Assembly (NCBI GenBank): GCA_035315185.1
Contig: DATFYE010000027.1
Coordinates: 4,021-68,020, forward strand
Direction of reading: 5' to 3'
DNA: 64,000 bases
DNA from: Syntrophorhabdales bacterium
Lineage (GTDB): Bacteria; Desulfobacterota; Syntrophorhabdia; Syntrophorhabdales; WCHB1-27
In this document: positions 1 to 64,000 of the stretch, in pieces
Layout of the letters: every line of letters begins with the position of its first letter
Numbering within the stretch: the first letter of the stretch is position 1
Notes under the pieces: generated by a model
The model's database searches: none
What the model saw: the letters and a program-made list of their open reading frames with translations, nothing else
Told to the model about the DNA's origin: nothing
Position numbers and translations under genes: made by a program

Positions 1-910
1 TCTCTGCGAACTCTGTGGGCTCTGTGTGAGACAAAGTCGTGCCGGGGAAATCGGCGAGGTGGGCTTCTACGGCGCATGCCGCAGCGCCACGGTTGAGATT
101 CGCTTTCAGCAAGAAACAGAGAAACAGGACCTGCGCGAGGACAACAAAAACGCCTACCCATGCGAGTCCGTACTGTCTGATCGAAAAGGTAACGGACAAA
201 TTAAAGAGGAGCACGCCGAAGTAAAGGGAAGGACCGATCACGTAACACCATATGAATCTTCGTCCGTACCAGTCCACTGCTCGCTTCTTTTCCATGAACC
301 TGTCCATGGTCTGAAGCACCCAGATCAGGACGAATCCGACGAGAAACCATCCGACAAAATTGGCTATGGGAACGCCGAAATAGAGGCCGGGTTCCGGGTA
401 CCCGTAAATCTGACCGAGGAACCATCTATCACCCCTCAACGCCACAGGGTCGATGATTACGTCGAGCAATACAAAGAAAAGCGCTCCGAGAAGTCTTGCT
501 TCCCGGGAATATCTGATCTTTTTCGTCTCCAGAAGATAGAGCGTCGGGCCCGTACGCAGAACAGGCGAGGCAGCCGCGAGCGCCATCGAGTAGCTCGCCC
601 ACGCAAGGAACACGAAGCTCATCGAGTCCATGAAGGGAACACCCATGAACCACAGCTCTTTGCCCTTGGTCGTGTCGATGTAGTAATACGATCCGAACGG
701 GATGCCGTTATGGATGGAAGAGAATTCTGAAAGCCATGCAACGAGATAACCGGCGATGGCAAAGAGTAGGGCTCTCTTAACTCCCATGTGCATGGAGCAG
801 CCGAAGAGGTAGGTGAGAAAAAAGAGGACGAAATAGGGCCTCATTAGAATGGTATTGATGATCTGCCAAGGGATCGATTCTGTCCCGGACATCCAGGGCA
901 TCCAGAACAT
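1..910 (-). CDS. Polytopic membrane protein, DUF422/CruF-like (carotenoid 1,2-hydratase family); C-terminus runs off the window
   Basis: The minus-strand frame is open from the ATG at 910-908 to base 1. It is missing from the ORF track because no stop lies in the window. My translation MFWMPWMSGTESIPWQIINTILMRPYFVLFFLTYLF...GYPEPGLYFGVPIANFVGWFLVGFVLIW is multi-TM. The ATG overlaps the hpnH stop (TGATG). The + ORF 26..730 is its antisense shadow. Confidence 0.55.
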   Translation of the reverse strand, partial: MFWMPWMSGTESIPWQIINTILMRPYFVLFFLTYLFGCSMHMGVKRALLFAIAGYLVAWLSEFSSIHNGIPFGSYYYIDTTKGKELWFMGVPFMDSMSFVFLAWASYSMALAAASPVLRTGPTLYLLETKKIRYSREARLLGALFFVLLDVIIDPVALRGDRWFLGQIYGYPEPGLYFGVPIANFVGWFLVGFVLIWVLQTMDRFMEKKRAVDWYGRRFIWCYVIGPSLYFGVLLFNLSVTFSIRQYGLAWVGVFVVLAQVLFLCFLLKANLNRGAAACAVEAHLADFPGTTLSHTEPTEFAE

Positions 911-1917
911 CAACGCGGACACCTGAAGTTCCAGAGGGCAAGCCTGAGGAGGTCGCGCGGATTCGAAAAAGCATTTCTCATGGCCGTGGCTTCAAATCCG
1001 CTGTGTACCATGCAGTTCCGGCACCTCGGATCCTCGCCTGACTCATATTTCTGCCAATCTGTCTTTTTCATCAACTCCTTGAACGACTCGCAGTACGCGT
1101 CCGTTATCAGGTAGCACGGCGATTTCCACCCCAAAGGGTTTCGTGTCGGGTTGCCCCACGGCGTGCAACGCATATGCCTTGTGCCCTGCAGGAAGTCGAT
1201 GTACATGGGCGTGCTCATGAAGGGGTACCTGTCGAATAGATGCTTCATGCGCATGAACTTTTCAGCAGCCTCTTCCCTGGTCAAGAATATGTTCTCCGCT
1301 ACGCTCTGATAGGTGAACGCCGGAGAAATCAGGATGCCGTCTATATTGATACTCGTGAGCAGCGCAAAGAGCTGCTCCAACTCTTCGGTGTCCGCGTATT
1401 TGTAGACGGATGTGTTGGTACAGACCCTGAAACCCTTCTCCTTTGCTTTCCTGATAGCCTCAATAGCTGTTTGGAATGTCCCGCTCCGACCGGCTATACG
1501 GTCGTGCGTCTGCTCCATGCCGTCGAGATGGAAGTTGAGGCTTAGACGTGGGTGCGGGCGAAAATCCTCGACGAGCGACCGTGCCAGAAGGCCATTGGTG
1601 CAAAGATAGACATATCGCTGCATGCGAAGCAGTTTTTCAACAAGTGAACCAACCTGCTCATACAAGAGCGGCTCGCCCCCGGTCACCGTAACCACCGGGG
1701 CGCCTGATTCCCCTGCAGCGTCGACGCACTCGTCCAGGGAAAGGTCGCGCATGTGTGTTTCAGCGTTGAGCCTTATCCTGTCGCAGCCTGCGCAGGCAAG
1801 GTTGCACCGGTGCGTGGGTTCGAGCATCAGTACCAGAGGGAATCTTTTTCCTCCCCTGAGGCTGTTTTTTATAAAGGAAAGTGCAAGCGACTTGTACAGA
1901 CCGGCTGGAAAACGCAT
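910..1917 (-). CDS. hpnH: Adenosylhopane synthase, radical SAM (HpnH)
   Basis: 335 aa. Radical-SAM CxxxCxxC (HRCNLACAGCDR) follows an ...GKRFPLVLMLEPT N-terminus typical of HpnH. It lies in an hpn operon with shc. Confidence 0.88.
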   Translation of the reverse strand: MRFPAGLYKSLALSFIKNSLRGGKRFPLVLMLEPTHRCNLACAGCDRIRLNAETHMRDLSLDECVDAAGESGAPVVTVTGGEPLLYEQVGSLVEKLLRMQRYVYLCTNGLLARSLVEDFRPHPRLSLNFHLDGMEQTHDRIAGRSGTFQTAIEAIRKAKEKGFRVCTNTSVYKYADTEELEQLFALLTSINIDGILISPAFTYQSVAENIFLTREEAAEKFMRMKHLFDRYPFMSTPMYIDFLQGTRHMRCTPWGNPTRNPLGWKSPCYLITDAYCESFKELMKKTDWQKYESGEDPRCRNCMVHSGFEATAMRNAFSNPRDLLRLALWNFRCPR

Positions 1918-1928
1918 AGCAGAACGGG

Positions 1929-2765
1929 CTATGGCACTCGATCAATCATCGATCTTGCCTCTCTTTTCTCGGCAAGAAAGCGCAAAGCCGCATCCAGCTC
2001 CTCAATCGGCAACTGGGTGTTCTTGCATGGACCCTGGGGTCGCCTGTTCGGTATCGCAAGGACCGGTATTCTTTCGGCCACGTCTTTGAGCCCGCTGATC
2101 AAGTCTCTCTCGCATGCAATCGCCAGTATCACGGTTGGCCGGTGCTCCTGTATCGCCTTTCTGGCCTCTTCTCCGCCTGACGCTGTCACGGTCTTTGCCT
2201 CGGTCCCGCCGAGCCTGTCGAGAATCTGGCTCCTCGTGGCCCTTTCCAGGCATCTCGGCAGGAGAACCAGGAGCCTCTCGGCACTGAGACGATCGGGAGA
2301 AGCTTTCAGCACGCTATTGTGCACCTTGATAAAGGAATTGGAGACCCTGTCCCTGCTTATGCCGAACTTCCTTCCCAGCCAGACGCTCTTCGGAAGCAGT
2401 GCAAGCAGGGTCCTCTCCGTCAAGACATAGGGCAGCAATGACTTTCTGAATTTGGCCACGGAAATGGCCTCGGCCGCGACCATCATCAGGATAAGAATTG
2501 AGAATCCCTCGACGCACCATTCCAGCGCGACGGAAACTGCGGGGATAACCTGCTCGATCCTTGGCTTCACCAGATACCAGCCCACATTGAGTAACACAAT
2601 AAGGAAGAAGAATATGACTCCGGCCAGTATGAGAAATGTGGCCGTTGACTCGTTTGCCTCGGTTTCGGCCGGTCCGGCATCGCCTCTCCAATCTGTCCAC
2701 TCGTCTCCCAGCTTCCTGTCTGCAGGCTTGGCCAGGTTGCCCTCTCGGGTATCAGGCATCTGCAC
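1929..2765 (-). CDS. DUF116-family membrane protein embedded in the hopanoid operon
   Basis: 278 aa. N-terminal TM helices, then a C-terminal ...TVILAIACERDLISGLKDVAERIPVLAIPNRRPQGPC region typical of DUF116. It overlaps hpnA by 14 nt. Confidence 0.55.
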   Translation of the reverse strand: MQMPDTREGNLAKPADRKLGDEWTDWRGDAGPAETEANESTATFLILAGVIFFFLIVLLNVGWYLVKPRIEQVIPAVSVALEWCVEGFSILILMMVAAEAISVAKFRKSLLPYVLTERTLLALLPKSVWLGRKFGISRDRVSNSFIKVHNSVLKASPDRLSAERLLVLLPRCLERATRSQILDRLGGTEAKTVTASGGEEARKAIQEHRPTVILAIACERDLISGLKDVAERIPVLAIPNRRPQGPCKNTQLPIEELDAALRFLAEKREARSMIDRVP

Positions 2766-3771
2766 CTCCCGAAAATCGATTCCTCACGTAGCCTCGTTCA
2801 CAATACCAGTTGATCGCCTGTCCCATCGCCCTTTCAACCGAAGCCTGTGGTATCCCCAGACTCTGTACCGCCTTCGAGCAGTCGAAGTACATGTGATTCT
2901 TCGCCATCTTAACACCCGTTAGAGGAATCGTCGGAGCAGCATGTCTGATCCATGTGGAGACAGCCTCATCGACATAAGCAGCCAAGAGTACCGGCACGTA
3001 AGGGAGCTTCACACGCGGAGGCTTACGGTTGCTCATGCGGCCGAGGATGCCTAAAAACTCACCTAGGCTCATATTGCGGTTACCCAGAATGTAGCGTTCG
3101 CCGGGTTTACCGTGCTGTGACGCGAGCCAGTGGCCAAGGCCTACCTCACCGACGTCAACGAAGTTGAGACCTGTATCTATGAATGCCGGCATTCTGCCGT
3201 TGAGAAAGTCTACAATGATTTTTCCCGTCGGCGTTGGTTTTCTGTCCATGGACCCGACCGGTGTAGTGGGATTGACAATGACAACGGGAAGGCCTTTGCT
3301 GACGAATGCCTGCACTTGCTGCTCGGCAAGGAACTTGGACTTCTTGTAGTGACCAACCATGTCAGAGAGATCCACCGGTGTATCCTCGCAACACACAGCG
3401 TTTCGGCTCTTTTTCGGAACCAGGGTCCCTGCTGAACTGGTGTAGACAATCTTCTCCGTGCCTGCTTCCAGCGCCGCCTCCATCACGTTCACGGTGCCCC
3501 GAACGTTTGTCTCATACATAGTCCTGGGGTCCGGTACCCAGAGCCTGTAATCGGCGGCCACATGGTAAAGCTGCGCGCAGCCTTTGAGCGCCCTGCGCAC
3601 TGACTCATAATCCCTGACGTCCCCCGTGACCAGTTCCACAGCAAGCCGTGAAAGGTCAGAAGTATCACTTCCTGCTCTCACCAGTGCGCGGACTTCAACC
3701 CCCTTTTCCTGCAAGGTCTTTGCCACGTGAAATCCCACGAACCCGGTGGCGCCCGTCACGAGAGCTTTCAT
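2752..3771 (-). CDS. hpnA: Hopanoid-associated NAD-dependent sugar epimerase/dehydratase (HpnA)
   Basis: 339 aa. Rossmann motif GATGFVG and extended-SDR architecture. It overlaps shc by 4 nt. Confidence 0.8.
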   Translation of the reverse strand: MKALVTGATGFVGFHVAKTLQEKGVEVRALVRAGSDTSDLSRLAVELVTGDVRDYESVRRALKGCAQLYHVAADYRLWVPDPRTMYETNVRGTVNVMEAALEAGTEKIVYTSSAGTLVPKKSRNAVCCEDTPVDLSDMVGHYKKSKFLAEQQVQAFVSKGLPVVIVNPTTPVGSMDRKPTPTGKIIVDFLNGRMPAFIDTGLNFVDVGEVGLGHWLASQHGKPGERYILGNRNMSLGEFLGILGRMSNRKPPRVKLPYVPVLLAAYVDEAVSTWIRHAAPTIPLTGVKMAKNHMYFDCSKAVQSLGIPQASVERAMGQAINWYCERGYVRNRFSGGADA

Positions 3772-5747
3772 GGTCCGTCTTCCTCAACGGTGAAGCGTGA
3801 TATGAACTTCCCGAGCGCCATGAGCGGGAAGCAGTTTCTGTAATTGTGGTAGTTTATCATGAAGTATCTGGGAAAGCCCGTTGCGGTGAACTCAGGTTCA
3901 TCCCACGTACCATCCGGCTTTTGCCGTTCGAGCAGAAAGGATATGCCTCGTGTCACCTCTTCGCACGCTTCTTCTCCGGCAGCGAGCAAGGCCATGATGA
4001 CCCATGCTGTTTGCGATGGTGTGCTCTTTCCCTGCAATCTCAAGCGCGGGTCTTCGTAGGATTCACAGCATTCTCCCCAGCCGCCGTCTTCGTTTTGGTG
4101 ACGCTTTAGTGTGGCAACCGCCTTCCTCACGTAAGGCGCGTCCATCTCTTCCCCTATTGAGCGAAGACCTTCGAGCACGGACCAGGTCCCGTAACCGTAG
4201 TTCACGCCCCATCTCCCCCACCAGAGACCGTCTTCCTCCTGTGTCTTTTTCAGGAATGCAAGTGCCTGTTGTACCTCGGCATCGTTTGGCCCGTAGCCGA
4301 ACATGCCCAGCAATTCCAGAGCCCTTCCTGTCACGTCAGGGGTACTGGGGTCGAGCATCGCCTGGAGGTCTGCAAAAGGTATCTGGTTGGCGATCTCTTT
4401 ATTATTGTCCGCGTCGAAGGCACTCCAGCCGCCATCTTTTCCCTGCATGCCGAGCACCCAGCGTAATCCCCACTCGAGCTTCTCCGTGCTGACAAGACCG
4501 CTTTTTCTGTAACGGTTCAGGAACATCATGACCACTGCAGTGTCGTCCACATCGGGTTGCCAGTCATTTTCAAACTCAAACGACCATCCGCCCGGCTCCA
4601 GGTTTGGTCTCTTCACGCTCCAGTCACCCTTTCTGAGAATCTGCTTGGAGGAAAGCCATCTGCAGGCTTTTGTCAGTGAGCTGCGATCTTCGTCTACCCC
4701 TGAGTGAAGCAGCGCAAGTGCGGTCAAGGCCGTGTCCCAGACCGGGGATACGCATGATTGAAGCAGAAGCTCATCCTCAGTTTCGATCGTGAACCTCTTG
4801 AGGGCCTCAAAGCCCTTCTGCACGGGTCCATGAGCGGGCCCGTCAACAGCGCCATAGCCCAGGCTGACGAGCGCCAACATCGAATTCACGATTGCAGGCT
4901 GTATGCCCAGCCAGTCACCGCGCTCCTCCTGATGCTCCAGCACCCATGTTTTGGCCATCTGCAGGGCTCGCTTCCTGAAGGGTCTCAAGCCGGTTGCTTC
5001 GACTGCCTTGATCAACTTGTCCAGGATGACAAAAAATCTTTTCCAGGAGAGGAACGGAGTCGGCCCGGTCGTGAGCGATGGCCGACGGTCAAAGGGGTTC
5101 TTGTACAGTTCCCGAATGGCCACATGTTCAGGAAGAGGTTTCACCGGCCTCAGATGGAGGAGTATTGAAAGAGGCACGACTGTACCCCTCGCCCAGGCAG
5201 ACATATTGTAAATGTTAAGGGGCGCCCAGTGGGGAAGAAGCATTATCTCCACAGGCACCGAGGGCACGGCCTGCCAGCCCATCTGGCCAAAGAGGGCGAG
5301 AAAAACTTTTGTGAAAACCCTTGAGCGCTCGACACCACCTTGTGCAAGAATAAATTGCCGCGCTTTTTTCAGAGCAGGGTCTTCGGCTGAGAACCCCGCC
5401 AGTTTTAGCGCGAAATACGCCTCGACCGTGGTGCTCAAGTCGCCCTTTCCACCATAATGTATTGCCCACGTGCCGTCGTCTCTCTGATGGCGCAAAATAT
5501 ACCGTGCGATCCTTCTGTCCCGCTCCTCGTCTTTGATGCCGACGAAGTGAAAGAGCATCAGGTATTCTGCAGTTATGGTTACGTTCGACTCCAGTTCATA
5601 CCACCAATAGCCATCCGGCTGCTGCTCAGCCACATAATAAGCCTGGGTCTTCCTGCAGGCCTGCGCGATCAGGTCGAACAGATCGCTACTGTGGGAAGGA
5701 GATACGCGTTCGCGAGCCGTCGAAGGCCGGATGGGCACTATCTTCAT
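3768..5747 (-). CDS. shc: Squalene-hopene cyclase
   Basis: 659 aa. Catalytic DVDDTA motif and several QW repeats (QRDDGTW, QNEDGGWGE, QKPDGTWDE). Confidence 0.95.
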   Translation of the reverse strand: MKIVPIRPSTARERVSPSHSSDLFDLIAQACRKTQAYYVAEQQPDGYWWYELESNVTITAEYLMLFHFVGIKDEERDRRIARYILRHQRDDGTWAIHYGGKGDLSTTVEAYFALKLAGFSAEDPALKKARQFILAQGGVERSRVFTKVFLALFGQMGWQAVPSVPVEIMLLPHWAPLNIYNMSAWARGTVVPLSILLHLRPVKPLPEHVAIRELYKNPFDRRPSLTTGPTPFLSWKRFFVILDKLIKAVEATGLRPFRKRALQMAKTWVLEHQEERGDWLGIQPAIVNSMLALVSLGYGAVDGPAHGPVQKGFEALKRFTIETEDELLLQSCVSPVWDTALTALALLHSGVDEDRSSLTKACRWLSSKQILRKGDWSVKRPNLEPGGWSFEFENDWQPDVDDTAVVMMFLNRYRKSGLVSTEKLEWGLRWVLGMQGKDGGWSAFDADNNKEIANQIPFADLQAMLDPSTPDVTGRALELLGMFGYGPNDAEVQQALAFLKKTQEEDGLWWGRWGVNYGYGTWSVLEGLRSIGEEMDAPYVRKAVATLKRHQNEDGGWGECCESYEDPRLRLQGKSTPSQTAWVIMALLAAGEEACEEVTRGISFLLERQKPDGTWDEPEFTATGFPRYFMINYHNYRNCFPLMALGKFISRFTVEEDGP

Positions 5748-6649
5748 TTTCTCATCTCCTGGAGGCCTTGCGTGTCGATAGCCCCGAGAAGCTCGCTATA
5801 GCCTGTGCATGCTAAACCAAGTGATGCTGCGGCCTCGCGTATATTCACAGAAATCAACGCTTCGGTTTCCCGCCGACCGGCTTCCGTCGCAAGATCCGGG
5901 TGGGCATAAATCTCATTGGTAACGCCCCTGAGCAAAGGAAGAAGGTCACGAAAATATTTCTCATCGAGCTTCGATGCTCCGCCTTTCCTCGAAAGTCCCA
6001 CGACGTAGGAGGCGGTTTTGAGCCCGTATTCAGACGCTATCTTCAGATTACGGACCGCCAGCATGCGGAACGCAGCCCACTCGGCCAACCTGCGAGCGCC
6101 AATCGACAGGCCGGCGCAGGCGAGTACTGCTAGAGATTCTCTCGGAATTCTTACCCAGGCTACCTGCCTTCTTGCGGCAGCCCTGCAGACGAGTTCGAAG
6201 ATAGCGGGGTGCATGTGCAGGTGATGATGACCATCCACGTGGGTCGGTGAGATTCCTGCCTCCTGGAGGCGATTGAACTGCGCTTCGATCTCTGCCTCGA
6301 TCTCGCACGTGAGCTGTCGCCTCAATCTCCAGTAACGCAACCCCGCACGCAAGGGGCTTTTTACGAACCAGCCCTCCCGGTCGATCAAACCCGGTATGTC
6401 AGAAGGCGCTAAGACCGCCCGGCCATCGCATAACGTAACGTGCAGACCTACGGAAAGTGCGGGACGGACGCGAGCCAACGTGGCTGCCTCTTCGAACGCG
6501 TCACCGCCGGCCATGAGGCTCGCGGCCGTCAAGAATCCCCGGTCAAATGCCCTGGCAACAGCACGGTTCACGAGGCTTGAACGGCCAAGATCATCCGCGA
6601 CGACAACGAGATATCTGTCCCTTCGTTTTAGAGCTGTCCGGTTCATCAT
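5744..6649 (-). CDS. hpnK: Hopanoid biosynthesis protein HpnK (YdjC/ChbG-type deacetylase)
   Basis: 301 aa. YdjC-like VVVADDLGRSSLVNRAV...THVDGHHHLH. It has 4-nt overlaps with hpnJ and shc. Confidence 0.75.
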   Translation of the reverse strand: MMNRTALKRRDRYLVVVADDLGRSSLVNRAVARAFDRGFLTAASLMAGGDAFEEAATLARVRPALSVGLHVTLCDGRAVLAPSDIPGLIDREGWFVKSPLRAGLRYWRLRRQLTCEIEAEIEAQFNRLQEAGISPTHVDGHHHLHMHPAIFELVCRAAARRQVAWVRIPRESLAVLACAGLSIGARRLAEWAAFRMLAVRNLKIASEYGLKTASYVVGLSRKGGASKLDEKYFRDLLPLLRGVTNEIYAHPDLATEAGRRETEALISVNIREAAASLGLACTGYSELLGAIDTQGLQEMRK

Positions 6650-8067
6650 CTGGCTGTCATCTCTTTTCGTTTCGCAAGGAATGAAAAAAACTCTTTCCCT
6701 TCTCGCACCCTTCGACGGAAGAGATCCCTGTCCCGAAGCATCTCACCAAGTATCCTCAACACAGGTCGGGTGCGCAGGTAGAAGGCCCGGTAAAAACGAT
6801 CCACAGCGCAGAACATTTCTTCAGATGATAGATTCCCGTACGAAAGAACGGAATCCTGAATCCCCTCTCGTACGAGCCGATCTCCTTCTTTGACCAGCCA
6901 TCCTTCTTTTTTTGCCTGCTCGTAAAGCTCTGTACCCGGATACGGTGCGGCGAGAGAAACCTGCACGCTATAAGGGTCAATCTCACGAGCAAATCGGATG
7001 GTTTCTTCGATTGTTTGTGCACTCTCACCGGGTAATCCGAGCACAAAGGTCCCGTGTACCAGGATGCCCAACTCCTTGGCAGCTTTGACGAAGGCACGCG
7101 CCTGGTCGAGGCGCACACCTTTTCTGACGTTGTTGAGGATCTTCTGATTACCTGACTCAAATCCCACCACGAGAAGACGCAGCCCGTTCTCCTTAAGTAC
7201 TTTGAGGGTCTCCTTCGGAACCGAGACCCTTGCATTGCACGACCACACGATGCCGAGACGGCCCATAAGTCGCGCTATCTCGAGGATGTGAGGATTGTCT
7301 GTAAAAGTGTCATCGTCAAAGAAATACTCCTTCGCCTGCGGAAACAGACGCTTCGCCCCCTGCATCTCCTCGTAAAGGTTTTGAGGAGTTCGGACCCTGT
7401 AAACGTGCCCTGAGATGGTTTGCGGCCACAAGCAAAAGGTGCAGCGTGACCGGCAGCCTCTGCCCGCGTAAAGAGACACGTAAGGATGCTGCAGATAACC
7501 TATGAAGTAATCTTCAGGCCTGAGGTCCCTCGCGTAAATTTCTGTGACGAAAGGAAGTGCATCTAGGTTCTCAATGAAAGGCCTCGGTGGAGTACGAAGT
7601 ATGTTTCCGTTGGTGCGGTACGCTATCCCATTTACCCTTTCGAGAGGAGTGCCGTGCGCAATTTCGGCCACGGTGTAATCGAATTCGCCGATAGCGACGA
7701 AATCAACAGCTCTGGACTGCCGCAGGGTCTCTTCGGGCAGGACCGTGGGATGTGACCCGACGAACCCTACAAGGAGCTGCGGAAAATGATTCTTTAAGCT
7801 CTCGGCGACTTTGGCATCATTTGCCAGGGTAGGGGTACTGGTGTGAAGGATGATGAGGTCGTAGTCTCCCGCCAGTCGGACGACTTCGTCGAGGCCAATT
7901 CCCTGGGCCGACGCATCGAGCAAACGACTGCGCGCCAGCATTCCCGCTGGATAGGCCAACCATGTGGGATACCAGAATGACCGGATTTCGCGGCGCGCCT
8001 GATAGCGGGCGCCTGCACTACCATCAAATCCGTCAAATGACGGAGGATTCAAAAACAATGTCCGCAC
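6646..8067 (-). CDS. hpnJ: Hopanoid biosynthesis B12-binding radical SAM protein HpnJ
   Basis: 473 aa with a GTG start. The N-terminus RTLFLNPPSFDGFDGSAGARYQARREIRSFWYPTWLAYPAG and the radical-SAM site GRGCRSRCTFCLWP fit HpnJ. Confidence 0.82.
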   Translation of the reverse strand: MRTLFLNPPSFDGFDGSAGARYQARREIRSFWYPTWLAYPAGMLARSRLLDASAQGIGLDEVVRLAGDYDLIILHTSTPTLANDAKVAESLKNHFPQLLVGFVGSHPTVLPEETLRQSRAVDFVAIGEFDYTVAEIAHGTPLERVNGIAYRTNGNILRTPPRPFIENLDALPFVTEIYARDLRPEDYFIGYLQHPYVSLYAGRGCRSRCTFCLWPQTISGHVYRVRTPQNLYEEMQGAKRLFPQAKEYFFDDDTFTDNPHILEIARLMGRLGIVWSCNARVSVPKETLKVLKENGLRLLVVGFESGNQKILNNVRKGVRLDQARAFVKAAKELGILVHGTFVLGLPGESAQTIEETIRFAREIDPYSVQVSLAAPYPGTELYEQAKKEGWLVKEGDRLVREGIQDSVLSYGNLSSEEMFCAVDRFYRAFYLRTRPVLRILGEMLRDRDLFRRRVREGKEFFSFLAKRKEMTAR

Positions 8068-8290
8068 AACGTCCTCTGCTATGTAACTGTGGCCACAAAT
8101 CTTCTAAGGATGAAGAAAGGGACGCGGAAGGCTGCTCCTTTCCATCTATCTATTCTTTACCTTATGGGCAACTTTGTCAAGCCATACCAAAGCGAGAGGA
8201 CGAGAACGGCTCCGCGGGAATTGCGGGTGCGAAGGAATGATAGAGCCGGGACCTCTCGGGCAGGCAACTCGCGCAACTGGCTCAGAAGGC

Positions 8291-8473
8291 TCAGCGCTTT
8301 TTGCTCTTCTTGAGCTCCAGTTCCTGGTTGCAGCATACAAAGCTGCAAGGCCCACATTCGCAAGCGCTCGAGGGCTTGCCGCAGTCAACACACTCTTTCG
8401 TGATGGTGATTTCTATACCACAATCTTTGCAGTAGTAGACATCGCCCTTTTTCATTTCACGGCATTCCGGCAT
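8291..8473 (-). CDS. Small Cys-rich (10 Cys in 60 aa) zinc-ribbon-like metal-binding protein
   Basis: Strong RBS (GAGGAGG 8 nt upstream). CKDC, CVDC, CECGPC and CC motifs. Confidence 0.5.
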   Translation of the reverse strand: MPECREMKKGDVYYCKDCGIEITITKECVDCGKPSSACECGPCSFVCCNQELELKKSKKR

Positions 8474-8647
8474 GATTATTACCTCCTCTCAGTAGACACC
8501 GCATGACGGTATAGTATAATAAGTATCAATAATCAGACTATGGGGATGTGTCAAGGATATACGAATTTTAGATGGCAAATGCGCGGGGAAACCAGGGCAT
8601 AGATCGCACGATGCAATTCTGTCTGCGAGCAGCATGCACGGGGCGAC

Positions 8648-8663
8648 TGGCATGAGAATTGCT
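8648..8663 (+). promoter_or_regulatory. Sigma-54 (-24/-12) promoter candidate upstream of the DsbA-like gene
   Basis: TGGCAT-GAGAA-TTGCT has exact GG-N10-GC spacing. It lies ~125 nt upstream of the start codon. Confidence 0.5.
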
Positions 8664-8785
8664 GGTGCAGCAGAGATATCAGCGCAAGAAGGGGGTGGGA
8701 TGCTTCAAAAGCAGTATAATGGTACTATAATAAGTCTTTAGAATCGGCCGCCTGAGTCGATAACTTGTAGAAATAGAAAGGAGAG

Positions 8786-9646
8786 GTGTGTATGGTGAAA
8801 AAGATGGTCACGTTTGTATTGCCCATCGTTGCGATGGTAGCCTGGGCCTTATTTCCCAATGTGGTCCGGGCCGATGTCGAGTGGAAGGTTCTCAAGAGCC
8901 TCGACCTGAAGGCAGCCCCGCTCGACGTAGCTCCTTCAATGGACGGACAGCGGTTGTTTGTTCTGACAGCAGGAGAGATCCTCGTCTATTCGATTCCCGA
9001 AGGTAAAATAACTGACCACATTCCCGTAGACAAGGAGTTCGACCGCATCGTCGCCGTGCCGAGAGGAGACACGCTTTCCGTCTCAAGCAGCAAGAAAAAA
9101 ATGTTGCAGGTCATCATGCTCGAAAGCATCTACAAGATCGATGTGAGCGGCCTGCCGTTTAAGGGGCCTAAGGACGCTCCTGTCACCATTGCCGTTTATG
9201 ATGATTACCAGTGACCTTACTGTGCGGGGCTTGAGCCCCTCCTCCAGCAGGTGCTGGAGAAATTCCCGAAAGAGGTCAAACTGGTCATCAAACAGTATCC
9301 CCTTCCGATGCACTCTTATGCCAGGAAAGCGGCAATAGCAGCCCTCGCCGCCTGGAAACAGGGAAAGTTCTGGGAAATGCACCACGAGCTATTCGCAAAC
9401 CAGAAGGATCTCAGCGATGCGAAGGTGGAGGAAATCGCGAAGCGTCTCGGCCTGAAAATGGAAAAGTTTAACCAGGATCTCAAGGACCCGGCGATAGCGG
9501 CGGTCATCGACCGGGATACTGCCAGCGCTGCCCAGGCAAGCGTTCAAGGAACACCCACAGTTTTCGTAAATGGGAGACCGCTCCTTCAGCGAAGCCTTCC
9601 CGGATTCCAGCAGGCGATTGAAGCAGAGATGAAGAAAGGAAAATAG
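8786..9646 (+). CDS. Secreted DsbA-family thiol:disulfide oxidoreductase with in-frame TGA (candidate selenocysteine) at the first CxxC position
   Basis: ORFs 8786..9214 and 9251..9646 share a frame and are interrupted only by TGA at 9212-9214. The joined sequence reads VYDDYQ-U-PYCAGLEPLLQQVLEKFPKEVKLVIKQYPL...GKFWEMHHELFANQ...GTPTVFVNG, typical of the DsbA family. A signal peptide is present. The true start is probably ATG 8792. Confidence 0.75.
9226..9257 (+). promoter_or_regulatory. Candidate bacterial SECIS hairpins downstream of UGA 9212
   Basis: GGGGC-TTGA-GCCCC (9226-9239) and CCAGC-AGGT-GCTGG (9244-9257) start 12 and 30 nt after the UGA. Confidence 0.35.
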
Positions 9647-9688
9647 AACAGGGTCAAGGGACAAAGGCTAACGGTCAAGGTGAGACAT
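9647..9688. repeat. Degenerate heptanucleotide tandem array (6 units)
   Basis: AACAGGG TCAAGGG ACAAAGG CTAACGG TCAAGGT GAGACAT. It shares 14 of 15 nt (TCAAGGGACAAAGGC) with the array at 61096-61110. Confidence 0.6.
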
Positions 9689-9718
9689 GCCGAAGGGCCC
9701 CTTTGCGGGCCCTTCGGC
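9689..9718. terminator. Bidirectional hairpin terminator between convergent genes
   Basis: Perfect 12-bp stem GCCGAAGGGCCC / GGGCCCTTCGGC with loop CTTTGC, between the dsbA-like stop (9646) and the AKR stop (9721). Confidence 0.65.
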
Positions 9719-9720
9719 CT

Positions 9721-10770
9721 TCATTTCGCGAGATTGTCGTACCACTCAAGGTTCTTCTTGATTAGCTCAGGGATCGGCAGTTGATAAGGGCAGCGGGACA
9801 TACATTCCCCGCATGCTGAGCAGTTCCTCGCCCTTTCTATCATATCCTTCATCCACTTCAGCTCCTGTACCTGGTTGCCGAACCGCTTGATGGTAGTTTT
9901 CAGCCCTATCAGAAACTGAATGCGAATCTTTTCCGAACAAGGCTGGCAGTAATCGCATCGCCTGCAGAAGACACGGTCGAATTGCTTTCGTATGTCTTCA
10001 ATACGCTCCTTATCGTGCTCGGTGAGGGCGCCGCCTTCCTGGAATATTTTCCAGTTTTCACGGGCCCGTTCCAAAGTCTCGGTGCCCGGAATCGGCACGA
10101 TGTCTTCTTCCCCCAACACGTATCTGAGCGCAGGCCCCGCTTCTTCGATGACCCCGCCCGAGAAGGCCTTCATGGTCAGTATACCGATATCCTTTTTCCG
10201 GGCCGCAGGGAAGACTTTCTTTGCCGCACCCGGTTCCAGGAAACTGTAGCAGGCCATAATGACGTCAAAATGGCCTTCTTCGATGACCCGCTCCAGGAGA
10301 TCGAGGCTGTGGCTGGAGATGGCGATGTGATCGATCAAACCTTCATCTCGTGCACGCTGAAGCCCTTCGTAACCGCCTCCCGGAGCCATGACCTGCTCAT
10401 ACTCTTCATGTTTGGAAATGTTGTGAAGGTGATAGATGTGGACTTTGGCCGCCTGTAACTGTTTAAGGCTTTCACGCACATCATCATAGATCTTCGCTGT
10501 CTTTATCTGTGATTTTGAGGAAAGGATGACGGGTCTATCTACCTCACGCAGCGCCAGCCCGATCTTATGCTCGCTGTCCGTATAGGATCGTGCCGTATCC
10601 AGGAGATCCACTCCCATCTCAAGCACCGCCCTTATAACGGGGACTGCCTCCTGCTCACTGACCCGTTGTATGGGAATCCCACCCCACCCTATCTTTGTTA
10701 CGATCAAATCAGTCCTGCCGAGCCTTACCTTTTCCACACTCGCAACTCCTCTCCTACCAATATCTGGCAT
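9721..10770 (-). CDS. Aldo/keto reductase with C-terminal Fe-S cluster domain
   Basis: 349 aa. AKR core plus C-terminal CRRCDYCQPC and CSACGECMSRCP motifs. Confidence 0.8.
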   Translation of the reverse strand: MPDIGRRGVASVEKVRLGRTDLIVTKIGWGGIPIQRVSEQEAVPVIRAVLEMGVDLLDTARSYTDSEHKIGLALREVDRPVILSSKSQIKTAKIYDDVRESLKQLQAAKVHIYHLHNISKHEEYEQVMAPGGGYEGLQRARDEGLIDHIAISSHSLDLLERVIEEGHFDVIMACYSFLEPGAAKKVFPAARKKDIGILTMKAFSGGVIEEAGPALRYVLGEEDIVPIPGTETLERARENWKIFQEGGALTEHDKERIEDIRKQFDRVFCRRCDYCQPCSEKIRIQFLIGLKTTIKRFGNQVQELKWMKDMIERARNCSACGECMSRCPYQLPIPELIKKNLEWYDNLAK

Positions 10771-10787
10771 GTGATCTCATTATATAG

Positions 10788-10819
10788 CACCTTGCCTTCG
10801 CTTCATGCAAGGCAAGGTG
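10788..10819. other. Perfect 11-bp-stem hairpin in a divergent intergenic region
   Basis: CACCTTGCCTT-(10 nt)-AAGGCAAGGTG lies 18 nt upstream of the AKR start and ~100 nt upstream of the GT2 start. Confidence 0.4.
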
Positions 10820-10915
10820 AATGCAAGGTATTGAATTAATCTCGCCCTGGACTTACGTTACTATAGCTGTTGCAATAACTGCCCGTACAGGCAAATCGAA
10901 CCGGAGATCAAGAGT

Positions 10916-12289
10916 ATGGCACAGCTGATGCCCCTAACTGATAGTGGCGCGGACGAAGACGCCCTTCAACCGATTGAAAGCGCTCCTCGAGCTGGCTTGC
11001 TGGACTGGATGCTGCGGGGCGGGATTCTGCTCGGCCTTGCATTCATCGTTTATGCAACCGTTGTCGGGCGCCTGTTTCATCCCCTGCTGCGCGCCGCCGG
11101 GACCGAATCCTGGGCTAGGGTCATAATACGCCCCAGCCTGCTCTGGGCCATGATGGGCTCCTTGCTTCTGGTGTTTCGGACAGTGCTCTGGTTCCTGTAT
11201 CGACCCTTCGCATCGGCTCGTTTAGAAGATGCGCCGTCGATGACCGTCATCATTCCCGCATACAACGAAGGTGCAATGGTAAGGAAATCAATCGACTCGG
11301 TTGTGTCGGCACGTTACCCGCATGATCGGTTGGAGATTCTTGCGGTCGATGATGGAAGCACAGACGACACGTGGGATTATATCCGGGGAGCCACCAGCCA
11401 GCACCCCGGCTTAGTCACCGCGGTTCGATTTCGACAAAACCGTGGTAAGCGAGCGGCCCTCGAAGCCGGCTTTCGGAGGGCACGGGGAAAGATCGTCGTG
11501 ACGATCGACTCGGACAGCGTCATTGAACCAGGGACTCTGCTTGCCATGGCGGGTCCTTTTCGGGACTCCAGGATAGGTGCAGTTGCCGGCAAGGTGGTTG
11601 TCTACAACCGCTCTCAGGGTCTGATTCCGAAGATGCTGCAGGTGCGCTTCATATTGTCCTTTGATTTTCTGCGTGCCATACAGTCGGGTTACCGCACGGT
11701 TTACTGTTGTCCGGGAGCGCTCTCCGGATATCGCGTCTCAGTTGTTCGACAGGTGCTGGATGCCTGGGTCGATCAGACATTCATGCACACCCCATGCACT
11801 TACGGTGAAGACCGGGCCCTGACAAACTTTATTCTGGAACAAGGATTTGATGCCGTCTACCAGCGCTCTGCTGTTGTCCACACCATCGTTCCCTGGACCT
11901 ACCAGAAGCTGTGCAGGATGTATCTACGCTGGGATAGAAGCTACGTGCGTGAGGAGATACGCTTCGCGCGGATCGTTTGGAAGAGGCCTTTCAAGGCCTG
12001 CCTGATTGCCTTTTTCGACAAACTGATAACGAACCTTCGCTTCCCCGTCGCTTACGCGAGCCTTCTTCTGCTGGTGATGCATTCCATACAGGACCCGGCC
12101 AGCATCATCCGGCTATTCTTTGCAATCGGCCTGGTGTCATCTTTGAATATGCTTTACTACCTGCACAGCGAGCGATCATGGGATTTTCTGTACGGGATCT
12201 TTTACGCGTTCTTCTCTTTCTTTACCCTGTTCTGGATATTTCCTTATGCAGCCGCAACTGTTCGGTCTCGCGCCTGGATGACGCGTTAA
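10916..12289 (+). CDS. Membrane-bound processive family-2 glycosyltransferase
   Basis: 457 aa. VIIPAYNEG, DDGSTDDT, TIDSDS, GEDRALT and LRWDRS motifs, flanked by N- and C-terminal TM helices. Confidence 0.8.
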   Translation: MAQLMPLTDSGADEDALQPIESAPRAGLLDWMLRGGILLGLAFIVYATVVGRLFHPLLRAAGTESWARVIIRPSLLWAMMGSLLLVFRTVLWFLYRPFASARLEDAPSMTVIIPAYNEGAMVRKSIDSVVSARYPHDRLEILAVDDGSTDDTWDYIRGATSQHPGLVTAVRFRQNRGKRAALEAGFRRARGKIVVTIDSDSVIEPGTLLAMAGPFRDSRIGAVAGKVVVYNRSQGLIPKMLQVRFILSFDFLRAIQSGYRTVYCCPGALSGYRVSVVRQVLDAWVDQTFMHTPCTYGEDRALTNFILEQGFDAVYQRSAVVHTIVPWTYQKLCRMYLRWDRSYVREEIRFARIVWKRPFKACLIAFFDKLITNLRFPVAYASLLLLVMHSIQDPASIIRLFFAIGLVSSLNMLYYLHSERSWDFLYGIFYAFFSFFTLFWIFPYAAATVRSRAWMTR

Positions 12290-12393
12290 CAGGCGGGGCC
12301 CTGTTGATGCCTCGGATTGCAACTCCTTGTTTTGGGCCCTGTAATCAATACGAAGGCTCCACGAGGTCTGCAGATCAGACGAAGGGGGTACCT

Positions 12394-13896
12394 ATGAATC
12401 GTATAGCACTGACGCTTTCAGCTGTCGTACTGTTTCTTCTTTGCATCCCTGGAGTTTATGCAGAGGAAAAAGACAAGGCCTCTTCTTCCGCGCCTCTGAG
12501 CGAAGGGACAAAAGCCTGTCTCGACTGCCACAAGGACCTTCACCCAGGCCTTGTGCGGGACTGGCTTGCAAGCAGACATGCGCAGGTCGTTCCCGGTGTG
12601 GCCATAAAAAAGGCTGAGATGGAAAGGAGGATATCAGCGAAGTCGATTCCTGAGGCGCTACAAAGTGTGGCTGTCGGATGCTACGAGTGCCATACTTTGA
12701 ATCCTGCAGCACATAAGGACAATTTCGAGCATGCTGGTTACAAGATCAACGTTGTCGTCTCTCCCAACGACTGCAGAACGTGCCATTCCATTGAGGCGGA
12801 GCAGTACAGCGAGAGTACAAAGGCCTACGCGTTGGCCAATCTTGACAATAATCCCGTTTTCAAGACCCTTGTCGAGACTATTGATGGAAGCAAGGGGCTT
12901 AAGAACAAGAAGTTAGTCACTTCAAAACCATCGGACACCACCAAAAACGATACGTGCTACGCGTGCCACGGTACTGAGGTCGTCGTGAAGGGTTTCAAAA
13001 CGGTCTCGACGGACGTTGGCGACATGCAATTCCCGGAACTTCTCAACTGGCCGAATCAAGGTGTGGGAAGGATAAATCCGGATGGAAGCTTCGGGGCGTG
13101 CACGTCCTGTCACCCGAGGCACAGGTTCGCAATCAGCGTTGCACGAAAGCCATACACATGTTCTCAGTGCCATGTCGAACCCGATGTCCCGGCTTGGAAC
13201 GTCTATCGCGAAAGTAAACATGGTAACATCTTCTTCTCCGTCGAACGGGAGTGGGCTTTCGAGAACGTGCCCTGGGTCCCGGGCAGAGACTTTACTGCGC
13301 CCACCTGTGCCACCTGTCACAATAGTCTCCTCTCCACCGCCGATGGGACAACCATCGCCGAGAGAAATCACAATTTCGGATCAAGGCCATGGGCCCGCAT
13401 CTTTGGCCTCATCTATGCTCATCCACAGCCAAAAAGCGGTAAGACGTATCTCATCAAGAACAAGGACGGACTGCCACTGCCGACCACCTTCGCCGGAGAG
13501 CTGGCCTCCGATTATCTGATCGACAAGGAGGAGCAGATCAAGCGACTGGGCCGGATGAAGAGGATATGCCAGTCCTGTCACGCGAGCGGCTTCACCGACG
13601 GCCACTTCACGAAGTTCGCCGCTTCCATAGAAGAGGCTGACCAGATGGTAAAGGCGGCGACTCTTCTCCTGCAAAGCGCCTGGGACGCCGGGCTGGCCGA
13701 CAAATCGAACCCGTTTGATGAAGCAATCGAACAGAAATGGGTCAAACAGTGGCTCTTTTATGCAAACTCTGTCCGGTTTGGCTCGGCTATGATGGGGCCT
13801 GGCTACACTACTTTCGAACACGGCTGGTGGGATTTAACAAATAACCTTGCGGAAATGACTGACCTCATCAAACTGGAGAAGGGGAAGGGCAAATAG
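12394..13896 (+). CDS. Secreted octaheme c-type cytochrome, hydroxylamine-oxidoreductase (HAO)-like family
   Basis: Eight CxxCH motifs (CLDCH, CYECH, CRTCH, CYACH, CTSCH, CSQCH, CATCH, CQSCH). Signal peptide MNRIALTLSAVVLFLLCIPGVYA. RBS GAAGGGGG. The ORF-track start at 11977 is an artefactual extension into the GT2 gene. Confidence 0.8.
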   Translation: MNRIALTLSAVVLFLLCIPGVYAEEKDKASSSAPLSEGTKACLDCHKDLHPGLVRDWLASRHAQVVPGVAIKKAEMERRISAKSIPEALQSVAVGCYECHTLNPAAHKDNFEHAGYKINVVVSPNDCRTCHSIEAEQYSESTKAYALANLDNNPVFKTLVETIDGSKGLKNKKLVTSKPSDTTKNDTCYACHGTEVVVKGFKTVSTDVGDMQFPELLNWPNQGVGRINPDGSFGACTSCHPRHRFAISVARKPYTCSQCHVEPDVPAWNVYRESKHGNIFFSVEREWAFENVPWVPGRDFTAPTCATCHNSLLSTADGTTIAERNHNFGSRPWARIFGLIYAHPQPKSGKTYLIKNKDGLPLPTTFAGELASDYLIDKEEQIKRLGRMKRICQSCHASGFTDGHFTKFAASIEEADQMVKAATLLLQSAWDAGLADKSNPFDEAIEQKWVKQWLFYANSVRFGSAMMGPGYTTFEHGWWDLTNNLAEMTDLIKLEKGKGK

Positions 13897-14019
13897 AGCG
13901 GCCTTCCTTTTCCGTGCTATAATGGATAAACTTGTGGCCCTGCTTTTATCGCGACAGGAATGGCGCAAGGCTGGTCAAGAAGGTCCCGGTAAGGCCTCAT
14001 CGAGGCGAAAGGAGATCAC

Positions 14020-14304
14020 ATGGCTATCCTCTTTTTTGCAGTACTTATTATCGCGGCCGCAGTCATATTTTCAACCCAGAACAGCGCCGCCGTTACCCTC
14101 TCATTCATCACGTGGCGCTTCAGTGCATCGCTGGCGATCGTCGTATTTCTGGCCGTGCTGGCAGGCATGGTGATCATGGGTCTCTTATGGATGGGCGCGA
14201 GCTTCAAGAAAAGCATGAAGAAGGGGATCAAGCCTTCGGATGCCACCATAGCAACCAGGAATGGATCGCCGGTTAAAGATAAAGAAGCGGTCAAAGGTCC
14301 GTAA
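14020..14304 (+). CDS. LapA/DUF1049-family small inner-membrane protein
   Basis: 94 aa with two TM helices; FSTQNSAAVTLSFITWRF motif. Confidence 0.55.
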   Translation: MAILFFAVLIIAAAVIFSTQNSAAVTLSFITWRFSASLAIVVFLAVLAGMVIMGLLWMGASFKKSMKKGIKPSDATIATRNGSPVKDKEAVKGP

Positions 14305-14334
14305 AGATATCCAGTCCGTGTTGGCGCACCGCAA

Positions 14335-15018
14335 GTGGATCAGTACGTATGTATCGTCATATTCGTGAGGTCTCCTGACAAGGGGAGAGTAAAAACGCGG
14401 TTGACATCAGTTCTCGACGAGGACACGGTTGTCGAGCTCTACCGCTGTTTTGTGCTTGACCTTCTTCGGATATTAAGCCACGGCAACTTTGGTCTGCGCA
14501 TCTGTTTTTACCCGGCTGAGGCCGGGAGCAAACTGGCGGATTGGCTCGGCGAGGAGTATGTCTGCATTGCTCAACAGGGGAAAGACCTTGGTGAGCGGAT
14601 GGAGAATGCGTTTCACGCTGCCTTCGCCGAAGGCTTCCGAAAGGTACTCATCATCGGCAGCGACAGTCCGGATCTGCCGGGTGAACTATTTGAAGAAGCC
14701 ATCAACGCGCTTGCATCAAAAGATGCTGTAATAGGTCCCGCAATAGACGGCGGTTACTATCTCATTGGTTTTAACTCCGATCGATTCCTGACAGAGGTTT
14801 TTTTTAGAAGTATCGACTGGGGAACGTCTACTGTATTCCAACAGACCATGGGTGTGCTGAGCAGGCATGGTTATGATGTGCACGTGCTTCCTCAGTGGCG
14901 TGATATCGACACTTACGATGATCTAATAGCGTTCCGGCGCAACCATGAGCTGACGCCGGCCGGACAACTGCTCACCTTGGACTACTTGAGATCGGCTGGC
15001 GGGATGCGGAATGAGTAG
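14335..15018 (+). CDS. DUF2064 / TIGR04282-type transferase (rSAM/selenodomain-associated transferase 1)
   Basis: 227 aa. VRSPDKGRVKTRL, IIGSDSPDLP and DGGYYLIG motifs. It overlaps the next gene by 8 nt. Confidence 0.7.
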   Translation: MDQYVCIVIFVRSPDKGRVKTRLTSVLDEDTVVELYRCFVLDLLRILSHGNFGLRICFYPAEAGSKLADWLGEEYVCIAQQGKDLGERMENAFHAAFAEGFRKVLIIGSDSPDLPGELFEEAINALASKDAVIGPAIDGGYYLIGFNSDRFLTEVFFRSIDWGTSTVFQQTMGVLSRHGYDVHVLPQWRDIDTYDDLIAFRRNHELTPAGQLLTLDYLRSAGGMRNE

Positions 15019-15721
15019 CCCGTGTAATATCTCAATTGTGATTCCCGTTTTCCACGAAGAAAAGGTGATCAATAAAGCTGTGGATGCTTTGCGCAGGCTG
15101 CCTTTTGAGGGCCGATTAGAGATTATTGTGGTGGACGGAGACCCGGGAGAACAAACACTGGTAGCGATAAGCGACTCTCGTGTGATTAAAGCGCGCTCAG
15201 AGAAGGGCCGGGGCAAACAGATGAACGCGGGGGCGATGCTCGCGAGCGGTGAGGTTTTGCTCTTTCTCCATGTGGACACGGAACTACCGCCGGACGGGCT
15301 CACGCAGATATGCACGGTAATGCGTGACAGAAACTATGTGGGCGGAAGCTTCGATTTGGGAATAGGCTCAGATAGGTTCTGTTTCAGATTGATTGAGCGG
15401 GCCGCGTCGCTGCGCTCGCGGATAACAAAGATGCCTTACGGCGACCAGGGTATCTTTTTGAGAAGAGAATCTTTCTTCGATCTGGGCGGATTCCGGGAGT
15501 TACCGCTGATGGAGGACGTAGACCTCATGCGTCGCGTGAAACAGTCAGGAAAAAAGATCCACATTATAGCCCGGAAGATTAAGACGTCTGCACGGCGATG
15601 GGAAAAGGAGGGCGTGGTTTACTGTACCTTCAGAAACTGGATGTTGATCCTTCTTTATCTGCTCGGAGTCTCACCTCGGCGCCTGGCGCGGCTGTACCCA
15701 GACCACAGCAGGATCAGGTAA
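15011..15721 (+). CDS. GT2 / TIGR04283-type transferase (rSAM/selenodomain-associated transferase 2)
   Basis: 236 aa. SIVIPVFHEE, VVDGD, RGKQMNAGA and PYGDQGIFLRRESFFDLGGFRELPLMEDVDLMRR motifs. Confidence 0.7.
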   Translation: MSSPCNISIVIPVFHEEKVINKAVDALRRLPFEGRLEIIVVDGDPGEQTLVAISDSRVIKARSEKGRGKQMNAGAMLASGEVLLFLHVDTELPPDGLTQICTVMRDRNYVGGSFDLGIGSDRFCFRLIERAASLRSRITKMPYGDQGIFLRRESFFDLGGFRELPLMEDVDLMRRVKQSGKKIHIIARKIKTSARRWEKEGVVYCTFRNWMLILLYLLGVSPRRLARLYPDHSRIR

Positions 15722-15742
15722 AAACAAGAACGCTACCCGTGC

Positions 15743-16051
15743 CTATTCGACGTAGCCTATCGGGCGCCGGAACGTATACTCGAAGGGCTCAGTGATCAGA
15801 TGGTCGCCCACCTCAGCACCTGCTCCGGTGGTAGCCGCAAAGGGAAAAGCCACAATACTGGCCGCGACACCAACAGCGCACGCCGCAATGCCCATGGGGC
15901 GAAGTATAAGCAGATCGAAGAGCACGTTGTCCACGGGGATGTCTCCCCTCTCCTGCACGGCATACCTGGTTGTGGTGCCCGCATGTGCCGGTATTTGGAC
16001 AAGACTGACTGCCAGGAGCACGAGTAACCCGATTACGATCCGTTTCTTCAT
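15743..16051 (-). CDS. Small exported or membrane protein, unknown function
   Basis: Start at MKKRIVIGLLVLLAVSLVQIPAHA (signal peptide) with an AGGAGG RBS. It has an ATGA overlap with the upstream HAD gene. Confidence 0.5.
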   Translation of the reverse strand: MKKRIVIGLLVLLAVSLVQIPAHAGTTTRYAVQERGDIPVDNVLFDLLILRPMGIAACAVGVAASIVAFPFAATTGAGAEVGDHLITEPFEYTFRRPIGYVE

Positions 16052-16644
16052 ATATTTTCCTCCTTTATCGCTTTTCTGAAATTCTCCACATTCGTAAAAC
16101 GAAGCGTTTTCCATCCCCGAGCCTGCGCTCTTTCCAAATTCTCAGGCGTGTCATCCACGAAGAGTATCTCCTGGGGTTTTACCCCGAGCTGCCCGGCTAC
16201 GTCGTCAAAAAGAGTTGCATCCCTTTTACTTCTTTTCAAGTTGAAAGAGTTGAAAATACGATCGAAGTGCTGATAAAAAGGCTCTTGCTGGTTCAACTCA
16301 TCGAGCCAGTTCGTCTGATCGGTCAATAGGGCCACGGTCACTCCAGCAGCCCTGACTCTCTTAATTTCTTCGAGCATAGGGCGTCTCAGCACAAAACAAT
16401 TGAGTATTTCTCTCCGTAATTCATTATCGCCATTTCTTACGTTAGTCTTAACCCTGATTGCCTCCCAGTACCCATGTTCACTGGTCTCACCTGTTACATA
16501 CCCACTAGTGTATATCAAATTTCGTGCCACGACAAAGAATTCTTCGGGGTTGAGGCCATTATTTTTTGCTATTGCCTTAAGCCCTTCTCGGAATCCCTCG
16601 TCAGCCAGAACCCCTCCGAAGTCAAGCACGAGAGCCTTTACCAT
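16048..16644 (-). CDS. HAD-superfamily hydrolase
   Basis: 198 aa. Motif I LVLDFGGVL and motif IV FVDD. Confidence 0.75.
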   Translation of the reverse strand: MVKALVLDFGGVLADEGFREGLKAIAKNNGLNPEEFFVVARNLIYTSGYVTGETSEHGYWEAIRVKTNVRNGDNELRREILNCFVLRRPMLEEIKRVRAAGVTVALLTDQTNWLDELNQQEPFYQHFDRIFNSFNLKRSKRDATLFDDVAGQLGVKPQEILFVDDTPENLERAQARGWKTLRFTNVENFRKAIKEENI

Positions 16645-16777
16645 GGGCTAACGATAATTATAACATAGTCACGCTGCGCACAAAAAGCTAGGTAAATACA
16701 AGAACAGTCCTTACCTTAACCTTCGTCCCAGTCTTGGCCTGTTTCTTTGCAGGAAAATCTGGTAAAATAGAATCAGC

Positions 16778-17653
16778 ATGAAGATAGGCGTTTTCTCAGA
16801 CAGAGACAGGATCTTTATTGGCGGCGTCTTCAACGAGCAGGTCTTTGATTTCTCGGCAGCGTCCCTGCAGTTGGAGAAAGAGGCCCTTCCTGACCTGGGC
16901 ACAATCTTCCGGCAGGAACGCTTTGACTCCAAGCTTTTTCACCATCTGTTTATGCTCGGACAGTATCGGCAGGAGTTCTGGCTCCCCTTGGGTTTCCTTT
17001 CTTTTGTTCCGCTTTACAGGCCGGATAAGATCATCTGCCTGGGTCTTAATTACTCAGAGCATGCGCGTGAGACGGCTATCGACCTGCCCAAAGAGCCCAT
17101 TTACTTTGTCAAAGCCAATTCCGCAGTTATTGCGCACGAGCAGCCCATCATGTATCCTGATGGGTTGGGAAGAATTGACCCTGAAGCGGAGCTGGCGGTG
17201 ATTATAGGCAGGCGGGCAAAGGAAGTTACCGAAGAAGAGGCCGCGGCCTACATCGGTGGATACACGATTCTCAATGACGTGACTGCCCGAGACCTGCAAG
17301 CCAAGGACATTCAGAATAAACACCCATGGTTTCGCAGCAAAAGCCTTGATACTTTCTGCCCCATAGGGCCGTGGATTGTTACTGCCAATGAAATTCTTCC
17401 GGACGAGCCCTTAAAACTCAGCCTCAGCGTGAACGGGGAGGTAAGACAAAACTCGTCCACAAAGTACCTTGTCTTCAAGATATCCTCCCTCATTTCGACG
17501 ATATCGGCACTCATGGTTCTGGAACCCGGAGACATCATTTCTACAGGCACTCCTGAGGGGATAGCACCGATATACCCGGGAGACGTGGTGGAGATTGAAG
17601 TGGAAAAGATCGGAATATTACGTAATGGGGTGGAGAAGAAAAAGGTCTCGTGA
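16778..17653 (+). CDS. Fumarylacetoacetate hydrolase (FAH) family protein
   Basis: 291 aa. Typical FAH C-terminal domain (KIICLGLNYSEHA...EAELAVIIG...ILNDVTARDLQ...GDIISTGTPEG). Confidence 0.85.
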   Translation: MKIGVFSDRDRIFIGGVFNEQVFDFSAASLQLEKEALPDLGTIFRQERFDSKLFHHLFMLGQYRQEFWLPLGFLSFVPLYRPDKIICLGLNYSEHARETAIDLPKEPIYFVKANSAVIAHEQPIMYPDGLGRIDPEAELAVIIGRRAKEVTEEEAAAYIGGYTILNDVTARDLQAKDIQNKHPWFRSKSLDTFCPIGPWIVTANEILPDEPLKLSLSVNGEVRQNSSTKYLVFKISSLISTISALMVLEPGDIISTGTPEGIAPIYPGDVVEIEVEKIGILRNGVEKKKVS

Positions 17654-18423
17654 TGAGGTTCGTAGTAGGGGCGCTTCTCTTCCTGCTCTGTCTTCTTCCT
17701 CAACCCGCAGTACCTTTCACCGCCGATGAGATCAACGTTCTACTGCCGCGCGTAAAAGAAAGCCCTGTTGGCGACAGGATAGCCTTCTGGGCAGAGCAAT
17801 TCGTCGGGACCCCTTATGACAAGGACCCGTTGGGTGACTATGTGAGGCGGGCCCTGATAGTGGCCGACGAGCGCGTTGACTGCATGTATCTCACCTTCAG
17901 GGCCGTGGAACTGGCCCTGGCGCATAACCCTGAAGAGGCTATCGATAAAGCACTTACGATGCGCTTCCACACGCGAGGTATCTTGAAGGACGGGAAGGTG
18001 GTCAACTATGATGATCGATATCAGGACGGGATAGATATGATCAGAAGCGGGAAATACGGTGCGGAGATCACGGCCCGGCTTGGCAAGACCCGTCAGATCA
18101 CAGAGCCGGACAGCGGGGACACGATTCAATTTCTCCCCGCCGCCGAAGTGGAGCGGGGCTTAAATCTAAATTTTCTCAATACAGGTGATATTGTCTATTT
18201 CGTCGGAGACCCATCGAAGAGGGCCGTGGGAGGTCTTATTGCGCATATGGGTATCATCAAGGTTGAGCAAAAAAATGGCGGGCTTGGTCGCACTGTCTAT
18301 CTTATCCACGCTTCGGGTACGAAGAAGAGGGGCGGCTCTGTGAAGAAAGTGCTTCTGGATGAGTATCTTTCTCACATGCAGCACGCCGGGGCAAAGATTT
18401 CCCGGCTCAGCGAGGGTAAGTAG
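17650..18423 (+). CDS. Secreted DUF1460-like (amidase-like) protein
   Basis: 257 aa with a signal peptide. FVGTPYDKDPLG...RVDCMYLTFRAVELAL resembles the paralog at 42463..43212. Confidence 0.45.
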   Translation: MMRFVVGALLFLLCLLPQPAVPFTADEINVLLPRVKESPVGDRIAFWAEQFVGTPYDKDPLGDYVRRALIVADERVDCMYLTFRAVELALAHNPEEAIDKALTMRFHTRGILKDGKVVNYDDRYQDGIDMIRSGKYGAEITARLGKTRQITEPDSGDTIQFLPAAEVERGLNLNFLNTGDIVYFVGDPSKRAVGGLIAHMGIIKVEQKNGGLGRTVYLIHASGTKKRGGSVKKVLLDEYLSHMQHAGAKISRLSEGK

Positions 18424-18599
18424 CACTTACGTTAGTTGAAGGAATATTAAACGCACCTCGCAGGCCGGAATCGCGCCGGATATTGCGCCCGTGATTGCCG
18501 CCCAGCGGTGCGGGTCTAACAGCGCCGCCTCGTGTTTTCCGATTGTGTTCAAAAAGGGCCAACCCTGCTCATTACAGGACGAGACCTGCTGTGCGGACG

Positions 18600-19169
18600 T
18601 CATCGGATCTGGAAGCTGTCCACCGTCACCATGAACTCCTTTGCCGTCACAGCGTACTCAGCTTGTGGTACAGCGAGGGAAAGCACAAACAATTTGTTCC
18701 TGCTTGTATCATCGATGTAATAGCTGAGAAAAACAAAAGGCACATCATTGGGTACGTCCAGCTTCTTTCCGAACAGGGCTTCGCCGTTGCCCGACGTACT
18801 TGTAATGGCCGTTACCGCGATTTGAATGGCTTTCCTGCCGTTTATCTCCATCTCTGTTGGCGGGGAGACAATTTGAAATCCCGATGCTTCAAGCTTGGCC
18901 GCCTGCAGCTGGCCAAATTTCGGGAGGTTGATTTTTCCGGAAACCTCTACAAATTGAACACCTATACCCGATCTATTCTTAATGTAAGCGGCAAGCCAGG
19001 TGTGGCCCTTCCCGGGAGCATCGCGCGACCAACCCTCGGGCACTTTAAAGCTTATCCCGTGTTCCTTGTTGACATAGCGATCCTTGCTTTCTAGCTGGTT
19101 GCATCCGGACATAACCAAGAGAAGTATCGAAACTACACCTATCGATACCAGATGTGTACATCTACTCAT
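18600..19169 (-). CDS. Lipoprotein, unknown function
   Basis: Start at MSRCTHLV with RBS GGGGGA. Lipobox LLVMSGC. Confidence 0.5.
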   Translation of the reverse strand: MSRCTHLVSIGVVSILLLVMSGCNQLESKDRYVNKEHGISFKVPEGWSRDAPGKGHTWLAAYIKNRSGIGVQFVEVSGKINLPKFGQLQAAKLEASGFQIVSPPTEMEINGRKAIQIAVTAITSTSGNGEALFGKKLDVPNDVPFVFLSYYIDDTSRNKLFVLSLAVPQAEYAVTAKEFMVTVDSFQIR

Positions 19170-19400
19170 GTTTGTCCCCCTGCCTCTCTGGGGAGCAGAC
19201 CTCACCTACCGCCGTTTTTCAAGGTTCTTCGCTTCCTCAGCAAAAGACTTAAGGCAGCGCTTCGTCCGATGCCGGAGCACGACCTGATCCATTCGATGCT
19301 TCGTGCAGCCCACAGGCGAATACCTCATGACCCGCGTCGAACTTCATGGTTCCTCTAATCGGCTAGTTGCTGAATGGAGATTCTTTGGTTTCCATTCGGT

Positions 19401-20090
19401 TCATTTGAGACCGCCATGCTGGAGCAGCAATTCTGCCGTCTCCTTGAGGTCTTTCTTCATCCCGGGTTTGTCAGGGAACACCAAGTTAAATGCATCCTTG
19501 CCCATCAATTTAGATGCCCCCTCGCGGCCCTCGAGAGCATAGCGCAACGGCGTGGCGCCGCAGTTGTCCTTCGCATTAACATCAGCTTTATGCGCGAGCA
19601 GCAAAGCTGCTACGTCTTTTTGGCCGTATATTGCGGCGATGTGCAGGGGCGTCGTGCCGGTATTGGCCTTGGCGTTGACGTTGGCGTTGTTGGCCAGTAG
19701 CAACGCTGCCATGTCCTTGTGCCCTTCCATAGCCGCAGCGTGCAAAGGCGTTATGCCGTAGTCATTCGCGACATTAACGTCGGCCTTATTCGCCAGCAGC
19801 AATTTGGCAACCTCTCTGTAGTCTTTCTGTGTCGCCACGTATAAAGGCGATAGGCCGAGGACGCCCTTAGTATTGACATCCGCGTGATTGGCCAGCAGCA
19901 ATGCCACCACATCCTTGTGGCCCCCGCCCGCCGCAAGGAACAAAGGCGTTGCCCCGTAGTTGTTCTTGCTGGAAATCAGGCGAGGATTGGCTCTGAGCAA
20001 GGCCTTGACCTTTTTCAAGTCACCATTCTTGGCCGCGTCGAGAATCTCGTTGCCAGCGGCGGGACCGCTCCCCTGCTGTCTGCTGACCTC
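19401..20090 (-). CDS. Ankyrin-repeat protein frame (-1 relative to the upstream DUF4124 ORF); no credible start of its own
   Basis: About 5 ankyrin repeats (G.TPLH.AA..GH.D...LLL...A.VN). The frame stays open upstream to the A-run (EVSRQQGSGPAAGNEILDAAKNGDLKKVKALL) with no ATG, GTG or TTG before the TTG at 20018. Confidence 0.7.
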   Translation of the reverse strand, partial: EVSRQQGSGPAAGNEILDAAKNGDLKKVKALLRANPRLISSKNNYGATPLFLAAGGGHKDVVALLLANHADVNTKGVLGLSPLYVATQKDYREVAKLLLANKADVNVANDYGITPLHAAAMEGHKDMAALLLANNANVNAKANTGTTPLHIAAIYGQKDVAALLLAHKADVNAKDNCGATPLRYALEGREGASKLMGKDAFNLVFPDKPGMKKDLKETAELLLQHGGLK

Positions 20091-20368
20091 TTTTTTTGGC
20101 CTGGCTGTGCGCCTTCTCCGTTTCTTGGTGGGGTCCTCCCTTTGCTTCTCAGGGTTGGTTCCTGTTGTTTGCCCGTTGGGCTATCTTCCCCAGCTTGGGC
20201 CGACTCTTTTTCGCCTTTCTGTGAATCAACTTCTGCCGGCGGCAGTGACGATGAAACTACGGTGTTTCCATCTTTGTCTTTCCACGTATAAACGGCTGGT
20301 GAGGCAGGCAGCGTAAAAAACAGTATCAGACAGAAAGTCGTTACGGTAATTCCAAGTCTCTTTCGCAT
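20015..20368 (-). CDS. Secreted DUF4124-like N-terminal ORF (0-frame product)
   Basis: 117 aa. Signal peptide, YTWKDKDGNTVVSS (DUF4124-like), then a low-complexity linker that ends 4 nt into the ankyrin ORF. Confidence 0.6.
   Translation of the reverse strand: MRKRLGITVTTFCLILFFTLPASPAVYTWKDKDGNTVVSSSLPPAEVDSQKGEKESAQAGEDSPTGKQQEPTLRSKGRTPPRNGEGAQPGQKKRSADSRGAVPPLATRFSTRPRMVT
20090..20096 (-). promoter_or_regulatory. A_AAA_AAG slippery heptamer (dnaX-type -1 frameshift motif, or a homopolymer indel site)
   Basis: Minus-strand codons are GGC CAA AAA AAG AGG. A -1 slip, or one extra A, joins the DUF4124 frame to the ankyrin frame. Confidence 0.4.
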
Positions 20369-20579
20369 TACACGGTCCCCCTTCTTGACACGCTGCGCGA
20401 AGGTGCTCTCAGATGGTTATCGCTGTATGAAGGCCGAACTTTAACTCGACAGGACAAAGAAAAAAGGGAGGGGAAAGAGGGAAAAGGCTACTTTCTTGGC
20501 CAGGAAGAAGCAAACGAAATTTGTCGTCAAGAAATTCTTAAAATCTTTTGCATCGCAAAAAACTCGCTTGCACTACTAC

Positions 20580-20683
20580 TAATACAAACGTAATAAATAA
20601 CCTGATATCACCCTCCTCCCTAACCCTCCCCCCTTGAGGGGGAGGGGAGGTGGGGGGTTAAATGAGTTAATGCGTTTGTATTA
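20580..20683. repeat. ~104-nt compound palindrome with a poly-C/poly-G core
   Basis: The outer arms are a perfect 11-bp pair, TAATACAAACG / CGTTTGTATTA. The centre is CCCTCCCCCC-TTGA-GGGGGAGGGG. The arms are built from CCCTCCT/CCCTAAC-type heptamers. Confidence 0.6.
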
Positions 20684-20940
20684 ATTGCTCTTATACACGG
20701 AAGTTCACGATTACCGCTTAAAAGGCGTTATTCGGTTGACAGCAAACGGATGCACGCTCATAGGAAATTAGCGTGTACGGCTCCCTTGTGCGGACATACA
20801 GTGTCGGAAGTGGCAAGGCGTCTTGTACTCACCCGTGGAGCGCAGACAGAGGCATAGCAGATTTCTCACAAAGGATGGGTTTTTGATTTTACCAGGACGT
20901 TTCGACCGAGTCACCGTCATGCATAGTGCGTGACGCCATC

Positions 20941-21705
20941 CTATAAAGAACCCCTCACTTTGTACATCTTGAGTCTCAGGTCTGCTATCTGGTTGTCTAT
21001 GGTCTCAACGTCCTGTTGCAGCAGCGCATTCTTTTCCTTAATGAACTGTACCTCGCTTTGCAATTCGAGGTTTTTCTGACAGCTGTATATATCCTCTTCT
21101 TGAATGACCGCGCTCTTTGGTTCTTCGCCAAGATATCGCGTCGGAGGGTCGATAATTGTATCAACTGTCCCGCATCTCGCTTCGTAGGTCGCGCGGTCCT
21201 TATTGAGGTCCCTCATCCTTTCCAGGTTCTTGTCGATGGAGGCTTTTTTCGTGGCCTGCTCCCTTTGAAGCCCTTCGATTTCTCTCCGAATCCGATAATT
21301 ACGTGTTTCATCCTCTTTTGCCACCTTTGTTTTGCTCCTGCCCTTATTGACAATGGCCTTATGCGCGCCTTCACGGTACGTGCTTATCCGCCCTGCTTTT
21401 TCAGACTCCGCCAAACTCGTGTCGTCTCTAAGGGCTGTGCAATAAGCGGAAAGCATCATCTGCTCAAGATACACCCTATCCGCGTCGGGCAGCTCTCTTA
21501 ATAGGTCATTGGCAATCGAGCGTGCCCTCACTTCTAATGCGACACCTTTGACCGGGCCTATTCGGCCCACTGCCACACTGACTTTGTGTTGACCATCTTG
21601 CGTCGCCTGAACGGGCACGCCAGGACAATCCAACGCGAAAGCCATGCAGCTTACGCTTAGAGCGGTGATAGTTACGGCAATGACAAGCCAGTAAGTTTTT
21701 ACCAT
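20941..21705 (-). CDS. Exported protein with C-terminal coiled coil, unknown function
   Basis: 254 aa. Signal peptide. The C-terminal half is heptad-rich and highly charged. Confidence 0.5.
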   Translation of the reverse strand: MVKTYWLVIAVTITALSVSCMAFALDCPGVPVQATQDGQHKVSVAVGRIGPVKGVALEVRARSIANDLLRELPDADRVYLEQMMLSAYCTALRDDTSLAESEKAGRISTYREGAHKAIVNKGRSKTKVAKEDETRNYRIRREIEGLQREQATKKASIDKNLERMRDLNKDRATYEARCGTVDTIIDPPTRYLGEEPKSAVIQEEDIYSCQKNLELQSEVQFIKEKNALLQQDVETIDNQIADLRLKMYKVRGSL

Positions 21706-22051
21706 TTTTCTTATCCCCCTTGCTTTGGCTCCGTCCTTGTTCTCTTGGTTACAATGAGGGCACTCCGTCTTTATCCAGATTTAGTACATTACGGAAGTGG
21801 AAACCCCCAAAGGAATTTTCGTCCTTCTTGACAAAAACGTAAGAGCGTTTAGTCTAGGCCATTCGCTGTGTCGTACTTGTGGTGTGCTTTGATGGCTAGG
21901 AGAGTCAGGCACGGAAAGACTTCCCTAGAGAAAGATAGGGCGTCTCTCGTTCACACAAAGAAAGCGGTTGCTGTGAGCAGGGAGGATGACGGTTGTCAGA
22001 TGTACTATTGAAGAATAAAGAGGCGCAAGAGAGGACGGCTCGGGAAGCAGA

Positions 22052-22078
22052 GGGGAGGCCTGAGTGCCTCCCCTTTTG
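22052..22078 (+). terminator. Rho-independent terminator (plus strand)
   Basis: GGGGAGGC-CTGAGT-GCCTCCCC followed by TTTTG. Confidence 0.55.
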
Positions 22079-22135
22079 CTGCTTGTCGTTTGCTATACAC
22101 GGGACTGCTCTCTAGGAGCGCATCCGCTGAGCCTG

Positions 22136-22348
22136 CTATTGGGTCTTCTTCGCCCCGGCGTGCCTCACGTTCCTGTGCAGGTCCGTCCGGTCAGCCCGAA
22201 GGTTCTGCCGGTCACGGTTGAGATTGCCCTCGTCAGTACGAATGTTCTGGCGGTCTTGACCGAGGGCAGCCTTGGTCATCGCGTGCCCGAAGGTGAAGAC
22301 GACCGTTGCTACCTGTTCCTCTCCCGGCCCATCAAGGCAAATGTCCAC
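22136..22348 (-). CDS. Small hypothetical protein with DRQN/DRTD repeats (start uncertain)
   Basis: It contains GQDRQNIRTDEGNLNRDRQNLRADRTDLHRN and lies downstream of the LTXXQ gene. No clear RBS. Confidence 0.3.
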   Translation of the reverse strand: MDICLDGPGEEQVATVVFTFGHAMTKAALGQDRQNIRTDEGNLNRDRQNLRADRTDLHRNVRHAGAKKTQ

Positions 22349-22421
22349 CGTGAGGTTCTCGGTCCCGGGATCGGTTCCGGTCCAAGAACGAAGCAGAGAG
22401 CGGACACCGCCGCTCCCAGTC

Positions 22422-22778
22422 TCACTGACCGTGCTTCTCGTCGTAGATCTGTCTGCTGACCTTATTCTCCTGCTGATTGAGCGTTCGCTGTTCCTGCTTG
22501 GTGATATGCCCGCCGTTTTGAGATGCCATATCCCGTTCTTCCTGCCGTATCTGCCGGTCCTCTTTGTGCAACTGGCCGGCCTGAGACTTGGTCAAGGTGC
22601 CATTTTTGACGCCCTGGTTAATCCGGCTATTTTGGTTGCCGAGCCGTTTATTGACCTCCGCCCGGCGTGGGTGGTTCTTCTGCCATGCTGTTTCGTCCGC
22701 ATGCACATACGATACCCCCGTGCTCATGATGAACCCAGCCGTAACCACGAGTCCTGCCATTTTCATTAGACCTTTCAT
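22422..22778 (-). CDS. Periplasmic LTXXQ-motif (Spy/CpxP-like) protein
   Basis: 118 aa. Signal peptide, LTKSQ and ITKQEQ motifs, and a Gln/Arg-rich helical sequence. RBS AAGGAGG. Confidence 0.55.
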   Translation of the reverse strand: MKGLMKMAGLVVTAGFIMSTGVSYVHADETAWQKNHPRRAEVNKRLGNQNSRINQGVKNGTLTKSQAGQLHKEDRQIRQEERDMASQNGGHITKQEQRTLNQQENKVSRQIYDEKHGQ

Positions 22779-22810
22779 GGATACATCCTCCTTTTTCTGT
22801 TTCGTTGGAC

Positions 22811-22827
22811 GGGTACCCGTGGGTACC
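22811..22827. promoter_or_regulatory. Tandem GGGTACC palindromic half-sites in the 5' leader
   Basis: GGGTACCCGTGGGTACC has a 10-nt phase and lies between the sigma-54 promoter (22868-22853) and the ATG at 22778. A near-identical site is at 24676-24694. Confidence 0.4.
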
Positions 22828-22852
22828 AGCCCATCCTTACCCGCTCACCCGA

Positions 22853-22868
22853 AGCAAAACACATGCCA
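22853..22868 (-). promoter_or_regulatory. Sigma-54 promoter candidate for the LTXXQ gene
   Basis: The minus strand reads TGGCAT-GTGTT-TTGCT with exact GG-N10-GC spacing, ~75 nt upstream of the ATG. Confidence 0.55.
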
Positions 22869-23588
22869 ACGGGCAGCGTGCGCGGAATGACAATAATTGC
22901 GTGGCGCGTTCACCCTGCCATCGTTCGGAGATCGACACTATGGTCGAGCCTGATGTGCACACTTCGACAATGCTGTCTCTGTGAAGGGCCCACTCGTTCT
23001 TTCGATGGCGCATGACACAATCAGCATACCTATACCTGGTTGAACGTGGAAAACTGGATCAAGGGCAAAGAATTCATCATCCATACAACCCGATTACGAC
23101 TACCGTCGGTGGCAGAGATACGCTGCCAAAACCGCACACCCGAATTCTCCTAGTCTGTGGAACACACCTGCGCCCGATGCAGTACCGTCTATTACACCAA
23201 AAGGGACGTGGACGTTATGGCACTAAGGGCAGCGTACCTCCTTGTTCATGCGCCCACACAGCGCGCCGCCGCCTCCGTTGATGAAACCGGTACGATAACG
23301 GTAAAACGTGGTGCCGGTATGGATGCCGCTCAAACCCCGGACAAGGCCGCCGTGGGGGCATCCCTAAGCCTCCATGGGCGTCACGTGCAGTGCCTCTACG
23401 AGGCTCTATTCTGACACCCATCACGACGGTCTGGCCTGGTGATTGAGGCAACGTGTTATTGATTGAGTTCATGCCGTTGCCCAGGCCGCGACGGTTTCGT
23501 CGAATGAACTGTCCTTTCCTCGACATTCTTGAACCGGCTGTTTTCCCCTGACCGTCACGACCGTCGGTACTTACAGCGCCTTACATAC

Positions 23589-23604
23589 TGGCACGGCTAT
23601 TGCT
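23589..23604 (+). promoter_or_regulatory. Sigma-54 promoter candidate for the 96-aa secreted protein gene
   Basis: TGGCAC-GGCTA-TTGCT is a near-consensus match, 70 nt upstream of ATG 23674. Confidence 0.6.
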
Positions 23605-23673
23605 TGGTGACGTTCACAGAGCATAGGTCCCGGAAGCGCATGCCGGGGAACCAAAAACAAGAAAGGAGGCGCA

Positions 23674-23964
23674 ATGAAAAAAGGTATCTGTATGGTGCTG
23701 TTAGGAGTGTTTCTTATGGGCGTGACCGCTCTCGTGGTCAGGACGGTAGGGGCCCAGGGGCCCATTGCGCGGGAGGCCGGCGAGCATCCCAATATAGCTA
23801 AGGCGATCGAGGCCCTCGAAGTAGCTATAGGCGACATGCAGCGGGCACCTCATGATTTTGGAGGACACAAGGCTAAAGCCATTGAGGCGAGCGAGAGGGC
23901 GATCAAACAGCTGAAACTCGCTCTCGCGTACCGGGCCCATGAGGATAGACCCCGTCACCCGTGA
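23674..23964 (+). CDS. Small secreted helical protein, unknown function
   Basis: 96 aa. RBS AAAGGAGG. Signal peptide. Two related helices (IAKAIEALEVAIGDM / KAKAIEASERAIKQL). Confidence 0.55.
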   Translation: MKKGICMVLLGVFLMGVTALVVRTVGAQGPIAREAGEHPNIAKAIEALEVAIGDMQRAPHDFGGHKAKAIEASERAIKQLKLALAYRAHEDRPRHP

Positions 23965-24041
23965 GAGGCTTAGCAACGTCCCGCGTATGGCGGCCTGGTA
24001 ATCCGGGCCGCCTTTCCTCCGCGCACTTGTGACTGCGTTGT

Positions 24042-24717
24042 TCAGAGATACGTAGCCCCTACCTGTGGTGACATCGCTTCAACTGACAAGGAAGTCGTAG
24101 CCGCGACGGTATGAGAGCGATTCCCATCTATCCACAGCATCATGCCCTTTATCAAGCTGCGCCAGTACCGCGTGCAATGTGCAACACATCGCTGGACCCA
24201 GACATTCAACAGGAAGAAAATTTGAACCGGACAGGTATTGAAAACACCCACAAGTCAACGCCTTGGGATAACTCCTGAGCCGAGCGATTGCCAGCCGAAA
24301 TGTAGATGATCAGCCTGTTGTCACCTGAGTCGCTCCTTGCAAGGCGGGCACATAGACATTGATTATTTTCTGATCCTTATACTTAAGACTCCCGGTGAAG
24401 GATTCAGGAGAAAACGTGGGATCGATCCTCAGGACTTCGGCAGCCTCGTGAACGTAGAATCATCTCGGCCAGGATTCTCCGAGTGCCCGGCGTGCGATCG
24501 TGAACTCCGAGCGCATGAGGACAGCCGTGTGGGGATTCCATGTTGACATGGTGTAATAGATGATCAGCTTGTCGCCCTCAACCTCCGTGAAGCGCTCGAT
24601 CATCTGGGGAGAGAAGCCGCTGCCAACTGTGGTATAAGGATCGTTCTGTGTCTGGGGACCAATCGTGGGACCAGCGGGTACCCGGTGGGTACCCGGAAGG
24701 TACACGCTTGAAGGCAA
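24042..24717 (-). pseudogene. Decayed gene remnant (frames broken by TGA codons and at least one frameshift)
   Basis: Protein-like segments lie in different frames and share a motif: EGDKLIIYYTMSTW and, in another frame, GDNRLIIYISAGNRS. No intact ORF longer than 85 aa is present. Confidence 0.35.
24676..24694. promoter_or_regulatory. Second tandem GGGTACC site
   Basis: GGGTACCCGGTGGGTACCC has an 11-nt phase. It lies ~30 nt downstream of a minus-strand TATAAT (24729-24724). Confidence 0.35.
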
Positions 24718-24724
24718 ATCGGTA

Positions 24725-25102
24725 TTATACGTCCAGGTCCAGTTCTACCTCATCACCGTCCTTAATGTCCAGTGCGTCCTTGAGATGCACGGGCGCGACG
24801 ATCTCCAGTATTTGCTCGGGATAATTCGGAACGAGCGGTATGATGACGCCGCAATCGTAGCGCCCGTTTATTCGGCCGCGATACGTCAGGGCGTCGCAGA
24901 AACCTTCCTCGCAGGAAGAAAGCCGGTCGGTCCCCTCTCGTACCAGTTGCCGCTGAATGGCCGGGTCCTGCACGTCAATATTGAGAGTGCCACAGAAGGG
25001 CGTGAATTTGAACTTCTCGCATATCTCGCGGTTCACCCAATCGATCGCGAGAAATTTTCCTGACTCGCCAAGACCCGTGACAACCTTACCCTTGATTTTC
25101 AT
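24725..25102 (-). CDS. ribK: Archaeal-type CTP-dependent riboflavin kinase (DUF120/RibK)
   Basis: 125 aa. KGKVVTGLGESGKFL...CGTLNIDV...IIPLVPNYPEQILEIVAPVHLKDALDIKDGDEVEL aligns with my recollection of Methanocaldococcus RibK (G.VVSGLGEG.YFL, GTLN, EIIAP..LR...LKDGD). Confidence 0.75.
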   Translation of the reverse strand: MKIKGKVVTGLGESGKFLAIDWVNREICEKFKFTPFCGTLNIDVQDPAIQRQLVREGTDRLSSCEEGFCDALTYRGRINGRYDCGVIIPLVPNYPEQILEIVAPVHLKDALDIKDGDEVELDLDV

Positions 25103-25111
25103 AGCAAACTA

Positions 25112-25216
25112 CCTGTTAGTAGTTACGAGTTACGGGCAGAAGCCTGTTACGAGCTAAGGGCAAAAGCTTGTAAACCCGTAACGATCCTTTCCTGTAACAG
25201 TTCTTGTTTGTAACGT
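25112..25216. repeat. GTTAC/GTAAC word array (heptamer-phased) in the ubiX-ribK spacer
   Basis: CCTGTTA GTAGTTA CGAGTTA CGG...CCTGTTAC... is followed by the complement words ...TGTAAAC CCGTAAC ...CTGTAAC...TGTAACG. Confidence 0.5.
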
Positions 25217-25225
25217 TTTCTATAT

Positions 25226-25825
25226 CTACTGCTTTTTCCCCTTCTCCCGCACGAACTTCACGTCACTCTTTGCCCCCCACCGCTTGAAGAGCTTCCCGTC
25301 GATAGAAAAAAGGTCGAGGACCTTGCCAATGGTCTGGTCGATCAAGTTGTCGATCGTCTTAGGCATGTGGTAAAAGGCGGGGGCTGGCGGCATGATGACT
25401 CCCCCTATACGCGTGACCTTTGTCATGAGTTCCAGATGACCTTCGTGGAGCGGTGTCTCGCGCACCACGAGCACGAGCCTTCTCCGCTCCTTCAGGGTTA
25501 CGTCCGCTGCCCTGATCAGAAGATTGTAGTTAAACGAATTGGCGACCGCAGAGAGTGTTTTAATTGAGCAGGGTATGACGACCATGCCGTCGGTTTTGTA
25601 TGAACCACTGGCGATGGCCGCTCCGATGTCTTCCACGTCATAAACCGTGTGCGCCAATGCTTCAAGATCAGCCGGAGCATACTCTGTTTCGATGAGTAGA
25701 TTCTTGATCGCGGACTGAGTCACAACGAGGTGCGTTTCCACACTGCATGCGGCCAAAGCCTTCAACATCCGGACGCCGTAGATGACCCCCGTTGCGCCCG
25801 ATATGCCCACTATGATTCTTGTCAA
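25226..25825 (-). CDS. ubiX: Flavin prenyltransferase UbiX (prFMN synthase)
   Basis: 199 aa. The N-terminus RIIVGISGATGVIYGVRMLKAL and overall UbiX/Pad1 pattern fit. It overlaps the upstream UbiD gene by 4 nt. Confidence 0.9.
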   Translation of the reverse strand: MTRIIVGISGATGVIYGVRMLKALAACSVETHLVVTQSAIKNLLIETEYAPADLEALAHTVYDVEDIGAAIASGSYKTDGMVVIPCSIKTLSAVANSFNYNLLIRAADVTLKERRRLVLVVRETPLHEGHLELMTKVTRIGGVIMPPAPAFYHMPKTIDNLIDQTIGKVLDLFSIDGKLFKRWGAKSDVKFVREKGKKQ

Positions 25826-27153
25826 CAGACACCTCCGACGGATTTAAGAATTCGTTCAACGTTCTTACGGCTTCCGGCGGCAACACAGGCCTTCTCCTCG
25901 AACGTCTTCCCCTGCGTCGTCGCATCAATTCCCATCTTGGCTACCCCAAGACCGTGCTCGGCCTGAGGGTCGATAGCTTGCGCGTGCAGGTCAGGTACGA
26001 TCAGAATGTCCCTGTCGGCGAGGCACCTGGTAACCAGAGCCCATTCTACATCCCTGAGATTGTGAAGGTCAACGTCTTCATCCACAATAACTGCTTTCTT
26101 TATCGTCTGAAAGGCGAGTAGTGAGAGCACCAGATTACGTATTCTCGATCTGTGAACCGGCTTTACGGAAAGCACGACTGAGGATCCGAAGGTTTTTTGC
26201 ACGAATGCAATATCGACGATGAATGGGAAGAGCTTTTTCACCGTTTCCTCTATGTGAGCCCGGCTGACGAAGGTGAGATACGTATCCCCTTCGAGGCTTG
26301 TCGGCAAGAGAGCATGATACATCGGCGACGGCTGGTAGGAGAGCCGATTCACCACCATGGTAGGGCTTTCCTTGTTTGTCATGTAGTAGCCGCTGATTTC
26401 ACCAAGAGGCCCGTCCTGTCTCACATCCGTGGGGTCGACATAGCCTTCAAGGTAAATCTCCGCACCTGCCGGCGCGTCGATTGGAGAATCGAAAGATTCG
26501 ATCACCCTGATACCTTTTCCTTTTAGGCCGCCGGCCACTTCAAGCTTATCTGTACCTGGCTGCGCCTTTAGCGCCATCGATAGAAAGAGAATAGGATCGA
26601 CGCCCACCGCCACGGTAACAGGCATCCGCTCCCCTTTGGCCTTGTGCTTCTTGTAAATATCGACCAACGGCGGATTGATGATCGCTATACCTATGCGATC
26701 CTTGCCCCGGTACTCCATCCTGTGGACGCCTCTGCCCACAACGCCCGTATCCGGATCACGGGCCGCGACAATACTTGTGGTTATGAAGGGAGCCGAATCC
26801 TTCTCATAGTGTTTCAGTATCGGTAGAAGCTCCAGGAGGTCTCGTCCTTTAACACTCACGGTTTCCAGTTTTTTTTCGACCCGCACCTTTTTGGCCCTTT
26901 TTTTGAGGCTTTCAAGAAAGAACTGATACGGGTTATCCGTGTCGAAGAGAAGGCGAAAGATCTCGTGCGACGGGACGAGGTTCGCAACAAGGGAGCAGGT
27001 GTATCCCTTGAGGTTCTTGAAGAGCAGTACTTTCTTTGTGTCGGAGAGTCTCTCGATCAATTCGGGAATGTCTTCCCGGGTGACCTGATCCTGGATTTCA
27101 AGGAGCAGGCCACGCTTCTTCACAAAAGTAATGTAATCGCGCAGAGAGTCCAT
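25822..27153 (-). CDS. UbiD-family (prFMN-dependent) carboxylase subunit, phenylphosphate-carboxylase alpha/beta-like
   Basis: 443 aa UbiD fold. It sits in a UbiD-small-UbiD arrangement followed by ubiX. Confidence 0.8.
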   Translation of the reverse strand: MDSLRDYITFVKKRGLLLEIQDQVTREDIPELIERLSDTKKVLLFKNLKGYTCSLVANLVPSHEIFRLLFDTDNPYQFFLESLKKRAKKVRVEKKLETVSVKGRDLLELLPILKHYEKDSAPFITTSIVAARDPDTGVVGRGVHRMEYRGKDRIGIAIINPPLVDIYKKHKAKGERMPVTVAVGVDPILFLSMALKAQPGTDKLEVAGGLKGKGIRVIESFDSPIDAPAGAEIYLEGYVDPTDVRQDGPLGEISGYYMTNKESPTMVVNRLSYQPSPMYHALLPTSLEGDTYLTFVSRAHIEETVKKLFPFIVDIAFVQKTFGSSVVLSVKPVHRSRIRNLVLSLLAFQTIKKAVIVDEDVDLHNLRDVEWALVTRCLADRDILIVPDLHAQAIDPQAEHGLGVAKMGIDATTQGKTFEEKACVAAGSRKNVERILKSVGGVC

Positions 27154-27156
27154 AGT

Positions 27157-27411
27157 TCACATCCCTTTCGGTATAACATCGACGATTTCCAGTATCTGCA
27201 TCGAACAAGGGGTCTCTATGAGCTGCCCCCTCCCGAGCCTCAACCAGAGCCTTTCAGGATACTTCTCCGGATCAAGAGATATCTTGATCTTCGCGTGCGT
27301 TGACCGATACTTCTTTCTGCCCGGAGAGAGGTCCCGTATTACAGCCACCCACTCCTCACCCTCTCGTAAGTCACCAAAGTTTTTCTGTATAAACGTGTCC
27401 CAGACCGGCAT
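27157..27411 (-). CDS. 84-aa protein in the position and size of a phenylphosphate carboxylase gamma subunit (PpcC-like)
   Basis: It is wedged between two UbiD genes with 3- and 9-nt spacers and is ~10 kDa. The call rests on context and size only. Confidence 0.4.
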   Translation of the reverse strand: MPVWDTFIQKNFGDLREGEEWVAVIRDLSPGRKKYRSTHAKIKISLDPEKYPERLWLRLGRGQLIETPCSMQILEIVDVIPKGM

Positions 27412-27420
27412 GAAGACCTC

Positions 27421-28866
27421 CTAATCTTTGAAGCCGTACGTGCGCCACTTACTGAGCACGCGCTCTTGTATATCTTTGGGATAAGTGCTGTTGAAGGAGA
27501 CCGGGATGGGCAGGTCCGACGCAGGCCATTCCGGCGGGAAGAGACAGTCGAAAACAACCTTGGGGGTCCTGCTGAATTTTCGCTCCTCCGGGCTACAGAA
27601 GGGATTGAGTGGCGTGCCGAAACCGTGCTCTGTGACCCGGATGCCTCTCACCGGGTGGCAGCGTGTGCAGAGCGCGTGAATAATCGCATCCTTATTGTAG
27701 ATATCGGTCTTGTCATCCACTACGAGCACCATATGAAACCATGCGCCAAATTTGCTGCCGAACACGAGCTGGCTGATCTGGGTGGCGATGTTCGCGTAGA
27801 TCGGCTTTACGCCTACAACCACGAGATGATGCGTTGACTCCGGCAGCATATAGACCCCTGAGATGGGCAGTCCCTGGTCTCTCAGCATCCGGTCCATTTC
27901 AAGCGCCATCGAGAAAGAGCGGAGCAACTGTCCTTCGTCCGTTGGCACACCCATGTTGGAAACAGCCATGATCGGTTTCTTGCGCATAGTTACGGCCCTG
28001 ACACGGTAGACCGTCCGTTTATCGCGCGGGCTTGTCCTGTAACCCGTGTACTCGCCGAAGGGCGCTTCCTCTATGGTGAGGTTGGGCACAATTATACCCT
28101 CGATAATAATCTCTGCATGGGCCGGCACATACAGGTCACAGGTTTCACATTTCACGACCTCAACCGGCTCACCCATCAATTGCCCCGTAAACTCGGACTC
28201 CGCGATAGGGCTTGGAGCAGAGCTCGCTATGGCTGAAAGAGGATCAGGACTTATCACCGTGGCAAAAGGCATGGGAAGGTTGCGCGGAGCGTACTTGCCG
28301 TAAAGCATCTTACCCATGTCGGAGAAGGGGAGTACGGGGCCGACCATGGTTTTCTCATCAAAAAGCATCTGCCGGTACATACCCCAGTTGACGAAGTCCG
28401 TGTCATAATCTTTGGCCACGACAAAGTGCCAGGTACAGATATAGCGCCCCCCGTCACCGTCGTGGACCATGGGCGCCGGAAGATTGAGAAGGTTCGCGTC
28501 ATCGCCCGTGAGGATAATCTCTTTGCAGGGCGCATCCTTCCTGTCGATGATGCGAGGCGCGATCGGCGCTCCACGCGTTCTCTTCAAGTATTCTCCTTGT
28601 ATCTCGGGAATCGACGCCTCGGGAGGCAGGCCGAAACAGATGGCGAGCCGTCGGTACGTGGCTATCGGGGCACCGAAGGCTTCAAAGTCAGGATAGTCTT
28701 TTATTTTTTTGAAGTAAGCGGCAGGTGATTTGCGTTCACACATCCTGCGCACGATGGCGCCCATCTCAAGGTCCCAGTCCACCTCCTCGTTTACGACGAC
28801 AGCATCTCCCGTTTTCAGGAGCGCTTCAATGTAAGTCCTGTTGTCCTTGTAGTATTTATAAGCCAT
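27421..28866 (-). CDS. UbiD-family carboxylase subunit, phenylphosphate-carboxylase alpha/beta-like
   Basis: 481 aa UbiD fold. RBS AGGAGG. Confidence 0.8.
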   Translation of the reverse strand: MAYKYYKDNRTYIEALLKTGDAVVVNEEVDWDLEMGAIVRRMCERKSPAAYFKKIKDYPDFEAFGAPIATYRRLAICFGLPPEASIPEIQGEYLKRTRGAPIAPRIIDRKDAPCKEIILTGDDANLLNLPAPMVHDGDGGRYICTWHFVVAKDYDTDFVNWGMYRQMLFDEKTMVGPVLPFSDMGKMLYGKYAPRNLPMPFATVISPDPLSAIASSAPSPIAESEFTGQLMGEPVEVVKCETCDLYVPAHAEIIIEGIIVPNLTIEEAPFGEYTGYRTSPRDKRTVYRVRAVTMRKKPIMAVSNMGVPTDEGQLLRSFSMALEMDRMLRDQGLPISGVYMLPESTHHLVVVGVKPIYANIATQISQLVFGSKFGAWFHMVLVVDDKTDIYNKDAIIHALCTRCHPVRGIRVTEHGFGTPLNPFCSPEERKFSRTPKVVFDCLFPPEWPASDLPIPVSFNSTYPKDIQERVLSKWRTYGFKD

Positions 28867-29112
28867 CCGTTACCTCCTAGTATCGGTTCGTCTTCAGGTG
28901 CATAGCTTCGTTGTCGCTGCGTCACTCTCCTCCTGCCACCCGTGTGGACTTGTCTGTGCCCGTTGGAAAGACGGTGCTCACGGGTACCCGGCGAAAACAA
29001 TCCTCGCTGCCGCCTCGCTCTCCATCCTGAATACGAGCCGCTACTTACGTGTAAGCAATAGCACGATTGGTCGTAAGCATTCTGAGGCATGAGCCTACGT
29101 CATCATTAATCG

Positions 29113-29643
29113 CTATTGATAATGCGCCACAAGCTGGTCCCACTTCCCTTGAACTTTCAAGATGAATTCAGCGAGTTCCCGTGCTACCCCTTTTCCTCCG
29201 CCGGCCTTGGTCACGAGATCCGCAATTGCCCGAGCCTCGGGCGAGCCGTCCGCCGGCGCCACCGAAAAGAAGACGCGCTTCATGATACCCAGGTCGATCA
29301 TCTCATCACCCACATAACAGATGACATCGTCCTTGAGCCCCGACTGCTGTTCAAATTCATCGAGCCTGGCCATCTTTGCAGAGCTTCCCCAGAGCATATC
29401 GGGCGGAACGCCGTAGATCTTGGCCATCTGCTCCACGTCCCTCGACACTTTACTCGTCAGGAAAGAGACCCCCACGCCTGAATCCATGAGAGCCTTGATA
29501 CCGATGCGGTCCTGGAGAGAGAATGCTTCCGATTTCACCCCGTCCTGTGTATAGAAGAGGGTGTTGTCCGTAAGGATACCGTGAATATCAAAGATGACAA
29601 ACTTCACTTTCTTTGCCTTTTCAATTGCTTCTGCCTGACCCAT
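29113..29643 (-). CDS. KdsC-type HAD protein (phenylphosphate carboxylase delta-like), copy 2
   Basis: About 176 aa from ATG 29643 (RBS GGGGGTGAGG). Motif I reads FDIHG instead of DxDG. It is a paralog of the adjacent gene. Confidence 0.65.
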   Translation of the reverse strand: MGQAEAIEKAKKVKFVIFDIHGILTDNTLFYTQDGVKSEAFSLQDRIGIKALMDSGVGVSFLTSKVSRDVEQMAKIYGVPPDMLWGSSAKMARLDEFEQQSGLKDDVICYVGDEMIDLGIMKRVFFSVAPADGSPEARAIADLVTKAGGGKGVARELAEFILKVQGKWDQLVAHYQ

Positions 29644-29655
29644 CGTCCTCACCCC

Positions 29656-30213
29656 CTATTTGTAACCCATCTTTGTTACTTTCTCCACCCACTCATCCCA
29701 CTTGCCCATTGACCGCAGGATGAATTCACAGATTTCCCTTATGGGACCCCTGCCACCAGGCGCAGACGTTACGTGGTGAGCCAGTTCTTTCACTTCGGGA
29801 ATGGCATCGGCCACAGCCACCGCAAACCCAACCTTCTTCATCACCGGTATGTCGGATAGCTCGCACCCGATGTAACCGATCTGATCATCGGTCAGGTTCA
29901 GTTCCTTTTTCAGTTCTTCCAGCTTGGCCGTTTTGTCTGTCACGGCAAAGTACATCTTGTCGAGCTTCAATTCCTTTGCCCGATACAATCCTTCACCGTC
30001 GATGGAGGTACTATCGAGAAAGACGGGCTTTATGTCGTTCGCCATCATCGACAGGTCTCCAAACCCGTCCATGTGCCAGAAAGCGTACCGCCTGTTCCCT
30101 TCGACATCGCAGAAGACGGTATTCGTCGTGAGTACCCCATGGATGTCATGGGCAAATAGCTTTATCTTCTTTGCCCGCTCTTTCGCATCATTGATATTTT
30201 TTTCCAATGCCAT
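29656..30213 (-). CDS. KdsC-type HAD protein (phenylphosphate carboxylase delta-like), copy 1
   Basis: 185 aa. Motif I reads HDIHGVLT. KdsC-like length and pattern. Confidence 0.65.
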   Translation of the reverse strand: MALEKNINDAKERAKKIKLFAHDIHGVLTTNTVFCDVEGNRRYAFWHMDGFGDLSMMANDIKPVFLDSTSIDGEGLYRAKELKLDKMYFAVTDKTAKLEELKKELNLTDDQIGYIGCELSDIPVMKKVGFAVAVADAIPEVKELAHHVTSAPGGRGPIREICEFILRSMGKWDEWVEKVTKMGYK

Positions 30214-30255
30214 CGCTCATTCCTCCCTTCAATCTGTTAATGGGGCTCGCGGCGT

Positions 30256-31674
30256 TCAATCGATTCCATATTCAGACCATCTGGCTTTGACCTTGGCAAG
30301 CATGCCTTCTGAAAGCTTGATCTCCGTGGGCTTAACTTTCCATTCGAAAGGTATGGTTGCATCCAGGATGATGCGTGAGGTGATAAACTTGTTCTCGTCA
30401 GCTCCAATGGCTGGATCGAGCGGAGTTGACCTGCCCCTGTTAATGATCTGAGTGCCTCTAAGAGGATTGTAGCGCGTACCGAGTGCCCACCATACTCTCG
30501 GAAGATCATCTGCATCGATATCATCATCCACGATGATGACGCATTTGATTCCGTACGTGCCGGTGTTGCTTGCGATGACCGCGGCACCCACCTGGTCCGC
30601 ATGGCCGGGATACATCTGCTGCACGGAAACGACTACTATGAAACGTCCTGAGCCTTCCGGCAGCGTATAGACCGACTTGATGCCGGGGATTTCCATCTTG
30701 ACCAGGTCAGTCCATAAGGAGGCGTTACGCGTAAAGGCGTAGAGCATATGCTGGTCGCCCACAGGCCTGCCAACGCTTGTCTCCCAGAGAATGGGGTTGT
30801 TTCTAAAGTAGACGCGCTTGACGTCAAGGGCGGGCTTGGGGATAGGTTTTATGAGTTCTTCCGTGTAGTAACCTGTGTACTCGCCGAAGGGCCCCTCGTT
30901 CCTCAGTTGTTGAGGATCGACCTCCCCTTCGAGGACGATCTCTGCGGCAGCCGGGATAGGAAGCCCTGTGAGCTGGCCTTTTACGACATCAACAGGTTCG
31001 CCGCGCAGAGAGCTTACCACATCGTATCCGCTCTTTGCTTTGACCGTTGCAGCGCTGGCAAAGATATGCAGCGGATCGCCGCCTATGATCGCGCAGGCAG
31101 GCATCTTCTTGCCCGCCTTAGCGTATTTCTTCATGATCCTGTCGCCTGTCTTCCCTTTTAGTATCTGGACGCCTATGGTCTTGTTGTCGAGGATGCCCAT
31201 GCGGTAGGTACCGAGGTTTATGTTGCCGGTCTCAGGGTCCTGCAATACCATGAATACTGCGGTGCCGAAATAGCGCCCTCCATCCAGCTCATAAAACTTG
31301 GGCGAAGGAAAGGCAAACGTGTCCACCTTGTCACCCTCAACGACGTTCTCGAAAATGGGACCGTCTTTCACTTCCTTTGCCCGGATCACTTCCTTGACCG
31401 CGACACTGACCCACTCCTTGGTAAGCTCCACCATGGAGAGCTTCGGACTCTTTCCAAGGATCATTGCCAGCCTCTGCGTGGTGCCGAATGCACCGGTCAG
31501 AACGGGGCTCTTATATCCCTTCACGTTTTCGAACAACAGTGCCGGGCCGCTCTTCTCTTCAACGACCTTTGCGACATGAGAGATTTCCAGATCCCAGTCT
31601 ACTTCCGCTCTTACCCTTTTTAGCTGCCCCTCTTTTTCGCACAAAGATATGAAGTCTCTAAGATCCATACGCAC
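30256..31674 (-). CDS. UbiD-family decarboxylase/carboxylase, third paralog (first gene of the operon)
   Basis: 472 aa UbiD fold. RBS GGGGG. Confidence 0.8.
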   Translation of the reverse strand: MRMDLRDFISLCEKEGQLKRVRAEVDWDLEISHVAKVVEEKSGPALLFENVKGYKSPVLTGAFGTTQRLAMILGKSPKLSMVELTKEWVSVAVKEVIRAKEVKDGPIFENVVEGDKVDTFAFPSPKFYELDGGRYFGTAVFMVLQDPETGNINLGTYRMGILDNKTIGVQILKGKTGDRIMKKYAKAGKKMPACAIIGGDPLHIFASAATVKAKSGYDVVSSLRGEPVDVVKGQLTGLPIPAAAEIVLEGEVDPQQLRNEGPFGEYTGYYTEELIKPIPKPALDVKRVYFRNNPILWETSVGRPVGDQHMLYAFTRNASLWTDLVKMEIPGIKSVYTLPEGSGRFIVVVSVQQMYPGHADQVGAAVIASNTGTYGIKCVIIVDDDIDADDLPRVWWALGTRYNPLRGTQIINRGRSTPLDPAIGADENKFITSRIILDATIPFEWKVKPTEIKLSEGMLAKVKARWSEYGID

Positions 31675-31685
31675 CCCCTTTAAAA

Positions 31686-31811
31686 TCAGTGATCAGTGAT
31701 CACTGATCAGTAAAGTAACGCTTCAGTATCTCTTACCTCTTACTCACGTCATTTACTGCTTATTGGCGACTTGTCACTGATCACTACTTACTGATCACTT
31801 TAGTCTCAGTA
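31686..31811. repeat. 18-unit phase-coherent heptamer array in the 5' leader, including a perfect 20-bp palindrome
   Basis: TCAGTGA TCAGTGA TCACTGA TCAGTAA ... CTGATCA CTACTTA CTGATCA CTTTAGT CTCAGTA. The palindrome TGATCAGTGATCACTGATCA is at 31690-31709, 16 nt upstream of the UbiD ATG. Confidence 0.7.
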
Positions 31812-31818
31812 TGCACCA

Positions 31819-31846
31819 ATTGTATGCTGTCTGCTTGACATGTCAA
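31819..31846 (-). promoter_or_regulatory. Sigma-70 promoter for the UbiD/HAD (ppc-like) operon
   Basis: The minus strand reads TTGACA (31846-31841)-N16-TACAAT (31824-19). Confidence 0.55.
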
Positions 31847-31864
31847 TTCATTTGTTTTTATACT
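31835..31864 (+). promoter_or_regulatory. Sigma-70 promoter for the LysR gene, back-to-back with the ppc promoter
   Basis: TTGACA (31835-40)-N17/18-TTATAC/TATACT. The two -35 boxes together form the palindrome TTGACATGTCAA. Confidence 0.5.
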
Positions 31865-31879
31865 CTATAAGTAAAACTT

Positions 31880-32767
31880 ATGCTCTCTTATTCTTTAGGT
31901 TCGCTCATTGTTTTTTCCAAGGTGGTCAAATATAAGAGCTTCTCCAGGGCAGCGGACGCGCTTTTCATGACCCAGCCCGGTGTCTCGAATCACGTTGCGC
32001 AGCTGGAGGCCCAGGCCGGCTTGAGCCTGCTTAGGAGGGATAGGGGAAAATTTGAACTGACGAAAGAAGGGAAGGTGGTTTACAGGTACGCTCAGAAAAT
32101 CGAGAAGGTGGCGCGGGAGCTTGAAGATACACTGCATGCACTCCACAATGAGATACGTCCTTTGCTTCGAGTAGGGACTGTGCCAACCTATTCGAGAATC
32201 ATGATGCCTCATGTGCTCGGAGGTTTTCAAAAGGAATACCCCGGCATCAAGATAAAACTGGATGTGGGTTCTTCCAGCGAAATGGAAAAGAGCCTGCTCT
32301 CGGGCCAGAACGATATCATAATAGTGGCCAGCCTGCACGTCTCAAAAAAGATGCAGGCTTTCCCTGCCGTGCGGGAAGAGCTTGTGCTGATTGCGGCTAA
32401 AAACCATCCTCTGACGCGAAAGAAGGCGGTTTCTTTGTCCGACGTTAAAGCTTACCCGTTCATCATCAGGGAAGAGGGTTCTGCAACGCGCGACGTGGTG
32501 CTTTCGGCCTTTTCGAAGATGGACATTACGCCTTCGGTGCTCATCGAAGCAAAGAGCACTGAATTCATCAAGGAGTGGGTGGCTCAGGGGAAGGGTGTTT
32601 CCGTCCTCATCAGGCGCGCAGTAGGTGGCGAAGAGGATAAGTCCATCACCCTTGTCCCGTTGCGTGAGCCACTCTTCTTAGAGGTTTCAGTGCTTTTCCT
32701 GAAAGCTCGGCGCTACGATCCATCGATTCAGAAGTTTGTTGGTCATGTTAAGGAATTACGGTTATAA
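31880..32767 (+). CDS. LysR-family transcriptional regulator
   Basis: 295 aa. N-terminal wHTH (FSRAADALFMTQPGVSNHVAQLE) and a C-terminal substrate-binding domain. It is divergent from the catabolic operon. Confidence 0.9.
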   Translation: MLSYSLGSLIVFSKVVKYKSFSRAADALFMTQPGVSNHVAQLEAQAGLSLLRRDRGKFELTKEGKVVYRYAQKIEKVARELEDTLHALHNEIRPLLRVGTVPTYSRIMMPHVLGGFQKEYPGIKIKLDVGSSSEMEKSLLSGQNDIIIVASLHVSKKMQAFPAVREELVLIAAKNHPLTRKKAVSLSDVKAYPFIIREEGSATRDVVLSAFSKMDITPSVLIEAKSTEFIKEWVAQGKGVSVLIRRAVGGEEDKSITLVPLREPLFLEVSVLFLKARRYDPSIQKFVGHVKELRL

Positions 32768-32825
32768 ATGCAGTAGTGTAGTACCCCACGATATTGTATT
32801 CAGTCTGGTGTCCGAATCCTAAGGT

Positions 32826-33239
32826 CTACTGTGTGAATTTTTTGATGATTTTCGCGGTAAGCTTGCGGCAGAGCTTCTCAACCATCTCTATCTCATCGTC
32901 TGTCAAGTTGTCCCAATGGATACCTGCGACGACCACCGAATTCCGCGCAAGCTTGCGGGTGAGTTCCTCAGCGAACGGTTTGGCCAGCAAGTCTTCCTTG
33001 TGGCCGAGAAAGGTGAATACCGAACTGGTCGCTGACGTTTCTTCTGCGTCCCTCAGGCTCTGGCGTACCTGGGCCATGCCCACTGCCCCGATATGAGGGA
33101 AAGTGCCACCCCAGATGGCCACCAGAATGTCGGGCCCCATCTCGCGGATGGCGGCATTGATCTTGAACTTTCCTTGCTTTACGGATACCGCGCAAGATCT
33201 CACAGATGATGATAAACCGGTACCGGGCGCAGCAGCCAT
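32826..33239 (-). CDS. Small alpha/beta protein, possible LpdD-like prenylated-flavin chaperone
   Basis: 137 aa. The motif ILVAIWGGTFPHIGAVGMA matches my recollection of LpdD-family proteins. Context is a UbiD/UbiX cluster. Not verified. Confidence 0.35.
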   Translation of the reverse strand: MAAAPGTGLSSSVRSCAVSVKQGKFKINAAIREMGPDILVAIWGGTFPHIGAVGMAQVRQSLRDAEETSATSSVFTFLGHKEDLLAKPFAEELTRKLARNSVVVAGIHWDNLTDDEIEMVEKLCRKLTAKIIKKFTQ

Positions 33240-33240
33240 G

Positions 33241-34473
33241 TCACAAGCCCCCCGGGTGCGAAGCCTTTATCATGCCATCCAGAATCTCCACCGCCCTCTC
33301 AGCGAAGGCGGGCTCACTTATGTGCACATCGAGCTCTTCGACGAGCACGCGAGGGTCAAGGAGGGTCTTAAGCTTCTCTGTGAAGACGCGGTCGACAGTC
33401 GGATCGAAGAGCGCCATGCCTTCTTTGTCAGCGTCCGACCATCCTTTCATGGGAATGAGGACACGTACGGGCCCCCTGCCTTTGTTGAGTTTGTCCGCCA
33501 CGATCTTCGCGAACTTCTCCATTTCAGCAGCTTCCATGCGCACGCAGAATCGGGTGTCATGGCCGTGGGTTCTTCTTCCCCTGAGCTCATCGGGCATAGG
33601 ATAGTAAGGGCTGAATACCGCATTGTCAAGACCGCCCGGTGCAAACACAAGCGGAATGCCCATTTTGCCAGCCGTCTCAAGCCGCTCAGGGCCGATGCCT
33701 TTGCAGTACCCTCCGAACATTTCATCGGCTATCTCGTGGGGGTTGAAGTCGAGCACCCCCGCGATGAGCCCTTCGGTGATCAACTCTTCCATCGCCATCC
33801 CGCCGCAACCGTTCGCATGGAACCCTATCATGTCATAACCTCTGGCGTCCAGAAGCGGCTCTGCCAACATGGCACACTTGGAGTTGATGCCATAAGCGGT
33901 CACCCCAACCATGGGGCGTTCCGTTCTAATTATGCTCTCCCTCTCCATCATGCCGCAGACAGCATAGGCAGCCTGGGCCAGGATGTGGCGCATAAAATCA
34001 TTGAATCCCAGAAGGTCTGCTACGGAGTGAAACATTACGATATCTTTTGTCCCGACATATTCTCTCACGTCCCGCGATGCAACCGTTGACACAACCACCT
34101 TCGGGAAACCAAAAGGCAGCGAGCGCATGATGAAGGTTACAATAGCCGTGCCTGTCCCGCCCCCGAGACCGATGACACCATCGATCTGGCCCCTTTGTTG
34201 AAGCCGCGTCGCCATGATGGCCCCGCCTGTCTGCACCGTCCGGACTGCCGTGGACCTGTCCTGCTCTGCCAGGTTTGTATCGAGCTCAGACCCGGCTGCA
34301 TAGGTCAGATCGTCCCGGGTAAGATCAGGAGGGGCCTGGGGCGGACTAAGGGTGCCGACGTCCATGAGCAGGGTCTTAGCGCCTCGCTCTTCGGCGCACT
34401 CCCTGATATAGGCGGCCTCTCGCGCTTTTGTATCCAGCGTAGCGATGACGAGGAGCCGTTTTCTCGAACTCAT
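33241..34473 (-). CDS. Tm-1-like ATP-binding protein (UPF0261 family)
   Basis: 410 aa. The N-terminus KRLLVIATLDTKAREAAYIRE... and overall pattern fit UPF0261. Confidence 0.7.
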   Translation of the reverse strand: MSSRKRLLVIATLDTKAREAAYIRECAEERGAKTLLMDVGTLSPPQAPPDLTRDDLTYAAGSELDTNLAEQDRSTAVRTVQTGGAIMATRLQQRGQIDGVIGLGGGTGTAIVTFIMRSLPFGFPKVVVSTVASRDVREYVGTKDIVMFHSVADLLGFNDFMRHILAQAAYAVCGMMERESIIRTERPMVGVTAYGINSKCAMLAEPLLDARGYDMIGFHANGCGGMAMEELITEGLIAGVLDFNPHEIADEMFGGYCKGIGPERLETAGKMGIPLVFAPGGLDNAVFSPYYPMPDELRGRRTHGHDTRFCVRMEAAEMEKFAKIVADKLNKGRGPVRVLIPMKGWSDADKEGMALFDPTVDRVFTEKLKTLLDPRVLVEELDVHISEPAFAERAVEILDGMIKASHPGGL

Positions 34474-34523
34474 GGCAGCTGGTCTCCTTCAGTTTTCCCG
34501 CGCAGATCCGTCTTTTTGCCTCT

Positions 34524-35633
34524 CTACACGCTTTGGTCCGGTGGCGGGGTTCCCGGCGGATTGGGTAACGTCAATGGCCACCTCAGCCAAAAGGCATTGT
34601 GGGCGATAAAAGCGGGCGCCAGAATGCAGAGATTGAGATAGATGATAAGGATGTTTATGTCAGCAGGAAGCTTAGCGGCTGCGACGGCATCGGCAGCGGG
34701 ACCCAATATTACGTTGCAGATGGCGATCCAGACAGCGCTGATCACAAACACAACTATAATGGCCGCGATGGCCCTTGTCGCACCTGTAAGTTTTGTGATC
34801 CCCCAGAACTGGAAATGCCAGGAGTAAAGGAGTGACCAGGTGACAATGGAAGAAGCTACAGCCCCGAAAGAGAATGTGGGACCGACACCGATTGCCAGAC
34901 TCCCGCTCCAGCATATGAGAGCTAGAATGTGCGAGAGGATGGTCTGACCTATGGCTGCTCCGGGATGACCCCATTTGGTAAAGGGCCAGCCCTGGGTTAC
35001 GAAGACGGGGCAGAATACGAAGAACCAGGCGATTGCCCATACGATGTATCCTGTGAGCCAGTTCACGTTGAGAGGACCTTTATGGTCCATCGGCGTATTG
35101 GCGACCGGCGTTCCATCAAGGTTCGTCAGGAGATTCCAGACGAGGATGGTAACAACCATAACAACGACGAACCCTGCCGCCATAGTGCCCCAAGGGTGGA
35201 GCCGCCCCTTGAAGGGCCAGGTATTCCAGTTCTTGCCGTAGAGGAGCGTACACCAGAACCCTATTGCGCCAAACCAGAGATAAAGAGGTCCGATTGGCCA
35301 TTGCGGATAGACGAATCGCATGAAGAGCAGGATTAGAAAAGTGAATACGGCCCACAGTATGGTCATCTTAATTCCTACCGCGACCCGTGACTTCGCAGGC
35401 GTCCAGTTACCCGCAGGAGGTGCACACGGAAAGCAATCCCCTATGAGCACCAGGTGCCCCTCTGCAATGAGCATGATAAGAATCGCAGGTAGTAGCTTCA
35501 ATACAAGCAATGCCGGCGGTACCGCATATACAAAACAGAGAACTCCGAGGATCGCCATGGCAAGGAATTGAATGAGACCGCCTGCCCTCCCCTCCGGACC
35601 GATGCCAATCTTTGCCTGCTTTTCGTTTCCCAT
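34524..35633 (-). CDS. Trp-rich polytopic membrane protein of unrecognised family
   Basis: 369 aa with about 9-10 TM helices. About 24 Trp residues (6.5%), for example YPQWPIGPLYLWFGAIGFWCTLLYGKNWNTWPF. Confidence 0.6.
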   Translation of the reverse strand: MGNEKQAKIGIGPEGRAGGLIQFLAMAILGVLCFVYAVPPALLVLKLLPAILIMLIAEGHLVLIGDCFPCAPPAGNWTPAKSRVAVGIKMTILWAVFTFLILLFMRFVYPQWPIGPLYLWFGAIGFWCTLLYGKNWNTWPFKGRLHPWGTMAAGFVVVMVVTILVWNLLTNLDGTPVANTPMDHKGPLNVNWLTGYIVWAIAWFFVFCPVFVTQGWPFTKWGHPGAAIGQTILSHILALICWSGSLAIGVGPTFSFGAVASSIVTWSLLYSWHFQFWGITKLTGATRAIAAIIVVFVISAVWIAICNVILGPAADAVAAAKLPADINILIIYLNLCILAPAFIAHNAFWLRWPLTLPNPPGTPPPDQSV

Positions 35634-35800
35634 AACTCCCCCCTTTTTTTACTACTTTCGATGTCTCATGCAATACCCGACGGGTTAGCGCTCCCCACTT
35701 TGTCGCATGTCCCCGGTCCTTTACAATATCTCCGCACCCCGTCACCCACCCTCGAATCTGTTGCGTGCTTTGGGCCCTTGAAGCCTCGGACCCCTGAACC

Positions 35801-36865
35801 CTATTTTATTCTCACTCCAGCCAGCAATTGGCTCACGATGCGATCCAAGGCGTCCTTTTTCTGGTCGGTTTTCGGCGCAGCCTCCTTTTTACTCCAGACT
35901 GATTCGGGTCTCACCTGGAGGATGATGACATTATCGGGAAAATTAAAATCAGCATCGATCCCGAATTCGATATCGTAAGGTTTTCCGTAATAGCTCTCGA
36001 TCAATTTTCCCACGCGGGCAAGCTCTTTCAGCTCCTGCTGCGTAAGGCATGGAACGCATCTCATCTCGGCGGGCACTTCTGTCTGGAGGATGTCGCTCCC
36101 GTTCTCCCTGTAAACGCACTGGGTCTCCTTGCTCCCGATGGTTGTCTTGATAATATCGAGGGTTACTTTGTCGACAAGATAGGTGTCGGGCGTGACCATA
36201 CCACTGACTACGGCCTCTCCAAGCCCGCAACTCGCATCTATGGAGATCTTTGAAGGATCACCGTTGACAGGATTGATGGTGAAGATAATCCCCGACACCC
36301 TGGAATTGACCATCTTAGGAATGCCGACCCCTATGTTAAAGAGGAACGGTATTCCCTTGTTCATACGGTACATGATTGCCTCAGTGTTGTACGCACTGGC
36401 CCAGCATCTCTTGACATAATCAATCAAGTCCTTTTCACCGCGGATGTTGAGGTAGGTCTCCATCTGACCGGGCATGGACACAGCGCCACTGGAGCGAACC
36501 GCTACCGGGCAGACTCCGGTCTTGGTCCTTTCGCAGAGCTTCCTGTAATTGGCCAGGATATCCGCTTCGATGTCGGCAGGTACCTTCGCGTTCTCGATAA
36601 GGCGAATGGCCATCTCACTTGCCTGCTTTGCGCTTTCGTACGTTACCTGCCCCAGCTCGGTCAATTGCTTCTCCAGCTCTGCCTTTATCCCGGTATCGAC
36701 CAGGAATTTCTCATTCGCGTAAATGGTGATGGAGAATCCTGGAGAAACCGGTATCCCCGCTTTGATCATTTCCCCGAGGTTGGCATTCTTTTTTCCGACT
36801 AAAGGGAAGTCGCTGCCGTCCATCTCGTCGTACCACAGAGTGAATATTTTCTCTTTCTCTGTCAT
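35801..36865 (-). CDS. ppsB: PEP-synthase N-terminal (ATP-grasp, PPDK_N) protein, phenylphosphate synthase beta-like
   Basis: About 354 aa from ATG 36865 (RBS GGAGG). FPLVGKKNANLGEMIKAGIPVSPGF motif. Confidence 0.75.
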   Translation of the reverse strand: MTEKEKIFTLWYDEMDGSDFPLVGKKNANLGEMIKAGIPVSPGFSITIYANEKFLVDTGIKAELEKQLTELGQVTYESAKQASEMAIRLIENAKVPADIEADILANYRKLCERTKTGVCPVAVRSSGAVSMPGQMETYLNIRGEKDLIDYVKRCWASAYNTEAIMYRMNKGIPFLFNIGVGIPKMVNSRVSGIIFTINPVNGDPSKISIDASCGLGEAVVSGMVTPDTYLVDKVTLDIIKTTIGSKETQCVYRENGSDILQTEVPAEMRCVPCLTQQELKELARVGKLIESYYGKPYDIEFGIDADFNFPDNVIILQVRPESVWSKKEAAPKTDQKKDALDRIVSQLLAGVRIK

Positions 36866-36899
36866 GCGTTTAGCCTCCACCAGGCGGAACCGGCTTTTC

Positions 36900-36961
36900 T
36901 CTCAACCTCAACCTTAACCTTCGCTGTGGTCTCTTCCTCGACCTGGTCTCTCAACCTCAAC
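36900..36961. repeat. Two copies of the 13-mer TCTCAACCTCAAC in the ppsA-ppsB spacer (third copy at 52132-52144)
   Basis: Exact 13-mers at 36900-36912, 36949-36961 and 52132-52144. The surrounding sequence is made of CTCAAC/CTTAAC words. Confidence 0.65.
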
Positions 36962-36983
36962 GTGAACCTGTTCCTCAGCCGGC

Positions 36984-38825
36984 TCACTTCTTTCTTTCGA
37001 GTATCTGCACCAATCCGGTGTCGCCATTGATCCGGAGCAGGTCACCGGTCTTGATGAGCTGGGTGCCTTTGCCTGTTCCCACAACCGTCGGCAATCCGTA
37101 TTCCCTGCAGACGATGGCTGCATGACACATCGGACCGCCCACGTCAGTGACGGCCCCCGCAATCTTCACGAAGGCAGGCGCCCAGCTTGGCGAAGTGGTA
37201 GTTGCCACCAGTATCTCACCTTCCTTGAGGTCTGCAAGCTGGTCTACGGTCTTCAGAACCCTCGCCCTGCCTTCAACGACACCGGAAGAGCCCGCCGAGC
37301 CTCTAATTTCATTCTGTACCTCTCCTTCTGCGGGACCGGCCAGCCATTTCTGCAGCGATTCGTTGGTGACGCCCCAGAGTACGATCGTGAAGGGCTCTGT
37401 GACGACATCAGGCGGTACACCGAGGGCAGGAGGTGGCGTCCACTGTTTGAACTTCTCATAAACACCTTTTCTCCAGGCAATCTCTTTCGGCCAGTAAGAA
37501 GGTCCTCTGGCCCTGACGCCTGTTGCCCAGGCGGTGACATGGTCCCAGAGCGCCTGCTTGATCTCGTCACGCTTCAGAAACCATATGTCCTCATCGGCAT
37601 TTTCAATGAATCCCGCGTTCTGCAGGATCTGGCCCACCTGGCGGACCTTTGCCCAGAACAAGCTGTGGAACCAGTGTTCAACGTAGAAGTTGTGGTCCTC
37701 AGCGTGAGGAAGCACCAGCCGTGCCACCGCCAGACCCTGATCGAAGGCCTCCCTGTCTGCGTCGGTCTTGATCAGTTTCCTGTACTCGTCGGCAATCCTG
37801 TCCCGCTCCTTCAGGAGCTTCGCGGTAGGTCTCCCCAACTCCTTGCCAGCTTTGAGGGCCTTGATGTTCGTCCTGATGTTGTCGAAAGGCACGTCAAGAT
37901 TGTCGTTCCAACTGATATGAGTGTGGTACCAGCCGGTTCCCGTGGAGATATGGAACCAGGGGTATCGCGCCTTCTCCAGTTCCTTGAGCCACTCTTTTCC
38001 CACCGGATGCTTTGCCAGTTCCCTCATCAATTCATCGGCCTTCAAGGGTTTTAAAACGATATCCTCAACACCGACCTCGATGGCGAGTTTCGCAAGCCTG
38101 ATCAGCTCCGCGTCAGGTTTGAAAAGGATCGGGTCAAAGCCCGCCGACATCTTGACGAGGGTAGATATCGGCACATCCGGGAAAATCTGATTGGCCGTGC
38201 CGAAGAAGGTCACCTGGGCAGCGTAGCACAGGTTGAGGAATTCAAAATGGTACTGCCAGCACAAGAGACCCAGATCGATGAGTTCATCATACTTTCTCAA
38301 GAGCTCATAGCCGCTCCCCTTTCCGATTCCTTCTTTGATGACGCTTATATCCTCCATCTCGGGCAAATCGGTGAAAGTCATCGCTTCGAGTTTGTTGATG
38401 GTGGCGGTCATCTTCTTCTTCCAGTTTTCGTAGAGCCGGTCCCAGTTCTGGAAATAGTACCCGGCACGCTCCATGAAGAGCGGTACCCGCCGCCCCACTT
38501 CCTCCGGGTCCGGAACGCCCACCGGGCTGATGTAAACATACCCGTTCACGATCCTGTGATCGATACCGAGGGCAGGCGGAATAATGTAGTGACGGGTGTT
38601 GTACTGCGACAGCGCCAAAGACCAAGCTTCATCCCATATGAGATCGAAAGGATAGTGAGGCTCAGGATAGTGCAGGCCATCATAGAACCATATCTGGCTG
38701 CTCTCAAATTTCGCCCTTTCCGGGTCCTCCTTGGAAAAGATATACTGATACGGGTAGAGTTTTTCCCAACCTTCAGTACCGGGAATTTTGGGAACATCGT
38801 GTGGATCCATAAACGTTTTTGCCAT
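36984..38825 (-). CDS. ppsA: Phenylphosphate synthase alpha-like (PEP-utilising enzyme with C-terminal mobile His domain)
   Basis: About 613 aa from ATG 38825 (RBS GGAGGAGG). C-terminal GAVTDVGGPMCHAAIVCREYGLPTVVG. Confidence 0.78.
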   Translation of the reverse strand: MAKTFMDPHDVPKIPGTEGWEKLYPYQYIFSKEDPERAKFESSQIWFYDGLHYPEPHYPFDLIWDEAWSLALSQYNTRHYIIPPALGIDHRIVNGYVYISPVGVPDPEEVGRRVPLFMERAGYYFQNWDRLYENWKKKMTATINKLEAMTFTDLPEMEDISVIKEGIGKGSGYELLRKYDELIDLGLLCWQYHFEFLNLCYAAQVTFFGTANQIFPDVPISTLVKMSAGFDPILFKPDAELIRLAKLAIEVGVEDIVLKPLKADELMRELAKHPVGKEWLKELEKARYPWFHISTGTGWYHTHISWNDNLDVPFDNIRTNIKALKAGKELGRPTAKLLKERDRIADEYRKLIKTDADREAFDQGLAVARLVLPHAEDHNFYVEHWFHSLFWAKVRQVGQILQNAGFIENADEDIWFLKRDEIKQALWDHVTAWATGVRARGPSYWPKEIAWRKGVYEKFKQWTPPPALGVPPDVVTEPFTIVLWGVTNESLQKWLAGPAEGEVQNEIRGSAGSSGVVEGRARVLKTVDQLADLKEGEILVATTTSPSWAPAFVKIAGAVTDVGGPMCHAAIVCREYGLPTVVGTGKGTQLIKTGDLLRINGDTGLVQILERKK

Positions 38826-38857
38826 AAATTCCTCCTCCCCTTTTTTTGTGAAGCTAT

Positions 38858-39505
38858 TTAGAGCCTGAACCATTTCGGTTCATCGAATCGTTCGGTACAG
38901 CGCAGTATGCGGCTCGCATAGTTCATGACATAGGTGCCCTTCAGCTTCAGGTTGAGTTTTCTGAACTCCTCGTTATTCAGGAGGCGACCAATGTCAACTG
39001 GATCCTTGAAAGTGAACTCGCTGATGATTTCACTTATGCCCCCCAGGACGACGTTCCAACCCCCTGTCACTTCCATATAGTCAATTGTTTCTATGGTAGG
39101 AAGGTATTCTTTGACAATAAAGTCCGCATACTCTTTTTTCACGCCCGGCTTCAAGTCGTAGTACTGATTCAATTTCCATACACCCTTCTGAATTGTGTAT
39201 GTACCCCGCTTCACCCTGCCGGTCGGCTCGAGGACAGCAGTCCTGTAATTGTAAATGGTCGATTTAAGCCTGAGGGAGAGCTGTTTGAACCGGTCAGTGG
39301 CGATAACGCGAGAGAGCAGCTCCAGATCGTTTGCCAAGCTGACTCCGATCACTCTTGGGCCAAAACCGACCTCAACGTAATAGCCGCCGACGTGGGTAAG
39401 CCCCAAGGCAGTCGTCTCCGGCAGAAACGTCCCGCCGATAAAATCAGCGTATTCATCTTCTTTCCCCTGGATGATATCCCAAGCCATGGTAAACAGAACA
39501 GGCAT
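38858..39505 (-). CDS. 24-kDa protein made of two tandem ~105-aa homologous domains, unknown family; first gene of the pps operon
   Basis: Internal repeat: KEDEYADFIGGTFLPE...RFKQLSLRLKSTIYNY versus KKEYADFIVKEYLPT...EFRKLNLKLKGTYVMNY. Confidence 0.55.
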   Translation of the reverse strand: MPVLFTMAWDIIQGKEDEYADFIGGTFLPETTALGLTHVGGYYVEVGFGPRVIGVSLANDLELLSRVIATDRFKQLSLRLKSTIYNYRTAVLEPTGRVKRGTYTIQKGVWKLNQYYDLKPGVKKEYADFIVKEYLPTIETIDYMEVTGGWNVVLGGISEIISEFTFKDPVDIGRLLNNEEFRKLNLKLKGTYVMNYASRILRCTERFDEPKWFRL

Positions 39506-39658
39506 ACAAACCTCCTTCCCTCATCATAAAACTCTTGACACTATCCCATCTTGTTTTGCTTCGCCGGGAGCTCTTTTCCACTCTGCCCGAAAGCAGTTTT
39601 CCGCATTGTTGGACTTGGTCGGGCTGGAACCTATGCAAAGATAGGAACATTACTTGCA

Positions 39659-39686
39659 ATTGTATCCTGCGTGGTAAATATGTCAA
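39659..39686 (-). promoter_or_regulatory. Sigma-70 promoter for the pps operon (paralog of 31819-31846)
   Basis: The minus strand reads TTGACA (39686-81)-N16-TACAAT (39664-59). Confidence 0.55.
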
Positions 39687-39837
39687 CTAAATTATTTTTA
39701 TATGATATAAGAAAAACTTATGATGTATAGTTATAGCGGTGTAGCTTTTGGAGAAACAGTTGAGTCACTAAATTATAATCTGCTAAACTGCGTCATGTCC
39801 TTTGAAAGCCAGGCTCAAGGCAAGCGAGAAATGGGTA

Positions 39838-41070
39838 ATGACTATTAATCTCCGTCCTTATCTTGAAGTCTACCGAAGCCGACGCATCGGTATGATGCTG
39901 ATTCTCGGATTTTCCTCGGGCTTGCCCCTGGCCCTTACAGGCGGCACGCTGCAAGCATGGATGACGATGGTTGGCGTAGACCTCCGCACTATCGGCGTCT
40001 TCTCTCTCGTAGCTCTTCCGTACACGCTTAAGTTCCTCTGGTCCCCATTGATGGATCGCTATGTGCCTCCGTGGCTCGGTAGACGCCGAGGGTGGATGAT
40101 CTCTACGCAGGTTGTTCTTTTCTTAGCTATTTTTGCCATGGCATTCGGTTCTCCCCGGCATGCATTGGGGGTTGTAGCACTCCTGGCGTTTTTTGTAGCG
40201 TTCGCATCCGCGTCTCAGGACATTGTGATTGATGCGTATCGCACGGATCTGCTCCAGGAAGCAGAGCGGGGCGCGGGAACAGCGGTCTATGTCACGGGCT
40301 ACCGGATCGCCATGCTTGTCTCCGGGGCAGGGGCTCTCATCCTGTCTGATCGCATCGGTTGGCGAAACACCTACCTGTTGATGGCCTTTGTAATGGTCAT
40401 CGGTATAATCGGCGCGCTTTTCGGCCCGGAGCCTGACATCCAGGCAAAGCCACCGAAAACTTTGCGAGAGGCCGTGTGGGGGCCGCTCAAAGACTTTTTC
40501 TCACGTCACGGCGCGCTCTCCATCCTTTTTTTCATCGTGCTTTACAAATTAGGAGATGCCTACGCCGGTTCCCTGACAACGGCGTTTCTGATCAGGGGTG
40601 CCGGGTTTTCACCCACTGATGTCGGCACGGTAAACAAAGGCTTGGGGCTCATATCCGTGATTGTCGGTGCAACTATCGGTGGATCGCTCATGGTGCGGCT
40701 TGGGCTCTTCAGATCACTTCTCTACTTCGGTATTCTTCAGGCGGTTTCCAACCTTTCGTTCATGGTGCTGGCCTGGGTGGGAAAGAGCTACCCGGTGATG
40801 ATTTTTGCCGTGGCTTTTGAAAATTTTGCCGGAGGCATGGGGACCTCGGCCTTTGTGGCCTTTCTCATGGGTCTCTGCAATCATCGATATAGCGCAACGC
40901 AATTTGCTTTACTCTCATCGCTCGCGGTGCTTGGACGAGTCCTCATTTCGCCGACCTCGGGCTACATGGTTGAATCGCTGGGGTGGGCAAACTTTTTCTT
41001 ACTCACCGCATTGACGGCGCTGCCTGGCCTCGCGCTCCTCTACTGGCTCAGGAAGGATATTTCGAATTAA
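39838..41070 (+). CDS. ampG: AmpG-family MFS muropeptide permease
   Basis: About 410 aa from ATG 39838. ILGFSSGLPLALTGGTLQAWM...PYTLKFLWSPLMDRY is typical of AmpG. Confidence 0.78.
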   Translation: MTINLRPYLEVYRSRRIGMMLILGFSSGLPLALTGGTLQAWMTMVGVDLRTIGVFSLVALPYTLKFLWSPLMDRYVPPWLGRRRGWMISTQVVLFLAIFAMAFGSPRHALGVVALLAFFVAFASASQDIVIDAYRTDLLQEAERGAGTAVYVTGYRIAMLVSGAGALILSDRIGWRNTYLLMAFVMVIGIIGALFGPEPDIQAKPPKTLREAVWGPLKDFFSRHGALSILFFIVLYKLGDAYAGSLTTAFLIRGAGFSPTDVGTVNKGLGLISVIVGATIGGSLMVRLGLFRSLLYFGILQAVSNLSFMVLAWVGKSYPVMIFAVAFENFAGGMGTSAFVAFLMGLCNHRYSATQFALLSSLAVLGRVLISPTSGYMVESLGWANFFLLTALTALPGLALLYWLRKDISN

Positions 41071-41230
41071 TTGTGGGCGTGCTCGTACCCTTATTGCATC
41101 ACTTCAGAAATGGTAGCCGATCCTCACCAGGAAAAGATCGGTATCGTGCGTACATTCCAATACCAGCGTGGAGAGTCTGGCTACCATCCCTCCGCTACGC
41201 GACGGCAACAAAGATGCGACCCGATTAGGT

Positions 41231-41569
41231 TCAGCTCCCTGCCATCTCCTGTTTCTTCTTTTCGTACGCTTCTATACCGGCCTGGACCGCGTTTGTGATA
41301 AGCCGTTTTTTCTCCTCTACGAGACCTTTCCCGTTTTCCAGCGTTGAGGTGACCGCCTCTTTGATCTGCTCGTAATAATCGTCGGCCTTCTTCCTTGCAT
41401 CCCCTGCAAGGCCCCTGATCTGCTCCCGGGTTTCACTGCCGGTCATTGGAGCAACCAGCAGCGCGATGCCAGCACCAATCAATCCGCCCAGAAAGAACGA
41501 AGATACCACCGAACCCACTCCACTCGATCCTTCACGTTCCATCTCAATCCTCCTTATTTTGCCCGCCAC
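41231..41569 (-). CDS. YtxH-domain stress protein
   Basis: 112 aa. GLIGAGIALLVAPMTGSETREQIRG motif. Confidence 0.7.
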   Translation of the reverse strand: MAGKIRRIEMEREGSSGVGSVVSSFFLGGLIGAGIALLVAPMTGSETREQIRGLAGDARKKADDYYEQIKEAVTSTLENGKGLVEEKKRLITNAVQAGIEAYEKKKQEMAGS

Positions 41570-41661
41570 CGCAAGGCAGTCAGCCTCGTGCCGTTTGGCG
41601 CGCTGCGTTTGTCCCGGGACTGTTCATGGGTTAGAGCATATGGGCACCGGTCCCTGCCGCG

Positions 41662-42237
41662 TCAATGCCTCTCGTATTCTTCGTGTCCTCTGCCCCGTTC
41701 CTCGCCGCCTCTTCCTTCAGGACCTTCCCGTCTCTCTTGCTCGTGTGTCACACCTCTTTCTTCCCTGCCCCGTTCTTCGGGTCTCGCATGCCAGCCTTCG
41801 TGCCACGCTTTGTCTCTATCCCAGTATCGATTGCGGTCCCATCCTGCCCAGTTTTTCTTCAGCTCCCCATAGGGTACCCTCCGGTATCCCGGGGGGACGT
41901 TGCGATAGTCGGGTGGCAGCTGCAAAAGCGGCCGAGGGAGCCTTTCGGGAGGAAGATATCCCCATGGACCATTATACGATTGAGCCCTGAACCAATGACC
42001 TTCATGGAGACGGTACCAGGAGCCCTGATAGAAGAAAATATCCACGGCAATACCCGGAACCACGTAGACGTAGGTTCCTGGTATGACAACGACCGGAGGA
42101 GGAGCCGCGATCCGATACACGGGCGGCGGACCTATGCGGATATCTACACTGACCTGCGCATCGCTTTCGGCAAACATTCCCATGACCAGCAGAAAAAAAG
42201 CCCCGAATAAACCCACATGCAATCGTTTCGCACCCAT
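41662..42237 (-). CDS. Secreted Pro/Trp/Arg-rich protein, unknown function
   Basis: Start at MGAKRLHV (RBS AGGAGG). Signal peptide. The C-terminus is an Arg/Glu-rich low-complexity tail. Confidence 0.5.
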   Translation of the reverse strand: MGAKRLHVGLFGAFFLLVMGMFAESDAQVSVDIRIGPPPVYRIAAPPPVVVIPGTYVYVVPGIAVDIFFYQGSWYRLHEGHWFRAQSYNGPWGYLPPERLPRPLLQLPPDYRNVPPGYRRVPYGELKKNWAGWDRNRYWDRDKAWHEGWHARPEERGREERGVTHEQERREGPEGRGGEERGRGHEEYERH

Positions 42238-42462
42238 AAGACATCCTCCTTTGTAGCGCACTTGCTGTTTCTCCTTACTGCTCTAAGTTAATCACTCGTG
42301 AGCCTCGCTTCAAGGCAAGCGGGAGTCTCTAAGACGTGCGTTGCTCAACAAACTTGGCATATAGTCGGCACCACCCGCAAGGACAGAACCTGAAAGGGTC
42401 ACAAATAGAAGAGGACAGAGTGAGCACGACAAACCGAACAGGCTAAAATGTTCGGCGCAGAC

Positions 42463-43212
42463 CTAGGTCACCGGTCTCACTGGTCTGAGCACAACAATGC
42501 CTGGTTTACCGGCTACATACGCTCTGAAATCCTGATCGACTACTCTTCTCTGGGATTGAAGAGAAGACGCATGGCGGAAGTGCGTTGTTCCCATTCCTTT
42601 GACCACAATCCCGACGTGCGACACGTCAAGTCCTCTCGTCCCCGAGTATATGCCGATGTAGTCGCCCGTTTTGAGGCGCCGAATGACGTTACCGTCGATC
42701 GCTTTGCTCGGAATGTAACTGACGTCCCGTTCCGCTGGACTTATCCCGGTAAGAAGGCATGATCCATCTCCCCGGTCGTTGATTCTCTTGTGCACCGTTC
42801 TAAAGTTTTTGCCTCCGACCTCTGCAGTGACATCTTTGATCAAGGAGTCTTTGTCTATCCAGTCTGTGAAGAAATGACGTCTGTACGTGTAGGCCACCTT
42901 GCCTGAGCGGTACCTGACCCTTTTCAATGTTTTCTTGAACTCGGAAAATGACCTGGAAAGACGCATTGCCTCAACGTGGTCGAGAAGGGTGAAACAGTCT
43001 ACGCCCTCCAGATTTATGGTGAATGCCTCGGGTGTATCCGGACCGCCGATCAAGGTTGATTCTTCATATGGGGTCCCGAGGAATTGCCTCGAAAGAAACT
43101 CGATGCGCCGGCCTGTCTGTTTGATCGCGCTGGCACTCCTGAGCACCTCGTCCAAGTTTTGCTCGGTCCATCGGCCAAGCAGGATATTTTCTCTCTCTGT
43201 ACGCGAACGCAT
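42463..43212 (-). CDS. DUF1460 (N-acetylmuramoyl-L-alanine amidase-like) protein
   Basis: 249 aa. FLGTPYEESTLIGG...GVDCFTLLDHVEAMRLS motif. Confidence 0.6.
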   Translation of the reverse strand: MRSRTERENILLGRWTEQNLDEVLRSASAIKQTGRRIEFLSRQFLGTPYEESTLIGGPDTPEAFTINLEGVDCFTLLDHVEAMRLSRSFSEFKKTLKRVRYRSGKVAYTYRRHFFTDWIDKDSLIKDVTAEVGGKNFRTVHKRINDRGDGSCLLTGISPAERDVSYIPSKAIDGNVIRRLKTGDYIGIYSGTRGLDVSHVGIVVKGMGTTHFRHASSLQSQRRVVDQDFRAYVAGKPGIVVLRPVRPVT

Positions 43213-43313
43213 TGCGTGCCCGGAATGAGCTTATAGTATAACATGCCTGGTGCGCTTCTCGATGCTGAATGTATTTTGTTGCACCGGCAGGATAATTGTG
43301 AGAAAAAGAGATA

Positions 43314-44270
43314 ATGCACCGAACCATTGATATCCACACTCACGGTATTGGGGGGTTCGATACAAGGAGCAACTCTGTCGATGATATCCTCCGTATCGCT
43401 GAAATCCACGGCTCATGCGGTGTTGCAGGGATAGTGCTTTCCATATATTCCGGACCTATTGATGTTATGCGACAACACATGGAAGTGGTGAGCAGAGCGA
43501 TAGAGAGGCAGGGTCAAAGTCGACTTATTGTACGACCGGGGACCGAGGACCGACGACCGAATTCAGAATCCACTGGCTCAGCCGGTCACCCGTCACCGGT
43601 CACCCGTCACGAGCCGAGGGCAGCCCGCATTCTCGGCATTCACCTTGAGGGACCATTTCTCAATCCTTTGCAATGTGGTGCGCTCGATCCTGCATCGTTC
43701 GTCAGCCCACGAGAGAGCATCCTTGATGAGCTCTTGGAAGGGTTTGGGCCAATCGTTAAGGTGATCACGGTTGCCCCGGAGAGGGAAGGGGTTGTGAGCG
43801 TCATCAAGAAAGCGGTCGAGAAAAGTATCGTGGTCAGCATGGGCCATTCGGATGCGACGTACGCTGAAGCAGAAGCGGGGTTCCGAGCAGGTGCGCGCGC
43901 CATCACACACCTATTTAACGCCATGCGCGGTTTTCACCACAGAGAACCGGGGCTTGCAGGTTTCGGACTGTTGAACAAAGAGGTTTATGTGGAGGTAATA
44001 GCCGATCCTTTCCACCTTCACCCGAAAACAATCGAGCTTATTTTTAAGACAAAGGAGCCTGAAAGGATCATTCTTATTTCCGATTCAGTAAAGGAAACAA
44101 AAACCGCAGCAAGCGATAAGGGCATCGCCAGTGCCTGCGGAACATTGCAGGGCGGTAGCTTGGCCTTACCTGACGGTTGTCAGCGCCTCGCGGCCATAGG
44201 CTTCGACGAGACGATCATCGCCAACGCATCCACGACTAATCCGCGGCGTTACCTTGGCATTCGCGGTTGA
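43314..44270 (+). CDS. NagA-like amidohydrolase (N-acetylglucosamine-6-phosphate deacetylase family) carrying a repeat-encoded insertion
   Basis: IDIHTHG, ILGIHLEGPFLNP, MGHSDATYAEA, THLFNAM and LISDS motifs. A ~35-aa low-complexity insert precedes the HLEGPF motif. Confidence 0.7.
   Translation: MHRTIDIHTHGIGGFDTRSNSVDDILRIAEIHGSCGVAGIVLSIYSGPIDVMRQHMEVVSRAIERQGQSRLIVRPGTEDRRPNSESTGSAGHPSPVTRHEPRAARILGIHLEGPFLNPLQCGALDPASFVSPRESILDELLEGFGPIVKVITVAPEREGVVSVIKKAVEKSIVVSMGHSDATYAEAEAGFRAGARAITHLFNAMRGFHHREPGLAGFGLLNKEVYVEVIADPFHLHPKTIELIFKTKEPERIILISDSVKETKTAASDKGIASACGTLQGGSLALPDGCQRLAAIGFDETIIANASTTNPRRYLGIRG
43538..43609 (+). repeat. Heptamer arrays inside the NagA-like coding sequence
   Basis: GGGGACC GAGGACC GACGACC GAATTCA GAATCCA CTGGCTC ag CCGGTCA CCCGTCA CCGGTCA CCCGTCA. 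Translated in frame this gives ...PGTEDRRPNSESTGSAGHPSPVTRH... Confidence 0.65.
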
Positions 44271-44355
44271 CCGAAACAGAGTTCTGCTGGTTACCTGCCT
44301 GCCGTGCGTCGGGCCGCGACCTTCTGCCCTCGGTTGAAGAGTTGAGCTGTTTTCA

Positions 44356-44383
44356 TGACCCGTGACCCTTGCCCCGTGACCCG
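44356..44383. repeat. Heptamer array (4 units) between convergent genes
   Basis: TGACCCG TGACCCT TGCCCCG TGACCCG. Confidence 0.6.
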
Positions 44384-44396
44384 GCCTTTCCGGTTT

Positions 44397-45044
44397 TCAC
44401 CAGAGGCTCGTCACTATATCGATTAGTTCCGGGAAGGTGTCCATCGTGAAGTCAGCTTTATCTGCGAAGCCTGGCGAACCGTAGCCGTACGTGGCCGCCA
44501 CGGTCTTCACGCCCGCACCCCGTCCTGCCTCGATATCGTAAGCGGTGTCGCCCACCATTAAGGTCTCATCAGCTGGAACACCAAGTTTGGAAATCACGGA
44601 CAGTATCGCCTGCGGACTCGGTTTTTTTTCAGGGCCTGAATCTCCACCGACCACAAGATCAAAGTAGTGCAGCAGCCTGAGCTGTTTGAGTGTCTTCATA
44701 GTGAAGACTTCAAGCTTGTTCGACACGACCGCTTTCTTAAAGTCTTTCAGTCTTTGAAGGGTGTCTTCCACCCCGGGATATGGCGCGGAATAGACGGCTA
44801 TATGCTCCAGGTAGTACTCCCTGAAATGTTTGCGAATGGTGGCGGGGTCGACACCTAGCTCTTTCCACTCGTCAAACTTTTTCATGATGAGTACCATGCC
44901 TTCGCCCAGCATAGCCTCGATCTCGGGGCGGGAGACAGGCGGAACCCCATGCAGGCCTATTGCATAGTTGAAGGCATTGGCGATGTCCGCAGCAGAGTCG
45001 ACGAGCGTGCCGTCAAGATCCAAAAGTATAAGCTGGAGAGACAC
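44397..45044 (-). CDS. HAD phosphatase (phosphoglycolate phosphatase-like)
   Basis: ILLDLDGTLVDS motif I and GDTAYDIEAG motif. The start is uncertain (GTG 45044, or upstream as far as 45101). Confidence 0.7.
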   Translation of the reverse strand: MSLQLILLDLDGTLVDSAADIANAFNYAIGLHGVPPVSRPEIEAMLGEGMVLIMKKFDEWKELGVDPATIRKHFREYYLEHIAVYSAPYPGVEDTLQRLKDFKKAVVSNKLEVFTMKTLKQLRLLHYFDLVVGGDSGPEKKPSPQAILSVISKLGVPADETLMVGDTAYDIEAGRGAGVKTVAATYGYGSPGFADKADFTMDTFPELIDIVTSLW

Positions 45045-45140
45045 GCAATAATGTAATGGAAATCTCCTGAATGCGCAACTGGGTCCCTGGAAGCGGCTCA
45101 ACTCCTTGCCCGGTTACGGCCGGCATGTTGATTTGGCGGC

Positions 45141-45482
45141 TTATCGCGGATAGGCGGCAACGACGGCTATAAAGGCGCTTTCCTTACCCGTATTGGTAAA
45201 GGCATGGGACACGCCCGCAGGAAGCCATATGGCGTCCCACATTTTCACGGCTCTTTCTTCATCACCCACTTTCATGAGACCTTCGCCTGCGAGCATGAAG
45301 TAGATCTCCTCAACTTCGTCGACATGCTCTTCCATGGTGTTGCCCGGTGGCACAACCGCCCAGGCGAAAAATTCCATCGCCTTCATAAAGTGAGACGTAA
45401 GGAGCATGCGGGCGATGCCTCCGCGATGCGCCACATAGGTTGTTCTTTCAGCTTCCGGGCTTTCTACATTCACGACGATCAT
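45141..45482 (-). CDS. Cupin-domain protein
   Basis: 113 aa. A cupin-like EEHVDEVEEIYFMLAGEG...AIWLPAGVSHAFTN region. Confidence 0.65.
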   Translation of the reverse strand: MIVVNVESPEAERTTYVAHRGGIARMLLTSHFMKAMEFFAWAVVPPGNTMEEHVDEVEEIYFMLAGEGLMKVGDEERAVKMWDAIWLPAGVSHAFTNTGKESAFIAVVAAYPR

Positions 45483-45613
45483 AGCGTCACTCCTTGATAT
45501 CTAAAGGCTTCTGGATTATAGCAATATGGCTCCATAGAATCCATAGCAAAGAGTTCATAGGTGGTTTTTCCAGCGGGTGATCAGCAAGGCTGTTAGCAAT
45601 TTTTCAAAAGTGA

Positions 45614-45929
45614 ACTGTCGTACGATTCAAAAGTGAACTCCTACCAAGAACCTGTGACAGCACGCGCTTCACCGTTTCCTTCGCTCGCTGGTGCTCCGCC
45701 TCACACCCGCTCTATGGTCTCCTTCCGCTTGCCTGCGGAACTCGCGCACGCCTGCTGTCGACAGCAGGCTTACCGCTCAAACAATCCTCGGCATGCGCCT
45801 CACACGGCGCACCGCTCCCTCCGACCAAGGCGGGTACCCGAGAGGCATCCGCAATGCTTCGCTCAGGAAAGGTGCACCGGTGCTGCTTAGGGTCAAGCAA
45901 GAGTTCACTTTTCAGTCGTAGGCGACAGT
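45614..45929. mobile_element. Copy 1 of a structured ~215-bp core repeat, with its own ~28-bp imperfect terminal inverted repeats
   Basis: The core (45671-45880) is about 85% identical to the copies at 51884-52101 and 54657-54874. TIR: ACTGTCGTACGATTCAAAAGTGAACTC (45614-40) versus the reverse complement of 45901-29. A 15-bp direct repeat GTGATCAGCAAGGCT lies at 45577-91 and 45930-44. Confidence 0.6.
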
Positions 45930-46043
45930 GTGATCAGCAAGGCTTGACAGACAGCTTGAGTTCAACCTATGTTTGAGGAAGAGGTGGCTGTAACGAGTTC
46001 GCCTCCTCGATGGATACGAGATATGGGTGTTAGAGGAGCCGGC

Positions 46044-47561
46044 ATGAAAGAAATCCCGCTTAAGGTTGATACAGCAGTTATCGGAGGCGGCATTACGGGT
46101 CTCTACACGTGCTTACAGCTGCGGAAACAGAAGGGCCCTGGCCACAGAATGGCGCTGTTCGAGGCCTCAAACCGCCTCGGGGGCCGGATTGAAACGGTCG
46201 AGATGGACGGCTTTTTAGCAGAATACGGGCCCATGCGATTTGAGAAAAGAGCGCAGCCGCTTCTCATGGATCTGATTCATGAGTTAGGCCTCGAAACAAG
46301 CCATTTTTCTCCCTACATGGCAGCAACCGATCCGGAGTCGCTGTACAGTCTTGGGGAGGATGATCTATGGTCTCGGGGAGGTGATTCCGGAATTCAGCTC
46401 AACGCCCTGGAGCTGCTTTCCCTCGGGATCCTGCGGGTGCTGCAGGCCAGTGGTGGCGACCTCAACAACCCCAGGGATCCTCGCCACTGGGAATGGTGGG
46501 CGGGACTGGGCGAAAGCTTCTATCATGAACTCAGAACTGCGGCAGCCTTTCGTGGTGAACCGTTGCACAACGCCGGCTTCTGGAATGTCCTGAGTGCTGT
46601 CTTAAGCCATCGGGCGCTGACCAAGATTATCAATTACGGGACCTTCTACCATTCGATCCATCAGAATCCGAGCGCGGCCGAGTGTATCATCTTTTGGTTA
46701 CGAGGTCTCCATCCCCATGAGACTATGGCGGGAATCAAAGAGGGCGCCGAGGCTTTGATCACAAAGCTGGCAGAGAGGCTCTTGTCTCTTCAGCCTGAAC
46801 CGATTCCTCTCTACAGGAACCATAAACTGGTGGCGATTGAAGAGCACGAGGGAGACCACCTGCGCCTTGCCTTGTCTGCGCCAGGGGGACGCAGCGTCAC
46901 GGTGTTTGCACGGCATGTCGTGCTTGCCCTTCCTCGGAGCCCGTTGAGAAAACTCGAGTCGTTCTTCCCCGAGACTATCGTCCGTCTGGTCGATTCGGTC
47001 ATTCCCATTCCGCTTTTTAAATGTTTCTTTGTCACGAAAGAACCGTGGTGGAACCAACATACATTGCCTCAAACCGGGGCCTCATGCGTGCCTGCCCGGG
47101 AACTTCATTATTACTATCGAGAAGAAGGAGCCGAGAAACGAGGCATGGTCATGGTTTATGGAGATAGTCCGTCCAAGCACTACTGGCAATCCTTTGTCGC
47201 AGAGGATCCGCACGCGCAGGTGGAGCTGAACAAGGATAAGCGATTGCGCGAGTATTATGTGAAATATCTGAGCCTGGCTCCCCATGTTGCCGACCGATGC
47301 GAACGTGAAGCCCGTGCCGACACGCTCACCTGTTTTGGTATCCGCGACTTCAGCCGTGAGCCCTTTGAAGCGGGTGTTCATCTTTGGAAACCCAGGGTGC
47401 AGATTTACGAGGCAATGAAAAGGCTGTCGGCGTTTCCGCTTTCCCGGGCCGGTCACACGCATAACGGCCTTCATATCTGCGGCGAGGCCTATTCCGATTT
47501 TCAAGGATTCATTGAGGGAGGGCTCAGGACAGCCCTTGCCGTGGTGCGGCAGATCACGTAA
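46044..47561 (+). CDS. FAD-dependent amine-oxidase-family oxidoreductase
   Basis: Dinucleotide-binding VIGGGITGLYTC...FEASNRLGGR motif. RBS GAGGAG upstream of ATG 46044. Confidence 0.72.
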   Translation: MKEIPLKVDTAVIGGGITGLYTCLQLRKQKGPGHRMALFEASNRLGGRIETVEMDGFLAEYGPMRFEKRAQPLLMDLIHELGLETSHFSPYMAATDPESLYSLGEDDLWSRGGDSGIQLNALELLSLGILRVLQASGGDLNNPRDPRHWEWWAGLGESFYHELRTAAAFRGEPLHNAGFWNVLSAVLSHRALTKIINYGTFYHSIHQNPSAAECIIFWLRGLHPHETMAGIKEGAEALITKLAERLLSLQPEPIPLYRNHKLVAIEEHEGDHLRLALSAPGGRSVTVFARHVVLALPRSPLRKLESFFPETIVRLVDSVIPIPLFKCFFVTKEPWWNQHTLPQTGASCVPARELHYYYREEGAEKRGMVMVYGDSPSKHYWQSFVAEDPHAQVELNKDKRLREYYVKYLSLAPHVADRCEREARADTLTCFGIRDFSREPFEAGVHLWKPRVQIYEAMKRLSAFPLSRAGHTHNGLHICGEAYSDFQGFIEGGLRTALAVVRQIT

Positions 47562-47670
47562 CAGAAATCACCGGCCAGGCATGCGCCTCAGGCTCTTGAA
47601 CTGTTGACAATGACAGAACAAGGCCCAATACTAAAAAAGATGCGAAGTAGAAGACTATAGGGGGTGACAA

Positions 47671-47913
47671 ATGGATAGCGACAAAAAGGTTCTGGTTTAC
47701 TCAACGCCTACCTGACCGCACTGCAAGAGGGCGAAAAAGTTCCTCGAGGAGAATGGTATCTCCTTTCAAGATATAGACGTTGCGGCAGACAAAGCAGCCC
47801 GGGAAGAGATGGCACGAAAAGCAGGCCAGATAGTGGTTCCCGTTTTTGACATCGATGGAACAATCATAGTGGGCTACGTTGAGAGCCAGTTGAAGGAAGC
47901 TCTAGGGCTCTAG
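47671..47913 (+). CDS. Glutaredoxin/NrdH-like redoxin, 80 aa, with in-frame TGA (candidate selenocysteine) at the first active-site position (U-P-H-C)
   Basis: It is not in the ORF track because both halves are shorter than 60 aa. My translation is MDSDKKVLVYSTPT-U-PHCKRAKKFLEENGISFQDIDVAADKAAREEMARKAGQIVVPVFDIDGTIIVGYVESQLKEALGL. RBS GGGGGTG. TGA is at 47713-15. A TrxR-like gene follows 24 nt downstream. Confidence 0.7.
47747..47764 (+). promoter_or_regulatory. Candidate SECIS apical hairpin
   Basis: AGGAGA-ATGGTA-TCTCCT starts 32 nt after the UGA and has a GGU-containing loop. Confidence 0.3.
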
Positions 47914-47937
47914 TCCCTTAGGCTTGCGGAGTCTCAC

Positions 47938-48849
47938 ATGCATGATGTGGTCATCATTGGCGCCGGTCCTGCCGGCATGACAGCAGCGGTCTACTGCGCG
48001 CGGAAGAAGCTCAGCACGCTCCTCGTCAGCAAGGACGTTGGCGGCCAAACGCTCTGGACAAACGACATAGAAAATTACATGGGGTACCAGTTCATCGAAG
48101 GGCCGGAACTCGTTGAAAAGTTCGAGCAACAGGTACGCCAATTTCCCATCGACGTGAAGATAGAAGAGGACGTGGTCGGCCTGACCAAGGTGGATGGTGG
48201 TTTCGAAGTGCTTACCGCGAGTGGCTGGACTTACCGGGCAAAGGCGGCGATTATAGCCAGTGGCAAACGGCCCCGGTCGCTCGGCGTCCCTGGGGAAGAA
48301 CGCTTGCGGGGGCGCGGTGTGACGTATTGTGCTACCTGCGACGGCCCCTTGTACGAGGGACTAAAGGTGGCAGTGATCGGGGGTGGTAATTCAGCCGCGG
48401 AAGCGGTCTTGGATATGCTGAAGATTGCGGCGCATGTGTACATGGTCTCCTTAACACCGTTGACCTGCGATCAGCTGCTCGTCGAGAGGTTCAAGGAAAA
48501 CCCGACGCTCACTGTTTACGCGGAACATGTAACACAAGAGGTACTGGGAGACCCCTCGGTGTCAGGTATCCGCATCAAAGACCTCAAGTCTGGCGAAGAG
48601 AGGATTTTGGAAGTCAGGGGGGTCTTTGTTGAGATCGGGCTGGTCCCGAATTCAGATTTTGTAAAGGAACTGGTCAAGCTGAACGGGCCTGGCGAGATAG
48701 AGGTTAGTTGTGCCGGTGAGACCGCAGTTCCGGGCCTGTTCGCAGCCGGCGACGTCACGAATGTTCCCGAGAAACAGATTGTTGTGGCCGCCGGCGAGGG
48801 AGCAAAGGCGGCCCTTCAGGCCCACCGTTTTCTTCAAAGGCTTACATGA
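47938..48849 (+). CDS. Thioredoxin-reductase-like FAD/NAD(P)H disulfide oxidoreductase
   Basis: 303 aa. VVIIGAGPAGMTAA, redox-active CATCDG, and a second Rossmann motif VIGGGNSAAE. Confidence 0.85.
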   Translation: MHDVVIIGAGPAGMTAAVYCARKKLSTLLVSKDVGGQTLWTNDIENYMGYQFIEGPELVEKFEQQVRQFPIDVKIEEDVVGLTKVDGGFEVLTASGWTYRAKAAIIASGKRPRSLGVPGEERLRGRGVTYCATCDGPLYEGLKVAVIGGGNSAAEAVLDMLKIAAHVYMVSLTPLTCDQLLVERFKENPTLTVYAEHVTQEVLGDPSVSGIRIKDLKSGEERILEVRGVFVEIGLVPNSDFVKELVKLNGPGEIEVSCAGETAVPGLFAAGDVTNVPEKQIVVAAGEGAKAALQAHRFLQRLT

Positions 48850-49178
48850 CCTACTCTTACTAAGCCTTTTAGGGGAACTGCGAGAGGCGCCCTCTGAAAG
48901 CCCATTTTCCGCGCAACTGGGCAGGTCAAAAATGCGTATTCGTAACAACTTGAAAATAAAGGGAATCGTTAGTTGCTCTTTTTTTGACAATCGACCATAT
49001 CGGAATATCTGGTTTCCCGGATACTCGTTGAAACCACTAGGTTTTTAAGATTGCCACATCACAGGGCAAACCGAAGAAAGTCTCCTGATATTAACATGTT
49101 ATCGGTATCTTTCGACAAATTTTGTACAAGTTTTCCACAGAAATTGTGGAAAACTCTCCTAACTGGCCGACTTCTCTA

Positions 49179-49694
49179 ATGTATCCGGAGATACTGACCG
49201 TAGGTCATTCGACACGCGCCTTGGAGGTATTCATCAGCCTCCTGAAAGAAAATGGTGCTGAGTGGATAGTCGATGTACGGAGCATCCCTCGCTCTCGACA
49301 TAACCCGCAATTCAACCGGGATACGTTACCCGAGAGCCTGTCTGGAGCAGACATAGGTTACTCGCATATGGCGGGGCTCGGGGGATTCCGGAAGCCGAGA
49401 GCCGATTCTCCGAATACAGGATGGAGAAACGCAGGTTTTCGCGGCTACGCTGACTACATGCAGACCGCTCAGTTTCAGCAGAGTCTTGAAGCTCTCCTCA
49501 GCCTGACAAAAGAGAGAAGGGTGGCCCTGATGTGCGCGGAGGCCGTTCCATGGCGGTGCCATCGTTCTCTGATCTCAGATGCGCTTGTCGTGCGTGCCGC
49601 TAGAGTGACCCATATACTTGGTCCGGGAGAGAGCATTGCTCACGTTCTTACGGCCGGGGCGAAAGTGAAAGACGGATTGATTACGTATCCTTAG
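49179..49694 (+). CDS. DUF488 family protein
   Basis: ILTVGHSTR...VDVRSIPRSRHNPQFN...CAEAVPWRCHRSLISD motifs. Confidence 0.72.
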   Translation: MYPEILTVGHSTRALEVFISLLKENGAEWIVDVRSIPRSRHNPQFNRDTLPESLSGADIGYSHMAGLGGFRKPRADSPNTGWRNAGFRGYADYMQTAQFQQSLEALLSLTKERRVALMCAEAVPWRCHRSLISDALVVRAARVTHILGPGESIAHVLTAGAKVKDGLITYP

Positions 49695-49791
49695 CTAAAA
49701 ACCCGCTTCAACCGATAATTGTTATAGCCCAACGCCGCATCGACCCGAACTGGGCTGGCTGGCGACAAGTCCTTATGATAGGGCAGGAGTC

Positions 49792-50772
49792 ATGGAAAAA
49801 ATTTCCCTGGTAAAAAGGAGGAAACAGACTGTCGAGTCTGCTTCCGTCGAGAAGCCTTCTGCAAAACAGCCCGTGCAGCAAAAGAAGACAGCCCGGCAAT
49901 GGTTCGAGGAGGGTCGCACATATGACGGCACCAAGGAAGCGTCGGACAAAGCTATTGAAGCTTACAACCAGAGCATACAGCTTGACGAGAACCTCACCGA
50001 CGCTTACGTGAACCTCGGGTTCATCTACCTCGAGAGAGAGCAGTACGAAGAGGCCTTGAAATGCCTCAGCAAGGTGGTAGAACTGGAAAGCGAGAATCCC
50101 GAGGCCTACAATAACCTCGGCTACGTATACGAAAAAATGGAACGCCTCGGTGCTGCAAAGCAGATGTATGAAAAGGCGCTGGAGGTAAAGCCGGGCGATG
50201 TCGAAGGTCTTATTAACCTGGCACAAATTGCGGATTTGCAGGGAGACTACCAGGGAGCCCTGGAGGGTTATCGGAAAGCCACCGAAGCCGATCCCAATGC
50301 TGTTTCACCCCACTTCTGCCTTGCCTTGCTCTACGATCGGCACGACATGTTTGACGAGGCCGCGGAGGTGTACCAGAAGGTGGTCAAATTGGACCCCACC
50401 CACGTGAAGTCACTCCTCAATCTCGGGAACCTTCACACGAAACAAGGTCAGTACCGAAAAGCGATTGAATGTTTCCAGCGTGTTCTGGAAGTGGCAGGAG
50501 ACAATGCTGACGCGTACAACAATTTAGGCGCGATCTACGAAGAATTGGGACGCTTTAACGACGCCGTGGCAGCCTACGAGAAGTCGATTTCGATAAATTC
50601 ATTTCACGAGGACGCCCATTTTAATCTTGCGAGGCTGGCATATTATCAGTACGCTGCAAACCCCGCGGCCTACAAGAAAGAACCGATCGCTCGACGCCTT
50701 CAGTTTGTACTTTCTATGAATCCAAGAAATACAAAAGTCGAACAGCTCCTCCAAAAACTGCGAGAGACGTAA
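49792..50772 (+). CDS. Tetratricopeptide-repeat protein
   Basis: 326 aa with about 7 TPR units (AYNNLGYVYEKMERLGAAKQMYEKALEVKP and similar). Confidence 0.8.
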   Translation: MEKISLVKRRKQTVESASVEKPSAKQPVQQKKTARQWFEEGRTYDGTKEASDKAIEAYNQSIQLDENLTDAYVNLGFIYLEREQYEEALKCLSKVVELESENPEAYNNLGYVYEKMERLGAAKQMYEKALEVKPGDVEGLINLAQIADLQGDYQGALEGYRKATEADPNAVSPHFCLALLYDRHDMFDEAAEVYQKVVKLDPTHVKSLLNLGNLHTKQGQYRKAIECFQRVLEVAGDNADAYNNLGAIYEELGRFNDAVAAYEKSISINSFHEDAHFNLARLAYYQYAANPAAYKKEPIARRLQFVLSMNPRNTKVEQLLQKLRET

Positions 50773-50812
50773 TGCGATGAAGCGAAGAAGGGATCATCGC
50801 TTCATCTATCGC

Positions 50813-51835
50813 TTAATGTGATTTAAGGTAGTCAAGACAGAACTTGAGAACCTCGTCCCCGGGGAATCCCTTCGCCTTCACGCCCTTCGCGTACTCGTCG
50901 AGGAGGGGCCTTACCTGAGCGGCCCAGCGTGCGTCTTCCTCCTTTGAGAGGGCTATGATTTTGCTGCCCCTTACCTGCACCACCTCGATAGCCTCTTTGT
51001 CGATCTCATCCCAGGCCTTACCCTCTTTCTCGATCCACTCGTCGTTGACCTTTTCGATCACCTTCTGATCGGCGGGTGAGATGGAGTTCCACTTTGCCTT
51101 GTTCATGACCACAAAGTGCGCAGAGGTATAAGCCGCACCGTAATCCAGAGTGTGGCTGCTGACCACTTCAGCCAGCTTCCAGCCTTTCATCGCCTCGAAT
51201 GGGCAAAGGATTGCATCGGCGACACCCTTCGAGAGTGCATCGTAAGCCTCGCCCATCGGCATGCCGACGGGTGCGCCGCCAAGAGCCTGGACGATGTTTG
51301 CTGCGACACCCTGAGACCGGATCTTGAGACCCTTAACGTCTTCGAGCTTAGCGACGGGCCTCTTACTGTGGAGTAAGCCGGGGCCATGGGAGTAAAAGTA
51401 AAGGACTCGTGTCTCGTCCCATTCCTTCGGCTTGAACTCGTTGTAAAATGCATTGGTCATGTGTGTTGCTTGGGTAGCGCTTTTGTATCCGAGCGGCAGA
51501 CCGACCACCTCGGTAAGCGGGAACTTTCCTCTCGTGTACGCCGCGTCGGCAAGCCCTATATCGGCGATACCCTTCACCACGCTATCATATGTCTGCACGG
51601 CGGGGGTGAGAGTGTTATTCGGAAAGACCGTAACTTTGATTCGTCCATTGGTCCTTTTTTCAACTTCTTTACACCAGTCATTGACCACCTGACTCTGCCG
51701 GTGCGGAGCGGGGAACATTGTCGAATAGCGGAGAGTGATCGTTTTTTCCTCCGCTGCGCCACTCTGACAAGGGATAAGACAGACAAAAAAAGCGAAGACA
51801 AGAAAACCGGTACCAATAACGGAAAACTTTTTCAT
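50813..51835 (-). CDS. TRAP transporter solute-binding protein, DctP family (orphan)
   Basis: About 340 aa from ATG 51835 (RBS AAGGAGG). Signal peptide. The ORF-track start at 51964 extends into the repeat element. Confidence 0.82.
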   Translation of the reverse strand: MKKFSVIGTGFLVFAFFVCLIPCQSGAAEEKTITLRYSTMFPAPHRQSQVVNDWCKEVEKRTNGRIKVTVFPNNTLTPAVQTYDSVVKGIADIGLADAAYTRGKFPLTEVVGLPLGYKSATQATHMTNAFYNEFKPKEWDETRVLYFYSHGPGLLHSKRPVAKLEDVKGLKIRSQGVAANIVQALGGAPVGMPMGEAYDALSKGVADAILCPFEAMKGWKLAEVVSSHTLDYGAAYTSAHFVVMNKAKWNSISPADQKVIEKVNDEWIEKEGKAWDEIDKEAIEVVQVRGSKIIALSKEEDARWAAQVRPLLDEYAKGVKAKGFPGDEVLKFCLDYLKSH

Positions 51836-51856
51836 AACCGCCTCCTTAGTCTTGAG

Positions 51857-52101
51857 TAGTATTGTCCGAATCCGCGCTGGCTTCAACCATTTCCTTCGCT
51901 CGCTGCTGCTCCGTCTCTCACCCGTTCTAAGTTCTCCTTCCGCTTGCCTGTGGAACTCGCGCACGCCTGCTATCGATAGCAGGCTTACCGCTCAGACAGT
52001 CCTCGTCATGCGCCCCACACTGCGCACCGCTCCCTCCGAACATAAGACGGGTCCCGAGAGACTCCCGCAATGCTTCGCTCAGGAAAGGTTGAGCCGCGCT
52101 C
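51857..52101. mobile_element. Copy 2 of the structured core repeat (left arm present, right arm missing)
   Basis: About 95% identical to copy 3 across 51857-52101. The homology ends at ...GAGCCGCGCTC. It lies 22 nt upstream of the dctP start codon. Confidence 0.6.
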
Positions 52102-52188
52102 TGTACGATTGTTTTGCTTGCATTCAAGATTTCTCAACCTCAACCTGCTTTTTCTTTTTCCTGCTTTCTCCCTAACCTGTTGTTCCTG

Positions 52189-53583
52189 CTAGACCAGGTC
52201 CTCCGGCTTCGGAATATATTTTTTCAAATCAATCCGCTTCATCACATCCTCAGGCACAACCGCGACAGGAGGAAAATCCTTTCGGAAAGGCTTTGCTGTT
52301 GCGTCGATACCCACTTTTGTCACCACCGCCTCTTGCGCCGCAGACAGATCGAGGTCAGTCCCGAGCACACCCGGCAGAATCATCACATCCCTGTCAGCCT
52401 GGACCCTGGTGGCGAGCGCCCACGTTATTTGAGCTCCGTTATCGAGATCGATGTCAGAGTCGAAACAGATCACATACTTGAGGTACATATCGTTTGCAAA
52501 GGCGGCCAGGATGGCCTGCTTGGGCTGGCCCGCATGTTTTTTGTCGAGTTGAATAAAGCCGTACCACCATCCCGCTGCCGCTATAAACTTGAACTTCTTG
52601 ACGTCGGGCACAGCCTCTTTTAGTTTGCGGTTCATGAACGCATGCTGCGGGAGGCGCCCCATGAGCATGCCTTTGCTCGGCCAGGCACCCATGTCGTGCA
52701 CGATAGGGTTTTTCCTGTGCGTTATGGCGGTGATTTTTACAGGATGGCGCATGGCGACCTGGTGATACTTGGTGAAATCTCCCCATGGGCCCTCCTGCTC
52801 GCGGACGCCGGGAGGGATTACGCCCTCTATGATGATCTCAGCGCGCGCAGGGACGAGCACATCACTGGTCTCACACGTCACCACCTCCAGCGGCTCGCCC
52901 ATCAAGCTGCCCGCAATATCAAACTCTGAAGGCGGATGGCCGACACGACTCTGGAAGGCGGTCGCCCACGCGGGGTGAAGCCCTACGGCAAACGCGATCG
53001 GGAGAGGCTCGTTCCGCTCCATGTATTCATTATAGATGTACCAGAAATGGCGGCCGGGCGTGATGTGCGTGACACCGAGATGCGGTTTCTTTACCATAAA
53101 ACGGTAATGGGAACAGTGAGGCGCATTTATTTTTCTGTCCATTACGATGCCCACGGCCCGCGTCAAATAGGGCGCTTCGCCCTTGTGATGTGTGATGAAA
53201 GGAAAGCGGGTCATGTCAGCCTTTTTTCCGGTCAGGACAACATCCCTGCAAGGAGCATCTTTTTTATTGATCTCTTTTGCAGGGTATTTGTTCAGCCTGA
53301 TTGCCTCCTCTTCCTTTTCCGCATAATAGTCCTCCACTTTTTCAGGAGGGATACCAAGGGCCAGGCCGTATTTGGTCGCGCTCGTCTCAGTATTACAGAC
53401 GACAGGCGTGCTGTACCCTTTCACATTCTCAAAGAGCACCATGGGATATTTTCCCATCAGGTCCAGTTTCTTGATTATTGCGGAGATCTCATATTTGGGA
53501 TCAACCTCTCGCGTGACCCGGACATACTCCTGCGGCAGCTTCTTTTCGCACTCCGCCATGAACGTTCTCAAATCTTTCGGCAT
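52189..53583 (-). CDS. UbiD-family decarboxylase, fourth paralog
   Basis: About 464 aa from ATG 53583 (RBS GGAGGG). UbiD fold. Confidence 0.82.
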   Translation of the reverse strand: MPKDLRTFMAECEKKLPQEYVRVTREVDPKYEISAIIKKLDLMGKYPMVLFENVKGYSTPVVCNTETSATKYGLALGIPPEKVEDYYAEKEEEAIRLNKYPAKEINKKDAPCRDVVLTGKKADMTRFPFITHHKGEAPYLTRAVGIVMDRKINAPHCSHYRFMVKKPHLGVTHITPGRHFWYIYNEYMERNEPLPIAFAVGLHPAWATAFQSRVGHPPSEFDIAGSLMGEPLEVVTCETSDVLVPARAEIIIEGVIPPGVREQEGPWGDFTKYHQVAMRHPVKITAITHRKNPIVHDMGAWPSKGMLMGRLPQHAFMNRKLKEAVPDVKKFKFIAAAGWWYGFIQLDKKHAGQPKQAILAAFANDMYLKYVICFDSDIDLDNGAQITWALATRVQADRDVMILPGVLGTDLDLSAAQEAVVTKVGIDATAKPFRKDFPPVAVVPEDVMKRIDLKKYIPKPEDLV

Positions 53584-53626
53584 CAAGCCCTCCTTTTTTT
53601 GTACAAGCCTCGCTCGCATCCTGCGA

Positions 53627-54607
53627 TTACTTCTTCCACGCGCCAATCTCTTTCAGATACTTTTCCGCTCCCGGATGAAAGGGAACGGGGGTAGCCTTTG
53701 TCATGTTCTCCAGCGTAAAGTCGCCTGGTGTCGAAGCATGGATCGCATAGTAGTCCTGCCGGTGTTCCCAGAGATTTTTCAGGAACCGGTAGACAAAATC
53801 CTCACTCACGTCAGCATGGGTGAAGATGCTGGTTGCAAATCCGTAAACGGGCGTATCCTGATCCATGCCTCTGTACGATTTTGCTTTGATGACCCTTTTG
53901 TAGTAATACGGATGTTCCGGCAGCACCTTGTTGAAAGCCTGTTCGTCGACGGGCACCACGCGGGCGGGCGTGAGCTGTGAGAGTTCCATGTACGACGGCA
54001 TCGGATAGGCTCCTCCGAGAAAGCCGCCGTCGAGGCTCCCGTTCTGTATCCCTTCAACCACCTCTTTGAACACGTAGTAGTAAGGTTTGAAATCGTTCTT
54101 TGTCACACCGTGCGCTTCAAAGAAGAGAAGGGCGCTCGTGGAAACCGTGCTGCCCGGGCCTCCGATCCCGATGCGCTTGCCTTTAGCATCCGCAAAAGAT
54201 TTGATAGGACCTTTAGCCGGCACGGCAAAATATTGGTCCGAACCATTGATGAAGCAGATTGCCCGAAGCGTGGAGAATGGTTTGCCCGCGTATTCGCCAA
54301 GACCTTTATATGCCCGGAAGCCGTCAGGAGTGCCGAAAAGGGCGAAGGCAGGCTTCTTACCGGCCTCCCTCTGCATCATGCGCCGGACCATCTCCATGGT
54401 GCCTGTCGCAGCTTCATGAACAAAGTTGGCATCCGGCATGTACTTGTTCGTCACAGCGGCCACGCCTGCACCGAGAATGTAGACAGTGCCACCCGAAGGC
54501 GGTGTGTACAGGGGCGCCAACTCCGCAGCTTGTATTGACGGATGACTGCACAAGAGTATCAGAGCCGCGAAGCCGAGAACAGATGCAATGAGTCTAACAT
54601 ATTTCAT
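53627..54607 (-). CDS. TAXI-family TRAP solute-binding protein
   Basis: About 326 aa from ATG 54607. Signal peptide. GGTVYILGAGVAAV and GIGGPGSTV motifs. Confidence 0.78.
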   Translation of the reverse strand: MKYVRLIASVLGFAALILLCSHPSIQAAELAPLYTPPSGGTVYILGAGVAAVTNKYMPDANFVHEAATGTMEMVRRMMQREAGKKPAFALFGTPDGFRAYKGLGEYAGKPFSTLRAICFINGSDQYFAVPAKGPIKSFADAKGKRIGIGGPGSTVSTSALLFFEAHGVTKNDFKPYYYVFKEVVEGIQNGSLDGGFLGGAYPMPSYMELSQLTPARVVPVDEQAFNKVLPEHPYYYKRVIKAKSYRGMDQDTPVYGFATSIFTHADVSEDFVYRFLKNLWEHRQDYYAIHASTPGDFTLENMTKATPVPFHPGAEKYLKEIGAWKK

Positions 54608-54631
54608 CCGCACCCCCTCTTCTGCGCATTA

Positions 54632-54903
54632 GTATTGTCAAAATCCGTGCTGGCTTCAACCATTTCCTTCGCTCGCTGGTGCTCCGTCTCTCACCCGTTC
54701 TAAGTTCTCCTTCCGCTTGCCTGTGGAACTCGCGCACGCCTGCTGTCGACAGCAGGCTTACCGCTCAGACAGTCCTCGGCATGCGCCTCACACTGCGCAC
54801 CGCTCCCTCCGAACATAAGACGGGTCCCGCGAGACTGCCGCAATGCTTCGCTCAGGAAAGGTTGAGCCGCGCTCCGCATTTCTCGTAAAACTTTTGACAA
54901 TAC
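54632..54903. mobile_element. Copy 3 of the core repeat: a MITE-like 272-bp element with perfect 12-bp TIRs and a 10-bp flanking direct duplication
   Basis: GTATTGTCAAAA (54632-43) pairs with TTTTGACAATAC (54892-903). The element is flanked by CTGCGCATTA at 54622-31 and 54904-13. It sits 25 nt upstream of the TAXI start codon. Confidence 0.7.
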
Positions 54904-54971
54904 CTGCGCATTACCGCTTCGTCACCTTCAGTATTGCTGTTGTCGCTGGTTTCTTATCGCTTGCGACAGGC

Positions 54972-55006
54972 CACTGATCACCGATCACTGATCACTCTCT
55001 TTATGC
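54972..55006. repeat. Heptamer array abutting the larA-like stop codon
   Basis: CACTGAT CACCGAT CACTGAT CACTCTC TTTATGC. It has the same architecture as 58455-58489. Confidence 0.65.
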
Positions 55007-56296
55007 CACGCCCGGTATGATATTACCTCCAGAGGGAAAGATTGCAACATCAGCCTTCGGCATCTTATTCGCGGCCATATCGACTGCTTCTAAGAGGCTC
55101 CGCGCGTGGGTGAACTTCATCATGCGCACCGTCTCTGTCGGCAACCCTTCGGTGACGTGAATCACGTCGAACTTCTCCGCAAGTTCCTTGAAAAAGACCA
55201 CCTGCATAATATAAGAGATGCCGAAGGAGGTGAGTTGGTCAGGAATGTTCCCTGAGATGAGTCTCCGGTGAAAGTCGGTTGCTGTCTCAGAGCTTGCCAT
55301 CTCCTGAACGAGAGGCAGAATCGGGCCAGCCTCTTTTTGCGGTGCGACCCAGATAATGATGCCTCCCGAGCGAGTACAATATCCGGCCATGGTCAAGGCC
55401 TTGGTAGCCTGCACGGCGATCTCCAGAGGATATGCCGAAGTGATCGTCACGTCAGCCACCTTAGCGAGCGGTACGAAATAAAGCGACGTCGCAAACTTCG
55501 CGGCCTCTTTCTGTTCAGCCATGGTTTCACCGGCGAAGGCCCGGATGATCTCCTTCTTATCATTGATCACGAGGTCAAGTTTGAAGGCCAGACGGGCCAG
55601 TCGTCCGGCGTCGACAACCTCTTCATAAAAAGGGTTGCCCTCCATCACGTTCACCTTGGCGTAACGGTGGCGGATCCAGGCGAAATGATGATCGGCGACT
55701 GCCCGGTAAGAGGAGACACCGGGCATGACGATCTTATATCCGCCGCCGAAACCTGCAGTCGGGTGAGGCATGCATTCACCAACGCCTATAATCAAGTCGG
55801 CAAAGGCCACATGCGGATTGATCTCAACGATGGTACCCCTGTGCGTACGGCCGATGACCACATTCTGCGTCGAGTACGGATCATGCGAGATGAGCCGCTC
55901 ACCGAGACGTTTCGCAACTTCTTCACCAGCCTTTTTCTTGAGCTGTTCGTAGGAAAGAACCGGGTGTGTTCCCAGGGCGCAAACAGCAGTCATTCGAGAA
56001 TCGGGAATCCCCGCGCGGTTGAGCCGGTTCATCAATTCCGGAAGGGCCAGGTGCGCAGGTGTTGGCCGCTGCAGGTCGTCAAACAAGAGTACGACGTCCA
56101 TCCCCGGTTTCGCGAGTTCTTCCAGCTTCGGACTTCCTATAGGGTTGTCGAGCGCCCTCCTGATTTCTGCGACAGGATCGGCAACACCGGGAACTGTCGG
56201 CTTATCTTGATCAGAGAGCACTTTCCATCCACTGGGGAGGGAGAAACAGATCTGCTTGCCTTCACAGATGACATACCGTTCACGCGTTTCAGCCAT
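55001..56296 (-). CDS. LarA-family (nickel-pincer cofactor dependent) 2-hydroxyacid racemase/epimerase homolog
   Basis: 431 aa. DUF2088 N-domain with ALGTHP and GFGGGYKIVMPGV motifs. Confidence 0.75.
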   Translation of the reverse strand: MAETRERYVICEGKQICFSLPSGWKVLSDQDKPTVPGVADPVAEIRRALDNPIGSPKLEELAKPGMDVVLLFDDLQRPTPAHLALPELMNRLNRAGIPDSRMTAVCALGTHPVLSYEQLKKKAGEEVAKRLGERLISHDPYSTQNVVIGRTHRGTIVEINPHVAFADLIIGVGECMPHPTAGFGGGYKIVMPGVSSYRAVADHHFAWIRHRYAKVNVMEGNPFYEEVVDAGRLARLAFKLDLVINDKKEIIRAFAGETMAEQKEAAKFATSLYFVPLAKVADVTITSAYPLEIAVQATKALTMAGYCTRSGGIIIWVAPQKEAGPILPLVQEMASSETATDFHRRLISGNIPDQLTSFGISYIMQVVFFKELAEKFDVIHVTEGLPTETVRMMKFTHARSLLEAVDMAANKMPKADVAIFPSGGNIIPGVA

Positions 56297-56299
56297 CTA

Positions 56300-57304
56300 T
56301 CACCTCGTCTTGGTAAGTACTTTTTTCAGCTCCGGTGTGGTCTTGGGCGCCTTTTCTGCCAGCTCTGCCCAGCCTGCGTCGTACGCCGTTTTCAGGAATT
56401 TTTCGCTCTCAGCAGGCGACAGTTGTATGACCTCGATCCCTTCCTTCTGTAATATCGGACGCTCCTTTTTCTTCAGATCGTCAAACAGGGCGACCGCCTT
56501 CTTCTCCCCTTCTATTGCCGCCTCGTTCAGGATATCCTGGAGCTTCTTCGGCAATCCGTTGTAAGTTTTCATGTTGAGGAGCACGGGATTGGGCACGTTA
56601 TAAAAACCGGGTTCGACCACATACTTGGTCACCTTGTCCCAGCCCCAATCGCGTATCCCGACCGAGGGCCAGCAGTAGCCATCGACCACGTGACGTTCGA
56701 GCGCGGCGTATACCTCGGTCGGCGGTATCACAACCGGGTTTCCGCCCAGCGTCTTTATCGCCTGGAGCTGGTTGGCTGATACCCTGATATTAAGTCCCTT
56801 CAAATCAGCGCTCTTGATTGGCTTCAATAGGTAAAGATGAAACCTGAGATCGAGACCGAGCCGTGCCTGGTAACGGAGCCCGAGCCTCTGTTCGTGCAGC
56901 GTGTTAAAATAGGCCCAGGCGCCGCTTGCCCTCTCCTCCATGGGTGTCATGGTGGAAAGCTTCATCGCGTCAGCCTCGGGCAACACCGAAAGATAGTACG
57001 CGTTTGTGGTGAAGACCATGTCCACCATACCACGCTGCGCAGCCGCTACTTGATCCATGGTTTTTACTGCTTCGGGTCCGCCGATATAGTTGATCTTCAG
57101 CTCGCCCGGCGCCTTCTTTGCTACAAGCTGCTCAACAAGATCCGTGAAGATAAAGAACGCCTGGTTGTCTGTGGCTGTTTTCGGCCAGGCCGTCACAGCC
57201 TTGAGCGTGAAGACCTCAGCCGCTTTGGCAGGAATAGTCTGCGTAAAGAGTATCGAGACCGCGACCAGCACTACAAAGAGAAGAACGCCCGATCTTCTTT
57301 TCAT
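56300..57304 (-). CDS. TRAP solute-binding protein, DctP family (paralog B)
   Basis: 334 aa. Signal peptide. About 55-60% identical by eye to the adjacent paralog. Confidence 0.82.
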   Translation of the reverse strand: MKRRSGVLLFVVLVAVSILFTQTIPAKAAEVFTLKAVTAWPKTATDNQAFFIFTDLVEQLVAKKAPGELKINYIGGPEAVKTMDQVAAAQRGMVDMVFTTNAYYLSVLPEADAMKLSTMTPMEERASGAWAYFNTLHEQRLGLRYQARLGLDLRFHLYLLKPIKSADLKGLNIRVSANQLQAIKTLGGNPVVIPPTEVYAALERHVVDGYCWPSVGIRDWGWDKVTKYVVEPGFYNVPNPVLLNMKTYNGLPKKLQDILNEAAIEGEKKAVALFDDLKKKERPILQKEGIEVIQLSPAESEKFLKTAYDAGWAELAEKAPKTTPELKKVLTKTR

Positions 57305-57330
57305 GGATGAACCCCCTCGATGTTTTTATG

Positions 57331-57356
57331 CAGGCCGGGCAAGCTGCGCCGGCCTG
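57331..57356. other. 8-bp-stem hairpin between the tandem dctP paralogs
   Basis: CAGGCCGG-(10 nt)-CCGGCCTG. No U-tract follows on the coding strand. Confidence 0.4.
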
Positions 57357-57385
57357 TCGTTCTCACAGACTACAGATGATTTATC

Positions 57386-58390
57386 TTACTTCCCCATTTT
57401 CTTTGTCAGTAGCTTTTTGAGCTCGGGACCTGTTTTCGGACATTTCTCTATGACATCTTTCCATCCCTCATCGTAGGCGATCTTCAGGAATTTTTCCTTC
57501 TCCGCCGGGGGGAGGTCAATCACCTGAAGACCAGCCTTTTTCAGAAGGGGAATCTCCTTCTTGCCTTCCTCCTCGTAAAAGGCGACCGTTTTTCTCTCGG
57601 ATTCCATGGCAGCCTCCGTCAAAACATCCTGGAACTTTTTCGGTAGCGCGTTCCATGCTTTTAGATTCATGATGAGAGGGTGTGGCCCTGAGTAAAATCC
57701 AGGCTCAACGATATACTTGGTCTGCTTTTCCCATCCCCACTCCCGGATGCTGACGAGCACAAAGCAATAACCATCGACGACCTTTCTTTCCAGGGCTTGG
57801 TAAACGTCCGTGGGCGGGATTACTACGGGATTGCCTCCGAGACCCTTGATAACTTGGAGGTACATGGGAGAGACGCGGATGTTGAATCCTTTAAGATCGG
57901 CCGTTTTTATTGGCCGCGTTAAATAAAGGTAAAAGGGCGCATCAATGCCGAGTCTGCCCAGAAGATAGAGACCTTTCTTTTCGTGCAGGTCATTAAAGTA
58001 AGCCATGGCCCCGTTTGCCCTTTCCTCCCAGGGCTTGAAATCTGAAAGCTTCATAGCATCAACTTCCGGGACCTCCGAAACATAGTAGGCGTTGGTGGTA
58101 TGGACAATATCAACCATACCAGTCTGTGCGGCGTGCGCCTGGTCCTGGATCTTGACGGCCTCAGGGCCCCCAACGAGGTTCAGCTTCAGTTCTCCTGGAT
58201 ACTTCTTTGCCACCTGCTGTTCAACGCTCTCCATGAAATAGAGTAGTGATTTGTTGTCAGTGGTATTCTTTGGCCATGCTGTGACAACCTTAAGCGTGAT
58301 TGTCTGAGCCTCGGCCATCTGGGTCAAAAACGGCAGCAATAGAAAGGCTAAAAACGCGGCGGACAGTAACAAGCCAAATCGTTTTTTCAC
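57386..58390 (-). CDS. TRAP solute-binding protein, DctP family (paralog A)
   Basis: 334 aa. Signal peptide. TLKVVTAWPKNTTDNKS... Confidence 0.82.
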   Translation of the reverse strand: MKKRFGLLLSAAFLAFLLLPFLTQMAEAQTITLKVVTAWPKNTTDNKSLLYFMESVEQQVAKKYPGELKLNLVGGPEAVKIQDQAHAAQTGMVDIVHTTNAYYVSEVPEVDAMKLSDFKPWEERANGAMAYFNDLHEKKGLYLLGRLGIDAPFYLYLTRPIKTADLKGFNIRVSPMYLQVIKGLGGNPVVIPPTDVYQALERKVVDGYCFVLVSIREWGWEKQTKYIVEPGFYSGPHPLIMNLKAWNALPKKFQDVLTEAAMESERKTVAFYEEEGKKEIPLLKKAGLQVIDLPPAEKEKFLKIAYDEGWKDVIEKCPKTGPELKKLLTKKMGK

Positions 58391-58409
58391 GGTAACCTCC
58401 TTAAGGTAT

Positions 58410-58489
58410 GTGTTTAGTGTTTCGTGTTCAGTGCTACCACCTTTCCTAATTCTACACTAGTCACCAGTCACTAGTCACTCTCTTTCACT
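58410..58489. repeat. Two heptamer arrays in the dctM-dctP spacer
   Basis: GTGTTTA GTGTTTC GTGTTCA GTGCTAC (58410-37) and CACTAGT CACCAGT CACTAGT CACTCTC TTTCACT (58455-89, overlapping the dctM stop). Confidence 0.65.
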
Positions 58490-59804
58490 TCATCCCCATA
58501 AGGATCGGTACAATGGTTGCTAAGAAAGGAACTGCCAGCACGAGGATAATGACCAACGTATCAATAATCCAATAAGGGGTTGCGGCTCTCCAGATGTCCG
58601 TCATGGAGATCTCAGGAGGGGCAACGCCCTTCATAACGAAGAGGGTCACGCCGAAAGGTGGGGTGATCAGGCCGGTCTCCAACGACATGAGCATGACCAC
58701 GCCGAACCAGATGGTATTAATGTGCAGGGCATTAATAACGGGCATAAAGATCGGTATGGTGATCATCATGATGGCCACGGTCTCCATGCAGATGTCCAAA
58801 ACGACTACGGTTAAGATCATGCCGATGACGATGAGGAGAGGCGGCAAGTTGATGTTGCTGATAAAGCTGGTTAGGCCTGCGGCGGCGCCGGTAAAGGCCA
58901 ATATCTCGCCGTACGTGCTTGAGACGATGATAATCATGAATATCATGGCCGTCACTTTCACCGTACCCAGGGCTGACTTCTTGATGATCTCCCAGTTCAG
59001 GCGTCGGTAGCAAAGGGCCAGGATGAACGAACCGAGCGTCCCTGTGGCGGCCGCCTCGGTGGGCGTTGCTACCCCGAGGAATATGAAGCCCAGGACCATG
59101 AAGATGATGAGGCCGAGGGGTAAGAGGTAGACCACGGTGACCCAAATTTTTTCCTTCAGAGGGACCTTGGGAACGTCGTAGAGGGGCGCTTCTTTAGGGA
59201 AGATACGAACCCATATCACTACATACACGAAGTAGAAGATGGACATGATGATGCCTGGTACGATCCCGGCCATGAGGAGCTGGCCCACATCGATGCCGGC
59301 AAGGCTCGCGAACACTACGGTGAGGGCATTGGGAGGAATGAGGGCATCGACGGTACCTACCCCCATGAGCGGCCCGAGGCTCATGTTTTTGCTGTAGCCC
59401 CGCCTGAGCATCTCAGGAAGCAGGATGGTGCCGAGAAGCGCACAGGTGGCAATGGTGGAGCCGCTCAAAGCGCCTATAATGACCCCCATGATGATGGCCA
59501 GAACGGAGAGCCGCCCCCGGAGCTGGCCGAGCCACTTGTCAAGGACATTCACCGCATTGAGCCCCAGCCCTGAGTGAAATATCAGTTCACCCATAAGGAT
59601 AAAGAAGGGCACGGGGAGCAGGGTGAAGGTGGTAATGGACGTGAAGACACCTGTTGCAACTCCGGTGAGACCTGCCGTTCCCCCGAGGAAGAACCAGGCG
59701 GCAACCATGTTGACAATGAGGAAGGCAAAGGCGATGGGAATCCCCGTGAGCAAGAGGAAGATCGTACCACCAAAGAGTAGTGAGATAACCAGCCACCATT
59801 CCAT
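58485..59804 (-). CDS. dctM: TRAP transporter large permease (DctM)
   Basis: 439 aa with about 12 TM helices and a typical DctM pattern. Confidence 0.9.
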   Translation of the reverse strand: MEWWLVISLLFGGTIFLLLTGIPIAFAFLIVNMVAAWFFLGGTAGLTGVATGVFTSITTFTLLPVPFFILMGELIFHSGLGLNAVNVLDKWLGQLRGRLSVLAIIMGVIIGALSGSTIATCALLGTILLPEMLRRGYSKNMSLGPLMGVGTVDALIPPNALTVVFASLAGIDVGQLLMAGIVPGIIMSIFYFVYVVIWVRIFPKEAPLYDVPKVPLKEKIWVTVVYLLPLGLIIFMVLGFIFLGVATPTEAAATGTLGSFILALCYRRLNWEIIKKSALGTVKVTAMIFMIIIVSSTYGEILAFTGAAAGLTSFISNINLPPLLIVIGMILTVVVLDICMETVAIMMITIPIFMPVINALHINTIWFGVVMLMSLETGLITPPFGVTLFVMKGVAPPEISMTDIWRAATPYWIIDTLVIILVLAVPFLATIVPILMGMK

Positions 59805-59807
59805 GGG

Positions 59808-60302
59808 TCACCTCCCCGCCTTAAGTTCGCTGAACCTATTCCAGGCCATCCTGAAGAACTGGATGATAAGAAAGATGCTCCCAATGGGGATGATGATATA
59901 AACGGTCCATTTCGGAACCGTCACTGCCCGCACATCCGTGACTCCTGCGATAATGGAGTCGTAGGTGTACGCCGCACTGTAGTAGAAAAGTACTGCGCAG
60001 GCAAGCCCGCTCAGGGTGAAGGTGATCCCATCGAGCACCCGCTGGGTTTTGGGACCCAGGTGCTCGTATATGAGGTCGGTGGTGATGTGCCCTTTTTCTC
60101 TCAGGAGCCAGGTTGTTGAAAGAAATACGATCCACAACAGGGCATATTCAGTTGTCTGCATGATCCATATGGTCGTCTGCGTAAAGAGGAATCGCATGCC
60201 GATGGTGTAACAGACAGCAGCGCATATGAATAAGAGTATTATCCAGGCTATCGCTGCCATTACGTCTAACAGTTTGTCGAAAACCTTCCAGAAGACCTCC
60301 AT
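59808..60302 (-). CDS. dctQ: TRAP transporter small permease (DctQ)
   Basis: 164 aa with 4 TM helices, immediately upstream of dctM. Confidence 0.8.
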   Translation of the reverse strand: MEVFWKVFDKLLDVMAAIAWIILLFICAAVCYTIGMRFLFTQTTIWIMQTTEYALLWIVFLSTTWLLREKGHITTDLIYEHLGPKTQRVLDGITFTLSGLACAVLFYYSAAYTYDSIIAGVTDVRAVTVPKWTVYIIIPIGSIFLIIQFFRMAWNRFSELKAGR

Positions 60303-60376
60303 GACCCCTACCTCCCATCTCGTCGTAGTATGTCCGTGACCTGTTTATCCCGTCACCCCTTGCGTGAGTCAGCCTC

Positions 60377-61057
60377 CTATCTTTTTTCCTCCGCATGCTC
60401 GTGGAAAGCATAGAGGAGTATATCTTTCTTCGATTGTTCCAGATGACTCCGGACGGCCTTCGAAGCCATCTTCATATCTCCTGTTTCTATTGCTGCCAAT
60501 ATCGCCTTATGGCCGTTTATTCCCCGGAGAACATTGTCGGGCGCATAGATGCTCTGCACCCTGTAACGCACCATGTGACGCCTGAGGGCTTGGGCCAATT
60601 CCAGTAGCCTCTTGCTCCCGCTGAGGCCGGCGATGATTTCATGAAACTGTGCATCAAGGTCTACGTATGCCCGCACTTCGCCTTGCACTACTCGTTGCTC
60701 GGTTGCGGCAATGTTTTTCCTGAGGTTGTTGACGAGCTTCTTATGGGCCTTCTCAATAGCCCAGCGAACAGCAAGGGTCTCAATCGCTGTTCTGATCTCG
60801 CATATTTCCTCCACTTCCTTGTCGCTTATGGTATTTACCTTGTAACCGACCCTTGGGATCGATTCAAGAAGGCCTTCCATTTCAAGAGTATGAAGAGCCT
60901 CTCTCACGGGTGTCCTCGACGTGCCTATCTCTTTCGCAATCCTGGCTTCGATGAGTCTTTCGTGGGGCCCAATCTCGCCGCCCAGGATCTGTTCCCTCAG
61001 GTAGGCATGGACCTTTCTGCGGATAGTGGTGCTATCGGTGATGACGAGCTTTTTCAT
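60377..61057 (-). CDS. GntR-family (FadR/FCD subfamily) transcriptional regulator
   Basis: About 226 aa from ATG 61057. wHTH E..IAKEIGTSRTPVREAL plus an FCD domain. Confidence 0.85.
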   Translation of the reverse strand: MKKLVITDSTTIRRKVHAYLREQILGGEIGPHERLIEARIAKEIGTSRTPVREALHTLEMEGLLESIPRVGYKVNTISDKEVEEICEIRTAIETLAVRWAIEKAHKKLVNNLRKNIAATEQRVVQGEVRAYVDLDAQFHEIIAGLSGSKRLLELAQALRRHMVRYRVQSIYAPDNVLRGINGHKAILAAIETGDMKMASKAVRSHLEQSKKDILLYAFHEHAEEKR

Positions 61058-61067
61058 AGAAACCAGG

Positions 61068-61137
61068 CCAAAGGCCAAAGGTTAAAGGCTAAAGGTCCAG
61101 GGACAAAGGCTTGAAGCCCTTAGCCCTTGGCCTTTAT
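61068..61137. repeat. 10-unit heptamer array: six NNAAAGG units, then four complementary CCCTTNN units
   Basis: CCAAAGG CCAAAGG TTAAAGG CTAAAGG TCCAGGG ACAAAGG | CTTGAAG CCCTTAG CCCTTGG CCTTTAT. Confidence 0.7.
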
Positions 61138-61158
61138 CCGTTGGCCGGGTTCTTTGGC

Positions 61159-62040
61159 TCAACAGATGCCCTTTGTCTGTGCCACCAAGTGTTCCCAGTC
61201 TTCGTCCACCTGTCTCTGAAGCCTTGCCACGTCTTCGTCCGTGAAATGGCGGTACCTGCCCTGCATCTTCGTATATTCGCTCACCGGTAGGCCTTGAGGC
61301 TCATGCGTGATCCGGTATTCTGTCCCGTCTATGATCTCATAAAGGGGAAAGATCTTTGTCTCAACGGCGAGCATGGCTGATTTCGCGGAGAGATCCTCGG
61401 ACATTCTCCAGCCTGTAGGGCAGGGCGTTAAGGTGTGGATGAAGCGGGTGCCCTTGATCTCTTTCGCCCTTTTTACCTTGGCCATGAGATCGTGCGGATG
61501 GCCGAAGGAAGCGGTCGCTGCGTAGGGCATCCTGTGGGCTGCGATAATCTGCATGAACTTTTTCTTCTTACCCTGCCTCCCGCCCGGTGTGGTCATGGTC
61601 CAGACATTCTGCGGCGTCGAAGAGCTCGACTGGATGCCGGTATTCATGTAAGCTTCGTTGTCGAGGCAGATATAGATGAAGTTGTCGTCACGGTCCGCAG
61701 CACCTGATAGGGACTGGAGGCCTATATCGAACGTGCCGCCGTCACCGGCGAATGCCACGGGGATGATGTCATCGCGGCCCTGAACTTTTAGCGCGTTGGC
61801 TATACCGGCTGCGGTGGGTGCGGCGATCTCGAAGGCAGAATGGAAGCAGGGTACTTCGAATACGCTGTTCGGGTAGTTTGCGCTGATAGGACCGACACAT
61901 GAGGGGATCATGACAACGATCGTATTCTTCCCCAGGACCTTCATGACGAGCCGTATGGTGCTTGCCAGACCGCAGCCCGGGCAACCCATGTGACCCGACC
62001 GCATGTACTCCTTCTCTGTTTCTATTTCTTTTGTAGCCAT
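61159..62040 (-). CDS. 2-oxoacid:ferredoxin oxidoreductase beta (TPP-binding) subunit
   Basis: GHMGCPGCG and FAGDGGTFDIG motifs. The start is probably ATG 62040. Confidence 0.85.
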   Translation of the reverse strand: MATKEIETEKEYMRSGHMGCPGCGLASTIRLVMKVLGKNTIVVMIPSCVGPISANYPNSVFEVPCFHSAFEIAAPTAAGIANALKVQGRDDIIPVAFAGDGGTFDIGLQSLSGAADRDDNFIYICLDNEAYMNTGIQSSSSTPQNVWTMTTPGGRQGKKKKFMQIIAAHRMPYAATASFGHPHDLMAKVKRAKEIKGTRFIHTLTPCPTGWRMSEDLSAKSAMLAVETKIFPLYEIIDGTEYRITHEPQGLPVSEYTKMQGRYRHFTDEDVARLQRQVDEDWEHLVAQTKGIC

Positions 62041-63191
62041 GTTTCTCTCCTTACCCATACAGGTAAATCTGTGGGCTTGTCCCGTTTCAGGGCCTCGACT
62101 ACCATATCTTCGATCATCTCCGGTGACACGTCGGCCCCGCAGATGCCGGCAATGTACCCGGTTACCGTGGGCCGGCGCTCAAGAGGATAGAGGGCTGACT
62201 TCAGCTCGTGGCAGAATATGCCCTCTTTGCCGAGCGATATATTCCGGTCGAGCACCGCGACTTTCGGAACGCTCTTCAATGCCTCCTGCACTTCCTCAGC
62301 CGGGAAGGGTCTGAAAGCCTTTATTTTGAGGAGCCCCGCCTTATAGCCCTTGGCCCGCAGCGACTCTATTGCCACCCGTGCCGTACTTGTCATGGCTCCG
62401 CTCGTGACGAGGACGATTTCCGCGCCATCCGTATTAACTGCTTCTACGACCTCATAGCCCCTGCCGACGATATCCTGGTATTCCCTGTTGGCCTCTCTGA
62501 TGATCGGCCGCGTCTTCTCCATGTCAGCAAAGCTTCTCTCCCGATAGACCATGTACTGCTCAGGGCTTACCACGTTCGAGATGAACGCAGGATCCTCCAC
62601 ATTGAACCGTGTCGGGATGCTGAAAGGCGGCAGAAAAGCATCGACCGTTGCCTGGTCAGGAATCTCGATCGGCTCCATGAAATGGGATGTGAAAAAACCG
62701 TCTATTGCGACGATCACGGGAAAGAGGGATTGCTCCGCGATCTTATACGCCTGGATGACCGTGTCGAGCGCCTCCTGGGCATCCTCACAGTAAAACTGCA
62801 ACCAGCCCGTGTCCCGCTGGGAGAGGCTGTCCGACTGGTCGCTGCCGAAGGCCCAGGGCACAGCAACTACACGATTAACGTTGCACATGACGATCGGTAC
62901 CCTGTTTCCGGAAGCAAAGTGAAGCATCTCGTGCATGAGTGCCAGGCCTTGAGACGCCGTAGCGGTGAAGGTGCGCACACCCGTAAGGGAAGCAGCGATG
63001 CAGGCTGCCATGGCGGAATGTTCCGATTCCGTCCGCATCATGACTCCGGTCAACTTTCCTTCGAGCTCCATATCGGAGAGCTTTTCGTAGATGGGCGTCT
63101 GCGGCGTGATAGGGTAAGCGGCCACAAGTTGTACCCGGGCGAGCCGGACCGCTTCAGCGACTGCGTAATTGCCTTGAAGAAGTTGTTTCAT
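62022..63191 (-). CDS. 2-oxoacid:ferredoxin oxidoreductase alpha subunit
   Basis: 389 aa. The N-terminus QGNYAVAEAVRLARVQLVAAYPITPQT is typical of PorA/KorA. Confidence 0.85.
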   Translation of the reverse strand: MKQLLQGNYAVAEAVRLARVQLVAAYPITPQTPIYEKLSDMELEGKLTGVMMRTESEHSAMAACIAASLTGVRTFTATASQGLALMHEMLHFASGNRVPIVMCNVNRVVAVPWAFGSDQSDSLSQRDTGWLQFYCEDAQEALDTVIQAYKIAEQSLFPVIVAIDGFFTSHFMEPIEIPDQATVDAFLPPFSIPTRFNVEDPAFISNVVSPEQYMVYRERSFADMEKTRPIIREANREYQDIVGRGYEVVEAVNTDGAEIVLVTSGAMTSTARVAIESLRAKGYKAGLLKIKAFRPFPAEEVQEALKSVPKVAVLDRNISLGKEGIFCHELKSALYPLERRPTVTGYIAGICGADVSPEMIEDMVVEALKRDKPTDLPVWVRRETWLQKK

Positions 63192-64000
63192 TTGCTCGCT
63201 CCTGTGCTTCCTATTTCAATTACATTTCTCGGGCAGCTCGTGGCGCAGATGCTGCAGCCCTTGCAGTAATCCATTTTCACGGTATAACCTTTCTTGCCTG
63301 TCTTCACGAGAGAGATGTCAGGACAGAGCAGGAAGCAGAGATCGCAGTCGGTGCAGGTCCCGCACTTGAAGCAACGATTGATTTCGGCTGTCATCTGGGA
63401 CGGGTCAATGCCTTGCGCGACCTCCTTAAAGCCTTTTATACTTTGTTTCGGCGTTAGCGCATCAGAATCGTTCGTCCGTGTTCCATGAGAGAAACAGAGA
63501 GTGTTGATCTTCTCATAGGGAACGATTCTCTTCAAATCAACCGCGTACCCGTCGGGATCCATGAAGCTCTGAAAGGAGAACGAACGTCTATCGCCGATTT
63601 GATGGCTCTGGAATTCTTCCCCTACGTTTTTTCGTTCCAGGTAACAGTGAATTGCCAGAGCGCCCATCTTGCCACTGGCGATGGCGTCTGCCACAAATGC
63701 TCTTACCCCTGCGCTGTCTCCTCCGGCGAAGATCCCCTCGATGTTCGTGGCCGTGCTCTCGGGCGAAATCTCTATCACGCCTCTCCTGCTCAGCCGGAGC
63801 CCTAAGTCATTTAGGAACTTCACATCAGGAGCCTGTCCTATCGCTGCGATGACCGTGTCGAGCGGCACGACGAACTCAGATCGCGCGACGGGGGTCGGCT
63901 GGGGTCTACCGCTTTCGTCCGCGTCGCCGAGCGCCATGCGGAGGCATTCAATCCCTGAAAGACGGCCGCTTTCCGAAAGCAACCGTTTCGGTGAAGCCAG
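63188..64000 (-). CDS. FAD/NAD(P)H oxidoreductase domain (GltD-like) fused to a 2x[4Fe-4S] ferredoxin; N-terminus lies beyond the window
   Basis: GIFAGGDSAG (GltD-like C-terminal motif), then CFKCGTCTDCDLCFLLCP and CKGCSICATSCP. It overlaps OFOR-alpha by 4 nt. Confidence 0.7.
   Translation of the reverse strand: MASPKRLLSESGRLSGIECLRMALGDADESGRPQPTPVARSEFVVPLDTVIAAIGQAPDVKFLNDLGLRLSRRGVIEISPESTATNIEGIFAGGDSAGVRAFVADAIASGKMGALAIHCYLERKNVGEEFQSHQIGDRRSFSFQSFMDPDGYAVDLKRIVPYEKINTLCFSHGTRTNDSDALTPKQSIKGFKEVAQGIDPSQMTAEINRCFKCGTCTDCDLCFLLCPDISLVKTGKKGYTVKMDYCKGCSICATSCPRNVIEIGSTGASK

Follow-up and report, generated by a model that had tools for sequence, protein, structure and literature searches.

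The segment at 54632-54903 of the window (the whole stretch of 64,000 nucleotides analysed here) is likely a recent insertion of a non-autonomous, non-coding MITE, which would be moved by a transposase in trans, directed by the Shine-Dalgarno (SD) motif and co-transcribed as a leader. The element has 13-bp terminal inverted repeats (TIRs) and a target duplication, occurs in tens of copies with their own flanks, and is polymorphic at the predicted boundaries. The family is undescribed, and its hosts are uncultured Syntrophobacterales-like Deltaproteobacteria of soils and wetlands. It is nearly always found in one orientation, 13 nt before the ribosome-binding site.

Table 1 Features of the element family and its surroundings in the window
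Feature	Position	Strand	Basis or remark
A-type MITE copy 3, mobile unit, 272 bp	54632-54903	minus	Empty-site joint and loose ends of other copies
Target-site duplication, gene-proximal, CTGCGCATTA	54622-54631		10 nt compatible with either side of the joint
Target-site duplication, distal, CTGCGCATTA	54904-54913		
TIR at the sense 3' end of copy 3, ..TTTTGACAATAC	54632-54644	minus	
TIR at the sense 5' end of copy 3, GGTATTGTCAAAA	54891-54903	minus	
Conserved structured core	54645-54875	minus	Closing helix 54652-54667/54855-54868, long interrupted stem leading to a junction, three hairpins
20-nt palindrome GCCTGCTGTCGACAGCAGGC, apical hairpin of the core	54738-54757		
SD of the TAXI gene, GAGGGGG, 13 nt from the element end	54613-54619	minus	Read from sequence
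TAXI-family TRAP solute-binding protein gene, directly downstream of the element	53627-54607	minus	PF16868 2.6e-55; TIGR02122
A-type copy 2, 5'-truncated	51859-52101	minus	No distal TIR, no flanking repeat
B-type copy 1, 338 bp	45592-45929	minus	Same core, different termini; not SD-adjacent
15-bp direct repeat GTGATCAGCAAGGCT flanking copy 1	45577-45591 and 45930-45944		

Insertion polymorphism and copy number

The insertion of copy 3 is proven. A 585-nt contig joins position 54621 directly to 54904 and contains the 10-mer CTGCGCATTA once. This contig comes from run X3, a public soil metagenome, and represents a relative of about 94% identity; 282 bp are skipped, and 10 nt at the joint fit both sides. 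In four metagenomes, independent copies part from the window sequence precisely at 54632 and 54904, so that the mobile unit spans 54632-54903. Since copy 3 is polymorphic, its insertion is recent. The reading as a MITE insertion, put forward in the preliminary description, is thus borne out by the discovery of both further copies and an empty site.

Three copies are located in the window and four in three Syntrophobacterales-like MAGs, and metagenome contigs supply more than 30. When 185,579 species genomes were scanned with an 18-mer, 31 hits were returned, four of them with the whole element; these four genuine copies belong to two MAGs labelled 'delta proteobacterium' and one assigned to Syntrophobacterales. 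Metagenome contigs scanned with an independent core block yielded 41 loci, at which the element often lies at a contig end. With nhmmer, 38 copies were collected from MAGs and metagenomes, including 21 of full length and many others cut by the contig end; copy 3 scores 270-302 bits. Contigs encoding the identical TAXI protein also break within the element. Moreover, in four soil/wetland metagenomes the depth is 80-400 over the element versus about 9 over the flanking genes, and this ratio of about 20-40 indicates some 20-40 copies per genome equivalent. The dispersal expected of a MITE is apparent from the three copies per 64 kb, the depth ratio and the contig breaks, and insertion polymorphism is present at two sites, 54621 to 54904 (X3) and 45576 to 45930 (X3, X4).

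The flanking repeats of other copies include AATCAAAA (L047), TTAACACA (L021), AGGTAGCT (L060), CGTAGG.. (L036) and the 10-nt CTCAGGAAAA (L064). They are 8-10 bp long and differ in sequence in w3, L047, L021, L060, L036 and L064. Perfect flanking repeats border four of the seven two-ended copies, compared with none of 42 controls in which the flanks were mismatched between copies.

These data bear on a different origin, in which the segment would be a structured leader or riboswitch that the TAXI operon inherited from its ancestors, and its flanking repeats a coincidence. The empty site in a close relative and the copy number refute this origin, and tens of copies before unrelated genes, each with its own flanking repeats, as well as the contigs breaking at the element, argue against it too. 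It would account for the 5' leader position, the conserved fold and the lack of a match to a known RNA family, and its probability is nonetheless practically negligible.

Termini and coding capacity

The sense orientation of copy 3 corresponds to the minus strand of the window, which is also the strand of the TAXI gene. Its ends are perfect inverted repeats, as first described: GTATTGTCAAAA at 54632-54643 and its exact reverse complement at 54892-54903 enclose 248 nt. The other copies refine the family TIR to 13 bp, GGTATTGTCAAAA / TTTTGACAATACC, and TIRs of 12-13 bp are common to at least ten copies besides copy 3. In shuffled windows, the 12-mer GTATTGTCAAAA with at most one mismatch is expected 0.12 times per window and the 10-mer CTGCGCATTA 0.06 times; the former is seen only at the two TIR sites, and the latter only at the two flank sites. 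Neither the TIR pair nor the flanking 10-mer pair is due to chance. A 10-bp target-site duplication had been proposed, and CTGCGCATTA indeed abuts both ends of copy 3, but the family consensus is 8 bp. In a model consistent with both lengths, two extra bordering bases of copy 3 happen to match and stretch the 8-bp duplication to 10. The distal TIR is degraded or absent in about one third of the copies, and the sense 3' TIR (54632-54644 type) is kept even where the opposite one has been lost.

Comparison of 21 copies reveals no conserved ORF within the element, in line with the earlier claim of an insertion without an encoded transposase; the ORF lengths disagree between copies, which rules out a protein-coding reading. 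With 272 bp and no coding function, the element lies within the MITE size range of under about 600 bp. Two other types of small repeat were rejected. REP/REPIN sequences are GC-rich palindromes of 20-40 nt, RAYT-associated and without a duplication, whereas the present unit is 272 bp long with TIRs and a target duplication. An integron attC site (RYYYAAC / GTTRRRY, 57-141 bp, no flanking direct repeat) does not match either, as the ends lack core sites, the length is 272 bp and duplications are present.

A search of the window, 561 kb of related loci, and plasmid and viral collections revealed neither an autonomous element nor a transposase whose ends match, and blastn against 72,556 plasmids gave no match. 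The viral-contig scan with an 18-nt end produced three hits, all in one phage coding gene and without the core, which are attributed to chance. Other TIR occurrences in the window and the 561 kb of loci are likewise at chance level, and their sole apparent pair is located inside a membrane-protein gene. Apart from the autonomous partner, the element displays every MITE characteristic that could be tested. In the proposed mechanism, a DDE-type transposase acting in trans would bind the GGTATTGTCAAAA ends and cut with an 8-bp stagger; the GGnnnTG start together with the 8-bp duplication is presumably reminiscent of the IS1 and IS6 families.

Placement upstream of Shine-Dalgarno sites

The gene downstream of copy 3 encodes a TAXI receptor, as originally assigned (TIGR02122, 198.5 bits versus a cut-off of 84). 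Its start codon (ATG 54607-54605) is 24 nt from the element, one less than the 25 nt counted at first. The preliminary description correctly placed copy 3 upstream of the TAXI gene and missed the SD-proximal placement of the whole family, along with the different ends of the two other window copies and the 8-bp duplication length of the family.

Alignment of 23 copies at the gene-proximal end reveals a common order, in which the CC of the TIR end is followed by eight variable nucleotides (the duplication), an A-rich triplet and GGAGG. The GGAGG occupies +16 to +20 from the element end, with G at +16 in 21 of the 23 copies. At least 22 of about 30 copies have a start codon 23-27 nt from the element end, 24 nt being the commonest distance. 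Four additional foreign flanks, obtained in the empty-site analysis of metagenomes, have the same SD spacing. After orthologous loci were collapsed, about 25 independent sites remain, all sense-oriented relative to the downstream gene. The downstream genes are unrelated and code for TAXI and DctP binding proteins, two acyl-CoA ligases, hydrogenase small subunit, flavin reductase, glyoxalase, zinc alcohol dehydrogenase, thioesterase, flavodoxin-like reductase, M24 peptidase and saccharopine dehydrogenase.

Judged from positions only, recognition of a DNA motif by the A-type machinery is the most likely cause of this placement. Four observations point to it. The SD is more tightly positioned than the ATG, and one copy (L058) has an SD-like motif at the expected distance with no start codon there. 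Moreover, copy 3, being polymorphic and hence recent, already has the spacing, and B-type copies, which share the core, do not lie beside an SD. Selection for a spacing-dependent function could in principle give the same pattern. Under DNA-motif recognition, the machinery would read the SD motif, A-rich and then GGAGG, and insert the element in a single orientation, such that 5 bp separate the duplicated 8-mer from the motif downstream. Insertion at this distance, together with the 8-mer, would put the SD 13 nt and the start codon about 24 nt beyond the element end. We found no report of an SD-targeting transposon, MITE or insertion sequence in the literature searched, and a 2024 review of prokaryotic MITEs mentions neither ribosome sites nor orientation (PMC10969869).

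Two further arrangements were observed at gene starts. In L034:225-370 and L055:12857-12961, the SD and ATG at the usual spacing open only a 7-codon ORF (MERVTLL and a stop), which represents a leader peptide or else the remains of a gene start. In L032:931 and L064:549, orthologous flavin-reductase genes (about 78% amino acid identity) have different element subtypes at the same spacing, which suggests independent hits on one SD or an old insertion with remodelled ends.

Structure and conservation of the core

The interior of the element is multi-branched, which excludes a simple long hairpin. The closing helix GGCTTCAACC-A-TTTCC / GGAAA-GGTTGAGCC and the 20-nt palindrome, both already recognized in copy 3, are present and supported by compensatory changes in other copies. 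Particularly, the palindrome hairpin changes from G-C to A-U in six copies, including window copy 2, and from U-A to C-G in three. In alignment A4 (21 copies), 94.3% of the cells are paired in a 75-pair structure. Changes on both sides affect 18 pairs, versus 8.6±1.7 in shuffles (0 of 500 reach 18) and 3-10 in slid controls, and compensatory changes occur in five helices, among them the closing helix, the long stem and the palindrome hairpin. The core of about 210 nt therefore has the conserved, covarying structure known from riboswitches and cis-regulatory leaders.

Column identity is 0.93 in the core versus 0.66 in the termini, and copies without the distal end retain an intact, covarying core. 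The core is better kept than the ends, the reverse of a typical decaying MITE, and selection, not just recent common descent, has preserved it. Within the core, conservation is alike in paired and unpaired columns (0.92-0.94), which leaves the argument for a ligand pocket unsupported. The predicted folding energy is -157 kcal/mol for the sense strand versus -143 kcal/mol for the antisense strand, and helices common to both strands contain 43 G.U versus 14 A.C, a difference that favours the sense strand only mildly. An Rfam search of both strands, at gathering score and at E≤10, returned nothing relevant, so that the core belongs to no curated RNA family there, and its downstream genes do not form the coherent set expected of a riboswitch or cis-regulatory leader.

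Structural variants were also seen. L036:6391-6690 and L061:4689-4983 have each gained one more GC-rich hairpin (about 18-23 nt), inserted in the long stem at internal loops that lie opposite each other. The L061-type insertion also occurs in an RNA contig of run X27, and such hairpins are tolerated at two internal loops only. Another subtype (L064:546-829, L071:401-685, L022:76-358) keeps the gene-proximal end and the SD spacing. Its closing helix is re-paired (CCUGGCGGAAACC/GGUUUCCGCCAGG), and its distal end is different, longer and without an inverted repeat; L064 is still flanked by the 10-nt repeat CTCAGGAAAA.

We regard it as possible, though not as probable, that the core is a domesticated regulatory RNA, that is, a functional cis-acting module which MITE shells deliver to 5' leaders under host-level selection. 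It might, for instance, regulate translation or mRNA stability, serve as a platform to which proteins bind or act as a new ribozyme, and such a role would be compatible with the MITE explanation and add a function to it. The covariation in five helices agrees with such a function, yet it could also come from master copies selected for mobility. The difference in conservation between core and termini, the intact covarying core of immobile copies without a distal end, the confinement of additional hairpins to two internal loops and the excess of G.U over A.C in helices shared by both strands are in its favour, but the unpaired junctions are conserved no better than the stems. Likewise, the orientation is fixed to the sense of the downstream gene and one core is found in two shells with unrelated ends, but the B-type copies do not lie beside a gene start. 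In addition, the downstream genes share no common pathway, which argues against a classical metabolite riboswitch, the predicted effect on SD accessibility is nil, and relatives with empty sites express the same genes without the element.

Other copies in the window and a second shell

The core occurs three times in the window in a single orientation (Table 1). Copy 2 is followed after 23 nt by the ATG (51835) of a DctP solute-binding protein gene, and other copies run on past 52101 into the canonical distal end. No empty site for copy 2 was found in the metagenomes examined. Its truncation and its presence in the X3 relative mark it as older and immobile.

Copy 1 has TIRs of about 20-28 bp around AAAAGTGAACTC. 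Its empty allele was found in two runs (X3 and X4), where 45576 is joined to 45930, with 353 bp skipped and 15 nt shared. The different shell of copy 1 and its own empty allele imply that the module of about 210 nt rides in at least two mobile shells. With the 15-bp repeat of this second shell, more than one mobilising mechanism is involved. A third allele of copy 1, in run X2, joins 45591 to 45965 through 19 foreign letters. A tandem duplication of TTCAAAAGTGAACT with a spacing of 23 occupies one end of copy 1 (45603-45639); L070 has a single unit there, so the exact B-type end is provisional.

The two repeat lengths, 8-10 bp in A-type and 15 bp in B-type copies, together with a core whose structure is conserved while the ends differ, would also be expected from SINE-like, RNA-mediated mobility. 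In that scheme, the core would be the recognition structure of a reverse transcriptase, and target-primed insertion would leave variable repeats. The defined TIRs and constant 8-bp duplication of the A-type contradict it, as does the absence of a 3' tail; no reverse transcriptase was seen nearby, and two different transposases are a simpler account of the two repeat lengths. RNA-mediated mobility is accordingly very improbable. A more far-reaching proposal, to which we give tentative credence at best, is that the A-type shell represents the first transposition system known to read the SD motif in DNA, and that the core is a selected RNA cargo, a mobile 5'-UTR cassette before unrelated genes that has been captured by at least two shells.

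Transcription of the element at the TAXI locus

Upstream of copy 3 lies a LarA-like racemase gene on the minus strand. The preliminary description held that the element must either be co-transcribed as a leader or supply a promoter. The first option is favoured, and the second lacks backing, as no sigma-70-type promoter was predicted in the element or at its edge; an intrinsic terminator was not predicted there either. A sigma-54 reading of CAGCACGgattTTGAC, made from the sequence, fails at the invariant GG and GC positions.

Rather than delivering a promoter, the element is most likely transcribed along with adjacent genes, forming a self-contained structure in the leader or between cistrons. 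The fixed sense orientation of the family favours this reading, as does its frequent position between co-directional genes, many copies being found where such genes lie a short distance apart. The predicted fold is a closed unit with the element ends paired, and this self-contained fold points in the same direction. Predicted accessibility of the SD and start codon is 0.40 with the element versus 0.37 in reconstructed empty sites. Three metatranscriptome runs each yielded one low-depth contig over a family member, all unstranded and with DNA carry-over possible. One of the three extends from the core past the end of the element to the SD and ATG of the next gene and, within these limits, also favours co-transcription. 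In the corresponding model, the promoterless element would be transcribed from upstream in one mRNA that extends from the LarA-like gene through the element to the TAXI gene. The paired ends and covarying core would fold as a closed, self-contained structure and leave the SD as accessible as before.

A mobile promoter has precedents, because Correia elements and many insertion sequences do act in this way (PMC3184786). Here it would be an outward promoter that drives the downstream gene from the TTGACA in the outward-facing, gene-proximal TIR. However, no sigma-70-type promoter is found in the element or across its end, and with a 17-nt spacer the -10 box lands on the GGAGG of the SD, where a start would leave no leader. 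Many copies also lie between co-directional genes, and we consider promoter delivery very unlikely.

The surrounding minus-strand region at 50813-58390 contains three DctP-type and one TAXI binding-protein genes interleaved with UbiD-family decarboxylase and LarA-like racemase genes, and looks like a cluster for uptake and catabolism of organic/aromatic acids. Two of its binding-protein genes have the element in their leader. Between the stop codon of the LarA-like gene and the element, CACTGATCAC occurs twice, 14 nt apart, at 54972-54995. A related octamer, GTGATCAG, opens the 15-bp repeat of copy 1 (45577-45584 / 45930-45937), and from their sequences CACTGATCAC and GTGATCAG may represent an operator motif. 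Beside CACTGATCAC, TGGCCTGTCGCAAGC (54974-54960, minus strand) fits the GG-N10-GC spacing of sigma-54 promoters.

Comparison with known systems

Bacterial MITEs are little studied and are usually taken as randomly inserted junk or occasional promoters. The closest in kind is the Chunjie MITE of Geobacter uraniireducens Rf4, which is 178-235 bp long with 21-bp inverted repeats and 9-bp direct repeats (Chen et al. 2008, as summarised in PMC3184786). Like the present element, Chunjie is deltaproteobacterial, non-coding, about 200 bp in size and bounded by inverted and direct repeats. Its RNA is also predicted to fold very stably (about -100 to -130 kcal/mol), and it was inserted in an operon that remained intact (PMC3184786). 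By its description, Chunjie differs in being A+T-rich, and neither an SD-proximal or orientation-specific placement nor a covarying core is reported for it (PMC3184786).

The Correia/NEMIS elements of Neisseria, ERIC, RUP and BOX are similarly small and non-autonomous with inverted ends, are co-transcribed and fold as RNA, and they can affect mRNA processing or stability. In contrast to the present family, they have TA or short duplications, lie at varied distances and in both orientations, and conserve their inverted repeats best; here the position relative to the SD is held within ±2 nt, and the core, not the ends, is conserved. The REP2 (CREN) repeats of Neisseria and the IR repeats of Borrelia are also habitually located immediately 5' of genes, but they bring their own promoter, ribosome-binding site and ATG and lack both inverted repeats and target duplications (PMC3184786). 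An upstream repeat of the REP2 type was rejected for our element, which has no promoter and whose ribosome-binding site and ATG lie outside it and are kept in the empty allele.

A fixed distance and orientation from a DNA motif is likewise found in Tn7/TnsD at attTn7 and in IS1397/ISKpn1 and IS110-family elements in REP/attC sites. Those systems target one locus or another repeat, whereas the apparent landmark here would be the generic SD motif, which would offer hundreds of eligible sites per genome. Riboswitches and structured 5' leaders resemble the element in being multi-stem, covarying RNAs of roughly 200 nt on the sense strand directly upstream of the SD. Unlike them, the element has no coherent gene set, expression platform or Rfam match, and it is mobile and polymorphic in presence or absence.

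The element is a real MITE of a new family, and what is new about it is the SD-proximal, orientation-specific insertion combined with a covarying core common to two shells. If the targeting is mechanistic, it would reveal a new way in which transposases choose their targets. Metagenome assemblies of abundant syntroph-like bacteria of soils and wetlands are broken by the element exactly at gene starts, and the family would show how one structured RNA can enter the leaders of dozens of unrelated genes at once. The natural pairs of filled and empty alleles provide a means of measuring the effect of this RNA on expression.
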